Positions 1-64,000 of a stretch of DNA of 64,000 nt are shown piece by piece (the stretch's first letter is position 1; every line of letters starts with the position of its first letter). The stretch is from Pseudovirgaria hyperparasitica (taxonomy: Eukaryota). Both the position numbers and the translations under genes were made by a program. Below the pieces are notes generated by a model, which was not told the DNA's origin, did no database searches, and saw nothing but the letters and a program-made list of their open reading frames with translations. The stretch lies in NCBI GenBank assembly GCA_010093815.1, contig ML996569.1, one strand, 5' to 3'.

Positions 1-1179
1 CAAGCAACCATGTAGCCAGGTCGCAGATTGGGTCTGTCTTCTGTCTGGCTGTCTGTCTGGCCTGACTGTCTGTCTGGCAAGCAACATGAGAAGTGACGAT
101 AATAGTAGTAGTGTTTGCACGCTCTACACGAACATACAGCCAGCCTTGTGGGTGAACCGAGGCTCCATGTGCTTTGCTCTCTGTTTAGATTGCACGTTGT
201 GCGAGTTGATAGGCAGTCAGCCAGTTATTGCGATGCGAATGACTCTTGACGTGCCGATTCCTGTGTGACGAGGACGTCGTCTTCCTACCAAACATGTCCT
301 GGAAGTGCGCACAAAGTACAAGGATGCGAGGAGCGTGATGGTGGCCTGCTCTCTCTGAGAGAGCAAGGCCTAGGTTGCGCAGGCCCCACAGCCGTTGGAG
401 CGCAAGATTGCTTCAGACTCGTGCTCGTCGCAGAAAAGTGATGAACCGCATCTTCTCCCGTCCAATGCGGCACGATGCATGCTGGGCGGCGATTGATGAG
501 GAATGAGTGGGGTGATGGAATAAATAGGCGAGCGGAGGGAGATGGGAAGACGAGGATGCATGGAAGATGGGCCATGCATGGAAGACGAGCATGGATGCAG
601 GGATGATGGATGCTTTCAACGGCGAGACGACTCATCCAGCCACTATACACGAGTCAGGTATCATGTTCTTGAGGGCCTCCTTCAGACAGGCAGAACGCGT
701 CTGTTAGGCGGATAGTGATATTGACCACGCACTCAATAAACAACTCGGATACACTTGTCAGTGGATGATCAAAAAAGGAAAACGACTCATGTTGCTCAAT
801 CTGGACTAAGGCATATAGACATGGAACAAAAGGCGACGGCCAGAGAACTTCCCAGCAGACTTTCAAAGGAAACCATAACATCACCTGCCGCCACAGCTGT
901 CGCGGCGAGATTCCCTTTGCCTGTTCGTTCTCTGGTCGTTTGATTAAAAGTATTCCCCAAAAGAGCCCGCCATAAAGCACGATGCTTTTCATGTGTTGAG
1001 ACACACACCACCAGCGGGCGAACCGGTGGCACATCTCAAACGTCACGTCCGCTCTCCAAGCACAATGGGAATAAACACTTAGATGTTGCCCTCGTCGTTG
1101 TGCTAGAAACACCTCCATACCCGCCGTATTCGTATTAGTCTATGCATATGATGATGGATGCGGTAGTGCCAGCGTTTGT

Positions 1180-2474
1180 TTATAGCAGTGTGAACATGGC
1201 AAGGCCCGTCAGGCCCAGGAAGGCAGACATGCCGAGCTTGATAGCACCACTGCCTTCGTCAGAGTTGGAGGGGTTGCCGTTCAGGTTCTGCGGGTCGTCC
1301 TGGCTACCAGCGCAAGTGATTCCTCCGCGAAGAGGCTTGCCGTCACCAGTCAGACCGTCATAGTAGTCACAGACGTCGGTGATGTTCTCTGAGCTCTGGA
1401 GGTTGAACTTGCCGTTAACCTTGTTCAACTTGGGGAGTGTGACACTGCGCCATTGTAAGCAATTGTCCTTGGATTTCGACTTGGGTCCAACTTACTTGGT
1501 GAAGTTTCCGGCAAGATCGACAGCAGCCTCGACATCGGTCAATTCCGGGAAGTCAAGTTCCTTGAGTTCGGAGTTGCCACCAGCTGCAAGGTCTTCGCCC
1601 ACCTTCTCGAGCAGAGGAAATGAGACATTGTTAAGCTTCTTGTTCTCAGTGAAGGATAGCGAACCAACAGTCGTCAAGTTGGGGCAAGCCAGATTCTCGA
1701 AAAGACTGTTTGTGAAGCCAAGTCCGCCCTCTACTTCAACCAGAGATGAGAGATCGACCATCGAGACGGCAGTAAGCTGGAGCTTCTTGGCAGACAAAAG
1801 GTTACCAAACTGGGCCGAGGTTTCAGCGTTGTTATCCTGGACGGTAAGCTCAGTGGAGACGTTGGTGACCTTGATGGCAATCTCCTTGAGGTATGGGTTC
1901 TGGGCGATGATCAGAGTATCGACAGTCTCAATGTTGATGCCTTCGAGGGTATTAAGCTGGGTGTTGCTGATGGTGATTGATTTGGCGTGGGTCAATTCCG
2001 AGGTGAAGCCAATGGAGCCGAGACTGGCCAGCGAAACCCATTTGAGGGAGTCTACGTCGGTCAATTTAGGGAAGCTCAACGAACCGAGCTGCGTGTCGGC
2101 CGTCAATCTGAACTCTCCACCAATCTTCTGGAGGTCGCTGGCACCCAACGAGCCGATGCCATTGTTCTCCTCCACGACGAGGTCACCAGTGATTTCCTTC
2201 AGGCCGCTGATCTGCACATCTCCAGAAACACCAGTGGCCATGGCAATGCTGCCGGTATAGGTCTTACACGAAGATAGGCCGGTGGCATCGGCATTGTTCT
2301 CGATTGTGGTAGTGGCCGAGTTACTGCATTTCTCGTCTTGAGCTGTGGCAGAGATTAGCTTTGTCCAAGGGGTTGGGCGACTACTGGCATCGAATCGAAT
2401 CGGGCCCATGGTTGGTACGTACCAAAGACGGCAGCACTAGCGGCTAAAACGGGGAGGATGAATCTGAGAGACAT
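1180..2474 (-). CDS. ECM33: GPI-anchored cell wall protein, Ecm33/Pst1/Sps2 family (3 exons: 2474-2423, 2342-1496, 1444-1180)
   Basis: Signal peptide MSLRFILPVLAASAAVFA; receptor-L-domain-like repeats (LSFPKLTDV, VSFPLLEKV, LDFPELTDV); hydrophobic GPI tail; canonical GTACGT/GTAAGT..CAG introns join the exons in frame. Confidence 0.9.
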
Positions 2475-4965
2475 TGCGTTGATGATTCGAGTCGTATTAA
2501 GTCGTGAACTGAGCAAGTAAGGTCAGACTGAAGACTTCATAGCGAGGACTCCTGAGATGGATTATAATACATACCCGACAAGTGTTGATTAAAACTGCAA
2601 ACGGATGGGGCGATGTGGACGCGACTGAATGCGGAGACAGAAAGATGCTGGAGCGAGAGTAGAGAAGAAGAGGAAAAGGACTGGAGTAAGAGGACAAACG
2701 AGAGTAGAAGAAGCCGAAGACAGGCGTGTGAAGAGAGAGGATGGGAAGGCGAGGCTGCGAACGTCGAAGCTGCCGAGTCAGAAGGATTGCGTGAAGTGAT
2801 GATGAAGAGAAAGAGAGAGAGAGAGAAGATACGAGGGAGGAAGTGAAGGGTTTGAGGAGAAAAGGAGAGGCGGCAAATCAATTGGTGCCAGGGCCAGGGT
2901 TGCCAAGGCGCTAGTGCTGAGAGGGACATTTACTACTAAATTGGCATCAACAAGCATGAGCCATGATGTGAGCACGTTCCACGCCACACACACACACCAC
3001 ACGGCTTGTCACTGTCATCATTAATCAAGCAAGCTGTACATTATCGTTATTGTCCTGGTCTGGTCTACAGATAAAGCATGCTACTGTAATTATCAAAAAG
3101 ACAATTGTAGTACACTGACGCTTCTTTGAATTATCGGCTGTCTAAACTATGCCAACACACTATCTCCCCTATTGGCTTCTGCTCTCCATAACCCTTACCC
3201 CTTGGTTCGTGCAGGCAAACTATACTGGACGGCAAACTATACTGGACGAAATGCGACTATAGCCCCGTTGCCGTCTCGAAGAATGACCATCCTCATTCTA
3301 CTGTACCTGAACACACATTATACCTAGGCAAATCCTCCTCTCCCCATACATAGTAGACCAAGCTTCCGATCATTCGATCTTCAAGGAGTAGGATGAAGGT
3401 GAAGACAGCAGCAGCATTTCTGTAACACCACCATACACGACCATTCGCCCCGCCAGCCAAACCACCCGCAGTCTCAAGGTCCAGCTCCAGATCACCACGT
3501 CATCTCCTCTCTGCCCACAAGACCGAGCGTATCCGATCCTGATATCTTGTCTGATAAGCTGAGATGAAGAATTGTCATGTTACAATGCCAGATAGAGCGA
3601 TAGCAGCCAGCTTGAACCAGACAGGGGATGCCATGCCCATGCCCAATAGCACCAATTATGGATTGGTGTTTCAACGGGGCGCCATGCAGCGACTGTGGGT
3701 ACAGTACAGCATCATCTCCTGCTGCTGCGCACGCACGCACGCACAGCGGAATATTGCCTGATTTATTCCTACTCTTTTCTGCTTTGCTTTGCTACAGTGC
3801 TGTGGTGTCTGTCTGTCTATCTGCAGGAGAAGATTGGCGTTGGTGATGGGCAGATAGATGACAACCACACTCACGTATTCGTGATGCGCAAAGGCATGAC
3901 TGGCAGCTAAGAAGACAGACAGCTTTGCGCATACCGTCATGGTCGTCGTCGTCGTCGTCGCCGCCTTGCAGCCAAAACGCAAGTAAAACGCGCTTTTTCA
4001 CAAGCTCGGCCTCGGAGTGGTGGCAGACAGGTCAAAGGGCAACAAAGCAGCCGACCAATCAGAGCGAGCGCAAGTCAAATTCCGGCCAAGCGTCCGTTCT
4101 TGAAACATCCATGGCGCGATCTGCAGGTAATTCGACTTGGAGTTGATAGTCTAGCGCGCTAGTCCCAGTTTGGCTAGACTGATGTCTGTCCGAGTCTAGC
4201 ACGACCATTGAACATACTGTTCGCATCATTACCGAATCTCCTGACCTGTTGCACACACATCCGTTTGGTACATGCGCATACATTATATTATGGTGTTATT
4301 ATATGAGCGACGTCATTTACTTTGTTTGCGGCTCCGATATTTGGATCGTGATCACCATCATCATCATTGTCATGAGGATGTATAGACTGCGATTGCGATG
4401 AGCTATCAATACGCCCACCCATATAACTGCTATCAGGCCCGAATTGCGCCCTCATCAAGCCTTCTTCCTTGTCACCACCCACCGACCCTCCTCCCTCGTA
4501 ACCTCTTCTCCCTTCTTACCATCGCTAGGATCCTGTAGACGGACCGTATCTTGACTGTAACAGTCAGCTCTTCCCCCTCAGTTGGCACCTCGTCAACAAA
4601 AGGGCGTACTAGCTTCACTGGGTGGCTCAAGTATAGCGGCAAGCAGTCCAACATGTTATGTCGAGGGCACAGTACAGTACGCAGCGGTATCACCCGCCAC
4701 GCCACATAACGGGCGATGATACCTCCCGGCTTCGGCACAGTATACGGGAGCGTTGTCCTGGTCGACCTTGCCATTCATTCTATAGAGAGCACACAAGCAG
4801 GTCAGCCATCTTGGGGAACAGTCTCATGGATCAGAGGAGGTCCTGCAGCTTGTCATCTCACAAGCTATGTTTAGAACACCTTGAGCAACATGCGGCGGAT
4901 GACTGTAGTATGCGCCGAGTACGCACACAAGTGGCATTCCATTGTAGATTGACCATCGCCTCCTC

Positions 4966-5734
4966 CTATGATGCACCACCTTTTCTAAACGAGACCTTTT
5001 CTACCGCGACATTCTCCACCCCGTTGGCGTCCTTGCGTAGCTGGTATACGTATAATACTAACACGTCTCCTTGTACCTGCAGTCACGTCAGATGAGTGGC
5101 ATAGAGCAACGCCGTCATTAGTAAAGGCCAAACTCACATCCATCAACACGAAGCTTGGCGTAGGGTCTTCCTCTTCTGTCCACCAATTCGTAGTCATCGC
5201 ACCTGTTGCACTCCCGGGATTCACAAAGAACTTGCCCTCCATCTCGTATGCCTCAAACTTGTGTGTTCCGCCCCATAGCAGTATATCCACATCCATCTGC
5301 CGCGCTGCAATCAGCAAACTGTCGCCGTCTCCGGGCGGTATTATGGTGTGGCCATGTACGAAGCCAATGCGTAGCGATCCGTGCGTGACGACTTTCTGGA
5401 GCGCGAGATTGGGGGCGTCGACGTCAAAGTCGCCTTTGACAATCTGTAGGTCAGGAGCGAGACCGCGGAGGAACTCGTATGTGTCTTTGTCGGTTATGTT
5501 GCCCAGGCAGAGGATTTGACCTATTTTGCCGGGTGCGAGGAGCTTCTTGAACTGTAGGCAGCCGTGTGAGATGAGGAAGGTTCGTATGGACTCGTGCTTG
5601 GAAATCTGACCTTGGCGGGGATATCCTAGAGGGTGTCAGTACAATTGAAGGTAAAGTAGGCGCAATTGAGAACGTACTGACGCCCTGTCTGGTATAAACA
5701 GGTCACCTAGACATAGCACCAATCTGGCGGTCAT
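4966..5734 (-). CDS. VPS29: Retromer subunit Vps29 (metallophosphoesterase fold), 4 exons including a 15-nt micro-exon
   Basis: Spliced product [42 protein letters not shown]...GGTHKFEAYE...NPGSATGA...PSFVLMDVQGDVLVLYVYQL, matching Vps29 motifs. Confidence 0.95.
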
Positions 5735-6360
5735 GGTGCGGGCCTGGCCGGTGAGCTGGCACAGATGATATTGGAGAACAGTCGTGAGGCCTTTGAGATG
5801 ACGGTTGCCGTAGACCGGAGTAATTGAGGGTTTATCAGAAGAAAGAGTGGTAATGGGCGCTTGACTAGATGCTTATGATAGCTATCGTGAGGGTGAAGCT
5901 TGAGTAGAAGCAAGCTGCCATGCTGCCACTGCTGCGCCACAGATGTACCAGCCACAATGTGTGGCGTGCCGACAATACCGCGAGAGGGGACAATTCACTT
6001 AGTATCATTAATACTGCATTATGTCTCTATTACTGTTGCATTCTCCATTTTTCTCCAATTGTCCTCTCTCGCATCTAGAACGTCACCATGCGGACTCTGT
6101 CACTATCAATGCCGCCTCTCCGCAGCTTCGGTGGCCCTAGCAGTAAAAATATTAGCAGTAGAAATAACAGCATAGGAAATGGACTCGCAAACAGACTGCT
6201 GCACTCACCCTCACATCCCCTAGAAAAGCGATCTCGTCCGCCCGGGTTTAGCTGCGATCCCGGCTATTCCCACTACCCCTCCTCCTCCTCTTCGTGCCTT
6301 CCAATTGAAGCTGCTTTGCCCCTCCGACTGCGGCTACCCTTTGCGACGCTGCCCGCTCCG

Positions 6361-7737
6361 ATGCGCCTTCCTCCCCAACATCAACCGACGTCACGATTGT
6401 CGCTCATACACAATCATCTCAGCGCCGCTCCACCACTTTCTCACAGCAACAACACAAACAACAACAACAACAATCACATTCACTCTTCAGTACAGCCGCG
6501 CAGACTCCATTCCACCATGTCGTCACAGCCAGAGCACCCCACTCTCCTCATCCCGGGCCCAATCGAGTTCGACGATGAAGTCCTCCAGTCCATGAGTCAC
6601 TTTAGGTAAAAGCCAAACACTACATATTCTCTCCGTTGTCTCACCATATCGCTAACGACCCTTCCCAGCCAATCTCATGTCGGAGCCCCCTTTGTCGAGA
6701 CCTTCGGCGAGGCTCTCTCCATGCTCCGCAAGCTCTTCGTCACATCCGACCCCAAATCGCAGCCCTTCGTCATATCCGGCTCCGGCACGCTGGGCTGGGA
6801 CCAGGTCGCCGCGAACCTGACCGAAGAAGGCGACGAAGTCCTCGTGCTGCATACCGGCTACTTTGCCGACTCCTTCGCCGACTGCTTCGAGTGCTACGGC
6901 GCGAAAGCAACACAGCTGAAAGCCCCCATCGGCGACAGACCGCAGCTCGATGCCGTCGAGAAGGCCCTAAAGGAGAAGAAGTACAAGCTCCTCACCGTCA
7001 CACACGTCGACACTTCCACCGGCGTGCTCAGCGAGATCAAGGCCCTCGCAGCCCTCGTCCACAAGGTCTCCCCTGAAACTCTCGTCGTCGTCGACGGCGT
7101 GTGCAGCGTGGGAAGCGAAGAGCTCCGCTTCGACGAGTGGGGTCTTGACGTCGTCCTGACTGCCAGCCAGAAAGGCGTTGGTGTGCCCGCCGGGCTCAGC
7201 ATCCTCATGGCCTCTGCCCGCGCCATCGAAACCTTCAAGGCGCGCAAGACGCGCGTGCCTTCATACTTTGCCTCGTGGAAGAACTGGCTGCCCATCATGC
7301 AAAACTACGAGGCCAAGAAGCCGTCCTACTTCGCCACGCCCTCCCCTCAGCTGATCCACGCCCTGCACACCTCCCTCACGCAGATAACGTCCCGCCCAAT
7401 CGAGGACCGCTGGGCAGACCACAAGAAGGCCTCGCAGAAGGTCAAGCAGGCCATGTCCGACTTCGGCCTCAAGCAGCTGGCCTCCAAGCCCGAGAACCAG
7501 GCCAACGGCATGACGGCCATCTATCTGCCCGAGAAGATGGAGCCGTCGCAGGTCCTGCCCCCCTTGTTGAAGAAAGGTGTGATATTTGCCGGTGGTCTGC
7601 ACAAGGAGATTGCGACTAAATATATTCGCTTCGGGCACATGGGCGTCAGCGTCACTGATCCCAAGCGCAACGATCTAGACAAGGCGATTGACGCGTTGAA
7701 GCAGACTGTCACTGAGGCGGGCTACAAGGCGCCATAG
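6361..7737 (+). CDS. AGX1: Alanine--glyoxylate aminotransferase (class V PLP enzyme); conserved core starts at ATG 6517, in-frame upstream ATG at 6361; intron 6606-6668
   Basis: TLLIPGP N-terminal motif, SGSGTLGWD, THVDTSTG, VVDGVCS, PLP-lysine motif TASQKG, YFATP and IRFGHMG. Confidence 0.92.
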
Positions 7738-7863
7738 AGGATTCCAAAAAGTTGGATTGGCAGGTAGAATTTGCATCACTGTACATGTATGCTATGTTGG
7801 CATATACGCAAGACATATAAAGTCCACCATCTATAAAAGAAATGTAAAAACACAATTCTACTA

Positions 7864-10800
7864 CTACCCAATCAGTCCCAACTTTTCAAACGCCTTTACA
7901 ACAGGCGGCTCCCTCCTCACTCTACTCTCCTGCATCGAATCCCACAACACCCCATCTGCCCCCTGCGGCCTCTCACCATCAACCTCCTCCTCCCCAATCC
8001 CCCTTTTCCCATCCTCCTTCTCCGGCTCCCCTCCCCCCTCAACGCCCCAAACCTCAGGCACACACCCAACACAAGCATCCACCACTTCACCCATCATCCT
8101 CTCCACCGCCGCCGCCCTCTCCCTCATCCCCCTCCTCACAAGCCCCACCACCACCCTGCCCGCCTCCTCACTCGTCCGATTCACCCGCTCCACCAACCGG
8201 CCCACACTCCCAACCAGATACTCCTCCTCATACACACTGCCCTTCTTCCCACGCGCCCGTTTACGCTCCTCCCGCCGCCGGTTCTTGCTCGTTTTGCGCG
8301 TCGTCTGGGTGTTGAGCGTGCTGCCGCTGGCATTACTGCGCGCCGTGTAGCGGGTCAGGAACGTGCCTGCGGAGGTAGAGGTGGAGGTTGGGGCGAGGGA
8401 GACGTTATCTGGGATATCGTGTGCGGAGGCGTCGTTGGACGTGGGATCGCCGGTGTAGAAGGCGAGGGGGTCGGAAGTTTTCTTTGCGCGGAGTTCGCGG
8501 ATGCGGGGGATTTGGAGGGCGAGTTGGGTGCGGATGTCGGCGAGGAGTTCGGTGATGGAGGCGGAGGCGTCGATGAGGGCGGTGTCGATGATGGAGGGGA
8601 TGAGGGAGGGTTGGGCGTGGAGGGTGAGGAGGCGGAGGGCGTGGGCGAAGAGGGTGCCGCGGCAGAAGAGGCGGGCGGCGGCGGGGATGTCGGAGAGGTA
8701 GTCTGCGTGGATTGTGGCGGCGGCGGCGAAGTCTTTTGTTTCGATGAGGGAGTCGGAGAGGGAGGAGGCGAGGGCGTGGAGGGCGTCGGGGGTGTAGGGG
8801 ACGAGTTGGGCTGTGGTGAGGGCCTCGCGCCAGAGGTGGGCGAGGGCGTAGGATTGGGATGCGGCGGCGTGGTCTTGGAGGAAGTCGTATGCGAGGCCGG
8901 CGTCGCGGAAGCGGTCGTTGGCGTGGAGGTGGTCGGCGTAGAGACGCATGATTTCGTTGAGTTGGTCGGGGGTGTATTTGACGAGTTCGAGGGCTTGGGG
9001 GTAGAGCTCGTGTTTCTGGGCGTAGGACTTGAATTCGTCGAATGCGGGGATGGAGTAGAGGTGGCCGAGGGCTTTGGCACGGCGACCGAGTTTGTCGTCG
9101 ATTTCGAAGGAGCGGCGAAGGGGTGTGAGTTCTTGGAGGGATTGCATGTATGGGAGGTATTCTCGGGGGTCCTTTTGGGATTGCTGGGCGATGAGGAGCG
9201 TGAGCTCGAGGTCATATAAGCCCAGTGCATGATCGTAAAGATGGTTGACATCGGCGAGGAAGCAGATGTGCTCAGCAGCCGCTTCAGCTCGTTCGCTGTC
9301 GTTCTCTGTTGCTTTGGTAAGTATACATTACTGTCGTGACCACCTGATCGAGACTTACTACGAATGTCACCCACGACTGTGAGACCAGCTTCCAGGTCTG
9401 GTGGGCTCTTGCAGACGTGGGCTGTAATTATGTTCTGCATGTTGAGGTCTGGTGTCTCGCTGAGCTCTTGCAGAATGGCATCACAGATGCGATTGATTTT
9501 GCCACTAATTGCCGAGCCCCCTTTTGTACCAGGGAGACTGGTTCCATTGACGGCCGCGTACGTCTTAGAAGGATCAGATGATGTATCCTTGGACGTATTG
9601 CGGTACATGGAAACTGTAACGTCCTCTTCCCTTAGCTGTGAAACGAACAGATCGAGATAGCCGGCATTGTTGAGTTGCTTGATAAATGCGCCGACATTTT
9701 GGAGGAACTGATCCGGGGCGTGATCATAAAGTATGTTCATGTCAACTCTCTGGGCCCTACAGGCGAGAAAAGCCTCTTTGTAGTCGATCTTGTCAATGTT
9801 TCTGCGTATGCCATCCAGGACCATGGCTCTTGGAAACACAGTCTCTAGATTGCCTCGAGGCATCTGCAAGACAATACTGTAGGCCGTAGGCATGGCCGTG
9901 ACCAGGCGAGCACCACGCTCTATCCTTCGACATCGCTCATCCAGTTCAGGTTCATCTGCCGGTACTTCCATGTCTAGCACAGTTAGCTCCTTGGATCTCT
10001 GGACACCAGACGGGGACTTACCTCTTGATGAAAGATGGACAAACTTAAGCAAGTGCTGTGTGGTGGTGAAGATGAGGTGTGCGGACGTGACAAGAAAGGA
10101 GGTGGCGTTTCGAGCTATCAGCCTTTCATTCGCATACAAGTTTCCACCATTGGTGAGACCAAAGGAAACGCTGTCGGCTGATTCCGATCGAGCGATATGT
10201 CCAACATTTTCCACCTCTCCAAGCGTGTGTGTAACCCTCACCGATGACACGCTTGCGGGAATGTTCTCACTTGGCTGGCGCTCCATCTCACCGGTAAGGG
10301 TCTCATACTGACTGACCTTGCCGTCTGGCTCCGTGAGGCAGAGATGCTGAAGATCGGAGCTCAGACTCATACCGCTGATGTTTCCATCCAGGGGAAATGT
10401 ACCAGCAAGCTCGATATCCCCTGAACCTTCACCCCGCCAGCAAAGACTAGCGTTCGAGTAAAGGTCATCAGCAATCACGAAGAGCCAGTCATTGTCATTC
10501 AAGACTATCTGCCGGGGTATTGCGCTTTGCAACTTGATCTTACGGCGCGAAAGCAGTCTTGGCATACGCGGTCGCTTTGAGTCAAGATAGTCGTACGTGT
10601 AGACCTCATCATGCGTCAGAACAGCGACTTTTCTCCCCGACGGCGCCAAAGCGACATCTTTGATGCTGCCGTCTACGGCCACCTCGTGCAGTGACACCGG
10701 TGGCGGCACGTTTGCCAGACGCAACGGAGTGAGTTTCAGGTTTGCTAGATAGATTTAGATCCCGTTGCATAAGTGAGCGCGATCTGGACTTACCACCATC

Positions 10801-12066
10801 GATGACTGCAACAAGTCCATGGTCGTGAGGAGGCGAAGTAGAACCAATGTGTGACATCAACTCGAATTCAATGTCTTGGAGGCGCTCTGATTACTGGTCA
10901 GTCACACGCATGTTGACGGGACTACACTGCTCCATACCTGCATTGTAAATCGTGACCTTGTGGGGCTTTTCAGTATGCCACTTTACGCCCATAGGGCTTC
11001 CACTTCTCGCATCGGCAACTGTGCGGATTTCTTGCTTGAGGTAGTAGTGGTAGTTTCCCATGGTCCAAAACTGCACCCTGTCCGCCAGCGACACGGCAAG
11101 GATGGTAGAATCAACATTCCACTGGAGCTCGATGGAGCTGCCAAGCTCCTTTTGTTCTTCCGGTTTCAATCTCAGACTGAATTCACCGTGACGAAGCCCG
11201 TTCCGCTCGAAGAAAACAACATCAATCTGCTCATTCCTTCGTTGTATCCCTGCGATCAAATTTCCCGACGGTCGCCAGCTGAGTGCGCTCTCCAAGCCGT
11301 CTACGGGCTCACTAACACTGTCTAGGACACCATCTCGAGAATACACCCGGAGCATGCGGCGCTTCTCGTCTTCAACAGTGTTGAGGACTACATAAGCGCC
11401 GTCACCTCTCCAGCTTATCGACGTAGACCGATCATCCAAAGCGCTGAGGACACCCTCATCTACATGTTCAGGCATGGTAGGATCGCGCAGTGCCTTGGCC
11501 CTTTTGCCTTTGAACTGCGTTTCTGATTTGCCCCAGCCGACAGAGACATGGTTGGATACCTTCACATCGTCCGGGGTCAGAGTGATGTTGACAACGGCAT
11601 CAAAGTCCTTGGTCATGTAGATTAGAGTCCCGGCATTCGTTGACAGGGCGAGCAGTTCCTCGTCCGGTGACCACGCAGCAGCCGAAATTCCAGCATCCAC
11701 CGATCCTACGATTTCGATGGCATCTTCCCCCGGAAGCGGCTGTTCTCGGACAAGCACAATATCCCCTCCTGCCAGGACAAGACATACACTAGATGTGTCG
11801 GTGAGAAAGTGCAGGCTCAGGATCCTGTCACAGTCCAGATCTGGGTTCGGACATGGCGCGTCCCAAGTTGCGATGGTGGAAATAGTGTGGGCACCTTGTT
11901 TACCTTCGGCAGTGTAGCGTTTCAGTTCAATGACAGCCTCTAGTGGTGACGGTCCAAAGGCACAGATTACGCCGTCTGTGGTTGTATCCCACGCAGTTGC
12001 AGTTAGTGGGAGAAGCTGGTCCGGAAAAATTGGCGCAGAGTGTCGTGATATGCGGAGGTTCCGCAT
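7864..12066 (-). CDS. ELP1: Elongator complex protein 1 (Iki3), multi-exon
   Basis: MRNL start, AAWSPDEELL, VGWGKSETQFKGK, SWRGDG, FFERNGLRHGEF, RRIERGA, LQMPRGNLET, QKDPREYLP, and basic C-terminal RREERKRARGKKGSVYEEEYL. Confidence 0.95.
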
Positions 12067-12374
12067 CGTGATGCTATGGCTGATGTTTTATACGCTTATT
12101 GTCATCCAGATCATGAAGTAATGAGGGCGATAGCTGTAGAGACTGTTTCATTCAAGAGAATGGTGCATCACGTTCCAGCAGTCGGTAACAATGAAGAATT
12201 GATACACTCAAATTTTAGTGGAGACGCCAAGAGTAGGGCTAAGCCAACGTCACTTAGGTAACTCTCATCATCGCCAGCTTTAAGGGTCCTTGCAAACTTC
12301 CAAACCTCACACACACACTCTCTCTATCTCCCCAACTTCGCAGAGCTATCGTCGTCGCATCTAAACTTCGCGAC

Positions 12375-13249
12375 ATGACGAAGACCTCACGACTCCTCAA
12401 AGCCCTCGCCTGGGCCCCCCAGCCCTCCTCCACCACTACCACGCTCTCCTCAACCCTCCCACGACGCAGCTTCTTCACCGCAACAAGAATAACCGCCCAC
12501 TCCAAAACATCACACATACCCGCGCCCGCACGACCACGCCCCCTCTTCTTCACCTCCCGCCACCCGCTCCGCATCCGCTTCAACAGCAGCAAACCACCGC
12601 ACGCAGCAAGCAAACCCGCCGCCCCCGGCTCAACCCCCAACCCAACCGCCCAGCTCGGCAGCCCAGAGCCCAGCTCGCTATCCGCACGCCTGAAGAAGCT
12701 GTCGCGCGAGTACGGCTACAGCGCGCTAGGCGTCTACTTTGCGCTCTCCGCGCTCGACTTCCCGTTCTGCTTTCTGGCCGTCCGGTTGTTGGGCACGGAT
12801 CGCATCGGGCACGCCGAACACGTCGTGATTGGGGCGTTCTGGGATGTCGTTAGATTGGTCGCGCCCGAGGCCGGGAGACATCAGGGCGATAAGGCGGTTG
12901 AGGCGATTACGGGCAAGGGGGCGAGTGAGGGGGAGAAGCGCGCTGTGGCGGTGAAGGAGGGCATTTTTACGCAGGAGGTTGAGGATGCGCAGAAGGCGAA
13001 TGAGGGTTCGGATGCTAGTAAGCTATTTTCCCGGTGTCTGACGAGTGATGCCTAGATGCACCATGCTAACTTTGCCATGTAGCTCTCTGGACACAGCTGG
13101 CCCTGGCCTACGCCATCCACAAATCCTTCATCTTCTTCCGCGTGCCCCTGACCGCGGCCGTGACACCAAAGGTCGTCAAGACACTGCGAGGATGGGGCTG
13201 GAATATCGGCAAGAAGACGCCCAAGGCGTCGAAGCCAGCGTCTTCGTGA
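12375..13249 (+). CDS. DUF1279/FAM210 family mitochondrial protein (Nat2-like); intron about 13018-13082
   Basis: R/S/T-rich presequence, LKKLSREYGYSALGVYFALSALDFPFCF, and last exon LWTQLALAYAIHKSFIFFRVPLTAAVTPKVVKTLRGWGW. Confidence 0.85.
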
Positions 13250-14059
13250 GCATCACTTGTTGATACGATGAAGCACACATACATCCCCGGATTGTAAGAT
13301 ATAGATAGATGTACAAAAACGAGTCAAATGCATTAGGGCGTTCTCCCCTTTTTTTACTATGTAGATACATTTCGAACCTTGACACAGATCAGTCATCTCC
13401 AGTGCATTGTTGCAATCGACCAAAGCAGAGCAGTCCAGCTTGATCTGATCTGATCTGATCTGTTTTGTTCTGTTCGTCTCTGCTCTTCTAGAATGGCCAG
13501 GCAGGATAGTTATGTGAAAAGCAAGATCGACGACCTTTAGCAAAGCGAGCAAGACTTGCGACTTCGGGGGCACAAGTAATCACCAGTGACTTAATAGCAT
13601 ACATATCAAGCAACGAACACGAACCTTACCTTCCAGCCCTCGGACTTAACCCCCGGCTCCGTCTCGGCCCTGACATCTCCATCTCCTGCCTCAGGCACCC
13701 GTCCACAACCCATCCACCTCCTCGGCCATCTCGGCCATCTCGGCCATCGGAAAACCCACTCATTGGCCCCAAAACCACACGACCGACACCCCGACGCCCT
13801 GGCGAACTACACAAGGGCAATCCAGTCATGATCGATTGGACAGTCGGTGTATTCGGGCCAGACTAGAGGGTGGAAGAGGAATGGTTTGCGTCGGTGTATT
13901 GTGGGAGGTGGAATTGTATAACGGCTTGTGGAGAGTTTGGTTGGTTATTTTGGTTTGTCGATCAGTTAATCAGTTGATTTGCTGGATGAATGGAGATATC
14001 GGGGCCGAAGAGGAGGCCCGCAATAATCATATCCTGTGGGCATGGCATGGATGGAGGGA

Positions 14060-14067
14060 TATATAAA
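14060..14067 (+). promoter_or_regulatory. TATA box of the enoyl reductase gene
   Basis: TATATAAA about 120 nt upstream of ATG 14184. Confidence 0.55.
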
Positions 14068-14183
14068 GAGGATGCTGGGATGCTTCGTTCATGACTCCAA
14101 GCATTCACACAATTCAGTTCCAATCAAGTGTACTACATAATCACATCTACAACTCAATCATCCCACCACCGCAGCGATCTGCA

Positions 14184-15230
14184 ATGGCGCCACAGACACA
14201 CACCGCCGCCGTCCTCGTGGACAAGGATACTCACAGCTTCACCTTCGAGCAGCGTGCCACGCCCACGCCTGGCCCCAACGACATCCTCATCGAAGTGCAT
14301 GCCCTCGCGCTGAACCCCATCGACTACATGCAGCGCGACCGGGGCTTCCCAGCCATCGACTACCCGTCAATCGTCGGCTCAGATATCGGCGGCATCGTCG
14401 TCGCAGTGGGCTCCGCGGTGCCGTCCAGCTACCCGCAGCCCGGCACGCGCGTCACAGCCTTCGCACCGAGCTTCTACGAAAAGGGCAAGCCAGACTACGG
14501 CGCGTTCCAGAAGTATGCATGTGTGTGGAAGGAGATGGTGACTGCCATCCCGGAAAACATGGGACTTGTGGAGGCAAGCACGCTGGGAATGGCGACCTAC
14601 ACGGCTATGAACGGGATCTACACGGCTGGGCTGCCGCTGGATGGAAGATATACGGCGACGGACAAGAAGGCGCTGCTAATCTGGGGCGGTTCGGCGAGTG
14701 TGGGCGCGTCGATGGTGCAGGTTGCGCGGATCATGGGCATCACGACGTATGTGACTGCGAGTGCGAAGAACCATGGGTTCTTGAAGACGCTGGGTGCGAG
14801 CCGGCTGTTTGACTACAAGGACGCGGATGTGGTGCAGCAGATTGTCGCTGCGGCGAGCGAGGATGGGCTGGTGCTGAAGCATGCGTATGATGCTGCTGGT
14901 GGCACCAGGCAGATCTTGGATGTGCTGAAGGAGTTCAAGGATGGGCAGGAGCCGGTGCTGGCGTCGGCGCCGGCGTCCATCTTTAAGCCAGATTCGCCGC
15001 GAGAGCCTGGTGTCGCTGTCAAGTTTGTGAAGTGTCCTGACGAGCCGACGGAACGAAGCAAGCACTTTGACTATATTGGACAGATATGGCTGAAGGAGAA
15101 GCTGGCGAGTGGGGAGTATGGAGTGGGATCGAAGGTGGAGTTGGTCGAAGGAGGATTTGAAAGTCTGGACAAGGCGCTCGATACGCTGAGGGCTGGTGTA
15201 TCGGGGACGAAGCTGGTGATTCAAGTCTGA
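14184..15230 (+). CDS. Medium-chain dehydrogenase/reductase, trans-enoyl reductase-like (LovC/ToxD type), intronless
   Basis: ALALNPIDY, GSDIGGIVVAVG, GAFQKY, Rossmann motif LIWGGSASVG, TASAKN, GVSGTKLV. Confidence 0.88.
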   Translation: MAPQTHTAAVLVDKDTHSFTFEQRATPTPGPNDILIEVHALALNPIDYMQRDRGFPAIDYPSIVGSDIGGIVVAVGSAVPSSYPQPGTRVTAFAPSFYEKGKPDYGAFQKYACVWKEMVTAIPENMGLVEASTLGMATYTAMNGIYTAGLPLDGRYTATDKKALLIWGGSASVGASMVQVARIMGITTYVTASAKNHGFLKTLGASRLFDYKDADVVQQIVAAASEDGLVLKHAYDAAGGTRQILDVLKEFKDGQEPVLASAPASIFKPDSPREPGVAVKFVKCPDEPTERSKHFDYIGQIWLKEKLASGEYGVGSKVELVEGGFESLDKALDTLRAGVSGTKLVIQV

Positions 15231-16551
15231 TTGTCATGTAAGCGGTAGATTACGGAGTATGTCGATGTATGATGTTTCTCAATAGATCACAGTTTTCTCA
15301 ACCAGTCTATGTTCGTGTTCAAGTGGTGTATATGTGTCCCCTGGTGACTGTGCTGTCAAGAAGATAGAACGTGTCCCTTGTTAGTCCCCAAGCAGGGAGG
15401 TTGAGAAGGTGGTAGGTAGGTCTCTCTCCAGGTCAGGAATGGCACATGCCAGGAGCGTCAACAGAGGGATACGCGCTCCCAAAACAATGACATCACGATG
15501 TGGTAACAGAGACAGGGAACATGGGGCTTGGAGAGAGTGGCCAATAAATGGGTCATGACGATGAGTTTGAATTGATGTCCTCGATACGAAGCGCCTCGTC
15601 GATAATAGACAAGCGTTGCACTTGGTGGTAGTATGAAGCGGCACCCGGCCATACTTCCAGCCGAGCGGGCAAAGCGGCCAATGAATGACATGTGGGCCTG
15701 AGGCAGCATCTATTGCACCGCTTACAGAAGGCATACAATAATACCAGTAGCCAGGTGATTGCCAAGTGGTGGTGGCAGATCGAGCGATTCGGCCAGATGC
15801 AGCAGGAACAAGTGACAGCTGCATGCAGCCCAACGCCTTCCAAGCTTAGCAGTGATTCAACATTGAACAGGGAAGGAAGGCAGGGGTGCGTCCATGGAAA
15901 AAAGGATGGAGAAAATGGCGAAATGGGCTCATCAGACGCGTCCAGACTTGCACAAGATGCACAAAATGCCACACATGCACAAATACACACCTGCACAACC
16001 ATATTTGGGGGGTGTTGTGGCTTGACTCTTTCCAGCCCTGGTGTACGTCATGTGTCGCTCCTGCCCGACTGTGACTGGCCACGATGCGTCAAACGTTCAG
16101 AGCTTCCATGATGGGGAGGAGCAATGGAGGGGTCTCAGCTGCCCCGCCTCATAGTGACGTCACAACCAAAACAATGGAAAAGGGCCGTAAGCAAGTGGCG
16201 GGGCACAATACCGACTTACCTAGTACCGAACGCCCTTCTGCCCCCGTCCATTCGCTGCGAATGCTCTGGAATCGCGATCTGATCCAAGGGCAGTTTAGCA
16301 TCTTTTGACTCTGCAATTTGCATTAACCGCGTTTGCCTACTTGTGGACTGCGGCGTTGCGTGAAGACCCAATCTAATGACGCAATATGGTCGAATAAGCG
16401 CTGAAGTGACTACTGAGAACTGGCCGCCCTTGCCTAATTCACGGAGAGCCACAACAACAAACTGTGGCAGGTGCGATTCACTCACAAGCCGCACCCACCC
16501 GTCCAGGCTGCTGTCCAAGCTCAGAGCAACTTTTGCGTAGGCTGCCATCAC

Positions 16552-16558
16552 TATATAA
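16552..16558 (+). promoter_or_regulatory. TATA box of the grg-1-like gene
   Basis: TATATAA followed by a CT-rich then CA-rich leader, about 125 nt before the ATG. Confidence 0.6.
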
Positions 16559-16679
16559 GTCTCTCTTTGCACCCTACCCTCTCTCTCTTCTCCATCACAC
16601 AATCCCATCTAACTCTCATCCACAACTTCAACAAACAACTTTCAAACCAAACCTCTAAACAACCTCAACCTCAATCAGA

Positions 16680-16946
16680 ATGTCTGCCCCCAACGTTGAC
16701 AAGCCTAACGAGGGCATCGTCGGCCAGGTCACCAACTCTGCCAAGAACGCCGTCAACTACGTCTCGGAGACCATCCAGGGCAACGCCGCTGCTGCTTCCA
16801 AGGAGGCCAACAAGGAGCAAGCCAAGGGCAACGCTGGCGACACTTCGCTCACCGGTCGTGCCTCAGGTGCTCTCGATGCCGCCTCAGACAAGATCAACGA
16901 GTCGAAGCACGATGGTGCTGCCAAGGCCAACAAGGAGTCCATCTAA
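16680..16946 (+). CDS. grg-1: Glucose-repressible small stress protein, Grg1/Ccg-1 family (88 aa)
   Basis: KNAVNYVSETIQG...ASKEANKEQAK...GALDAASDKINESKH resembles Neurospora Grg-1; strong C-ending codon bias; TATA upstream. Confidence 0.85.
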   Translation: MSAPNVDKPNEGIVGQVTNSAKNAVNYVSETIQGNAAAASKEANKEQAKGNAGDTSLTGRASGALDAASDKINESKHDGAAKANKESI

Positions 16947-18207
16947 GTTGATGGCTTGATCTTCACATCAGGATGGTACGTTCCTCTTTGTCTTGACTTC
17001 AATCAGAGACTGTTCTAACTGTTACATTAGCGGTTATATCTCAATTGGCGCAGGCGGAATATCACCATACCCTCATAGCTACGGCTTCTTCACGATTCAA
17101 CGACTATGATGTGTTATTACCTCTCAACTCCGCAAGGAGCTTTCTAGAAAATGCACTCAGCTTTAGTTGCCTTCTAGTATATACCAATCAAGATTGATCT
17201 TTCCCCAAACTGTGCAATGTGTTGATTGCTCAAACGTGATTGATGTGAGATGATGACTGGCATGGCTAACAACTTTGACATTTGACAAGTATGTTTGCTA
17301 CAGTACGCTCGACAACACCATGAAGCTAGCCCTATGTAATTGGGATGATAACTGACAGACTGAGCCATCAACACAATCACAGTGGCGACCTATACATAAC
17401 AAATAAGCCTTTCTCTCCAAGCCCAATCCCGGAGGCATGTCGTCCTCGAGCTCCGCACCGGTCGTCTGGCGTTTTGCCAGTGCTCATTCTCGAGGCTTTT
17501 AGATGCTTGTTGAAACAGCTCTAGTACACTTGAACCACACATATGCGCCAGAGTTGGTTGTTTCCTGAATTTCTTCCTTCTCGTGTACTGGATGTATCGT
17601 AGGACGTCGCGCTGTCAAGGATATCCGGCCGAGAAACGAAGGTTTAGACGCAGCTGTCTAACCGGATTGGGACTCGTGCCAACCGGTGTTCAGCCGACGC
17701 CGCCCGGATCTCGATGTGATCCATTTGCGCTCTTTGTGTGGCGGCGGCGTCATGCAAATCCTCCCTCGCTCCACGTTACGCTCGACTGTCACAGCTCTGC
17801 CGTGCTGTGCCGAATACTCTCCTCCTCATGACTGCATCTCGCTACCCGCTGCTTTGGTGCTCGGAAAAATTATACCATTGTGATATACATTGACCGAGCG
17901 TGGTGGAGCATTCACATGTCCCCTCGCGGGAGCTTGGCGCCAATTTATACCACTGTACACTTCATCGGAACTGACACCTCTGCGCAAAGCCTTCTCACCA
18001 TCCATCCACTATTGGGCCGGGTATACTTCCCCATTCAATCGCTTCTGCGATCCACCCCGATACACCCTGGTCAGTTCCACGTCCGAGCCTGAGCTTCAAC
18101 GGCGCCGCATTCCATCTTCAAACACCTGCGTCGGACTCGTCTTCTCTTCCGTCTTCGCTACCACGACTGCTCCTCTCTTGGAGCGACTTTCCACCACGTA
18201 ATTCACA

Positions 18208-20565
18208 ATGGCCACTCGTGGCCGCGTCCTCCGTGGCCTCTCCTATACTGTCGCCGCCGCTGCTGTCGGATCAGGCGCGTTGTACGTCGCTTACCGTCCC
18301 CGTTCAATACCAGGTAGCGAAGCCGCTGCTGTTCCGCCTCCCACGTACGGTGAGGGTGGTGTGTTTCGTCCGCCGCAGTTTCCGGGAATCAAGAGCCGGG
18401 AAGAGCAGATTGCAGACCTGAAGAGGAGCGCGGGAATTGTTGAGAATGTCGCACAGGGAGTTGACAAAGTGAAATCGTGGCTAGGTGCGAAGGGAGAGGA
18501 TGAGAAGAAGAGTACAGGCGGAAGCGCTGCGGGCGAGGAGTATGATCTGCTTGTCATTGGCGCCGGTGCCACAGGTGCGGGCATTGCGCTTGATGCTGCG
18601 ACGAGAGGGTTGAGGGTTGCGCTTGTGGAAAGGGACGATTTTGCCAGTGGCACGAGTAGCAAGAGTACGAAGTTGGTGCATGGTGGAGTGCGGTATCTTG
18701 AAAAGGCTGTTTGGGAGTTGGACTATTCACAGTACGCTTTCGCACTCGTCCTGCCATGCCAGTAAAGCTAATCAGAGTAGATACAAGCTCGTAAAGGAAG
18801 CACTGCGCGAACGTCGGTACTTTCTCGACACGGCACCCCATCTATCGTCCTGGTTGCCAATCATGATTCCGGTTGATACGTGGTGGAAGGCGCCATACTT
18901 CTGGGCTGGCACCAAGTTTTATGACTTCCTGGCTGGCAGCGAGAATATCGAGACGAGTTATTTTTTGACCAAGAGCAAGGCCTTGGAGGCGTTTCCTATG
19001 CTGAAGAAGGATAACCTCTTTGGGGCGTTGGTATACTACGGTAATTTAAGTCATCGATTTTTTGATATTGGGTTTTGCTAATAGGCACAGATGGTGCACA
19101 CAACGATTCTCGCATGAATGTCTCTCTAGCAATGACCGCGGCTCTGTACGGCGTCACTGTTGTCAACCATCTCGAAGTTACTGGCCTTGAAAAGAATGCT
19201 GAAGGGCGAATCAACGGCGCGCGTGTCAAGGACATTGTGAGAGAGAAGGATGGCAAGGCTGCTGACGAATTCTCCATCCGCGCAAAAGGCGTCATCAACG
19301 CAACAGGTCCGTTCTGCGACGCTATCCGCAAGCTCGATGAGCCTACTGTTCAGGATATCGTCGCGCCCTCGTCCGGTGTTCACATCATTCTCCCTGGCTA
19401 CTATTCTCCCTCTGACATGGGTCTCATCGATCCCTCTACTTCCGACGGCCGCGTTATTTTCTTCCTCCCATGGCAAGGCAACACCATTGCCGGCACCACT
19501 GATGCACCCACCAAGATTGCCGCGAATCCCGTCGCGGGTGAAGAAGAAATCGACTGGATTTTATCGGAAATCCGAAGATATCTACAGCCCGAGATCAACG
19601 TCCGACGCGGCGACGTCCTTGCAGCATGGTCCGGTATCCGTCCTCTTGTCCGCGATCCCAAGGCCAAGAAAACAGAAGGTCTCGTTCGGAATCACCTCGT
19701 GACCACCTCACCTGCTGGCCTTCTCACCTGCTCCGGCGGTAAATGGACTACGTACCGTGAAATGGCTGAAGATGCTGTGAACGAAGCAATCAAGGAGTTC
19801 AACCTGACCCCGCGACCCCTTGGCGATCCACCGCGCATCTCCGGCACAAGCCTCCTCGACGACACCACCCTCGACGGCTCCTGCCAAACGCACCGCGTCC
19901 GGCTTGTCGGCGCCCATGGCTTCTCCAAGACGCTCTTCATCAACCTCATCCAGCACTACGGCATCGAGACGGACATTGCCAAGCACCTCTGCGAATCCTA
20001 CGGCGACCGCGCCTGGACCGTCGCCGCGCTCTCCGCACCCACCGAACAGCGCTTCCCCGTGCGTGGGCAGCGCATCTCCGCTCTCTACCCTTACGTCGAC
20101 GGCGAAGTGCGCTACGCCGTGCGCCACGAATACGCATGCACAGCAGTCGATGTCCTCGCCCGACGCACCCGTCTGGCGTTTCTGAACGCGCAGGCGGCGC
20201 TCGAGGCCCTGCCCAAGGTCATCGATCTCATGGCCGGTGAACTTGGCTGGGATAGCAAGAGGAAGGACAAGGAGTGGAAGGACAGCGTGCAGTTCTTGGG
20301 CAGTATGGGCCTGCCAAAGGGCAAGCTGACCCTGACGAGGAAGGAGGTTGAGGAGGGGAAAGTCGGGACGTATGGCGACGAGGAGTGGAGTCTGTATGCG
20401 CGGCACGGTCAGTACTAACTTTGATATCGAAAGGGAAAAGATATCTGTGGTGTTGTGGTAGGCTAACGTGTCGCAGATAACCCAGCCGAAGTGCTCAAGT
20501 CGGACTCGAAGATCCCCGCTGGCACGAACCCGGTGCAGAAGGACGACGCGGCGTCGAACAAGTAG
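18208..20565 (+). CDS. GUT2: Mitochondrial FAD-dependent glycerol-3-phosphate dehydrogenase, 4 exons
   Basis: [75 protein letters not shown]. Confidence 0.95.
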
Positions 20566-21068
20566 AACATGCATTTCTCTCCCATTCGCCATCTCTCTCT
20601 CTTCCTCTGGTCCCGAAGCATCGTCGGTCTAAATTCATACACCCTCAAACCCGAAGAGAGGGAAACCTGTACATTAGCCAGCGAGCGCTGTGTTTTTTTC
20701 CTTGTAAAGAAAAACAAGCTATGTATATACATGAATGAGATTTAAAATCGCCCACTCCAAGTTGCGCGTGGGGTTTGCATGATATCAGGTATTCCTTCGG
20801 CCTCTTGTCGCATACCATATCCATAGTCCCTCCCCCCACCTCCCCCTCTTACCTCTTACCCCTCCCGCTCCGTCTCTCTCTCCCTCTCCCTCTCCCTCTC
20901 CCTCTCCCTCGCCTATATAACATGGGTTGTTACATGATCTATATAGTTCCTTCATTACTTGACGTTGCCTTAACCTAACCTTATATTCTCACCTTACTTG
21001 GACGTAGATCTCTATACTTTTTTTATCGATCTAGTTGTTTCATCTAATCCTTCTATAAAACTACCTTG

Positions 21069-21171
21069 ATCGAATCTAGTTTTATCGAATCTAGTTTTAT
21101 CGAATCTAGTTTTATCGAATCTAGTTTTATCGAATCTAGTTTTATCGAATCTAGTTTTATCGAATCTAGTT
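21069..21171. repeat. 15-bp minisatellite (ATCGAATCTAGTTTT), about 7 copies
   Basis: Directly visible perfect tandem copies. Confidence 0.95.
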
Positions 21172-21313
21172 CCCATCTAATTCTTATAAGCTATCTCTAA
21201 TCTAAACTCTAATATAGACTAACTTAAGTTCTATAACTATCTTAATCTAGGCTCTAGACTAATAACTTTACTTCTATAGCTAGATTACATTGATAAAAGG
21301 GGGGGTATGTATT

Positions 21314-21318
<5 letters not shown>

Positions 21319-21385
<67 letters not shown>
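21319..21385. repeat. (GTA)n microsatellite, about 22 copies
   Basis: Directly visible. Confidence 0.95.
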
Positions 21386-21482
21386 GAGTAAGATATAATA
21401 CTATTAGTTAAAGATAAGATTGTTATATAGATTAATAGATATATATAATATTATAATAGTAATATATTCTTTATATTAAGAA

Positions 21483-21587
21483 GAGAGTAGTTAAGAGTAG
21501 TCGAGAGTAGTCGAGAGTAGTCGAGAGTAGTCGAGAGTAGTCGAGAGTAGTCGAGAGTAGTCGAGAGTAGTCGAGAGTAATTAAGAG
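21483..21587. repeat. 10-bp minisatellite (TCGAGAGTAG), about 10 copies; outer copies are transition variants (TTAAGAG...)
   Basis: Directly visible. Confidence 0.9.
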
Positions 21588-21680
21588 AAAAAGAGAAGAA
21601 GAGAATTAGACAGGAGCGTATGGTAGAAGGGCTTGATAGGATAGTAGTATTTATATAGAGCCAATCAGTGTGTGTTCTTT

Positions 21681-21894
21681 AGGTGTCCTCGTGCTGTTAG
21701 TCCCTCTAATATCGATAGTCTCTATAGAATGCGCCTTACTATCTAGTAAAGAAAACCTAGTATAGCTCTACTAGAAATAAAGTATAAAGGTATTCTTATA
21801 CTATTAAACCCTTTAAGATTATTAGTCTCAATAGAATATACCTTACCGTCTAGTAGAGAAAACCTAGTATAGCCCTACCAGGAATGAAGTGCAT
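21681..21894. repeat. Diverged 107-bp tandem duplication
   Basis: 21681-21787 aligns without gaps to 21788-21894; manual count about 22 transitions vs about 5 transversions. Confidence 0.85.
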
Positions 21895-22050
21895 AGGTTC
21901 CTTCTTGACCTATATTCGCGTTTACCCCTGTGCGCTAGAGATAGACTTAGATAGTTGGGGGTGTTAAATAGTAGAGAAGGCGTCTTTCGCCAGGACCTTT
22001 AGGTGATTGCTTTACACTATGTCATTATCTAGTTGAATTGCTATAATACT

Positions 22051-23782
22051 TTAACTGTTTGTCCCCCTTTTCTTCGTGTCGCTTTTCTCCTGTCCCTTTG
22101 CTTCGTGTCCCTCTGCTTCGTGTCCTGGTGTGTTCGGCGCGCTGTCCACAGCACATACTAGCCCGTCGTCCAAGCGCCGTTGGAATAAGTCTTTCTCCAT
22201 GCCCATCTTAAGGCAAGCCTTTGCTGTATACCGAGGTTCTGGGTTCACGTTCAACATGCCCTGTAGCATTTCGAGGCTCGTCCCCGACCCCTGGTCGACC
22301 AGCCAGGTGACAAGGCTGTCCACCCAGGTTGCATTCCAAGTACGCCATTTCTCAGGTAGATTGCGGGCTTTGGGAAGCGGTGGTGCTTGTGGGAGATCAT
22401 ACAGCCACTCAAGAGCCATAACGCCCAAGGACCAGACGTCAGCAGACGTGTTATACGTGTTCCCGGGCTGGAATAACTCAGGGGCGCAGTATTTGTACGT
22501 CCCACAAAACGTTTTGAGGAAAGTTGTCTCTGTGATGGCTTTAGAAAGGCCGAAATCGGTAAGCACAACCTTGAAGTATGGCTCTTCCTCGAATAGCACG
22601 TTCTCCGGCTTGATGTCACGGTGCGCAATGTCGTGGCTATGCAAGAACGCAAGGCAGTCAATGATTTGGCCGACAGCGGTTACAAGCTCTGACTCAGCGA
22701 GGATTCCAGCGTGCGCCATATCTCCGCATGGAAAGTAGGGCATGACTATCATGACTTCGGGCCTTTCACGCAGCTCAATCACTTGGACGATGTTGGGCTG
22801 CCGCTTGGTCAGCAAAGGGGGAAATATTGTCCCGGAATTCCCCCCCTTTTTTTATATCTCTAGCAACAAAAAATAGATAGGAACGTACATGTGGGTGATC
22901 TTTAATGATTGTGTACTCATTTCGGATCCGTCTTAACCACTCAGGGTCAATCTCACCGCGGCGTCTCTTCCTCACGTTCGTGGGCGGCAAGGCTACCTTG
23001 CCAGCAAAAACCTTGCCGTCGCGAGCCCTGATCAGTGTGTACACCTTGCTGAACGTACCTGTCCCTATTTCCTGGTCCTTGAAGTAAATTAGGCTTCCAG
23101 TGGCGATTTGGGCTCTACTGGGTGGCTCTGTCTCGGGGGGGCTTGTTATGTCGAGCCCTTGAATGCCTGGTACTGCATTTCCCTTGGTTCTCTTTATGAG
23201 CGCACGTAGGCTCTCTATGTATCTTTCATCCGAGCCATTATGATTTGGAAACTCGATACCGATGGTTACACCTCCAGTATGAATAGTAATGGGACCAAAG
23301 GGATCTCGCGCGCCAGGTTCGTACGCCAGGATCCAGGTCTCATGCTTCCGATACTGGTCCGCATTTACATCATTGTAGGCGACTGCTGTCCCATGCTTGG
23401 ACCGGTCATTCAGGAATATTTGCATTTTGTCATTGACAACGATGCTATATTGTCGGCTACTGATGCCCGGTGTGCCTCGATGCCCTAGTAGGACGTGCGA
23501 TGTTGCAGTTTGCGATCCTACCTGGATTCCTTCTCTAAGATCCTCAAGCTCCATGAGCTTAGGGAAAGTTAGAACCAGGCGCATAGGGGTACCATCATCT
23601 TTGCTGTCATCTTCAGGGGACGGCGTAGGCTCTCGGCTTTCAATAGTAGCTTGGTTTGCCACACCCCCAGTCGCGGGTTGGAACCATCTTGCGTTATGGG
23701 CGAGTGAAAGTGCAGTGTTGGCCCTATTCCTGGTGTCCTTGGCTGTTAGAATTGCAAAGACCGAAAGGTCGTTCTCAGACAT
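22051..23782 (-). CDS. Ser/Thr protein kinase with N-terminal FHA-like domain; intron 22888-22798
   Basis: FHA-like GISSRQY...LNDRSKHGT; kinase motifs IGTGTFSKV, FAGK, HPH|PNIV across a GTACGT..CAG intron, HRDIKPENVL, DFG, CGTYKYCAPE, DVWSLG. Confidence 0.9.
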
Positions 23783-24299
23783 TATGGAAGTCTAGAGATA
23801 AGATTAATGGAGATTGAGAATGGAGGACATAGCTTGGATAAACACTTACATTCACTCTACTTGAAGGTGGGGCGATCCTTCCCGAGGCCGCCCTCTCCTG
23901 ATGACTGATGACTCATTTGTCCAATTGCTCAATCGTCTAACGGCTCATTGGTTGCCTTTATCATCTGTTGCCTACTCTGGGGGCACACGGCGTTCTATTT
24001 ACCAATTAATTGGCGAGTAATTGGCGAGGCAGACGTACTGCAGCCTTCGGGTTAGTTCGGCCTATCATTACGTCTGTTCCGAGCGGGCCGCTAATCGCAA
24101 CTTGGCTACCTCGGTCCATCTATTGGTTGATGTACTCTTGACTCATTAACAGACGAGAGCCCTAGTCACGTGACATGAAGACCACGCCTTTTCCTGGCTT
24201 AATAAGTCTTACCGTGAGAGCGCTTCTTTCCAATGTCCATTTGGCCTTCTAGGAAGCCTTCAAGTCTCGCACTTAAATCACCTTCCAGGATCTTCCAGG

Positions 24300-25532
24300 A
24301 TGAATAGCCCTACTGTATCTAAGTTTCAAGATCGGATTCTACAGACACGAATCGAAGACTATGAGGACATAAGGTACAGGCTTCCTTTTCTGCGCCCTGG
24401 TCCACTTTTGACGTGCTGTGCAGCATCATCACAATTCCAGGCCTTGCTGAGCTTTCGCCTGAAGAACGACTCGAGATTGCACACAAAGCACGTCAACTAC
24501 AAACCGAAAATGCACCCGTGTGTGAGAAACTTTTGGCAGCTTTGAGGCAAGTATTCCATCTTTCTTCTATCCTTTCTTATCGATGATTATGCCCACCGCG
24601 CATATTGCTAACAACATATCTGCAAATTCAGAGATATGACTCCGCCCTTGGACGAGGAAGAAGAATACCGTGACTCCTGCCAGAGAGAAGACAAGGCACG
24701 CAAACAGCTCGAAGCCGAAGGGTGCCCACCCTGCTATCCACCCGGGCTCGAAATCCATCGATCAGAGCACTTGCCCGAAGACTATCGCGCGATCATCGAA
24801 TATTGGCGGTCATTTCCGTGGTCAAGCGGTCTGCCGCTTTGCGCCCAACTGCGTTCATGGCGCGAGTTTCATGCACACCAGCGGCTGCGGCGGCAGCTGC
24901 GACCAGACCAGCAGAGTCGGATCGATCGATGGAACGAGTTTCTAAGTTACCAGCTGGCCCACTACAACAATTCAGAGAGCAAACTTGTCGGTTTGAAGAA
25001 GGAGCTGAGTGAGGGGTCAACGCCGCAGGATGAGGATGCCATACGGCGGCTTATCCGGTATGGTGAGCGGGATCTTGAGCGGCACACGATCATGCTGGAC
25101 TGGATCAGGCAAATGGGTAGGGAGATGGAACTGCAGGCACATCCCGCGGCAGATGTCAAAGCCGTGAGTTCAAAACGAATCTCGACACCCAAACATGTAG
25201 TATCGAGGCCATCCTTATCGCGAGCAGCGAAGTTGAAGCAGCAGCAGCAGCCAGGCTCGATGGCTGATACCACGAAGACCCCGAACGCGAGACAAGCACC
25301 CACTACTCGTAGGAAGAAGCACAGCTCTCGCACTGGCAAGCAGAAAAACTGTGATGGTGTTGAATCGTCGAAGCACGCTTCGCTCCTCCATGAACAATCC
25401 CGTCCATCAAAGATAACGAAAACGCAGGCCAGAGCTCACAGACCCATGTCGCCACGTATTCCAGACCAGCAGATTACGACGACAAGATATGGGAGGGTTT
25501 CACGGCGGCCCGATCGTTGGGTTCCCGGTTGA
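24300..25532 (+). CDS. Hypothetical protein (CPPCYPP motif, helical core, basic disordered C-terminus); exons 24300-24373, 24424-24546, 24632-25532
   Basis: GT-AG intron 24374-24423 and GC-AG intron 24547-24631 (GCAAGT..GCTAAC..CAG) join two upstream exons in frame to the 298-aa ORF. Confidence 0.7.
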
Positions 25533-28500
25533 GAACAACAACAACAACGATACACTATTCATACACAGATATGTGGAAACCTACCACTAGGTCCGAGCAA
25601 GCAAGCGTGAGTTCGAGATGAGGGGCCTACGAATATGAAGACGTGTAGCTGGGTATTCCAGAAGCACACTTTCTCGTGTCTTTCTCGATCGATGCCTCCC
25701 CAATCGTTGGACAGACTCAGGCTATTCCCTACCTATGCATTAGCATGCTTTGCCTCGCCAGGACACACATCTGCAAGCTATAAAAGCAAACAACACACAT
25801 CAGCAACACTCATTCCCGGCACGAAAAATAGTCTCTTTTCGAAGGTGTAAACAGCAAACACACATCGTGCAACTATCACGGTGGAAATTAACATAATCCC
25901 GTCATTTACAATACCCCATATAGCGATGATCGTAGTATGGTAACAATAATACCCATAGGCTTTACTTACCTTTTGCGTATAGGAGTAGATATGAATATAT
26001 CGTTCTATATATCGCCCTAGTCTACTTGTGAATATGTTTATACTTGGAAGGACTTTGGCATGTTTATTCAAGAGCGTCTTAGTGAAGATTTGTAAGGAGA
26101 TGTTTTACTAGGTATATTGAGATATATTTAACTTGTGAGGATGGGAGTTATACTTTGAAAGGCATATTATGAATGGATCCAGTTGGAGGTCATCTACAGA
26201 CTTACTACATAGCTAGCGAGCTAGGCACGAAGAGAGGTAGATAGGTACACCTATCCCATACTCAGACTATATTGTCATTCTTCCTAAAACGTGGTGAGGT
26301 AAAGCTACGTCCAGAATGCAGCTATATCACATCGCGTGGTTCTATCACAGCACGCACGTCATATCACGTCACGTCACACATCACCTCACATCACAGTCTC
26401 TTCTTCAAAGAAAAAAAAAATAGACGGAAAAAAGAACTTGGAAAGAACCCAGAGACAAAACGATAAAATGACATAAAATCGACCTCCTAAAAAAAAAGAA
26501 GAAGGGATCCCGGGATGTGCGAAACTGGGCAGGAACCCTGCGTTCGTTCCATGACCTGGCCATGCCCTGCCCTGCCATGCTATGCCATGCCCTGCCCTGC
26601 GTCGCGGCAGTGTACATTATTATACAAACGTGCAAAAATCAATACTCGGTAACCACAGTCCCCAGTGCCCCAAACCCAAAGTCCCAGTCCAGTCCAGTGC
26701 AATGTAAAGCAAAGCAATGCACAAATCTACCAAAACCAAGCCCTCACACCCGGCAAAGGCAAGAAGCCACCCCCAAATGAAAAACGGCCAAAGAAGTAGT
26801 AGAGTGCAAAAAAACAGGGCATGAAGATCGACAAGAAAATGACATAAGATGGAATGTCGAAGATATATATGCACGCACGGATGGATACGGAGGGATAGAA
26901 ATGCAGGGCTCAGGGTCTATATCCATCCAGCGTACCCACGACCCCGGGGCAGTCACCACCACCTACGTAGCAGGTTAAATTGCAAACTTTGTCCCGCTAA
27001 GGTTTCCTTTTTGCAGGGCGTGTAGGGCGGAGAGAGAGATATTAATATGCTTTTTCTTTGAAACGGTTGAGTATGCGATGTGCTGGGGAGGGGTAGAGGG
27101 GGTTGAGTGGTTGGATGAGAGTGTGGCCAGGGGGGGGAACAGTTCCTAATGCGGAACGGAGTTGACTGCGCGGGCGAGGGGGTATGGCAGGGCAGTTTAG
27201 TGGTGATCGTTTGCGGGCGGACCTGGCTTTATACAGGCTGGTTTGCTGTGTGTGTAGGGTTGGTGTGTAGCGGGCTGTGTACATTGTCTTTAGTGTCAGG
27301 GTTGAGGTTGCGGATGGGTTGCATTGCGTTGCAGAGGGTTGAAAAAAGCCTTCTATCACATTGCGTTGTTTTCATCGTCGTCGCGGTGGTCGGGTGTTAG
27401 GGCGGCAGTGGTCGGGTTAAAGATGTTGAAAAGTTGACCTTGTTTCGTCCAGGGCGCATGCATGAACGGACGTCGGGTCCCGGGCCGCGCGCTACGTCAT
27501 TGATCATACGAGTCAGGGGAGTTCCGACGGACTTAACGGGCCCACGACCCGAGTCACGTGGATCCGTCATCACGTGCTCGACTACAGGGGAATAGCAGAC
27601 GCACCACCGAATTATGAGCGAGAGAATGCCCTGGTTGCAGGTGAGACACGCAGCGTTTCCAGAAAGAAATTTTCTCCGTATAGTGATAGATGGAAGGAAC
27701 ATTTTCTTGGGCGTGAGATACATAACCTTCCACCCCGTTGTCTCGGTCAGCAACGAGTTCGCGAATGGAACACCGCGGAGATGTGTGCGCCCAACGGGTG
27801 GAACATGCGAGTGTGTGCTGTCAGGATCTTGGCAAACTCCAGCCACGATGGTAAGGGGATGGATTGTGGATGAGATCAATGGAAAAGCCTCGTGTTCTTC
27901 GGGAAGTCCAAGTCCACCGATGGGGCCGCGGGTTCTGGAGCAAGCATTTCCATGTAAGCCGGGCCAGCCCTATGGAAAATTTTTGACCCACACAGCCTCA
28001 ACCTTTTTTCTTTTTCTTCTCTCCCTTCAAGCCACCACGCTGCCGCCGCGGGGCTGCAGCTGGCCATGAAGCGAAGGGAACCGTTCCGCTGTACGTACAG
28101 AGTAAGCACAAGCATCCATCCCGCGTGTGGGCGTGTGGTGATTTGGGAGCATGGGGAGAGAAAAGCTTATGCCCCGATGCGATCCTTTCAATCTGAAAAA
28201 GTGCAGCAACGCTGACACTGCAAGCCCATTTCCAGCTCATGAATGCTCCTCCACATGCTCGGCCGAATGGTCTGTTGCATCCATCGTGGGAATCTAGATG
28301 CAACCTTCTCCTGCTTCCTACTGCTACCTGCTTGCTTTGCTGGCGACAGATATGGCGAGGCTTCACAACAGACAGTAGTCGTCGTTGTCGTCGTCGTCGG
28401 CGCGCGCGGGCAGAATTCCGTGCAAGCTGAACGTTACGTACAGTGTTGTTACTGCGACACATGCTATTGGGCGCTTGCATCGCAAATATAGAGTTTCACA

Positions 28501-29822
28501 TGGCTAGCTGGCCTCCCAGTCGCGTGGCACTCCCAATCATGTATTGCCGTATGCAGCAGTCAAGCATGTCCCAAGCTGGAGATCGGGAAAACAACGGCTG
28601 GCGGACGCGTGGCCGCGCAACCGTTCAGCTACCGACGAGCTCTAGTTATGACTGATCATTCGATATCTTGGCGTGGCTTGTTGCGACGGTCAGCAATAGC
28701 GATACCAATAGCGATACCAATAGCTGGGCATACCCCGTGTACGAGAACGAGGGTCGACGTTGATCAGAGCAATCCATCTACGCGGGACTTGACCACGATA
28801 CGTGCTAATAGTGATCACGCGACTTTGAGGCTGTCGATCATGAGATTGGATCTGGGTGAGCGACCTTTACGCGCGCTCTGCACGTCCCTGAACGGTCTCC
28901 TCGCTTCGGCAAAGTGTGGTTGCTTCCGGCGGGTCGTGGTCGTGGTTGTGGTCGTGGTCCAAGGGTTCGATGAGGCGCAGCAATGCGGCTCTTTCATGTA
29001 TAACCATGTATAGTCACTGATGGGGAATATATCGATATTGCCCAAGAAATAACATAATTGCTCAGTATTCTTGGAAGTGTGTCAGGGATTGATGGAGATT
29101 GGCTATCGATTGCAGTCCGGCGTCGGAAAACCGGGGGATGTGGCCGTGCAGTCTAGACCATAATGGGTTAGTGCATGTCACTAGCGTCGCGCCCGCCGAC
29201 CCCCGTGTCTCTTAACGTAGGTCTGGAGTGTCTTCTAGAAGCCGAGACTGGCTGGACTCTGCTGTGAATTTGTGATGTTGTGATGGACTCGACCGGACTC
29301 AACTGTCGCACTGTGAGCCCAGAGCTTCTCAACACAATGCCAGTAGTCTGCTGAACAATGCAGGTGGTCGAAAATAGAATATGCAGGACACTTGCGTGGG
29401 TATCTATCGGTGTGCATGAAGACTCCGTGGCCGTTCGTCAAATAATGATGATGGAAGCTTGGAAGGTAGAGAATCAGGCATTAATCAGCCAAAAGTCAGG
29501 CCGACATCCCGACTGTGTGCGCAAAAGCCGAGTAAACGGGCAGGCAGGGATTAGGCAGAGTTTTTTTTATTGTTGCTTTCGAGCGAGAAGTGGGGCGGCC
29601 GGTTGGGGAAGTCGCACTGGAGCACTATTAGTACTACTTGGGTAGCTACCTAATGCAGGTAGTAATGGAAAATAAGCGGGGCCAGGTGCCGATCGCCGTA
29701 CTGGGGAGGAGCGACCAAAGACGCTAGGGAGTAGGGACTGGACCCTGAATTTGCAGCAAAGCAGCGTCATCGCCCTACCGGTCATGGATCCACTCACACA
29801 CACTGTTCCTGTCAACTTATAA

Positions 29823-29831
29823 TTTGCCACC
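29823..29831 (-). promoter_or_regulatory. PACE element (GGTGGCAAA), candidate Rpn4 binding site
   Basis: TTTGCCACC on the + strand, 72 nt upstream of the RPN4-like ATG. Confidence 0.6.
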
Positions 29832-29902
29832 CTCCTCCAACCCACTCTGTCCACCTCATCATACACACACACACCCACACAGAGCCATACATCATCTCCA
29901 TC

Positions 29903-31930
29903 ATGCTAGCTCGCCATCCGCAACAACGCAGCAATACCTTCAACAACACCTTCGTCAATCAACAGCTTCCATCGCCTGCACCTTCACACTCCAGCTTCTC
30001 AGACCATCTACCCACCACCGCGTCGCCCGACTTCAACCTGCAGAACTACCTCAACACTTTGCCTTACAACTTCGACCAGGATTCCACCATTGAACCCTCC
30101 AGCGAGACATCGTTCATGAACAACTTCGACTATACCAATAGCCCCGCCATCCGGGTCCAGCAGTCGACTCCGGTGCCTCAATTGCCAGGGGCATACAGCC
30201 AGTCTGGGAATCTGTACGAGTGGGACATGTTTAGCAGGCAACAAGGGAACAACAACAACAACAACAACAATCATCTGCAGACACCACAGAAACGCGTCCC
30301 AGCGTCGCATCGCCGGGCACCCTCGACATCGTCGGCCGGATCAGACTTCAGCTCAGCCTCCAACAACACGTCGGCGAATGCATCCGCCACTGTCCGTTAC
30401 CCGTACGTCGCCCATCCCGTGCCTGAACTACCATTCACTGACTCATCATTCAGCGCTGACGAATCAACCGCACTCTACTCGAAGCAAACTTCTCTACCTA
30501 CTCCCACCCAGACACCCACTTCAGAGTCTTTTCTCTCTTCCTCATATCAGACCTTCAACTCCCAACCTAACCTTTACACCACAACTGGGAACGCCCACGA
30601 CGCGATGAGGAACATTCTTCAGGATACCACCAAGTATGACGACGATTACTCGGTGTCAAGTTATGGTCGCAACTCGCCTGCAACGCCACACAACGACGAC
30701 TTCGAGGAGGTATCAAGGATATCCAATGGTGAGAATCCAGTCCATGATGACGTCGATGATTGGCTTCAGTACTTACAATTTCCCCCAGATGTCGCGTCCA
30801 ACTTCAAGTTTGAAAGTCAAGACATGTGGAATAGGCCGATGATGGGCAAGTCCCTTGCACGCCCAACACCAAAGCATCTCTCTCCTCAGCAGTTTCAGTC
30901 GATTGCACGATCACAGTCACCACAAATCCAGAAGCCTGCATCACCTTTCAAGCCGACATCTACTTACATGGGCTCGTCTCATCGCTTGAACGCTTCGCAA
31001 TTACGCGATCAACAGCAACAGTCTGTGGCAGCCGAGGCAAGCTCTGCGATGCGGAACTACCAGCAGGCGCAGCAACAACCGAAGACGATATCTCCGAAGG
31101 AAGTGTCTCTCGATTACGATAACTCGGAGGATACCAAGAATATGTCCCTGTTTCCCGAGAACGATTCAGAGTCATTCGGTCAGCAATTTAACAGTGGCAA
31201 CCAATTTGGTCTCCAACCGTTCGGCAACACAGAACAGGCCTCTTGGAACATTCCGCGGTCAGGCGAGGCTGACTTCACCACGCCCTCGTCAGCTGCCAAC
31301 TATAACTTTATGGCACCAGTCGTTCCTCAAGGCCTCCCGCAGGTCCAATTTACCCAACAGCAATACCGAAGCATCAGTAACATGCCACCTGCGCCTGAAC
31401 CAACCCCAGACTTCCCAGCGCACTTGACTTCCATGGAGTCAAGCGCCAGCGAGGCTGGTCTGGACAACAGTTTCGAAGACGTCCGTCGACCAGAAAACGT
31501 CAACGCAGATCGGGGCACGTATTCATGCACATATCAGAATTGCAGCCAGCGTTTTGAAACCCCACGAGAGCTGCAGAAACATAAACGTGAAGGACATCGC
31601 CAAAACGTTACACACGGCAGTCCAGGAGTTGGCAGCCATCTATCGTCTGCAGAGCTCATGGAACGGAATTCACAGGCTGGTCCGCACATCTGCAAGCGCA
31701 CAAACCCATCAACTGGCAAGCCATGCAACACGGAGTTTTCCAGGCCGTACGACTTGACGAGACACGAGGACACTATTCACAACATCCGCAAGCAAAAGGT
31801 CAGGTGCGCGCTCTGCATCGAGGAAAAAACGTTTTCCAGGAATGACGCGCTCACAAGACATATGCGCGTCGTGCATCCGGAAGTGGACTTTCCCGGCAAG
31901 CACCGTCGCCGAGGTGGTGCGCATGACTGA
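29903..31930 (+). CDS. RPN4: C2H2 zinc-finger transcription factor, Rpn4/Rsv2 family
   Basis: C-terminal fingers CNTEFSRPYDLTRHEDTIH...RCALCIEEKTFSRNDALTRHMRVVH match the Rpn4 signature (FSRxYDLTRH..TIH / KTFSRxDALTRH); long S/Q/N/P-rich N-terminus. Confidence 0.85.
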   Translation: MLARHPQQRSNTFNNTFVNQQLPSPAPSHSSFSDHLPTTASPDFNLQNYLNTLPYNFDQDSTIEPSSETSFMNNFDYTNSPAIRVQQSTPVPQLPGAYSQSGNLYEWDMFSRQQGNNNNNNNNHLQTPQKRVPASHRRAPSTSSAGSDFSSASNNTSANASATVRYPYVAHPVPELPFTDSSFSADESTALYSKQTSLPTPTQTPTSESFLSSSYQTFNSQPNLYTTTGNAHDAMRNILQDTTKYDDDYSVSSYGRNSPATPHNDDFEEVSRISNGENPVHDDVDDWLQYLQFPPDVASNFKFESQDMWNRPMMGKSLARPTPKHLSPQQFQSIARSQSPQIQKPASPFKPTSTYMGSSHRLNASQLRDQQQQSVAAEASSAMRNYQQAQQQPKTISPKEVSLDYDNSEDTKNMSLFPENDSESFGQQFNSGNQFGLQPFGNTEQASWNIPRSGEADFTTPSSAANYNFMAPVVPQGLPQVQFTQQQYRSISNMPPAPEPTPDFPAHLTSMESSASEAGLDNSFEDVRRPENVNADRGTYSCTYQNCSQRFETPRELQKHKREGHRQNVTHGSPGVGSHLSSAELMERNSQAGPHICKRTNPSTGKPCNTEFSRPYDLTRHEDTIHNIRKQKVRCALCIEEKTFSRNDALTRHMRVVHPEVDFPGKHRRRGGAHD

Positions 31931-33575
31931 GCGAAGGTGTCTGACGTCTGTCAACGCCGTTTGACTCGATTGCACGTATCGATCTGTGCGCCATCAGTTC
32001 GCATCATCGTGGTCCGCGCCAAGCTGCCGATGAATAGGGACCCCGCTTGTTCGAAACGCGATGACGTCATAGTCCGGCCACTTTGCGCCCGACATTACAC
32101 AATTTCCACTGCCGTCACTCTTAGCGATTTTTGTTTTCATGTCTATTGCTTTTTCCTCGCTTGGAGCTCGCCGGCCGAACCTCCTGAGGTCCTGGTGGTA
32201 ATGTGTTTATGACGGTATATGAATATTTGATACTGGCCGAGCGAATGTTTTATGATGTTCATGTATTTCCTTTACGTCCAGAAAACAGAGCGCCGAACAT
32301 GTTGCAGATCTCGGAAAAATGCGCATTTCAATGACGCGCTTATCTCGTTTCACATTGTAGTCTTTGGGCATTAGCGACAACGTAGATTTCCTGTTTACTG
32401 TCTCAGCGATTTCATACTATACCCCCCTTTCTCAGGCTCAAATTATCAACACATTTTTGGGGACCTTCTTCTTCGTCTTCTTCCTCTTCTTGGGCCAAGT
32501 CTACGTTATAAATTACCGAGGTCATCACGTGTGTGACCCAGCTGCACTGTATTTTTATCTATTGTACATTAAATTAATGTTGGAGGAATCTCTAATGGAG
32601 ACGATTTCGAAGTGTATTAACACCATCCTTGTACTGTATGTATGCATGTATGTATGTATGTATGCGCTGTGGTGGAATTGGAATAATGATCAGTCAATTA
32701 TCAAGCAATATCGTGCTCATTCCTTTAACCATCCGATAATGGCCAAAATAAATTGAGATAAACACACACATCTGTAATCGTTTCCAAACCTAGTCCGCCC
32801 CCTTGCCAACTTGGGCAGGCATGATCAGCTCATGCGAAGCCCTGAAATGAATGACAATTGGGAGAGGAGGGGGACTGAGTCTGAGTCTCGGCCGACGGGG
32901 TTCTCATGTACGTGTCATGCAGCTGTCATGTATTACGGGCAGGCTAGGTTAGGTTACTGTAGGTGCTGGTGGTGCCAAGATAGGTAGGGGATGGATGGGG
33001 AACGGGCCTGAATAGCTGGAGGTGCGCCCAGCTGGAGGGAAGGTTAGGCTATTTAATAATTAGGCTACCTAGGTTTGTGGAACTAATAATTAGACTAATT
33101 AGGTTCTGAAAAAAAAAGGCAATTCGACGGGGTTTATATAATTATTAACCTGGACTTTTGTTACCTTATTATTGTTGTAGATGTCGTGATGTGTGTTCTG
33201 TTCTGTTTGGTATCTATCTGTATCTGGTGTTTGTTGTGCGATTTGATAGTACTACTTACTTTAGGTCAATTACTGCCTTTGGTAGGTTAGGAGGTTCTTA
33301 CTATGATTAGGTTTTTGCGATTTTACGATTTTGTGGAACTGGTTTGTGTCATGCGCGGATGCATGTTATGTGTAGGGTTTTGGTATTATGTTGTCATGTG
33401 TGGATTGGTGGTTTGGGTTTTGTGAAAGGGATGTAGATACACGGTCGGGCGTTGAGCGTTCTGCGTGTTTGATATGGATGTAACACGCGGATAAGTAGAT
33501 GTCTGCTAATTTAGTTGTATGGGTGAATGAATGAATGAACGAATGAATGAATGAATAGATAGATTGATGCACAGA

Positions 33576-33843
33576 TAGATGCAGAGTCAGATACACCATC
33601 CATACTCCCACCCCCTCCTTACGGCTTAACCTTCTCCCCACTAGCCCTCCTATCCTCAGCCCTACGTATCCATCTATCTATGGATCTCTGTTTGCCTTGT
33701 CTTGCCTTGTAGATGCAGAGTCAGATACACCATCCATACTCCCACCCCCTCCTTACGGCTTAACCTTCTCCCCACTAGCCCTCCTATCCTCAGCCCTACG
33801 TATCCATCTATCTATGGATCTCTGTTTGCCTTGTCTTGCCTTG
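33576..33843. repeat. Perfect 134-bp tandem duplication
   Basis: 33576-33709 is identical to 33710-33843; flanked by (GAAT)n and (CTTGTCTTGC)n. Confidence 0.9.
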
Positions 33844-35269
33844 TCTTGCCTTGTCTTGCCTCACCTTCCCTCGCTCGCCTCACACCCTCGGCCCGCGCCG
33901 ACGAATTTGCCGACCGACGGGCGAAAACTCCACCGCCCCCTGACTAATTAATTAATTACCACCTCTAATTACCACCATCCACCCAATGGATCCTCCATGG
34001 ATGATGGACGGACGCATTTCTCAGCTACGCACGCACGCACGCACCTCGGCCGATCTATACAACAACCGCACAATCACACATCCACATCCCACACCACCCG
34101 GATAGATGGAAGAACTTGGAGATAGAGTGCTGATGTCAGATCCGGATGGATGGAACGTTCGGTAGTCGTCAGGCAGGGAAGCTCATTAGTAGTGAGAAGA
34201 GGTAGTTGGGAAAGGGCAGGTTAATTAGGCAAGATCTCGCGTGCGCGCGTGCTTGATTACTTGATTGGGAAGGTGCGTGCGTGCGTGCGCTGCAGTTTGT
34301 TGCAGGGACAGGGACAGGGACAGGGATAGTGGTATGGGCATGGGTAGTAGTAAGACTCGATGGCGGAAGTGGTTATTTTTAGGAAGCGCGATAATGTGTT
34401 AGTAATGAACGACGACGTTTGCTTCGTCGGACAGGGGATACACGATACAGTATACAGTATACACCGATGCATGCGAGGTTTTGGGTAGGGCGTTCGATAT
34501 GCGTCTGACTAACTGATTACATTTCAACTGATGATTACTTGACAGAGAAGAAGAAGGTTTGAATCGGCTCGCGGCTCGCGGCTCGCGGCTCAAGAAACCT
34601 TCAGTCCCCCGTCTCAGAGCGGAGGATTCAGATCGACTTGACTACAAGGTGAGCGTTTTACGTATTCTCGCCATCCGTCTGTTCCGGCTGGCATTACGAA
34701 AAAGAAGGTCTCTAGTGCCGTGCCATAGTTATTTATTAAGCTTGTGTAGTCCGTATCTGACCGTCGGCGAGTCGGACACGGGCACGCGAGGCTGTGTTGT
34801 GTGGTGAGATGGTCAGACGATCGACTTGCTATCGGTCGAGTATATCAAGATTTGGTGAGATACCTAATGACTATGACGGTGACTCAGCGTGGACGACGTC
34901 GTTGCAGAGGGTGATGATTTAGTAGATACGAATGGGGACCAAAGGCTTAGCAATATCTCAGTGTATGAGCAACAGCTTGATGTCTGTCCATGCACTATGC
35001 AACGCATTCTGAATAATGCTCACAAACTATTCATAAGTCATGTTACATTGTGTCAAGGCTGCAGGGTATGATATCGTATTATTACATGTGAGTAATGAGC
35101 CTCGATGCAGGATCTTGAGGTGACACCCCTAAACCCTCTTTCGATGCCGCTTCACTCCATCACGACGATGATGTCGCCAAAGGTCCCTTGCCATGTGGTG
35201 GGTAGGTGCACGATGCTGTGGCTTCAATGTCGAGCGGTACACGTGTGCATTGTGCATGGCGCAGACAAA

Positions 35270-36513
35270 TCAAGGCTGACCTGCCTCACCCGCTTCGAAC
35301 AGCTCATTCGCATCTCTGACCTCGTCATTCGCACTCGAGTAATCTGAAAGTCATGTCAGCAGACCGTACTGCAGCCAACACAAAGCGCACCATACTCCGT
35401 TTGCTAGGCAGTCCTAATGCTGCCCCAATGTTTCGATATCCGTCCCTGCCTTTGACACCCCCGTTCGCGAGCTTTCTCATTGGGCCTTGAGGTACAGCCG
35501 AGTCCTGCCATTCACTGCGGCAATAAGGACAAGTGACCTTGCTACCACTGGCTCTCTTTGTTGCAGCCCATTTGTCGAAACAGGACTTGTGCATGTTGTT
35601 GCCACACGCAGCTTGACACCAAGTAACGGGCTCCTTCTCCTGTTCCATCTCGAAGCAGCAAATGGGACAGTCGTCTTCAATCGCTTTGCGATTTCCATCG
35701 TGACTCTCATCAATAGTGTCGATAGGAAGAGGAGCACCGTTGAAAATGGCATGAAGCTCAGAGGCCAAGAAAGAGTACTGATACTCCAGTTCAGGTGGAG
35801 CTTTGAGAACCTGTGTGAGCACCTATATTGCGTCAGACCTGTCTACACGCTTGACGCTCATCCACTCACATAGATGATGTGTTTGCAGAACTTGCCCATC
35901 CGGCCTTGTGGACAGTTGCAGAAGGGCACTTCCCTTATGTAGACCTTGTAGATATTGCCTGTTGAGCCTGCGAGTTCCACCCGTTCCTCCGGTACATCCT
36001 CAGTGCCTGTCCTCTCACGCTCGATCACGAACATTCTAGTGACATTAGACAAATATGGTCACGCCCATACTGGAATAACGTACCTCTGTGTGAGCGCACG
36101 CTTACGGGCTTTGGCATACTCCTCGGGTGGAGCTGATTGCCAACTGGTCTCGAGTTAGTAGAATATTGATGTTGGCTTCCGATCACGTACTCCTTGACAC
36201 GCTTCTTCTCTCTCTCCGTCTTCGTCATCTTTGGTCTTGATTTGGCAGCTACCTTCTGGGTTACTATGGGAGTCTGTGAGGCTTTGGGAGCTTCTGGCAC
36301 GACAGTAGCGACCGCCTTCGGTTTTGTTCTTGCTTTTGCCTTCTTTTTGGCGGGTGGTACATCATAGGCTTCGTTGTCACTGTCGTGATCGCGCTTCTTC
36401 GTATTCACTTGAGTGGTCACAATAGAAGCCTTCTTCACGGCGTCGGCGACACCAGAGGTAGGATGCTGGAATGGAAGCTGAGCCTTATTACGAGATCGGG
36501 TGATGATAGGCAT
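35270..36513 (-). CDS. SWIM zinc finger + RING-variant (C4HC3) protein, paralog A, 5 exons
   Basis: Spliced: RALTQRMFVI...GSTGNIY...CNCPQGRMGKFCKHIIYVL (SWIM), DDCPICC...WCQAACGNNMHKSCFDKW...CPYCR (RING-v); four GT-AG introns. Confidence 0.85.
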
Positions 36514-37338
36514 TATCACGGATGACTGGGCGCAATACGTGGAACAATTTCGCTGTTGTATGTGTGATGGCCGTGACTTGAGGTTCAAACGTCAAAGCGA
36601 ACTTTAGGAATGCGAATGCCACGAAGTGTTTGTACTCTCAAGAAATGAAGTAAGAGGGAGTGGAAGTTGTAGAGAAGTAGAAAAGTTGGACTGCACGTGT
36701 GATTAAGTAAAGGCAGAATGATGCCTGGTGTGTCTGCCTGCCATCGCGACTACCATGGATCTAGACAGGCACCAGTGTGGCGGGGTGAAGTAGCACGACG
36801 CGCTGCGCGTCGAAATCTTGTTTGCTCCAATCGTGCTCTCTACTTAGTATCTCCATGAAAATGAAGTAGAAATTGCCAGCACTCTCCATACTATTAGTAG
36901 ATTCTCACTGACCTGTTCGATGTCCAAAAGGGTCCTGCCGTGTCTGCGCTGTCCCAACTCCTAGATCAATCCAGTCAATGCCAGATCATTAGTCCCTGCA
37001 TCTTATCCGTTGTCAATGTAGATCTTTGAAAATACCTATCACTATACATTGGGCATTTCGCCATCAAGAGAGTTGAAAGGAATGTCTGAGGTATACTATG
37101 ATGCTGACTAATCATCGACACAGTGGAAGGCATTCCAGAACTTTGGCGTGTGGAAGCAGGTCAATCTGCACTAAAGATCACTGGGACTCAATGGTACAAG
37201 TGTCATGTCTGTGTCCACATTGTGAAACATTCCCGACTGCACGGAAGTAAGATAGGCCTTGATACTCAGTTCCTCAACCTTCGAGTAGAAGCTACTAGGA
37301 GAGGTTGAATCAACCCATCGTAATGTGTTAAAGTCTCC

Positions 37339-38292
37339 TCAGCCATATCCACGGTAGTAATCGTTATCGTAATTCGAGTTGCGGGAGCGCCAGTAATCAT
37401 TATACGTGCTGTAGTCTCTTTTCCCAGTGAGCCCGAGTTGGGACGCTACGTTGACGTATCCTTCATCATTTTTGGTCCCGGTCTTCGCGTGCTTCCTAAT
37501 ATCAACATCGTCGTCCTGCTGCCATATGGCTCTACAGTACGGGCAAGTGACTGAGCTTTGCGATGATTTGGTAGCGGCCCATTGCTCCCAGCATTGCTTA
37601 TGCATGTTATTTCCACATGCTGCTTTACACCAAACTATCTTTTCTTTGTTTATCTCCATTTCCTCACAGCAGATTGGACAGTCGTCCTCAACAGGTTTTC
37701 GATTACCATCGGATTCAGAGGCATCTGCGGAGGGTATCGGCGGCGCGCCATCGAAGATCATACGGAGTTCCGAGGAGATGAAGGCAAGCTGGTATCGTAG
37801 ATTGTCAGGAGCTTTAAGAACCCGCGATAGCACGTAGATGATGTGCTTGCATTGATTGCCTTTTCGAGCATGTGGGCAATTACAAGATGGTACCAGTCCA
37901 ATCCTGATGGTGTAGATATTGCCGCTTGTACCTGCTAAGTCGATAACTTCTTCAGGTATCTCGCCGGCTATCCTTTCACGATCGACTACGAACATTCGCT
38001 GCGTGAGCGCACGATCTCGAATCTCCCAGTATGACCTTGGAGGTTTCTCTCGCCATCTCCTGAGTCGCTTCTCTTCTGCCGTGTCTCGCTTTTTCGCCTT
38101 CTTTTTTGGACTTTCGCCAACTGCCATTATATCACACTCATATCCTGCTGTACTCTTCCGTTTCTTTGTGGTTGTAGGATTGATCTTGTGAGTAGTGCTC
38201 GGGCGTGCATGTTGAGTGGAATCACACGACTCATCGAAGTCGAGGTCGATAGGGTTGGTCAATGAATCACCTTCGCGCGGTTTTACTCCCAT
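37339..38292 (-). CDS. SWIM zinc finger + RING-variant protein, paralog B, intronless
   Basis: RALTQRMFVV...GTSGNIY...CNCPHARKGNQCKHIIYVL, DDCPICC...WCKAACGNNMHKQCW...CPYCR in one 317-aa ORF. Confidence 0.9.
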   Translation of the reverse strand: MGVKPREGDSLTNPIDLDFDESCDSTQHARPSTTHKINPTTTKKRKSTAGYECDIMAVGESPKKKAKKRDTAEEKRLRRWREKPPRSYWEIRDRALTQRMFVVDRERIAGEIPEEVIDLAGTSGNIYTIRIGLVPSCNCPHARKGNQCKHIIYVLSRVLKAPDNLRYQLAFISSELRMIFDGAPPIPSADASESDGNRKPVEDDCPICCEEMEINKEKIVWCKAACGNNMHKQCWEQWAATKSSQSSVTCPYCRAIWQQDDDVDIRKHAKTGTKNDEGYVNVASQLGLTGKRDYSTYNDYWRSRNSNYDNDYYRGYG

Positions 38293-38641
38293 GCTGATGG
38301 TACCAGTTGCGCTGTGTATACAAGTTTAAATGGTGGCAATGAGATTAATGAAGCGGAACTGATTACGGCAATCTGTCTGGCTACCTAGTGAACGATGCAA
38401 GGGAGGTGAAACCTATGACGCCGTCGTCAAGTGGCAAAAATCACGCTAACACGCGCTATCACTTGATCTACCGAAACACTGGATCACTGGGATTCCACCT
38501 ATGTTATGTCAACAATATTAAATTTACTCTATCTCAGTACATTGCCTCAGAATACCCGAAAGGGATATTTGGACATATTCGCAACCGTAAGGCAAAGGCG
38601 CATTCCAGACACGATGGGAGCTCCTGAGAACTCTCCCTCAT

Positions 38642-39623
38642 TTAACTAGACCTCTTCCAAAATCTTCTCCTCATACGGCTTGATGGCTTCTCGGTCCCCA
38701 CGTTCCCACTGGGCTCATATGCCTTTTTATTTCCTTTCCTTCGACCTGTCCTCACATCTCTCCTCGATGCGCAGCAACAGCATTGACCTAAGTGAATGAG
38801 CCAGGTGATTATCGCGAATCCAGACGCAATCCACATGAATGCAAACATTTCAACACCGATACTTGCTCTGATGTTGAGCTCCGATACTCCTGCGATGACA
38901 TTTTTGAAGATGACGAACATGACCGTTGCAATTACACATGCTACCGTTATGATCAAAGCATTCGTGAAAGCGAGGATCGAAATGGGAAGTGAAGCCCATC
39001 GACTGTATATGCCCCAAGGTACCACGAAGATCAGAACGAAAGAGAGTACAGCGCCAGAAAGGAAAAGCCCAAACATCCAGTGCGAGACCAGCCGGATGAG
39101 GTCAAGGATGTCGTTGATGTTTGCGGGCAGCTGAACTATGAAATGTTAGCGCACGGGAGTCTTTTCATGAACAGCAATAGGACTCACTGCTGGCACCTGC
39201 GAGCAACTCGCTTCTCAGGATCTCGACTGGATTGAAAGAATACAAGGTTTCTGGGTCAGAGCACTTGGTCACACCTTCGCCATTGTATCCTTCGCAAAAT
39301 CCCCACAAGTAGACGCGATAAAAATCGTGTAATCCAAGCGTCCGCGCAATTGAGTTTAGAAGAGGTGCATTAGGCACGCTGAGCGGGACAATATTGCTCA
39401 GGTCGAGGTTGATGAAGTATATTTGCGTTCGAACTGACGAAGTAGTAGTACCGCCTACTTCGACCAGAATAAGGAAGATTACCGTGAGTAACAGACAAAA
39501 AGAGCTCAGCAGTGCAAATATCTTGCGTGTGCGCGTTGCCCGTTTGATCTGGACTTCCGATAGATCGTGGCTTCGTTCGACTGCAACATCAGTTGGCGTA
39601 TCATCTTGTCGTGTTCTAGACAT
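38642..39623 (-). CDS. SUR7/PalI family tetraspan membrane protein, 1 intron
   Basis: TM1, then GLHDFYRVYLWGFCEG claudin-like motif, FNPVEIL, three more TM segments and a C-terminal CCCASRRD. Confidence 0.85.
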
Positions 39624-40454
39624 GTCAAAGGACTCAGCTCTGCGAGACCAGCAAGTCCTATAATTGCCTCCAAGAAACCGTCGAGGTATATAACTTACAG
39701 CCGGGAAGAAGTTTCATAGCACACATTCACTTTGCAATCGCCCCACAGGCCGACCAATATTCCAGAACAATACTGTCGGACAATTTGGCATCGACTAAGA
39801 CACCATTGACGTGGGGCATAGCCACGCAACACCCAAACTTGTACGGAACACCAGCGATTCAGCAGAGTGACAAGCCGCGAATGATTGCATGGAGCGAGAG
39901 ACATGTGTTGCCTAAGTGGGTCTTGCGCCACGCTTGAAAACTGATGAGCACCAGGATGATGGGTCTGAGCACGATAAACTCACTTGAGTCCGTGTTCGAG
40001 ACGTCATATAATACTGTGCAGGCCTCAATTTCCCCTGTCTAAAACATACTGGCCGGATATTTTCGGCATCGTGAGGTTGCCAGTCTCCTGTTACCCATTG
40101 CTACATACACCTTTGCGTGGATAAACCCTTAACATCATCACGACAGGAACCAGCCATTTTTATCAGCTCCTTGTCGACAGGTGCCATGTTCTTTGAGGTC
40201 AGTTTCCATTGCCTTGTAGCTTGACGGGCTTGTGCAAGCAGATCTAAGTATACACCCCTTGGCGTTGAAATGCCGTTAGCTCCGAAGGTATGCATACATA
40301 CTCTGGTACGTCGATGCTGAGTTTAATGGGTCAAAAACTCTATGTTGGTCAAGCTTTACCTATCCTGTGTCAACCTATGAAACTACCATCGGTAGTCTCA
40401 TACTTTCCTATAATCTTCATTTTCCTCATTCATCTTGCCAACATAGGTTTCAAC

Positions 40455-41789
40455 ATGCGAAAAACCATCATCCTTGGCTACATAGCTGCAATAGCTGCAG
40501 CACAGGAATCTATCCTTACCATCGATGGGACTGTGATTCCCAATGTCGGTGGCGATCAAAGACCCACTGGCTCTCAGTATACGTACATTTCATATACTTC
40601 GACGATCCTTATCTCGACCGAAGCTGCAGTATCCACCGAAGTCTCGAATAACACAGGAACATCATCGACCAGCGATGGAATCGAAGTTACTGCTCTTGCT
40701 GGGAGCACGAAGGTCGACGGCGGCTCAGGTACCACCACTGGAACTGGCGCAACGCCTACTAATACACAACCGTGCAATAACTACCCGGAATTTTGTTCTC
40801 GAAAGTACTCTAACATCACCGAGGTTGCGGCACACAACTCTCCCTACTCCGTTAAAAACAATGCGGCTTCGAATCAGGCTCTCGATGTGACGCAGCAACT
40901 TGACGATGGCATTCGAATGTGTAAGTGATCATACCAAGAAAGGGTGTAATCCTACTTATTGACTAGCGAGACAGTACAGGGTTCTATCCATTATGAGAAC
41001 GAAACTTTGTACTTTTGTCACACAAGTTGTGACCTTTTGAATGCTGGGACCGTTGAGCAATACCTGACCAAAGTGGTCACATGGCTACGTAGCAACCCGT
41101 ATGAGGTCGTTACCATCCTGCTCGGCAACTCAGACCAAGTCAGTGTTACGAAGTATGTGGATCCAATCCAGAATTCGGGCTTGGGGACTTATGTCTATGA
41201 ACCTCCAAAGATACCTATGGCAGCGAGCGACTGGCCAACCCTGGAAGAAATGATTTTGTCTCAAAAACGAGTTGTGATTTTCATGGACTACTCCGCAAAC
41301 CAACAAGAGGTTCCATATGTCTTGGACCAGTTCAGCCAGCTTTGGGAAACTCCATTCTCACCCACAGACGTCAACTTTCCCTGTTACGTGAACCGACCTC
41401 CTGGTATCAGTGACGAGCAGGCTCGGGATCGCATGTATCTCGCCAACCATAATCTGAACACCGAGGTTAAATTTGCCGGAGAGACATTTCTGATTCCAAA
41501 CACCGCAGTGCTCGATGTCGCAAATGGTGTTGACGGTATGGGCAGCCTGGGGAATATGACGGGAAAATGCACGCAAGATTGGGGGAAGCCACCGAATTTC
41601 CTGATTGTCGATTACTATAACAGAGGATCTTTCAACGGCTCCGTATTTGAGGTCGCTGCACAAGCAAATAACGTAACCTATAACCGACGATGTTGCGGCG
41701 AAGAGCCATCTAGAGGGAGTCACTTGCGGGTATCGCCCCTCCTGGCGAAGGTCATTACTGCTGCTTGTATTTTATATCATTTATCATGA
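40455..41789 (+). CDS. Secreted, probably GPI-anchored PLC-like phosphodiesterase (PI-PLC X domain), 1 intron
   Basis: Signal peptide, S/T-rich linker, CNNYPEFCSRKYSNIT..AHNS, QQLDDGIRM, CHTSC, WETPF, PNFLIVDYY, hydrophobic C-terminus. Confidence 0.85.
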
Positions 41790-42575
41790 GCTCAATTACG
41801 TTGGAGGAGTGCTTGGTACATGTTTGGATATGTGAATACTCCTCGGCATTGTTATCTCTTTCTATTTAGAGGTACAGGCGTCATGAGCGTTGGGTGTTCC
41901 TAACATACCTTATAATCATCTATCAAGACAAGGGAAGAGGTTTCCAGGGCTTTCTTCCTACCGAGGGTACTACTTCACTTAAGCGTGTGTCTCTCGGCTC
42001 AGGTCAATATGCATGGATCTATAACTGTGACATATGTACAGATCTGATACAATACTATCTCAGTGTTTCGGTATGCTAGCGTTTGCTGCTGGTTATTATT
42101 AGTAGGCTTTCTGAGATGTAAAGGGTAATCCTTACGAGCGTTATCACCTTTCAGGTAATGTGTGCAGCGCCCTAACCAAGATTGGCTTTTTGTCTTGATT
42201 TGATCAATGCTAGTCTCTTGTCTAGTGATGAATCAGGCTATGGCTGCTCGGCCTAAACACGGTGCTACCGGCCTCGGCTATTAATTAAACAAAGCCCTCG
42301 GTACTCCACATCTGGGGTAAACCTGACGCTTTGACGTGCGGGCGGAACTCTAACACATCATATACCCGTGTTATTCCCATTGACGTTTTGCCATTGTATA
42401 TATTTCAGCAACAATCACATTCTTACATTGTAGCTACAAAGCTAAGAACATAATCTCAAGACCTGAACCAGTTCCCAGTAAGTACTGCGATGCTCGTCTC
42501 CGCTCGTGACGCCGTACATGACGGGGCAATGCTAATAGCTTCAAGTTCATAAAATCACATCACAAGGCCGCAAAT

Positions 42576-44002
42576 ATGGTGAACAAGAAAGCGCAAAAGC
42601 CATGCTACGTCCTTGGTGTGGGAATGACCAAGTTCATCAAGCCAAGAGGCAAGGTCGATTACACCGAGCTGGGCTTCGAAGCTGGTGTCAAAGCCATGCT
42701 GGACGCCCGCATCAATTACGATGACGTTGATCAAGGTGTTGCATGCTACTGCTACGGCGACAGTACTTGTGGACAGCGAGTCTTCTATCAGTTTGGCATG
42801 ACGCAAATCCCCATCTACAACGTCAACAACAACTGCTCAACCGGATCCACCGGCCTCTTCATGGGACGGAACATGATTGCGCACGGCGGCTCCGACTGCG
42901 TACTTGTCGTCGGCTTCGAGAAGATGTTCCCGGGTAGTCTCCAGTCATTCTTCAATGATCGTGAGAACCCAACGTCTACTTCACACAAAATCATGATGGA
43001 GACGAGAGGTGTTACAAATGCTCCCGGCGCTGCTCAACTTTTTGGTAACGCCGGTCGGGAGTACATGGAAAAGTGAGTCGAAATCAAAACAAACGTGTAT
43101 CAAAAACTAAATTGTTCAGGTACGGCGCGAAGCTCGAAGACTTTGGCGAGATCGCTCGTGTCAACCATCTGCACTCGAAGGACAACCCGTACTCGCAATT
43201 CCAGCAGACGTACACTCTCGATCAGGTCATGAAATCTAAGATGATCTTCGAACCCCTTACTATGCTTCAGTGCTGCCCCACATCCGATGGTGCTGCCGCA
43301 GCGGTCCTTGTATCTCAAGAGTTCCTCGACGCTCGTCCGGAGCTCAAGAGCCAGGCTGTTCTTATTGCAGGCCAGTGCCTTGCTACAGACTCCCCGAACC
43401 TCTTCAACAAGAGCTCGATCGAGCTTGTTGGGTATAGCATGAGCAAACACGCTGCCAAGACCGCGCTTGAAGAGGCTCAGGTCAAGGCCGGAGACATCAA
43501 GGTCTGCGAGCTACACGACTGTTTCTCTGCAAACGAGATGTGTACAATTGACGCTCTCGGCCTTTGTGAGCCAGGAAAGGCGCATGAAATGGTCCGCAGA
43601 GGTGACATCACGCACGGCGGCAAGGTTGTTATTAACCCATCTGGTGGCCTGATTTCTAAGGGCCATCCGCTCGGCGCAACTGGTCTTGCTCAGTGTGCTG
43701 AGCTCACATGGCAGCTCCGTGGCTGGGCCAACAACCGCCTTGCCCCCGACGCTGAAGCTGCTCTGCAACACAATCTCGGCCTTGGTGGCGCCGTTGTCGT
43801 GACAGTATACAAGCGCGCCGATGGCAAGACGAACGCGAAGCTCTCTGATGCTGAAGTTGGAAAACTGTCTGGTCTGGGTTACAACCCAGCTGTCGTCGCA
43901 AAGGGCTTCACGCCTCAGCAAGTCGACCAAGTACGATCGAAGAAATCCAGAAGTGATTGGGCTCTGCAGGATATTGAGCAGAAGGTTGAGTCACGTTTCT
44001 AG
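42576..44002 (+). CDS. SCPx-type (sterol carrier protein X) thiolase, 1 coding intron; C-terminal SRF
   Basis: [19 protein letters not shown] (catalytic Cys), [39 protein letters not shown]. Confidence 0.92.
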
Positions 44003-44366
44003 ATATCCCAAAATGTTTGTATAATGCATCGTAACTTCTATGAGCGAGCGAATTAATTACTAGTCAATTGATGAGGAGATGAACATGATGCAAGTGAGTC
44101 TTCGGTGATCCCAAAGGCATTTCGTCGTCTTTCGTGCCGCGGGCCGGCATATGATCGCATGGGCGCCCTGGCTTCGGTGTCCAACAGGGGCTTGGCACAC
44201 CCTAACAAGCCCCAAAAAAGTGCTCGATGAGATCAAGTTGTCAATTGACAAGGTTCTGGAAACAGACGTTGACCACGACGTGCGCACATTGCATCGTCTA
44301 ACTTGAAATCTGACGCGTCCTCTTCGATCTCGCTTCTCAATATAGATCCTCCGTAATGCATTCATA

Positions 44367-46226
44367 ATGTCCAAACGCCCTCTCTTTACTTCTTTGGTTG
44401 GGACCTCGGGCTCTTTGACTTGCAGAGCATGCCTCCAACAGCGCACACTGGGTCGGACTCGACAACGGTACTCGACCGTATCCTCTACGATAGACCGAGC
44501 GAAAGCCCTTCCTACTAGGACCAAGCAGAAGATAGCATTTGCAGCGCTCGGGGGAGCTGCCTTGGTCACCGGAGCGTGGTGGATCAGTGACGATGTGAAG
44601 CATACATATAGAGCAGCGCGGAGAACGGGGAGAGTTGCGCGGACTCTTATACTTAACATATATGAGTAAGTCTTATTAGGATACTTTAAGTCTCTGGCCT
44701 AACATTATATGGTGAAAAAGCTACCGAAAGATCCTCAAGCTTGAAATGGAAGACCAAGCCGAATACTCCAAGATCCTCAAAGAATGCCATCAGCGATGCG
44801 CAAACCGTACATTAGACACGATTGAGAAGAATGGCTCCATCTTCATCAAGCTTGGGCAGCATTTGACCAGCTTGACCTACCTATTGCCGAGCGAATGGTG
44901 CGACACGTTCATTCCGCTACAAGACAAATGTCCGGTGTCATCAATCGAGTCAATTCGTGAGATGATTCGTCAAGATACAGGGGAGGAGCTCTCCGACTAC
45001 TTTTCAGAATTCGAGGAACGGCCATTAGGAGCTGCGTCTCTCGCACAAGTCCACCGGGCTACGATCAAAGAGTCGGGGCAGAAGGTTGCGGTGAAGGTGC
45101 AACATCCACTATTGGACGAATGGGCACCATTAGATCTGTCTTTGACGAGCTTCACTTTCTCCACGTTGAAATATTGGTTTCCGGAGTACGATCTCACATG
45201 GCTATCCGAGGAAATGCAAGTCTCACTGCCACAAGAGCTTAATTTCGAGCTCGAAGGCAAGAATGCTATGCGCGCTCGTCGCTTCTTCGCGGATAAGGAT
45301 TACCCTCTGTTGATACCGGAGGTACTATGGGCGAAAAGGCGAATACTCGTCATGGAATATCTCACAGGTAGGAGGCCAGACGATCTAGATTACTTAGATT
45401 CGCACAACATCGACCGTGATGAAGTTTCAGCAGCGCTCTCCCATATCTTCAACGAAATGATCTTCGGGAAAAATGCACCATTACATTGCGATCCACATGG
45501 AGGAAATCTAGCCATAAGGCATAATCCAAACCGTCGGGGAAAGAAGAACTTTGACGTAATTTTGTACGACCACGGGTTGTATCGCGATATCCCTATCGAT
45601 CTCCGGCGTTCTTATGCCAAGCTCTGGTTAGCTGTCCTTGAAAGTGATGAGGCAGGTATGAAGAGGTACGCTCACGAAGCGGCTGGAATCGAGGAGGAAG
45701 ATTTTCACCTGTTTGCGAGTGCCATCACCGGACGTGATTACTCTGCCGTGAAAAGTGGCTTGACCGAAGTTAATCGGAGTGAGGAAGAGAAAGAGAAGAT
45801 CTCAGATGCGCTGGGAGAGGACATGCTCCTTCAATTGGTGCGCATTCTTGGCCAGGTTCCTCGTGTAATCCTGCTTATCTTGAAGACGAACGATTTGAGT
45901 AAGTCCTACCTTAGAAAGTTGAAGATCTGGTATCTAATGGCATTCTAGCGCGGTCACTGGATGAGCATCTCCATACGAGGCATGGCCCTCTCCGAACATT
46001 CCTTATTCTCGCCCGATATGCGTCTCGCACCGTCTACGAGGAGCAGCTTGAACAGCTACGAGGAAGCTTGTTCTGGCCAAGCAATTGGATGCATCTAGTG
46101 TTCGCATGGTCTGCGTATGCGCGGACGGAGCTGAAACTGTCGCTGTATGAGCGGTGGCTGGGAATGCGGGCATTCTGGAACCGGAACCGTTGGCACTCGA
46201 TCAGCAACCAGCCATCAGACTCCTGA
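44367..46226 (+). CDS. ABC1/UbiB atypical kinase, ADCK1/Mcp2-like, mitochondrial, 3 exons
   Basis: IKLGQH, AASLAQVHRA, VAVKVQHP, HCDPHGGN, LYDHGLY, LILKTNDL|TRSLD. Confidence 0.9.
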
Positions 46227-47361
46227 GTGTTTCGTCGAAGGAAGGCATATGGTAGAGACCCTCAGGTCTGCTGCACGGAACCCCGCATCTCATTATGATA
46301 GGGCTCACGTGCGCAGTCTATATTTAGAACAACTCTCGAGACGCCAAGCACTCATTCAGTGTGGTTTAACGGTCAGTATATGGATGCCCGTCGAAGAGGA
46401 GTGTGTAGACAATATTCAGACATGTTCCAGTCAAGCATTAGGGTTGTGTAGAGCGACGTATACGCTATACGCACTGGCAGAAATGGCCAGAAAGGGGGAA
46501 ATTCTCATCACGACGGCGAGACTGCGTTGTGGTATGTACATAGGTAACGCCATAGATGATGACGATTCCAGTGGATGAGCCACACACCGAAGATACATTT
46601 ACATAGACAGACATGACCAATCGACCTAAAATGTATTCGCGGCCCAGTGGGCGCAGACGACAAGGCGCTTGGAATTGAGCTCAATCCATTCCATACCAGT
46701 GGGCACGGCGCGCGGCGGATAAGGCTCCGCTCTGATTGCTCCATCAGAAGCGCCAGAAGTGTTGGGGATGCATGCTATGCAGGCATTTACGAACAGCGGT
46801 AGAGTAGAAAGTAGAGGTATTATTAGGCGGCGACAAAGATCAAGACTTTGTTTTTGATAGAAGGCAGCAAGTGAACCGTTCCAGGCGCAACTGTTGCTGC
46901 TTTAGCTCGGCGAGTGCGGGGCAAAAACCGGAGGGAGGGCGAGCAGAAGGTCGAGACGTCTGTCTGCTAATCAACCTTTAACCCTTCACCTCACAGACAC
47001 TGAGTGCGGTCACTGTGACAATCGAATATACCGTCCTATTTCCAGCTTCAGAAAGCAGACTTACCTTACTCTCACTGGCAGCACGTCCAATTCCACTTCC
47101 GGCTTTGTTACTTGCATTCCGTTCCCGCTCCTCGTAAGCCCTCGCAAACGCTCTCTGCCCGGGCCGTTTCTTGCCCCGGTCGTAGGCACTTCTCCGAGCG
47201 CCTGCACAGCCTCACGCCCCAAACTCCAACCTCTAATACTACACGCGCGCTGCTTAGAAGGGTCTCATATCTCTCGGGCTCCCGTTCGGAGCTTCCTGCA
47301 CATCACAAGAGGTGGTAGAGTTACTGGAGTGCTCGTGTAGGAGACCGAGTCAGCCATCATC

Positions 47362-50265
<2,904 letters not shown>

Positions 50266-50645
50266 ACACCGGTATTAGGATTACGCTACGCAGCGGTTTG
50301 AAGTTCTATTCTGTCATTACCTTTATATTGTACGCCATACAAATCACGCACACAGACATCACGCAGTACATCCTTTTAGAATGGGCGATGGATGGTGAAT
50401 TGGGGGGGGGCCGGTTTGGCAGTACGGATCATCATCTCAAATAACTATTAGGTGTCGATGGTCGACACGTTTGTCTGGAGTCATATTTGTAGGGAGTCTG
50501 CCTTGAAGTTCCTTCCTAATGAGCGAACGTGGTGTAGTGTATGATGATGCCCAGCCGAAAACATATGTGCAACCGAATGCCCCCCCTAAATCCAGGTCAA
50601 GTGTTGTGGAAAAAATCATTTCCTACGCTGGCCTCCAGATACGGT

Positions 50646-50678
50646 CCCCCCCCCCCCCCCTCTCTCTCTCTCTCTCTC
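50646..50678. repeat. Poly-C (15) plus (TC)n microsatellite
   Basis: Directly visible, just downstream of the CCZ1 stop. Confidence 0.9.
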
Positions 50679-50703
50679 CCTCCATCACTCAGCCCATCAC
50701 TCC

Positions 50704-53480
50704 TTATCGATTCAAACTCAACAACGTCTCAACATACTTCCTCGCATCAATCCCAATTCCCTCCGCCATCCCCTTCGGTCCCCACCCTTCTGCCCTCCCA
50801 CCCATCTTCTCCCCGCTCCCCCCAAGCCCCATCTTCCACAACCCACTCACCACCCGCCCAGACCCACCAGCCTTACTCCCACCACCACCACCAGCACTCC
50901 CATCACTCCCCACATCACGCGCCCGCCGCACCAGAAACGCCTCCCTCAGCAACGTCGTCCCCTGCCCGTTCTGCACCTTCGATCGTCCCGTCGTCGTCGT
51001 CGTCGCTGCTGCCGTCGCCGCCGCCGATACTGCCTCCGACGACGGCGTCGGATACGGATCACGCGAGCTGGCATTACTGCCTGGGAGACGCAGCCAGACG
51101 ACCCACCAGCCGCGGCTCGTCTTGCCTGTTTGTTCGATGTTCGTGAGGGCGTCGATGCGGCGGGTGCGGAGGACGGCGTCGAGGATGGCGGCGTGGACGC
51201 TGAGGGCGTCGATGCGGGTCCATGTGCTTGTTTCGGGAGATTGGGTTGTTGTTGTTGTTGTGGTGGTGGTGGAGAGGGCATCGGCGGATAGTAGGCTGCT
51301 GCTACTGCCCGGGTCGGGGATGTCTGGGATGCTGGAGTGGAGGGTGAGGGTGCGGGGGTCGAAGACGAGATCGAAGATTGGGGCGGCGGCGGCGGCGGAT
51401 GCGGAGGACGGGTCTACGGGGGATGTGGTGTAGGGTTGGGAGGTTGAGGCGATGCGGGATGTGATGCGCTGGGGGGAAGTGGATGCGCTCAGGGGGGCGT
51501 GGAGCGGGGAGAAGTAGGTGTGGAGGTTTTGGTAGAAGGAGGCGAGGGTGAGGGAGTCGGCGCGGGGGGTGAAGAGGAAGGTGTAGATGAAGGGCCGGTG
51601 CTGTGAGGAGGGAGTGAGTGTTAGCTGAAAGGTAGGGTAGCGGGATTCTTTGAGTTTGTGTGTGTGTTGGATGGAGTGTTTGTGGATGGGTAGACATACG
51701 ATATATACGACGACGCGCAGCCGGGTATGCGTCTTTTTGTGTTGGGATTCTGCCTTGATCATTTTTTCGTAGTCTGTCTGATCGTCATCTGTAGAGTCGG
51801 TGTTCAATGAGCGCTCGAGTTCGATGTAGAGTGTGCGGAGCAGGATTCGGTTGTTCCAGCCTTCGGATCCGCTGTCATCGGGGTCTTCGTCGGCGATTTC
51901 GTCCATGTCACCCTTTAGGCCAATGATAAAGTGGCCTTTGTTCTCCTGTTCGATGGATTTTTTTATCATCTCTTCGACGCGGTCAATTTGGGAAGCTGGG
52001 ATGAGGTTACCGGGGTGTCTAGGCTGGTTACGAAGCGCTGTGTCTGCTGCATCGCTTTGGGGGACTGCGGGTGGATTATTGTCAGGACTGTCCTCTTTAT
52101 CTTTGACATTGTTAGTTTGAGGATCCTTGGATCCCCACGAGGAGTAGCCGAGCGTCAAGTAGTACTTCCAGGCTTCAGGATCGGTGATAGAGTTCAAAGC
52201 TCCAGACTCTGCCTTGCTATCTGGAATGGTCTCTTTGGCGTCATTTGCCTCGACTGCCTCTGAAGCCCTCTCTAGTGATTTTTCGGCAGCGCGGACGATA
52301 GGCCGTGGTATTCCTCGAGGCAGCGCTTTAGCAGAAGAAACAGAAGGAGGATACTCCTGCTGCGTAGAAGATGTCTCCTGAGTATTGGATACTTCTCTCT
52401 GAGCACGTCTTCGTCTCCTTTTACGATCTGAACTTGGATTGTCTCTGACACCATACGCATACTCTCCGTATCCGTAAATTGACTCCATCCATTCCGAGAC
52501 GTCACGCAGAGATGTCCTGGAGATAGCACCGACTCCAGAGAAGACGACGCCGTCAGAAGCCCTTGGAATCTGCCCGCTACCCATCCACGGCGTTTGGGGG
52601 CCTGATCTTGCGTCTTTCTTCTTCTTCGACTTCGACTTTGCTGGCACCTCAGATTGCTCCTCTGCAGGTTCGCCGTAGCGAGACACGACAACATCTACTA
52701 GTCCATCGGTACGCCGTGCAAATTCTTCAAGAACTTCGCGTTCACCACTGCCCCATTCTTCTTCACCAACCCCGATGCCAAGCTCACCTCCTGCTGCGAG
52801 CTTGATACCGCCATAGATGCTGACTGCAGGGCTTCCATGCAGCAGTACGTCCCATCGCTGTGCAAAGCGGCTCCAGAATCGGTCAAGCGTGTTACAGAAT
52901 CTATCTCGGCCTAGTCTAGTGATTAGATCTGTCAAGGTCGAGCCATGGTGAAGCCGAAACATGCGGTGGGCCTGGGAGAGCTGCTCCAGTAGTAATGCCG
53001 GTGGGCTTACTTCGCGAGACGAATACTCTGTTGATGGTTTCGTAGGGCCGCTCCCTTTGGTGGTACCGCTTGACGTAGCATTCACAGGTAGAGCAGTGAG
53101 ATCAACCGAAGCCAAGATCCACCAGTTTTCCTCGATCTCTCGCATGACGACCCTAGTCTTCTTGGTGTCCACAGAGTCTACAGCTGCGCCGTTTGCGAAG
53201 CTCCTGATATCGATTAGTAATTGAGTGGTAGAAGTGGTCATTTGGCTTAGAACCTGGCAAAATCTACCATACCCTGCGCCAGCCCGACATGACGAAGTTT
53301 TTGGTTCTCTTCATCATTTGCAGCGTTGTCTGACAAATTTGTATTTGACTCCTTTGAATAATAAAAGACGACTTGCTTTCGAAACTCCTCGTCGGTCTGA
53401 CCTAGAAGCGGGTTGTAGATGGCAAGGAACGAAAGCTGAGCGGGAACAACCTTGGCGATGGGCTCTACATTGCCAGACAT
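50704..53480 (-). CDS. CCZ1: Vacuolar fusion protein Ccz1 (longin domain, Mon1-Ccz1 GEF); introns near 53253-53204 and 51699-51601
   Basis: VVPAQLSFLAIYNP, KLRHVGLAQGMVDFARSF, WWILASVDLT, GVGEEEWGSGEREVLE, KTSRGWWVVWLRL, GIGIDARKYVETLLSLNR. Confidence 0.9.
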
Positions 53481-53915
53481 GATAGGCAGCTGTTCTGAGT
53501 TGATAGAGACTTAATATACCAGGGGTAAATCCTCAAGGTAGCCCAGTATCAGCCGCAAGCAGTGGGAACCGATGAGGATACCAGAAACGAAGATCAAATC
53601 CAGAGCGCAGCAGAAGTCCAAATCCTCATTTTGTGAGAGACCTGGCTGAAACTCGGAAGTACAACAGGTCCGTCTAGACACAGTGAATCGACGATTTGTT
53701 GTTTGAGGCTACAAGAGGCTGGTGGAAGATGCAGCGGAAGTCTCGATCGTCGGGCCCTCTACGTCGACCTTGGTGATCGGGGTTCCTGCCTTGATGCCTC
53801 GATCATTAATAGATGCCTCAGGCCGGAACATGAAAACCAGCAACGCGTTCTGAACGCGCATGCAGCCCCAGAAGCATTGAACCTGTCAATCAACACCCCT
53901 TTATGCGCTTCAGTG

Positions 53916-55223
53916 ATGTTAATTCATGCTGGGAGGCGTCTATTCTCTGTACCACGCCAAGGAGTAGTCACTTATACTCGATGCTTCAGCACCATCGAAG
54001 ATCATCGTGAACCCTTACGAATCTTATATTGCGGTACAGATGCATTCAGCACAAGTTCGCTGATAGCCCTTGACAACATACGCAAGAAATTTCCACGCAT
54101 CATCGAATCAATCCAGGTCTTGCATAAGTCTGAAAAGCCCACGGGACGCGGCCTTAAAGTCCTGTCAGAAAGTACGTATTTGTATCAGCCTCGTGGCTTC
54201 CAACTCACCTAGCAGTACCTATACAAAAACTTTCTCGGTCACTTGGTTTAGACACTTATCACATCAGTCACAGCAATGAAATAGCTGTTTGGACAGTATG
54301 TCTCGAATGTGAATGTTTCTCAATCGAGATCTAATAGCTTCATAGCCACCCAAGGAGTACAATTTGATCATCGCCGTCTCCTTTGGGCTGTTCATCCCTC
54401 GGAGACTGATAGAATCCGCAAAGTATGGGGGACTGAATGTGCACCCATCACTTCTACCTGAGTATGTCACGTGGCTGGATGTGCTTTCTTCAAGTGGTCT
54501 GACATTAGCAGTCTTCGCGGCGCCGCTCCCATACACCATGCCTTGTTACTGAAAAGACCGGTCACCGGCGTCACCATCCAAACTCTCGATGTGGACAAGT
54601 TTGATCACGGTCTTAGAATAGAGCAGTCAGGACCAATTGACTTGACACGAGGTGAGTACGTAACCCTTGAGTCTTTGTCAAGGAAGCTCGGGCAAGTAGG
54701 CAGCCAGATCTTAGCCCAGTGTATCATGAACAAAAGCTATTTACTTGGACCGAACACGGAGGCCCCTAAGGATGGAGGATGGAGTCACTCGCCGTGTGCT
54801 CCGGACGATGAGAGATTTCCCCCAATTAGCCCAGCGCCTAAAATCACACCGGAAATGAAGCAGATAAAGTGGGAAACCCAAACATTTGAAGACATTGCAC
54901 TACACCGACGTGTTCTTGGGCCCACGTGGGACAAGTCGATTCATGCCATGAATAAGCGCATTATCTTCCATAGGTTCGAATTCGCACGGGATGCCAGTAT
55001 CTTCAAAGATCTTCTTCCTGGGGAATCTATCACAGTCTCTAGTCCGGACTCCAACGTTAGGACGCCCTACGTCAAGACGTGTGATGGGCCTGATGTAGGG
55101 TTGAAAATGCTGAACTGGACGGTTGAGGGAAAGAGGCCGAATTGCTACTGGATCCCAAAGAAACCGAAAAGTCGTGCTATGTCGGCAGAAGAGTCAAAAA
55201 AGATTGAGGGTGCCGCAGCATGA
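53916..55223 (+). CDS. FMT1: Mitochondrial methionyl-tRNA formyltransferase, multi-exon
   Basis: PLRILYCGTDAFS, KPTGRGLK, IIAVSFGLFIP, LNVHPSLLP, LRGAAPIHHALL, TGVTIQTL..KFDHG, APKIT. Confidence 0.88.
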
Positions 55224-56270
55224 GAGGAACTTCGAGGATGTAGCAATATACTTAATCCAATTGTATCATTCCAATTTCAGAATCGAGACTCCGCTGTGGC
55301 AGGGTCACCGGCAAGCCATGGCTTGTTTTACCCGTGAGACCTCTGAGCGACTTCAACGTACGTTCTATCAGATACTCGAATCTCGATGTCTTCGCTGTAT
55401 AAGTCTACGTGTGCTCAATTCATTGGATTGTCTCTGATGCGCTGAACCTCAGAGGTTCTATGTAGGGCCCGGTCGATGCGCAACGCGGAAGGATCCCACT
55501 CCGCTCGACAGGAAAATATACACACAACATTCATTCTATACAAGGTCGTTCGTTAGAACATATTATGCCAAACAAAGCTATCGATGATCCAGATATCGAG
55601 GGCTTACAGTAGCGAGCAATCAAGCAAAATTTGGTTCTCAACCAATCGAAGTCAACTTTTACAATTGCCTTTTCATGGCCACTAAAATCTGTTTCTTGAT
55701 TAGTGCAGAGTCATTGGCGCCAACAACATCAAATGATTTTTTTTCGTCCAACTGCCTGTTAGAAACTATAGTATACGGCTAAATCAAGGTGGAATGTCAA
55801 CGACAGTCTGCTAGTTACACGTTGCAGGTGAGCTTTACTATCGCGCAATGGTTGCTACTGGTGGAGATGACGAAGATATTGTCCGATGGGTACCGCCGCC
55901 CAAGGAATAAATTCCTCTAGCATTGCGGCATGGGTAAACGCATGGATTTATCAAGTACTGTAGTTCACTAACCATTAACAAGGTACGTCTCTCTTCATAG
56001 GTAAACGATTCTAGTTCACTAAAGAATCAAGACATCTTTGGGTAGCCGTGAGAGTTGGCATGCACGTTTCGTCTTTGGAATTAAAATAACAGAATCCATT
56101 GATGATGAATGCATGCGTTGGGAGAAAATCGTGGATACTTCCTCGATGCCTCCTTGCTGCCTTTCTTTCTGAGAATCCTCTCGTGTCGCTGTGCGGCTGT
56201 GGAGCGTATCTAAACTATTTGTCCCGATATCTGATTACATCGGTAGTCACAACTCGGTCTGTATTCACAC

Positions 56271-57272
56271 TCATTCTGAGTATGGTGGTGAATCTGGACC
56301 CCTTATCAAGGGGATCCGGTAGGTGAGAAACTTTGGGAGGGCGTTAACGGCTACGGAGCTATAGGGTCCGACTTTGCCTTCGTCCAGCTGGAATGTATCC
56401 AGAAGTGTCCCTAGCGTGACAGCAATTTGGACCGCTTCCGGTTTAGCATGACTGCGTACATTCTCAGGAATCCCATCCCAAATCTCTTGCCAGAACCCTC
56501 TCTCCGCGTCGTCGAACTCGGGGGGCATATAAAACTTTTGCTCGGAATATTCGCCAGCAAGGGTGTGGACGCGGCCAAAGCCCATGCCAAAGGGAAGAGG
56601 GGTTGATAGTTCCCAGTCAACGATACCAGAAACCTCACAGTTATCATCAACCATGATGTTGACCTCGTTCAGGTCGAAGTGAGCGACAAAAAGTGGTAGA
56701 CTCTTGAGCTGGTCTAATTTGCCAAGCAAATCTCTCGCCACGAGGTGGAATTGGCGAATCTGGGGATCCTCAGAGGCGAGGAGTAGTTCTAGATGCGGGC
56801 GAACCTTATGATCAATCACCGAACCACTGCTATCGTCGACATAGCCCTTTGACAAAATTCGGCCTAAGGATCGGACGGTAGTAACTCTGGTTTGTGAGGT
56901 TCTTCCTCTTGCACCATCAAGCCATGTTTTTCCAGGAATGCACGTCATCCAGTAAACCCATATGCCCTCACGTTCCAATTCTGCGTCTTGAATTACTTTG
57001 ATGTCAGGGACAACCTCGCCGAGCACTCTCCGGGCAAGTAAGAACGGCTCAAGATCTAGGGGTTCGGGCCGGAATTGTATGACGACATCCTCGCCATTTT
57101 GCAGCGTTACGATTACTGTCCTACTGAAAAAACCTTGTAAATTGGGCCCTCGAGCCTTCTTGGAGGGGATGTCCGAGTGCAAGTTGACCAGTTGACGTGC
57201 TTTTGTGCTCTGTTTCGACGGCGTGTTTAGACACTTTGGAAGGTCAGCATTAGAGGTAATCTCGATAACCAT
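56271..57272 (-). CDS. APH/choline-kinase-like phosphotransferase family protein, intronless
   Basis: QGFFSRTV, VVIQFR, Brenner-type HFDLNEVNIMV and GIVDWE motifs. Confidence 0.8.
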   Translation of the reverse strand: MVIEITSNADLPKCLNTPSKQSTKARQLVNLHSDIPSKKARGPNLQGFFSRTVIVTLQNGEDVVIQFRPEPLDLEPFLLARRVLGEVVPDIKVIQDAELEREGIWVYWMTCIPGKTWLDGARGRTSQTRVTTVRSLGRILSKGYVDDSSGSVIDHKVRPHLELLLASEDPQIRQFHLVARDLLGKLDQLKSLPLFVAHFDLNEVNIMVDDNCEVSGIVDWELSTPLPFGMGFGRVHTLAGEYSEQKFYMPPEFDDAERGFWQEIWDGIPENVRSHAKPEAVQIAVTLGTLLDTFQLDEGKVGPYSSVAVNALPKFLTYRIPLIRGPDSPPYSE

Positions 57273-57429
57273 GATGATTCCGAAGTGAAACTCATGCTAA
57301 GCTAAGTAATAAAACAGCTTATGCTTAGAGATAGTAGAGAAGTGCTGGGTGATAAAAGACAGTGATCTCTCCGGGATGCTTACCTAAGTATTAAGTAATC
57401 ACGCTTATACAAGGTCAGTTACTTGGCTC

Positions 57430-57442
57430 TTATGACTCATAA
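57430..57442. promoter_or_regulatory. AP-1/Gcn4-type bZIP site (TTATGACTCATAA)
   Basis: Optimal ATGACTCAT core within an extended pseudo-palindrome in the APH/GST divergent promoter. Confidence 0.5.
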
Positions 57443-57772
57443 TGATTGACGTTGAGGTGTACATCCAGAGTAGCTTAGTTCAACTTGTTAGTTAATATCA
57501 TTCAATTCATTATATATATATTCTGGTACAATAAGATATAAAGAGATGTTATGAACATTCTCTCATGAAAGTTTTATCGTCTAAGATAAATGTTTCTTGA
57601 ATTCGTTGAAGATCGCGATAATACACCAGTACATAAAGCGCATTGTCCGCAGTTCTTGGCTAATGCACCAGCATTGATTGCTTACGGCCGCACACTCGAG
57701 TAATATAGAGGCAAATTGAACCTACCTTCCTACACAGCACGCTACAAGACGTCACTCAGTACTACCCGCAAC

Positions 57773-58498
57773 ATGGCGCCGCTCATCCTTTACGTTTCTC
57801 CCGGCGCATGCTCGCTATTCAATCACATCCTTCTCCGGGAATCCAAACTCGACTTCTCGCTAGTCGTTCTGGATATCACAAAGACAAATGGCTTTCCCGA
57901 GACGCACGCTCATCTCAACCCGAAGAAGCGCGTGCCAATCCTGATCCTCGAAGACGGCAAGACAACAATCACCGAGACCGTCGCCATCGCATCCTACATC
58001 GATCGTCGCGCGCCCGAGGCAGGGTTGTTTGGCAAATCCGACCTAGAAGCTGTGCGATGCTACGAATGGTTCAATTGGCTGTCCGGGACTGTGCACGAGC
58101 GAGGCTTCGGGGCGTTGTTCTTGCCCAAGATGTGGACGGCGGACGAGGCTGCCTGGGACGGTGTGCGTGTCACGGCGAGAGAGTGGGTCCAGTCTTGCTT
58201 CGCGCAGATAGAAGAGAGACTTCAGGCTAGCAGCAGTGGATATTCGGTTGGGGATGAGTTCACCGCTGCGGATGTATTCCTTTATGTCGAGTATCGCTGG
58301 GGCAATCTGCTTGGGATGGATATGGAGGCCTTGTATCCCGCACTCACGAAGCTTGTAGGTAGAGTTGTTGAGAGAGAGAGCGTGAGAGAGGCAGCTAGGA
58401 TCGAGGGAATTCCACTCATTCTGGATGACAGGGGCGGGGATAAGGAGAGGAATTACGGGAAGGTCGACGATTCGCAGAAAACTGAAGAGGCTTCATGA
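57773..58498 (+). CDS. Glutathione S-transferase, beta-class-like, intronless
   Basis: LYVSPGACSL, NPKKRVPIL, ITETVAIASYI, WLSGTVH, GDEFTAADVFL, YPAL. Confidence 0.9.
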   Translation: MAPLILYVSPGACSLFNHILLRESKLDFSLVVLDITKTNGFPETHAHLNPKKRVPILILEDGKTTITETVAIASYIDRRAPEAGLFGKSDLEAVRCYEWFNWLSGTVHERGFGALFLPKMWTADEAAWDGVRVTAREWVQSCFAQIEERLQASSSGYSVGDEFTAADVFLYVEYRWGNLLGMDMEALYPALTKLVGRVVERESVREAARIEGIPLILDDRGGDKERNYGKVDDSQKTEEAS

Positions 58499-60317
58499 TA
58501 TCGTTTGTCGTTGGGATGATCCTTGCCACATACTATATGTAGAGTAAGCAATTGTCCCAAGTTCAGCCAAGCTAGGAGTAAGCTCTTTTCCAGTGTGGCT
58601 CCTAAAGCTGAATTGCGATATCCTCCGCCTATCATCTACCCTTATGAGGGGATGCATACAACGTCATTAACCGACCCGAAATGTCGGTGTCGTTCTGTCC
58701 AGACGTCTTGCTACGGGTATATGGAATGGAGCCAGGGTTTGCGCAGTGCTAGCATCCGAAAGATGGCACATAGGCAGTATGCAGGTAAAGGACAGGCATC
58801 TAATAGGCTCATCTACGAAGGGCAAAACCCACCGATTATAAGAAGGCGGAACGTCGGATATACTCGAGCTTAGGAAATATGTCACAATGTACAGTATCTT
58901 TCCTAGACCAGAATGCTCAGGGGCTATTATGCTCCCGAAAGCTCTATGAGCAGTGGTGCAGCTATTCATGACTCGAGCGGATGCAGTTGTAATCTGGCTG
59001 GCAGAAGAAATACCACAATTCAACATGGTTAAGATGACTGTAAGTGAGATTCTTTAAATCAAGGGTGCGTGCGGCTGGGGTTCATAGATAACACTGCAGG
59101 AGCAGTAAGCCTATATGTCTCGTTGAAGATGCCGAGATCTCAAATAGATCATTTGTCCTCCGGAAAGGTAACGCCGGTTAGGATATATTCCGCATTCGTA
59201 TTGTCGATGATATACGCCATGACTTATGATCTTTGAGATCCTGGGTCGGTCTAGTCCGCTAGATATAAAACTTCGAAATAGAGTAGTTTTCCACAAATCC
59301 TTTGTTTTGCCTCATCTATAGTTGATTTCTCATAGCGAGGAGCATTCGAGTGTCGAGTCCGCCACCCTCTACCTGAAATCTCATTGGAGTAACTTTCTCT
59401 ACGGCATTCAAGATGAAGTAAACATGAAGCTTAGTCTCGACGGGGCGTCTCCACTGTTGATAGCGGAACATTTCCTATCCAATGATGACAACTATGCTCA
59501 TATTTGCCATCAATGAGCTCTGAGCATGCTTGCGGAATGGATAGTTACGTGTCGAAGGATGCCAGAATGAGTCAACTGCTCTGCTGCTGTCGCCATATGA
59601 TCCTCGACCGGGAAAGCGGTTAATGAAAGGAGAGATATCAGCTCGTCTTGGCGGCGGTCAGTAGGCGAGGGGAGCAGAGTAGATTCTGAAAGGGCGCAGT
59701 TACAGGGATATAGAGGAGGATGTTGATTTGCGGATAAATGAGAAAGGAGGATGGCAATCCATGGATAAATTGTGCCCGCAACAAAGCGTGAGGAGCCGCT
59801 AACAGCCCCTCGCCGGACGCCTGTCGATCCACACTTTCCACCGCCTACGCACGTTGGAGCCAACCAGTGACAAGCTTTGCCATCTACACCGGCAATAATG
59901 CTTCCTATACACTTGTCACTACATACATCCACCATCTCGCGAGCCTCCTCGTCAAATGTCGATTGCAGCCTATACGGAACTATTCTGCTTGCCAGTTGGC
60001 CTTGCAATAACTGACAACTGGCTCTGCCATCACATCTCGCACTGATCCTATAGCCGTCCTATCCTACTATATCACGTCCTAGCCGACCCGCCTGATACTA
60101 TCATTTCCCTGCCTGTCAGCATCATATACTTCCTCCTTTCATAGCTCCTATACCGGTACACGAAACACTTACAGCTACGGGGGAATTGGGCACCTGGAAC
60201 AACAGAGATGCGAGTCATCTGCCACCAGATCTTCTCGCACAGTACCTTTCGCGCACCTTGAATACAAGTCTACCTTCCTTCTTAGGCAGCTCGACCCTTT
60301 GACGACGCGTTCAGCAA

Positions 60318-62357
60318 ATGGTTACTCGGCTTAGCTCTTCTATGGCGACCAAGCTCCTGGTGGAGACAGTGTCACCAACTCCATTCTCGAAATCCATGGC
60401 CGTTGTAGACGTGCAAGAGATACCGACTCTTCAAAAGCCGTCGTTACTGGTTGTCTTCGGTAAAGAGTCGGAAGCCCTTGTGGGAGTAATAGCAGACGTC
60501 CTAGGCCAGAAGGCGGAAATTTCTGGGTCAGTGTCAGAAGTCAAAGCAGGATTGAAAGATACCATTCACGGCATTTCAAGAAAGAGCTTTCTCGCTGAAG
60601 CTGCAGAATGGGATAGTTCCAGATTACTGCTCAATACGCACTGCGTGGATGGAGAAGGAGAGACGTTGGATGAGGCTTTTAGCTCTCAATGTGACTATGA
60701 GTACCTGTACACGAAAACGACTTTCTACAGGCGGGATCTGGCCCGCTTCCTATCCTTTATTCTCGGTCAAATCAATCCACATGACAGTCTTGCGAAGAAA
60801 CTTCGAACAACCCTACTGTCTACAACATTTCCGGACATTCACGCGGCGCTACCGAACCTCGATATCCTCTCGGTTGGTGCAGATGCAGTGGAGCTGAGAG
60901 TTGACTTGCTAAAAGAACCGCTTCCTGATGGCAGCTACAGTCCGATACCGAGCCTCAAATATGTCGGCGAGCAATTGATGACCTTGCGTCAGCGGACAGA
61001 GCTACCCATAATCTACACAACACGATGCACAAACGAGAACGGGAGATTTCCTATGGACGACCCGGTTCTCTTCTACACATATCTGCGGAAGGCGATTCAA
61101 TGGGGATGCGAATACATCGATGTTGAGCTGTGGCTTCCTGAAGACATCAGACGCAAATTATCAGAGACCAAGGGCAGCAGTCGCATAATTTCTGCTTTTC
61201 ACGACTTCTCTGGAAAATTCAAATGGACCACCACTGAAGCCGAAGATCTATTCAGGAAAGGAGCAGTATATGGCGATGTGGTAAAGATGATTGCATTGGT
61301 CACGAGTACTCAAGAGAACTATGAACTCGAGTATTTTAGGTCCCTCATTGAGTCAAAATACTCTCATCCTCCGTTGTCTGGTCTCAACATGGGACCTCAG
61401 GGTCAACTGTCTCGAGCTTTGAACAAAGTGTTCACTCCTATCACACATCCCCTGCTTCCAATGATCGCTGCACCTGGTCAACTCAGTGCAGCCGAGATAA
61501 ACGTCGCGCGGTTTAATATGGGACAGTTCGCAAAGAAGGATATATACGGTATTGGCTCGTACCGTTCTATGACTCAAGCAATGTTCTTCGAAAAGTGCTT
61601 CAATGAGCTCAGCTTACCTCATCAGTTCATATTCCTGGAGAAGAGTCCTAAGGGACCCATAGACGCGATTCTCAAACGGCCCAACTTTGGTGGGGCCTAC
61701 ATCAATCCGCCAGTTGCCATATCATCCCCTTCTTTGCCTACCATGTCAGATGCTGCTTTTGCGATTGGACAGGTAGATACAGTGCTTGTTCATCAAAACG
61801 GCGAAATCTCACACGAGGGCGACAATGCACGTTGGAAAGGGATACGCTCCACTTTGACGCGTGACTTTGTGCCAACGGCGTACAGCCAACGAGCAGCGCT
61901 CATATTGGCGAGCGCGGAGTCAGATGCTGCACCTGCCATCTTTGCTTTGAAGAGCCTTGGCATCGGACCCATTTTCACTATTGGGTTTAAGATGCACGGA
62001 ACACTGAAAGGGGATGTGGAACAAGTTCGATCGGTTGAAGACATGAAACGTCTTGACCAACCATTCGTCATCATATCCGCACTTCCGGCTGAGAAATCCA
62101 TGTCTGTGGCTCCGCTGCTGAAACACTACAGTGGGGACGGAACTGGGCTTGGCAAATCCGCCGGCAAAGTGTTCGTGGATCTCTCCACAGGACCAAGAAA
62201 AAACGATCCCTTGACAGTGGCAGCATCTACCGGATGGACCGTGTACAGCATTGCGGATGTGAGTGCTTGGACAACAGTGGAGACTTTGCGGCTCCTAGTG
62301 GGACAGAACGTTCCTTATGACTTTGTACGACTTGCATCTGGTCAAGGCTTGTTTTGA
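60318..62357 (+). CDS. AROM C-terminal-derived protein: type I 3-dehydroquinate dehydratase flanked by degenerate shikimate kinase and shikimate dehydrogenase domains (QutR/qa-1S-like architecture)
   Basis: DAVELRVDLL, LPIIYTTR, YIDVEL, SAFHDF, GDVVKM, NMGPQGQLSRALN..TPITHPLLP..AAPGQLS. Confidence 0.85.
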   Translation: MVTRLSSSMATKLLVETVSPTPFSKSMAVVDVQEIPTLQKPSLLVVFGKESEALVGVIADVLGQKAEISGSVSEVKAGLKDTIHGISRKSFLAEAAEWDSSRLLLNTHCVDGEGETLDEAFSSQCDYEYLYTKTTFYRRDLARFLSFILGQINPHDSLAKKLRTTLLSTTFPDIHAALPNLDILSVGADAVELRVDLLKEPLPDGSYSPIPSLKYVGEQLMTLRQRTELPIIYTTRCTNENGRFPMDDPVLFYTYLRKAIQWGCEYIDVELWLPEDIRRKLSETKGSSRIISAFHDFSGKFKWTTTEAEDLFRKGAVYGDVVKMIALVTSTQENYELEYFRSLIESKYSHPPLSGLNMGPQGQLSRALNKVFTPITHPLLPMIAAPGQLSAAEINVARFNMGQFAKKDIYGIGSYRSMTQAMFFEKCFNELSLPHQFIFLEKSPKGPIDAILKRPNFGGAYINPPVAISSPSLPTMSDAAFAIGQVDTVLVHQNGEISHEGDNARWKGIRSTLTRDFVPTAYSQRAALILASAESDAAPAIFALKSLGIGPIFTIGFKMHGTLKGDVEQVRSVEDMKRLDQPFVIISALPAEKSMSVAPLLKHYSGDGTGLGKSAGKVFVDLSTGPRKNDPLTVAASTGWTVYSIADVSAWTTVETLRLLVGQNVPYDFVRLASGQGLF

Positions 62358-64000
62358 CACAGCATGAAGCACTACAGGTGAGGCGTTGGGCGGCATTGAG
62401 GTTTACAGTTTGCACATCCAGGCCTGGCTGGGTTTCAACGTATCGGGCATACATTTTGATACCACCAACACGACCTTACAAATCTCATTCTATGCTCAAG
62501 TGCGTGCGGCCTCGTTTATGTCAGCTCATCATCAAAGAATGAAACTTCCAGAATGCAGAGACAGTAAAGTGGCATCAAGAAGAGCGGAAGATGCCGATAT
62601 ACGCCATGGACTGGAGTCAGTCTAAACCTTCAGGGTCGTCTATAATATTAAAGGTTCGCCAACTCATAAGCGCTAAGGGAGTAGCGATCCTCTCTGCGGT
62701 GACGCCTATACCACTGCATTCGTGTCGGTACTAGGTTAGAGAGCCCTGATGCTAGCTCTGTGACAAGATGGGCAAAGCGTCGGCCTCGTATATTATTGAA
62801 ATGTCTCGGATAAGATACACGAGTTGTCAGGAAACTCGCACAAGCCCATACGGCTCGCAGCTGCCGAACCCCTAATTGATAGCTGATCTTTCGTGGTCAT
62901 GCTTATGACAGAGCAGTCTGGAGGTGTGAGCAGCGAGATGATCTTCCAGATCCAAAGCAGCCTCATCGCCGAAATGATGCAACCTGCTACGGAAAGATGG
63001 AAGGAGAGACCAATAAGATCGACTTATAGTGTATAAATACGACGGGCCTCGTAAATGCACCCCAGATTTCGAGTCATTCGGATCTATATACCAGCTCGTC
63101 TGCTAGATCGAGTTCGGAGAGACATACGATGGTATGGCTCCGGATTGGTGGACATTTAGCATACAGGGATGCTAAATAGAAGCGAGGGCGCCTTACTCAC
63201 CGTCGCAAGTAGCCACGCCCACGCCTTAGATGGAGCGACGCAGCCGCGCGTTGGCAGTACATGGCCTGCCTGTATGGTGCAGGTCGGTCATGATAAAGAG
63301 AAGGAAAAAAAGCATGCATTATGCCTTGAAATTGCAATGATGATAGCTGTTGATTGGATTGGGAGATATAAGATATTACAAGATCAAGTGAAAGGAGTAT
63401 TCTATATCCTAAGCGAGGAAGATAATAGATGATAGGTTGGTTGTAAAGGTTATCCACAATCCCACAATACACGAACCACAATCCACAATCCACAATCCAA
63501 CCCACCCACGCCCCGTCGCCGTCGCCATCCTCCGCGCGGGGCGAGGCCTCGTGCGGTGTGGAGCACTAATTGACATTAAGTTGATGGATGGCCGATCGAC
63601 CTGTATACTAATACGTATTAACTAATATCTGATATGACCTTAGAACCTCAAGCAGATGCTTCGGCGGCAGTTAACCCTTCTTTGCCTCATCCTCACCTCT
63701 ATCTCCGTCCTCGTCCCAACCATTGCAGGTAATATGCATCAGCACCAGCACCAGCAGCACCACAACCCTGGCCTCGATCTGAGAGCATCCCTGGGCGGCG
63801 GCTGACCGGACGACTGGAGCGACAGTTCCTGGGAGCGTCACGCGCGTACCCAGACGTCCAATTGCTGCGTTGGGGCGGACATGCTCTTGTTACAACACAA
63901 CATGCGGCACCAAGAAGCCTTCCACCGGATCGTTCACCATACAACATAGAACGACACCAAGCAGGGAGTCCCCGCGCCTGCATCAATCATCAATCATCAA

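Follow-up and report, generated by a model that had tools for sequence, protein, structure and literature searches.

The location of alanine:glyoxylate aminotransferase (AGT) decides where glyoxylate is removed, and in mammals the choice of that location, presequence versus PTS1, has evolved repeatedly with diet. The AGT gene of the fungus Pseudovirgaria hyperparasitica raises the question of whether a similar choice can be built into the start codons of one gene. A preliminary description of this gene had proposed that an ATG at 6361 adds an N-terminal extension with a hidden peroxisomal signal of the PTS2 type, and that start choice produces peroxisomal and cytosolic, possibly mitochondrial, isoforms. 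We analyzed the gene, its transcripts and its relatives; it lies on the + strand of the window, by which we mean the whole 64,000-nt stretch of contig ML996569.1 (GCA_010093815.1) under study. Our preferred reading, to which we give a probability of roughly 0.7, is that leaky scanning down a ladder of start codons yields mitochondrial, peroxisomal and core forms of the enzyme. Statements on papers cited by PMC number refer to the parts of those papers that were available.

Anatomy of the locus

In protein searches exon 2 was 100% identical to a 521-aa protein of P. hyperparasitica (P0001) and 76-83% identical to many proteins named alanine-glyoxylate transaminase, the names being annotations, and the class V PLP aminotransferase domain PF00266 spans the full length in Pfam (E 3.8e-24). 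Judged by its sequence, the gene product is an alanine:glyoxylate aminotransferase of the AGX1/AGT1 type. The features of the locus are the following.

6025..6042, + strand: two spliced contigs (runs X1 and X2 of a single sample) have their 5' ends here, which gives an approximate limit for leader length
6076..6078, + strand: last upstream in-frame stop, after which the frame is open for 146 codons up to the core ATG
6088..6090, + strand: in-frame ATG with A at -3, lying 102 codons ahead of the PTS2; a long, perhaps mitochondrial, form could start here
6109..6111, + strand: in-frame ATG with T at -3, where the public 521-aa gene model (P0001) begins
6179..6223, + strand: out-of-frame uORF of 14 codons (G at -3 and at +4), located after the far-upstream ATGs and before the PTS2 start
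6304..6360, + strand: Arg/Leu-rich stretch corresponding to the distal start tier of relatives
ATT 6304, TTG 6316 (G at -3) and CTG 6349 (A at -3), + strand: near-cognate candidates, none of which passes the rule applied to relatives
6361..6363, + strand: proximal ATG, 11 codons ahead of the PTS2, with a weak context (C at both -3 and +4); gives 437 aa
6394..6420, + strand: PTS2-type nonapeptide RLSLIHNHL (family consensus RLSLISRHL)
6421..6516, + strand: low-complexity linker; an AAC repeat (Asn) occupies 6448-6474, and RRLHST (6499-6516) forms the end
6517..6605, + strand: coding exon 1, opening with the core ATG, whose context is strong (A at -3); the enzyme made from it has 385 aa
6606..6668, + strand: 63-nt GT..AG intron, skipped in the contigs
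6669..7737, + strand: coding exon 2, class V aminotransferase (PF00266), ending in YKAP without a canonical PTS1

The preliminary description read the letters correctly: ATG 6361 is in frame with ATG 6517, 52 codons ahead of it and with no intervening stop, positions 6394-6420 encode RLSLIHNHL, which matches RLx5HL, the extension terminates in RRLHST, and the C-terminus, YKAP, does not match the canonical PTS1 (S/A/C)(K/R/H)(L/M). Its choice of 6361 as the upstream start needs qualification, because this codon is present in frame but is preceded by two other in-frame ATGs, at 6088 and 6109, in a frame that is open back to 6076. The form begun at ATG 6088 has 4 Arg/Lys and no Asp/Glu among its first 30 residues, and the uORF at 6179 would be expected to intercept ribosomes on transcripts with a long leader. 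CTG 6349 is in frame and located where relatives carry their CUG; its -3 position is A, its +4 position C. The length of the AAC repeat is a multiple of three, so that the frame is kept through the Asn run. An AGT-like paralogue in the same genome (L082, G000:C7:1406426-1407472), of 389 aa and 56% identical, has no extension, no PTS2-like motif and no canonical PTS1, and just 28 open codons upstream.

The two spliced contigs, which begin at 6025 and 6042, skip the intron and thus behave as RNA assemblies; they cover the motif and all candidate starts, and as contigs they cannot map start sites. The stretch 5907-6007 is uncovered by them and was not counted as evidence. Pyrimidine-rich tracts, which are typical just before fungal transcription start sites, are present at 6020-6079 and 6260-6289. 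The AGT contigs continue into a convergent minus-strand neighbour (window 7737-8200) that, from its translation, we take to be ELP1-like. A divergent spliced gene (window 5200-5854), presumably VPS29-like, ends near 5854, with about 170 nt between both 5' ends.

Conservation of the nonapeptide

RLx5HL has 3 matches in the 127,996 six-frame residues of the window, with about 0.001 expected in the extension, and residue shuffles of the extension contained RLx5HL in 0.6% of cases and the canonical consensus in 2.5%. A lone RLx5HL match from a genome scan proves little; it is conservation that, as far as sequence can tell, makes the signal real. We used 80 metagenome loci (L001-L080), which avoids annotation bias, and located the core Met in 79 of them; 65 were left after removal of exact duplicates, 53 at <95% core identity and 44 with at least 300 nt upstream. 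The upstream frame was open for at least 80 codons in all 44 loci versus 9 of 88 control frames, an in-frame R[LVIQ]x5H[LFI] was present in 41 of the 44 dereplicated fungal loci versus 0/88, and the canonical PTS2 pattern in 36 versus 1/88. In the thiolase control, a PTS2-like nonapeptide was found upstream of the match in two of the five scanned thiolase loci (L084 and L089).

Across the relatives' loci all six Arg codons are used at position 1 and five Leu codons at position 2, the distance from motif to core ranges from about 40 to 76 codons, and the flanks are variable. Because synonymous codons change freely while flanks and spacing vary, selection appears to act on the peptide and not on the RNA. 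Where the middle of the nonapeptide varies, the key positions Arg1, Leu2, hydrophobic 5, His8 and Leu9 stay within the consensus, with positions 1 and 8 partly fixed by the search pattern itself. The preliminary description had asked whether in orthologues the nonapeptide is kept while the surroundings diverge, and this is how the 41 loci behave. We have little doubt that the nonapeptide is selected as protein within the family.

In the other three loci (L024, L029 and L054) the nonapeptide has decayed and the upstream frame is still open. Altogether the decayed copies amounted to six loci in three lineages (L024/L045/L047, L029/L069 and L054), and no canonical PTS1 had been gained upon PTS2 loss at the C-termini of these six. 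L025 and L036, sisters of decayed copies, keep the motif; the core-protein tree is poorly resolved at depth and gives rough placement only. We also observed a second motif 8-15 residues after the PTS2, (N/S/T)-T-P-(F/Y), usually followed by S-(T/I)-E-R (for example in L005, L060 and L071). It occurs in 37 of the 41 loci and in 95 of the 134 annotated extensions and is missing from the window gene, several Xylariales and Magnaporthales; candidate roles are a co-receptor contact, a protease site or a phosphosite.

Three homologue searches listed 351 distinct homologues. A PTS2-like nonapeptide was found in 47/57, 62/66 and 26/27 core-anchored proteins with an annotated extension of at least 40 aa, counts that come from related sequences and favour gene models in which the extension was annotated by chance. 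In two proteins of the last set the first match is an unrelated upstream match. Named carriers are Bipolaris and Zymoseptoria in the Dothideomycetes, Neurospora, Podospora and Pyricularia in the Sordariomycetes, Diplocarpon and Rhynchosporium in the Leotiomycetes, and Exophiala and Cyphellophora in the Chaetothyriales. None of the 351 homologues listed has a canonical PTS1 at its C-terminus, which extends what had been noted for YKAP, and 67 of 120 proteins of the second, Sordariomycete-rich set end in QKA.

Two distant homologues, P0154 and P0199 (44% and 57% identity), also have N-terminal extensions that contain a PTS2-like nonapeptide, which hints at wider or independent use. The distant named members Komagataella, Balamuthia and Paraphysoderma have presequence-like extensions without PTS2; the search against 50% representatives contained few close fungi. 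Presequence-like extensions in which the PTS2 is absent were also seen in P0345, P0374, P0377, P0069 and P0011 (including Berkeleyomyces, Trichoderma and Acrodontium), which may be lineage losses or extra paralogues.

The nonapeptide of P. hyperparasitica itself agrees with (R/K)(L/V/I)x5(H/Q)(L/A), the consensus from PMC7214817 and PMC3798809, and by the criteria of PMC4585086 it has the large hydrophobic residue at the centre (X3; Ile at position 5) and no Pro. His6 and Asn7 replace the Ser-Arg of the family, and position 6, Ser in 38 of 41 relatives, thereby falls outside the refined consensus L/S/G/A of PMC4585086, which is a frequency rule on the commonest variants and does not concern the five key positions. 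With that one frequency rule excepted, the extended protein would by its sequence belong among the PTS2 cargoes. If ATG 6361 is used the nonapeptide starts at residue 12, and the contigs cover it. The genome contains an intronless PEX7 of 357 aa (L083:1411-2481, G000:C4; E 1.1e-91 to 3w15_A). A co-folding model of this Pex7 and residues 1-40 of the extension scored 0.02, both chains having been folded without alignments and with the co-receptor absent, and was counted neither for nor against. Taken with the conservation, the sequence match and the presence of PEX7 make it highly probable to us that the nonapeptide works as a PTS2.

Two tiers of candidate start codons and the peptide between them

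Relatives have two tiers of candidate starts above the core AUG, one just before the PTS2 and one that would add an Arg-rich, acid-free peptide. In many of them there is no AUG near the motif and Leu-Ala is found at two upstream places, the Leu being a CTG in near-perfect initiation context; L029 and L069 retain both of these Leu-Ala positions despite the decay of their motif. Among 1722 in-frame codons at -45 to -4 from the motif, purine-N-N-CTG-G was counted 44 times; the other frames had it 2 and 1 times, the linker 0 times in 1936 codons and the early core twice in 1025 codons. A Leu that precedes Ala is coded by CTG at 46 of 59 positions upstream versus 14 of 57 in the core. A at -3 is found in 37 of the 46 upstream CTG-Ala sites and in 35 of 41 core AUGs, and for the upstream AUGs the figures are 3/15 (proximal) and 0/6 (distal). 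For near-cognate starts, A at -3 and G at +4 have been reported to matter most and to be conserved across Pezizomycotina (PMC5487733). Out-of-frame ATGs are depleted six-fold, to 0.88 per kb versus 5.66 per kb further up.

We applied a fixed start rule, in which proximal means within 25 codons of the motif. A proximal start was present in 40 of 41 loci (25 CUG/GUG and 15 AUG) and a distal start in 32 (26 CUG/GUG and 6 AUG). Weak upstream AUGs, strong CUGs and few out-of-frame ATGs give the pattern that is expected for a two-step leak-through to a strong final AUG. An in-frame CUG with A or G at -3, G at +4 and no stop before the main AUG is thus conserved in the family; the window gene itself has no rule-passing distal CUG, and its proximal start is an AUG. 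P. hyperparasitica fits the proximal tier well: its nonapeptide is intact and preceded at 11 codons by a weak AUG, CTG 6349 occupies the position of the relatives' CUG, and ATG 6361 is most likely the start of the predicted peroxisomal form. In seven relatives (L001, L038, L042, L049, L059, L061 and the Chaetothyriales-like L071) an in-frame AUG lies far upstream, at a distance of 65-105 codons from the PTS2, a range that includes the position of ATG 6088.

Of the peptides that run from the distal to the proximal start, 31 of 32 are acid-free; they contain 15% Arg and have a median hydrophobic moment of 0.60. Acid-free controls of equal length numbered 1/32 in the linker, 4/32 at the core N-terminus and 14/32 just upstream, and the median moments of the three control sets were 0.38, 0.19 and 0.39. 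The candidate peptides of the window gene are acid-free but weaker, with moments of 0.45 (from 6088) and 0.25 (from 6316). The linkers of relatives contain Arg-x-(Phe/Leu/Tyr)-(Ser/Gly)-(Thr/Ser), which we take to resemble a processing-peptidase site, in 13/41 loci (shuffled mean 0.4) and 66/134 proteins (mean 1.7), the pattern having been tuned after inspection of the data. RRLHST, which had been likened to a mitochondrial processing site, does not match this pattern, and the likeness is supported only indirectly, by the enrichment of the similar Arg motif in relatives. Mitochondrial presequences are described as Arg-rich and acid-poor in make-up (PMC4585086). On this evidence a mitochondrial tier is likely to exist in the family, and for a mitochondrial form in P. 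hyperparasitica we put the chances as even.

Proposed ladder, alternatives and meaning

The observations that any explanation has to accommodate are the anatomy of the sequence, its conservation, the pattern of start contexts, the transcript coverage and the presence of PEX7. From these we infer initiation at the upstream codons, three locations of the enzyme, the proportions among them and a metabolic role. In this reading targeting signals are nested in a coding 5' extension, and the start codons along it become stronger toward the enzyme proper. The strong core AUG 6517 would capture most ribosomes and yield the 385-aa enzyme without a signal, which would stay in the cytosol or enter peroxisomes by dimerising with an imported form. 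A smaller share of ribosomes would start just before the nonapeptide, here at the weak AUG 6361 and perhaps at CUG 6349, and in most relatives at a CUG of optimal context; the PTS2 of this form would be exposed near the N-terminus and lead to import by Pex7, and peroxisomal glyoxylate would be transaminated to glycine. A further minority would start higher up, at a CUG or weak AUG in relatives and here possibly at AUG 6088 or 6109 on long transcripts or at a near-cognate codon at 6304-6316. This would add the Arg-rich, acid-free presequence, which would override the PTS2 and take the enzyme to mitochondria.

The isoform proposal of the preliminary description thereby survives in its main part: that an upstream start reveals the predicted PTS2 and a downstream start omits it is well supported by conservation, start contexts, transcript coverage, the presence of PEX7 and the absence of a canonical PTS1. 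The mitochondrial signal would most likely come from a separate start above the PTS2 start and not from the 6361 form, and the upstream AUG, present here at 6361, is a CUG or GUG in most relatives examined. The analogy with mammalian AGT that had been drawn is a loose one, since in mammals a mitochondrial signal is set against a C-terminal PTS1, mostly by a switch of transcription start site (TSS) and with no PTS2 (PMC12960970).

That precedent (PMC12960970) also speaks for a different explanation, in which the forms arise mainly through alternative transcription start sites, with the 6088 form made from long transcripts (beginning at about 6025-6042) and the other two, 6361 and 6517, from shorter transcripts. 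Long transcripts, which meet ATG 6088 with its A at -3 and then the uORF at 6179, should rarely reach 6361 or 6517, and the two pyrimidine-rich tracts fit such an arrangement. However, the conserved CUGs and weak AUGs of relatives and the six-fold depletion of out-of-frame ATGs are needed for leak-through only, and we consider it unlikely that start-site choice is the main source of the forms, even though it can coexist with leaky scanning. P. hyperparasitica departs from its family in His6, in the loss of the second linker motif, in having no rule-passing distal CUG, and in its strong AUG 6088 followed by uORF 6179. With this AUG and uORF upstream on long transcripts and no distal CUG, one simple mRNA cannot explain all forms here, and a mixture of start sites plus leaky scanning is likely in this species. 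The same departures could mean that the system is real in the family and has decayed here, the altered nonapeptide (His6/Asn7 for Ser-Arg) and Asn-run linker importing inefficiently, and the decayed L024/L045/L047, L029/L069 and L054 provide a precedent. Yet all four defining residues and the hydrophobic centre are intact between flanks that cannot be aligned, the frame is open with a weak AUG 11 codons upstream, and other lineages without the second motif still retain the nonapeptide; we hold decay to be very improbable.

PTS2 signals and presequences are both amphipathic helices that resemble each other (PMC4585086), and the nonapeptide might accordingly have no peroxisomal role and be a conserved amphipathic segment within a long mitochondrial presequence, or a binding motif of some other kind, in a system of mitochondrial and cytosolic forms alone. 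The processing-site-like Arg motif enriched in the linker (13/41 loci, 66/134 proteins) and the second conserved motif after the nonapeptide would suit this, as would the lack of an AGT-named entry in the Histoplasma peroxisome list (PMC13343957). Presequences have no sequence consensus (PMC4585086), whereas the PTS2 key positions hold here, and a separate dedicated start 5-25 codons before the motif would be purposeless, which leaves this explanation quite unlikely. As to Histoplasma, the name alanine/glyoxylate aminotransferase was not found in seven peroxisome proteome supplements of PMC13343957, Table S5 being covered in part, and enrichment over cytosol would miss a minor isoform. G217B_3587 ("aminotransferase, putative"), which is peroxisome-enriched with no PTS listed, was considered as support and dropped; it is enriched in neither the pex5 nor the pex7 mutant, and a KAPA synthase is named among the enriched proteins (PMC13343957). 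Finally, the extended protein of the 521-aa model could be the main product and the core AUG a relic, with no choice of isoforms. The contigs do extend upstream of ATG 6088, itself in good context, but 35/41 loci keep the core Met with A at -3, the upstream starts are near-cognate or weak, and many relatives have no upstream AUG near the motif; we give this possibility hardly any weight.

Each single ingredient of the leaky-scanning ladder has a precedent: cryptic PTS2, start-dependent AGT targeting, a presequence before a PTS2, and interchange of weak AUG and near-cognate starts. In Ustilago maydis, 6-phosphogluconate dehydrogenase (Pgd1) has a cryptic PTS2 in its 5' leader, read from the non-AUG start AGG AUU so that about 2% of the protein is extended (PMC7214817). 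As in AGT, this PTS2 is in frame above the main AUG and kept in relatives, and the main form of Pgd1 is cytosolic and its minor form comes from an inefficient start. Pgd1 is a different enzyme from another phylum with one upstream tier, whereas AGT has two tiers, interchange of CUG and AUG, and a presequence-like peptide before the PTS2. By this analogy AGT probably works like Pgd1 with a mitochondrial tier added, as a three-tier ladder. Mammalian AGT (AGXT) belongs to the homologous enzyme family and two in-frame starts set its mitochondrial versus peroxisomal location, but it uses a C-terminal PTS1, two TSSs and AUG starts (PMC12960970), whereas the putative fungal N-terminal PTS2 needs an upstream start and is nested behind the presequence. 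Nested N-terminal signals are also found in the 70-kDa heat shock protein of watermelon, in which a plastid presequence precedes a PTS2 and two in-frame starts are used, the shorter form exposing the PTS2 (Wimmer 1997, per PMC3798809); there the target is the plastid, both starts are AUG and no third, signal-less form is described in the available part of that source. Fungal dual-localised proteins (PMC7049704) and Neurospora cpc-1 (PMC5487733) similarly combine a leaky upstream start with a strong downstream AUG, with interchange of weak AUG and near-cognate starts between species. Those cases are two-way (mitochondria/cytosol) or regulatory, unlike AGT, and the available parts of both papers have no mention of peroxisomes or glyoxylate aminotransferase. 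We found no description of PTS2 or CUG starts in fungal AGT in the literature searched, PMC9549241, PMC9309667 and PMC3566003 (as available) included; most subscription papers were outside the search and an earlier mention is possible.

The closest case is AGT1 of the rice blast fungus Magnaporthe (Pyricularia) oryzae, MGG_02525, a close homologue that is reported to be peroxisomal and needed for appressorium function (PMC3338719). There the protein was handled as ~386 aa and its location credited to a putative PTS1, QKA, whereas the window protein ends in YKAP. A C-terminal fragment ending in QKA sufficed for peroxisomal puncta, full-length fusions gave no signal, and a fusion of the 0.52-kb promoter to GFP was cytoplasmic (PMC3338719). 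The Ustilago leader-GFP fusion was also cytoplasmic until the AUG of GFP was removed (PMC7214817), so that the rice blast result is compatible with a minor form. The 437-aa rice blast model EHA56723.1 has RLSQLSYHL in a 52-aa extension. The gene was not among the 65 predicted PTS2 proteins in the supplement of PMC3237427 as searched, and pattern-predicted PTS2 proteins of this fungus are reported in the cytosol or mitochondria in the same paper.

We lean slightly toward the broader view that in filamentous ascomycetes a single AGT mRNA places presequence, PTS2 and bare enzyme in series through a three-step ladder, that the stringency of initiation sets how glyoxylate transamination is split and could shift it, that gene models miss the ladder, and that the peroxisomal location in rice blast may rest on an overlooked PTS2. 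If this is true, the location of rice blast AGT1 would have a testable explanation other than the non-canonical PTS1 put forward for it, namely the PTS2, and corrections would follow for many gene models whose start was set at the core AUG or at some arbitrary AUG above it; the public 521-aa model already contains the motif, unrecognised. A conserved metabolic enzyme would join the short list of fungal PTS2 cargoes, and the locus would offer a compact natural reporter for three-way start selection. Moulds would have gained a flexibility like that of mammals by another route, with a PTS2 behind a presequence opened by leaky CUG and AUG starts.
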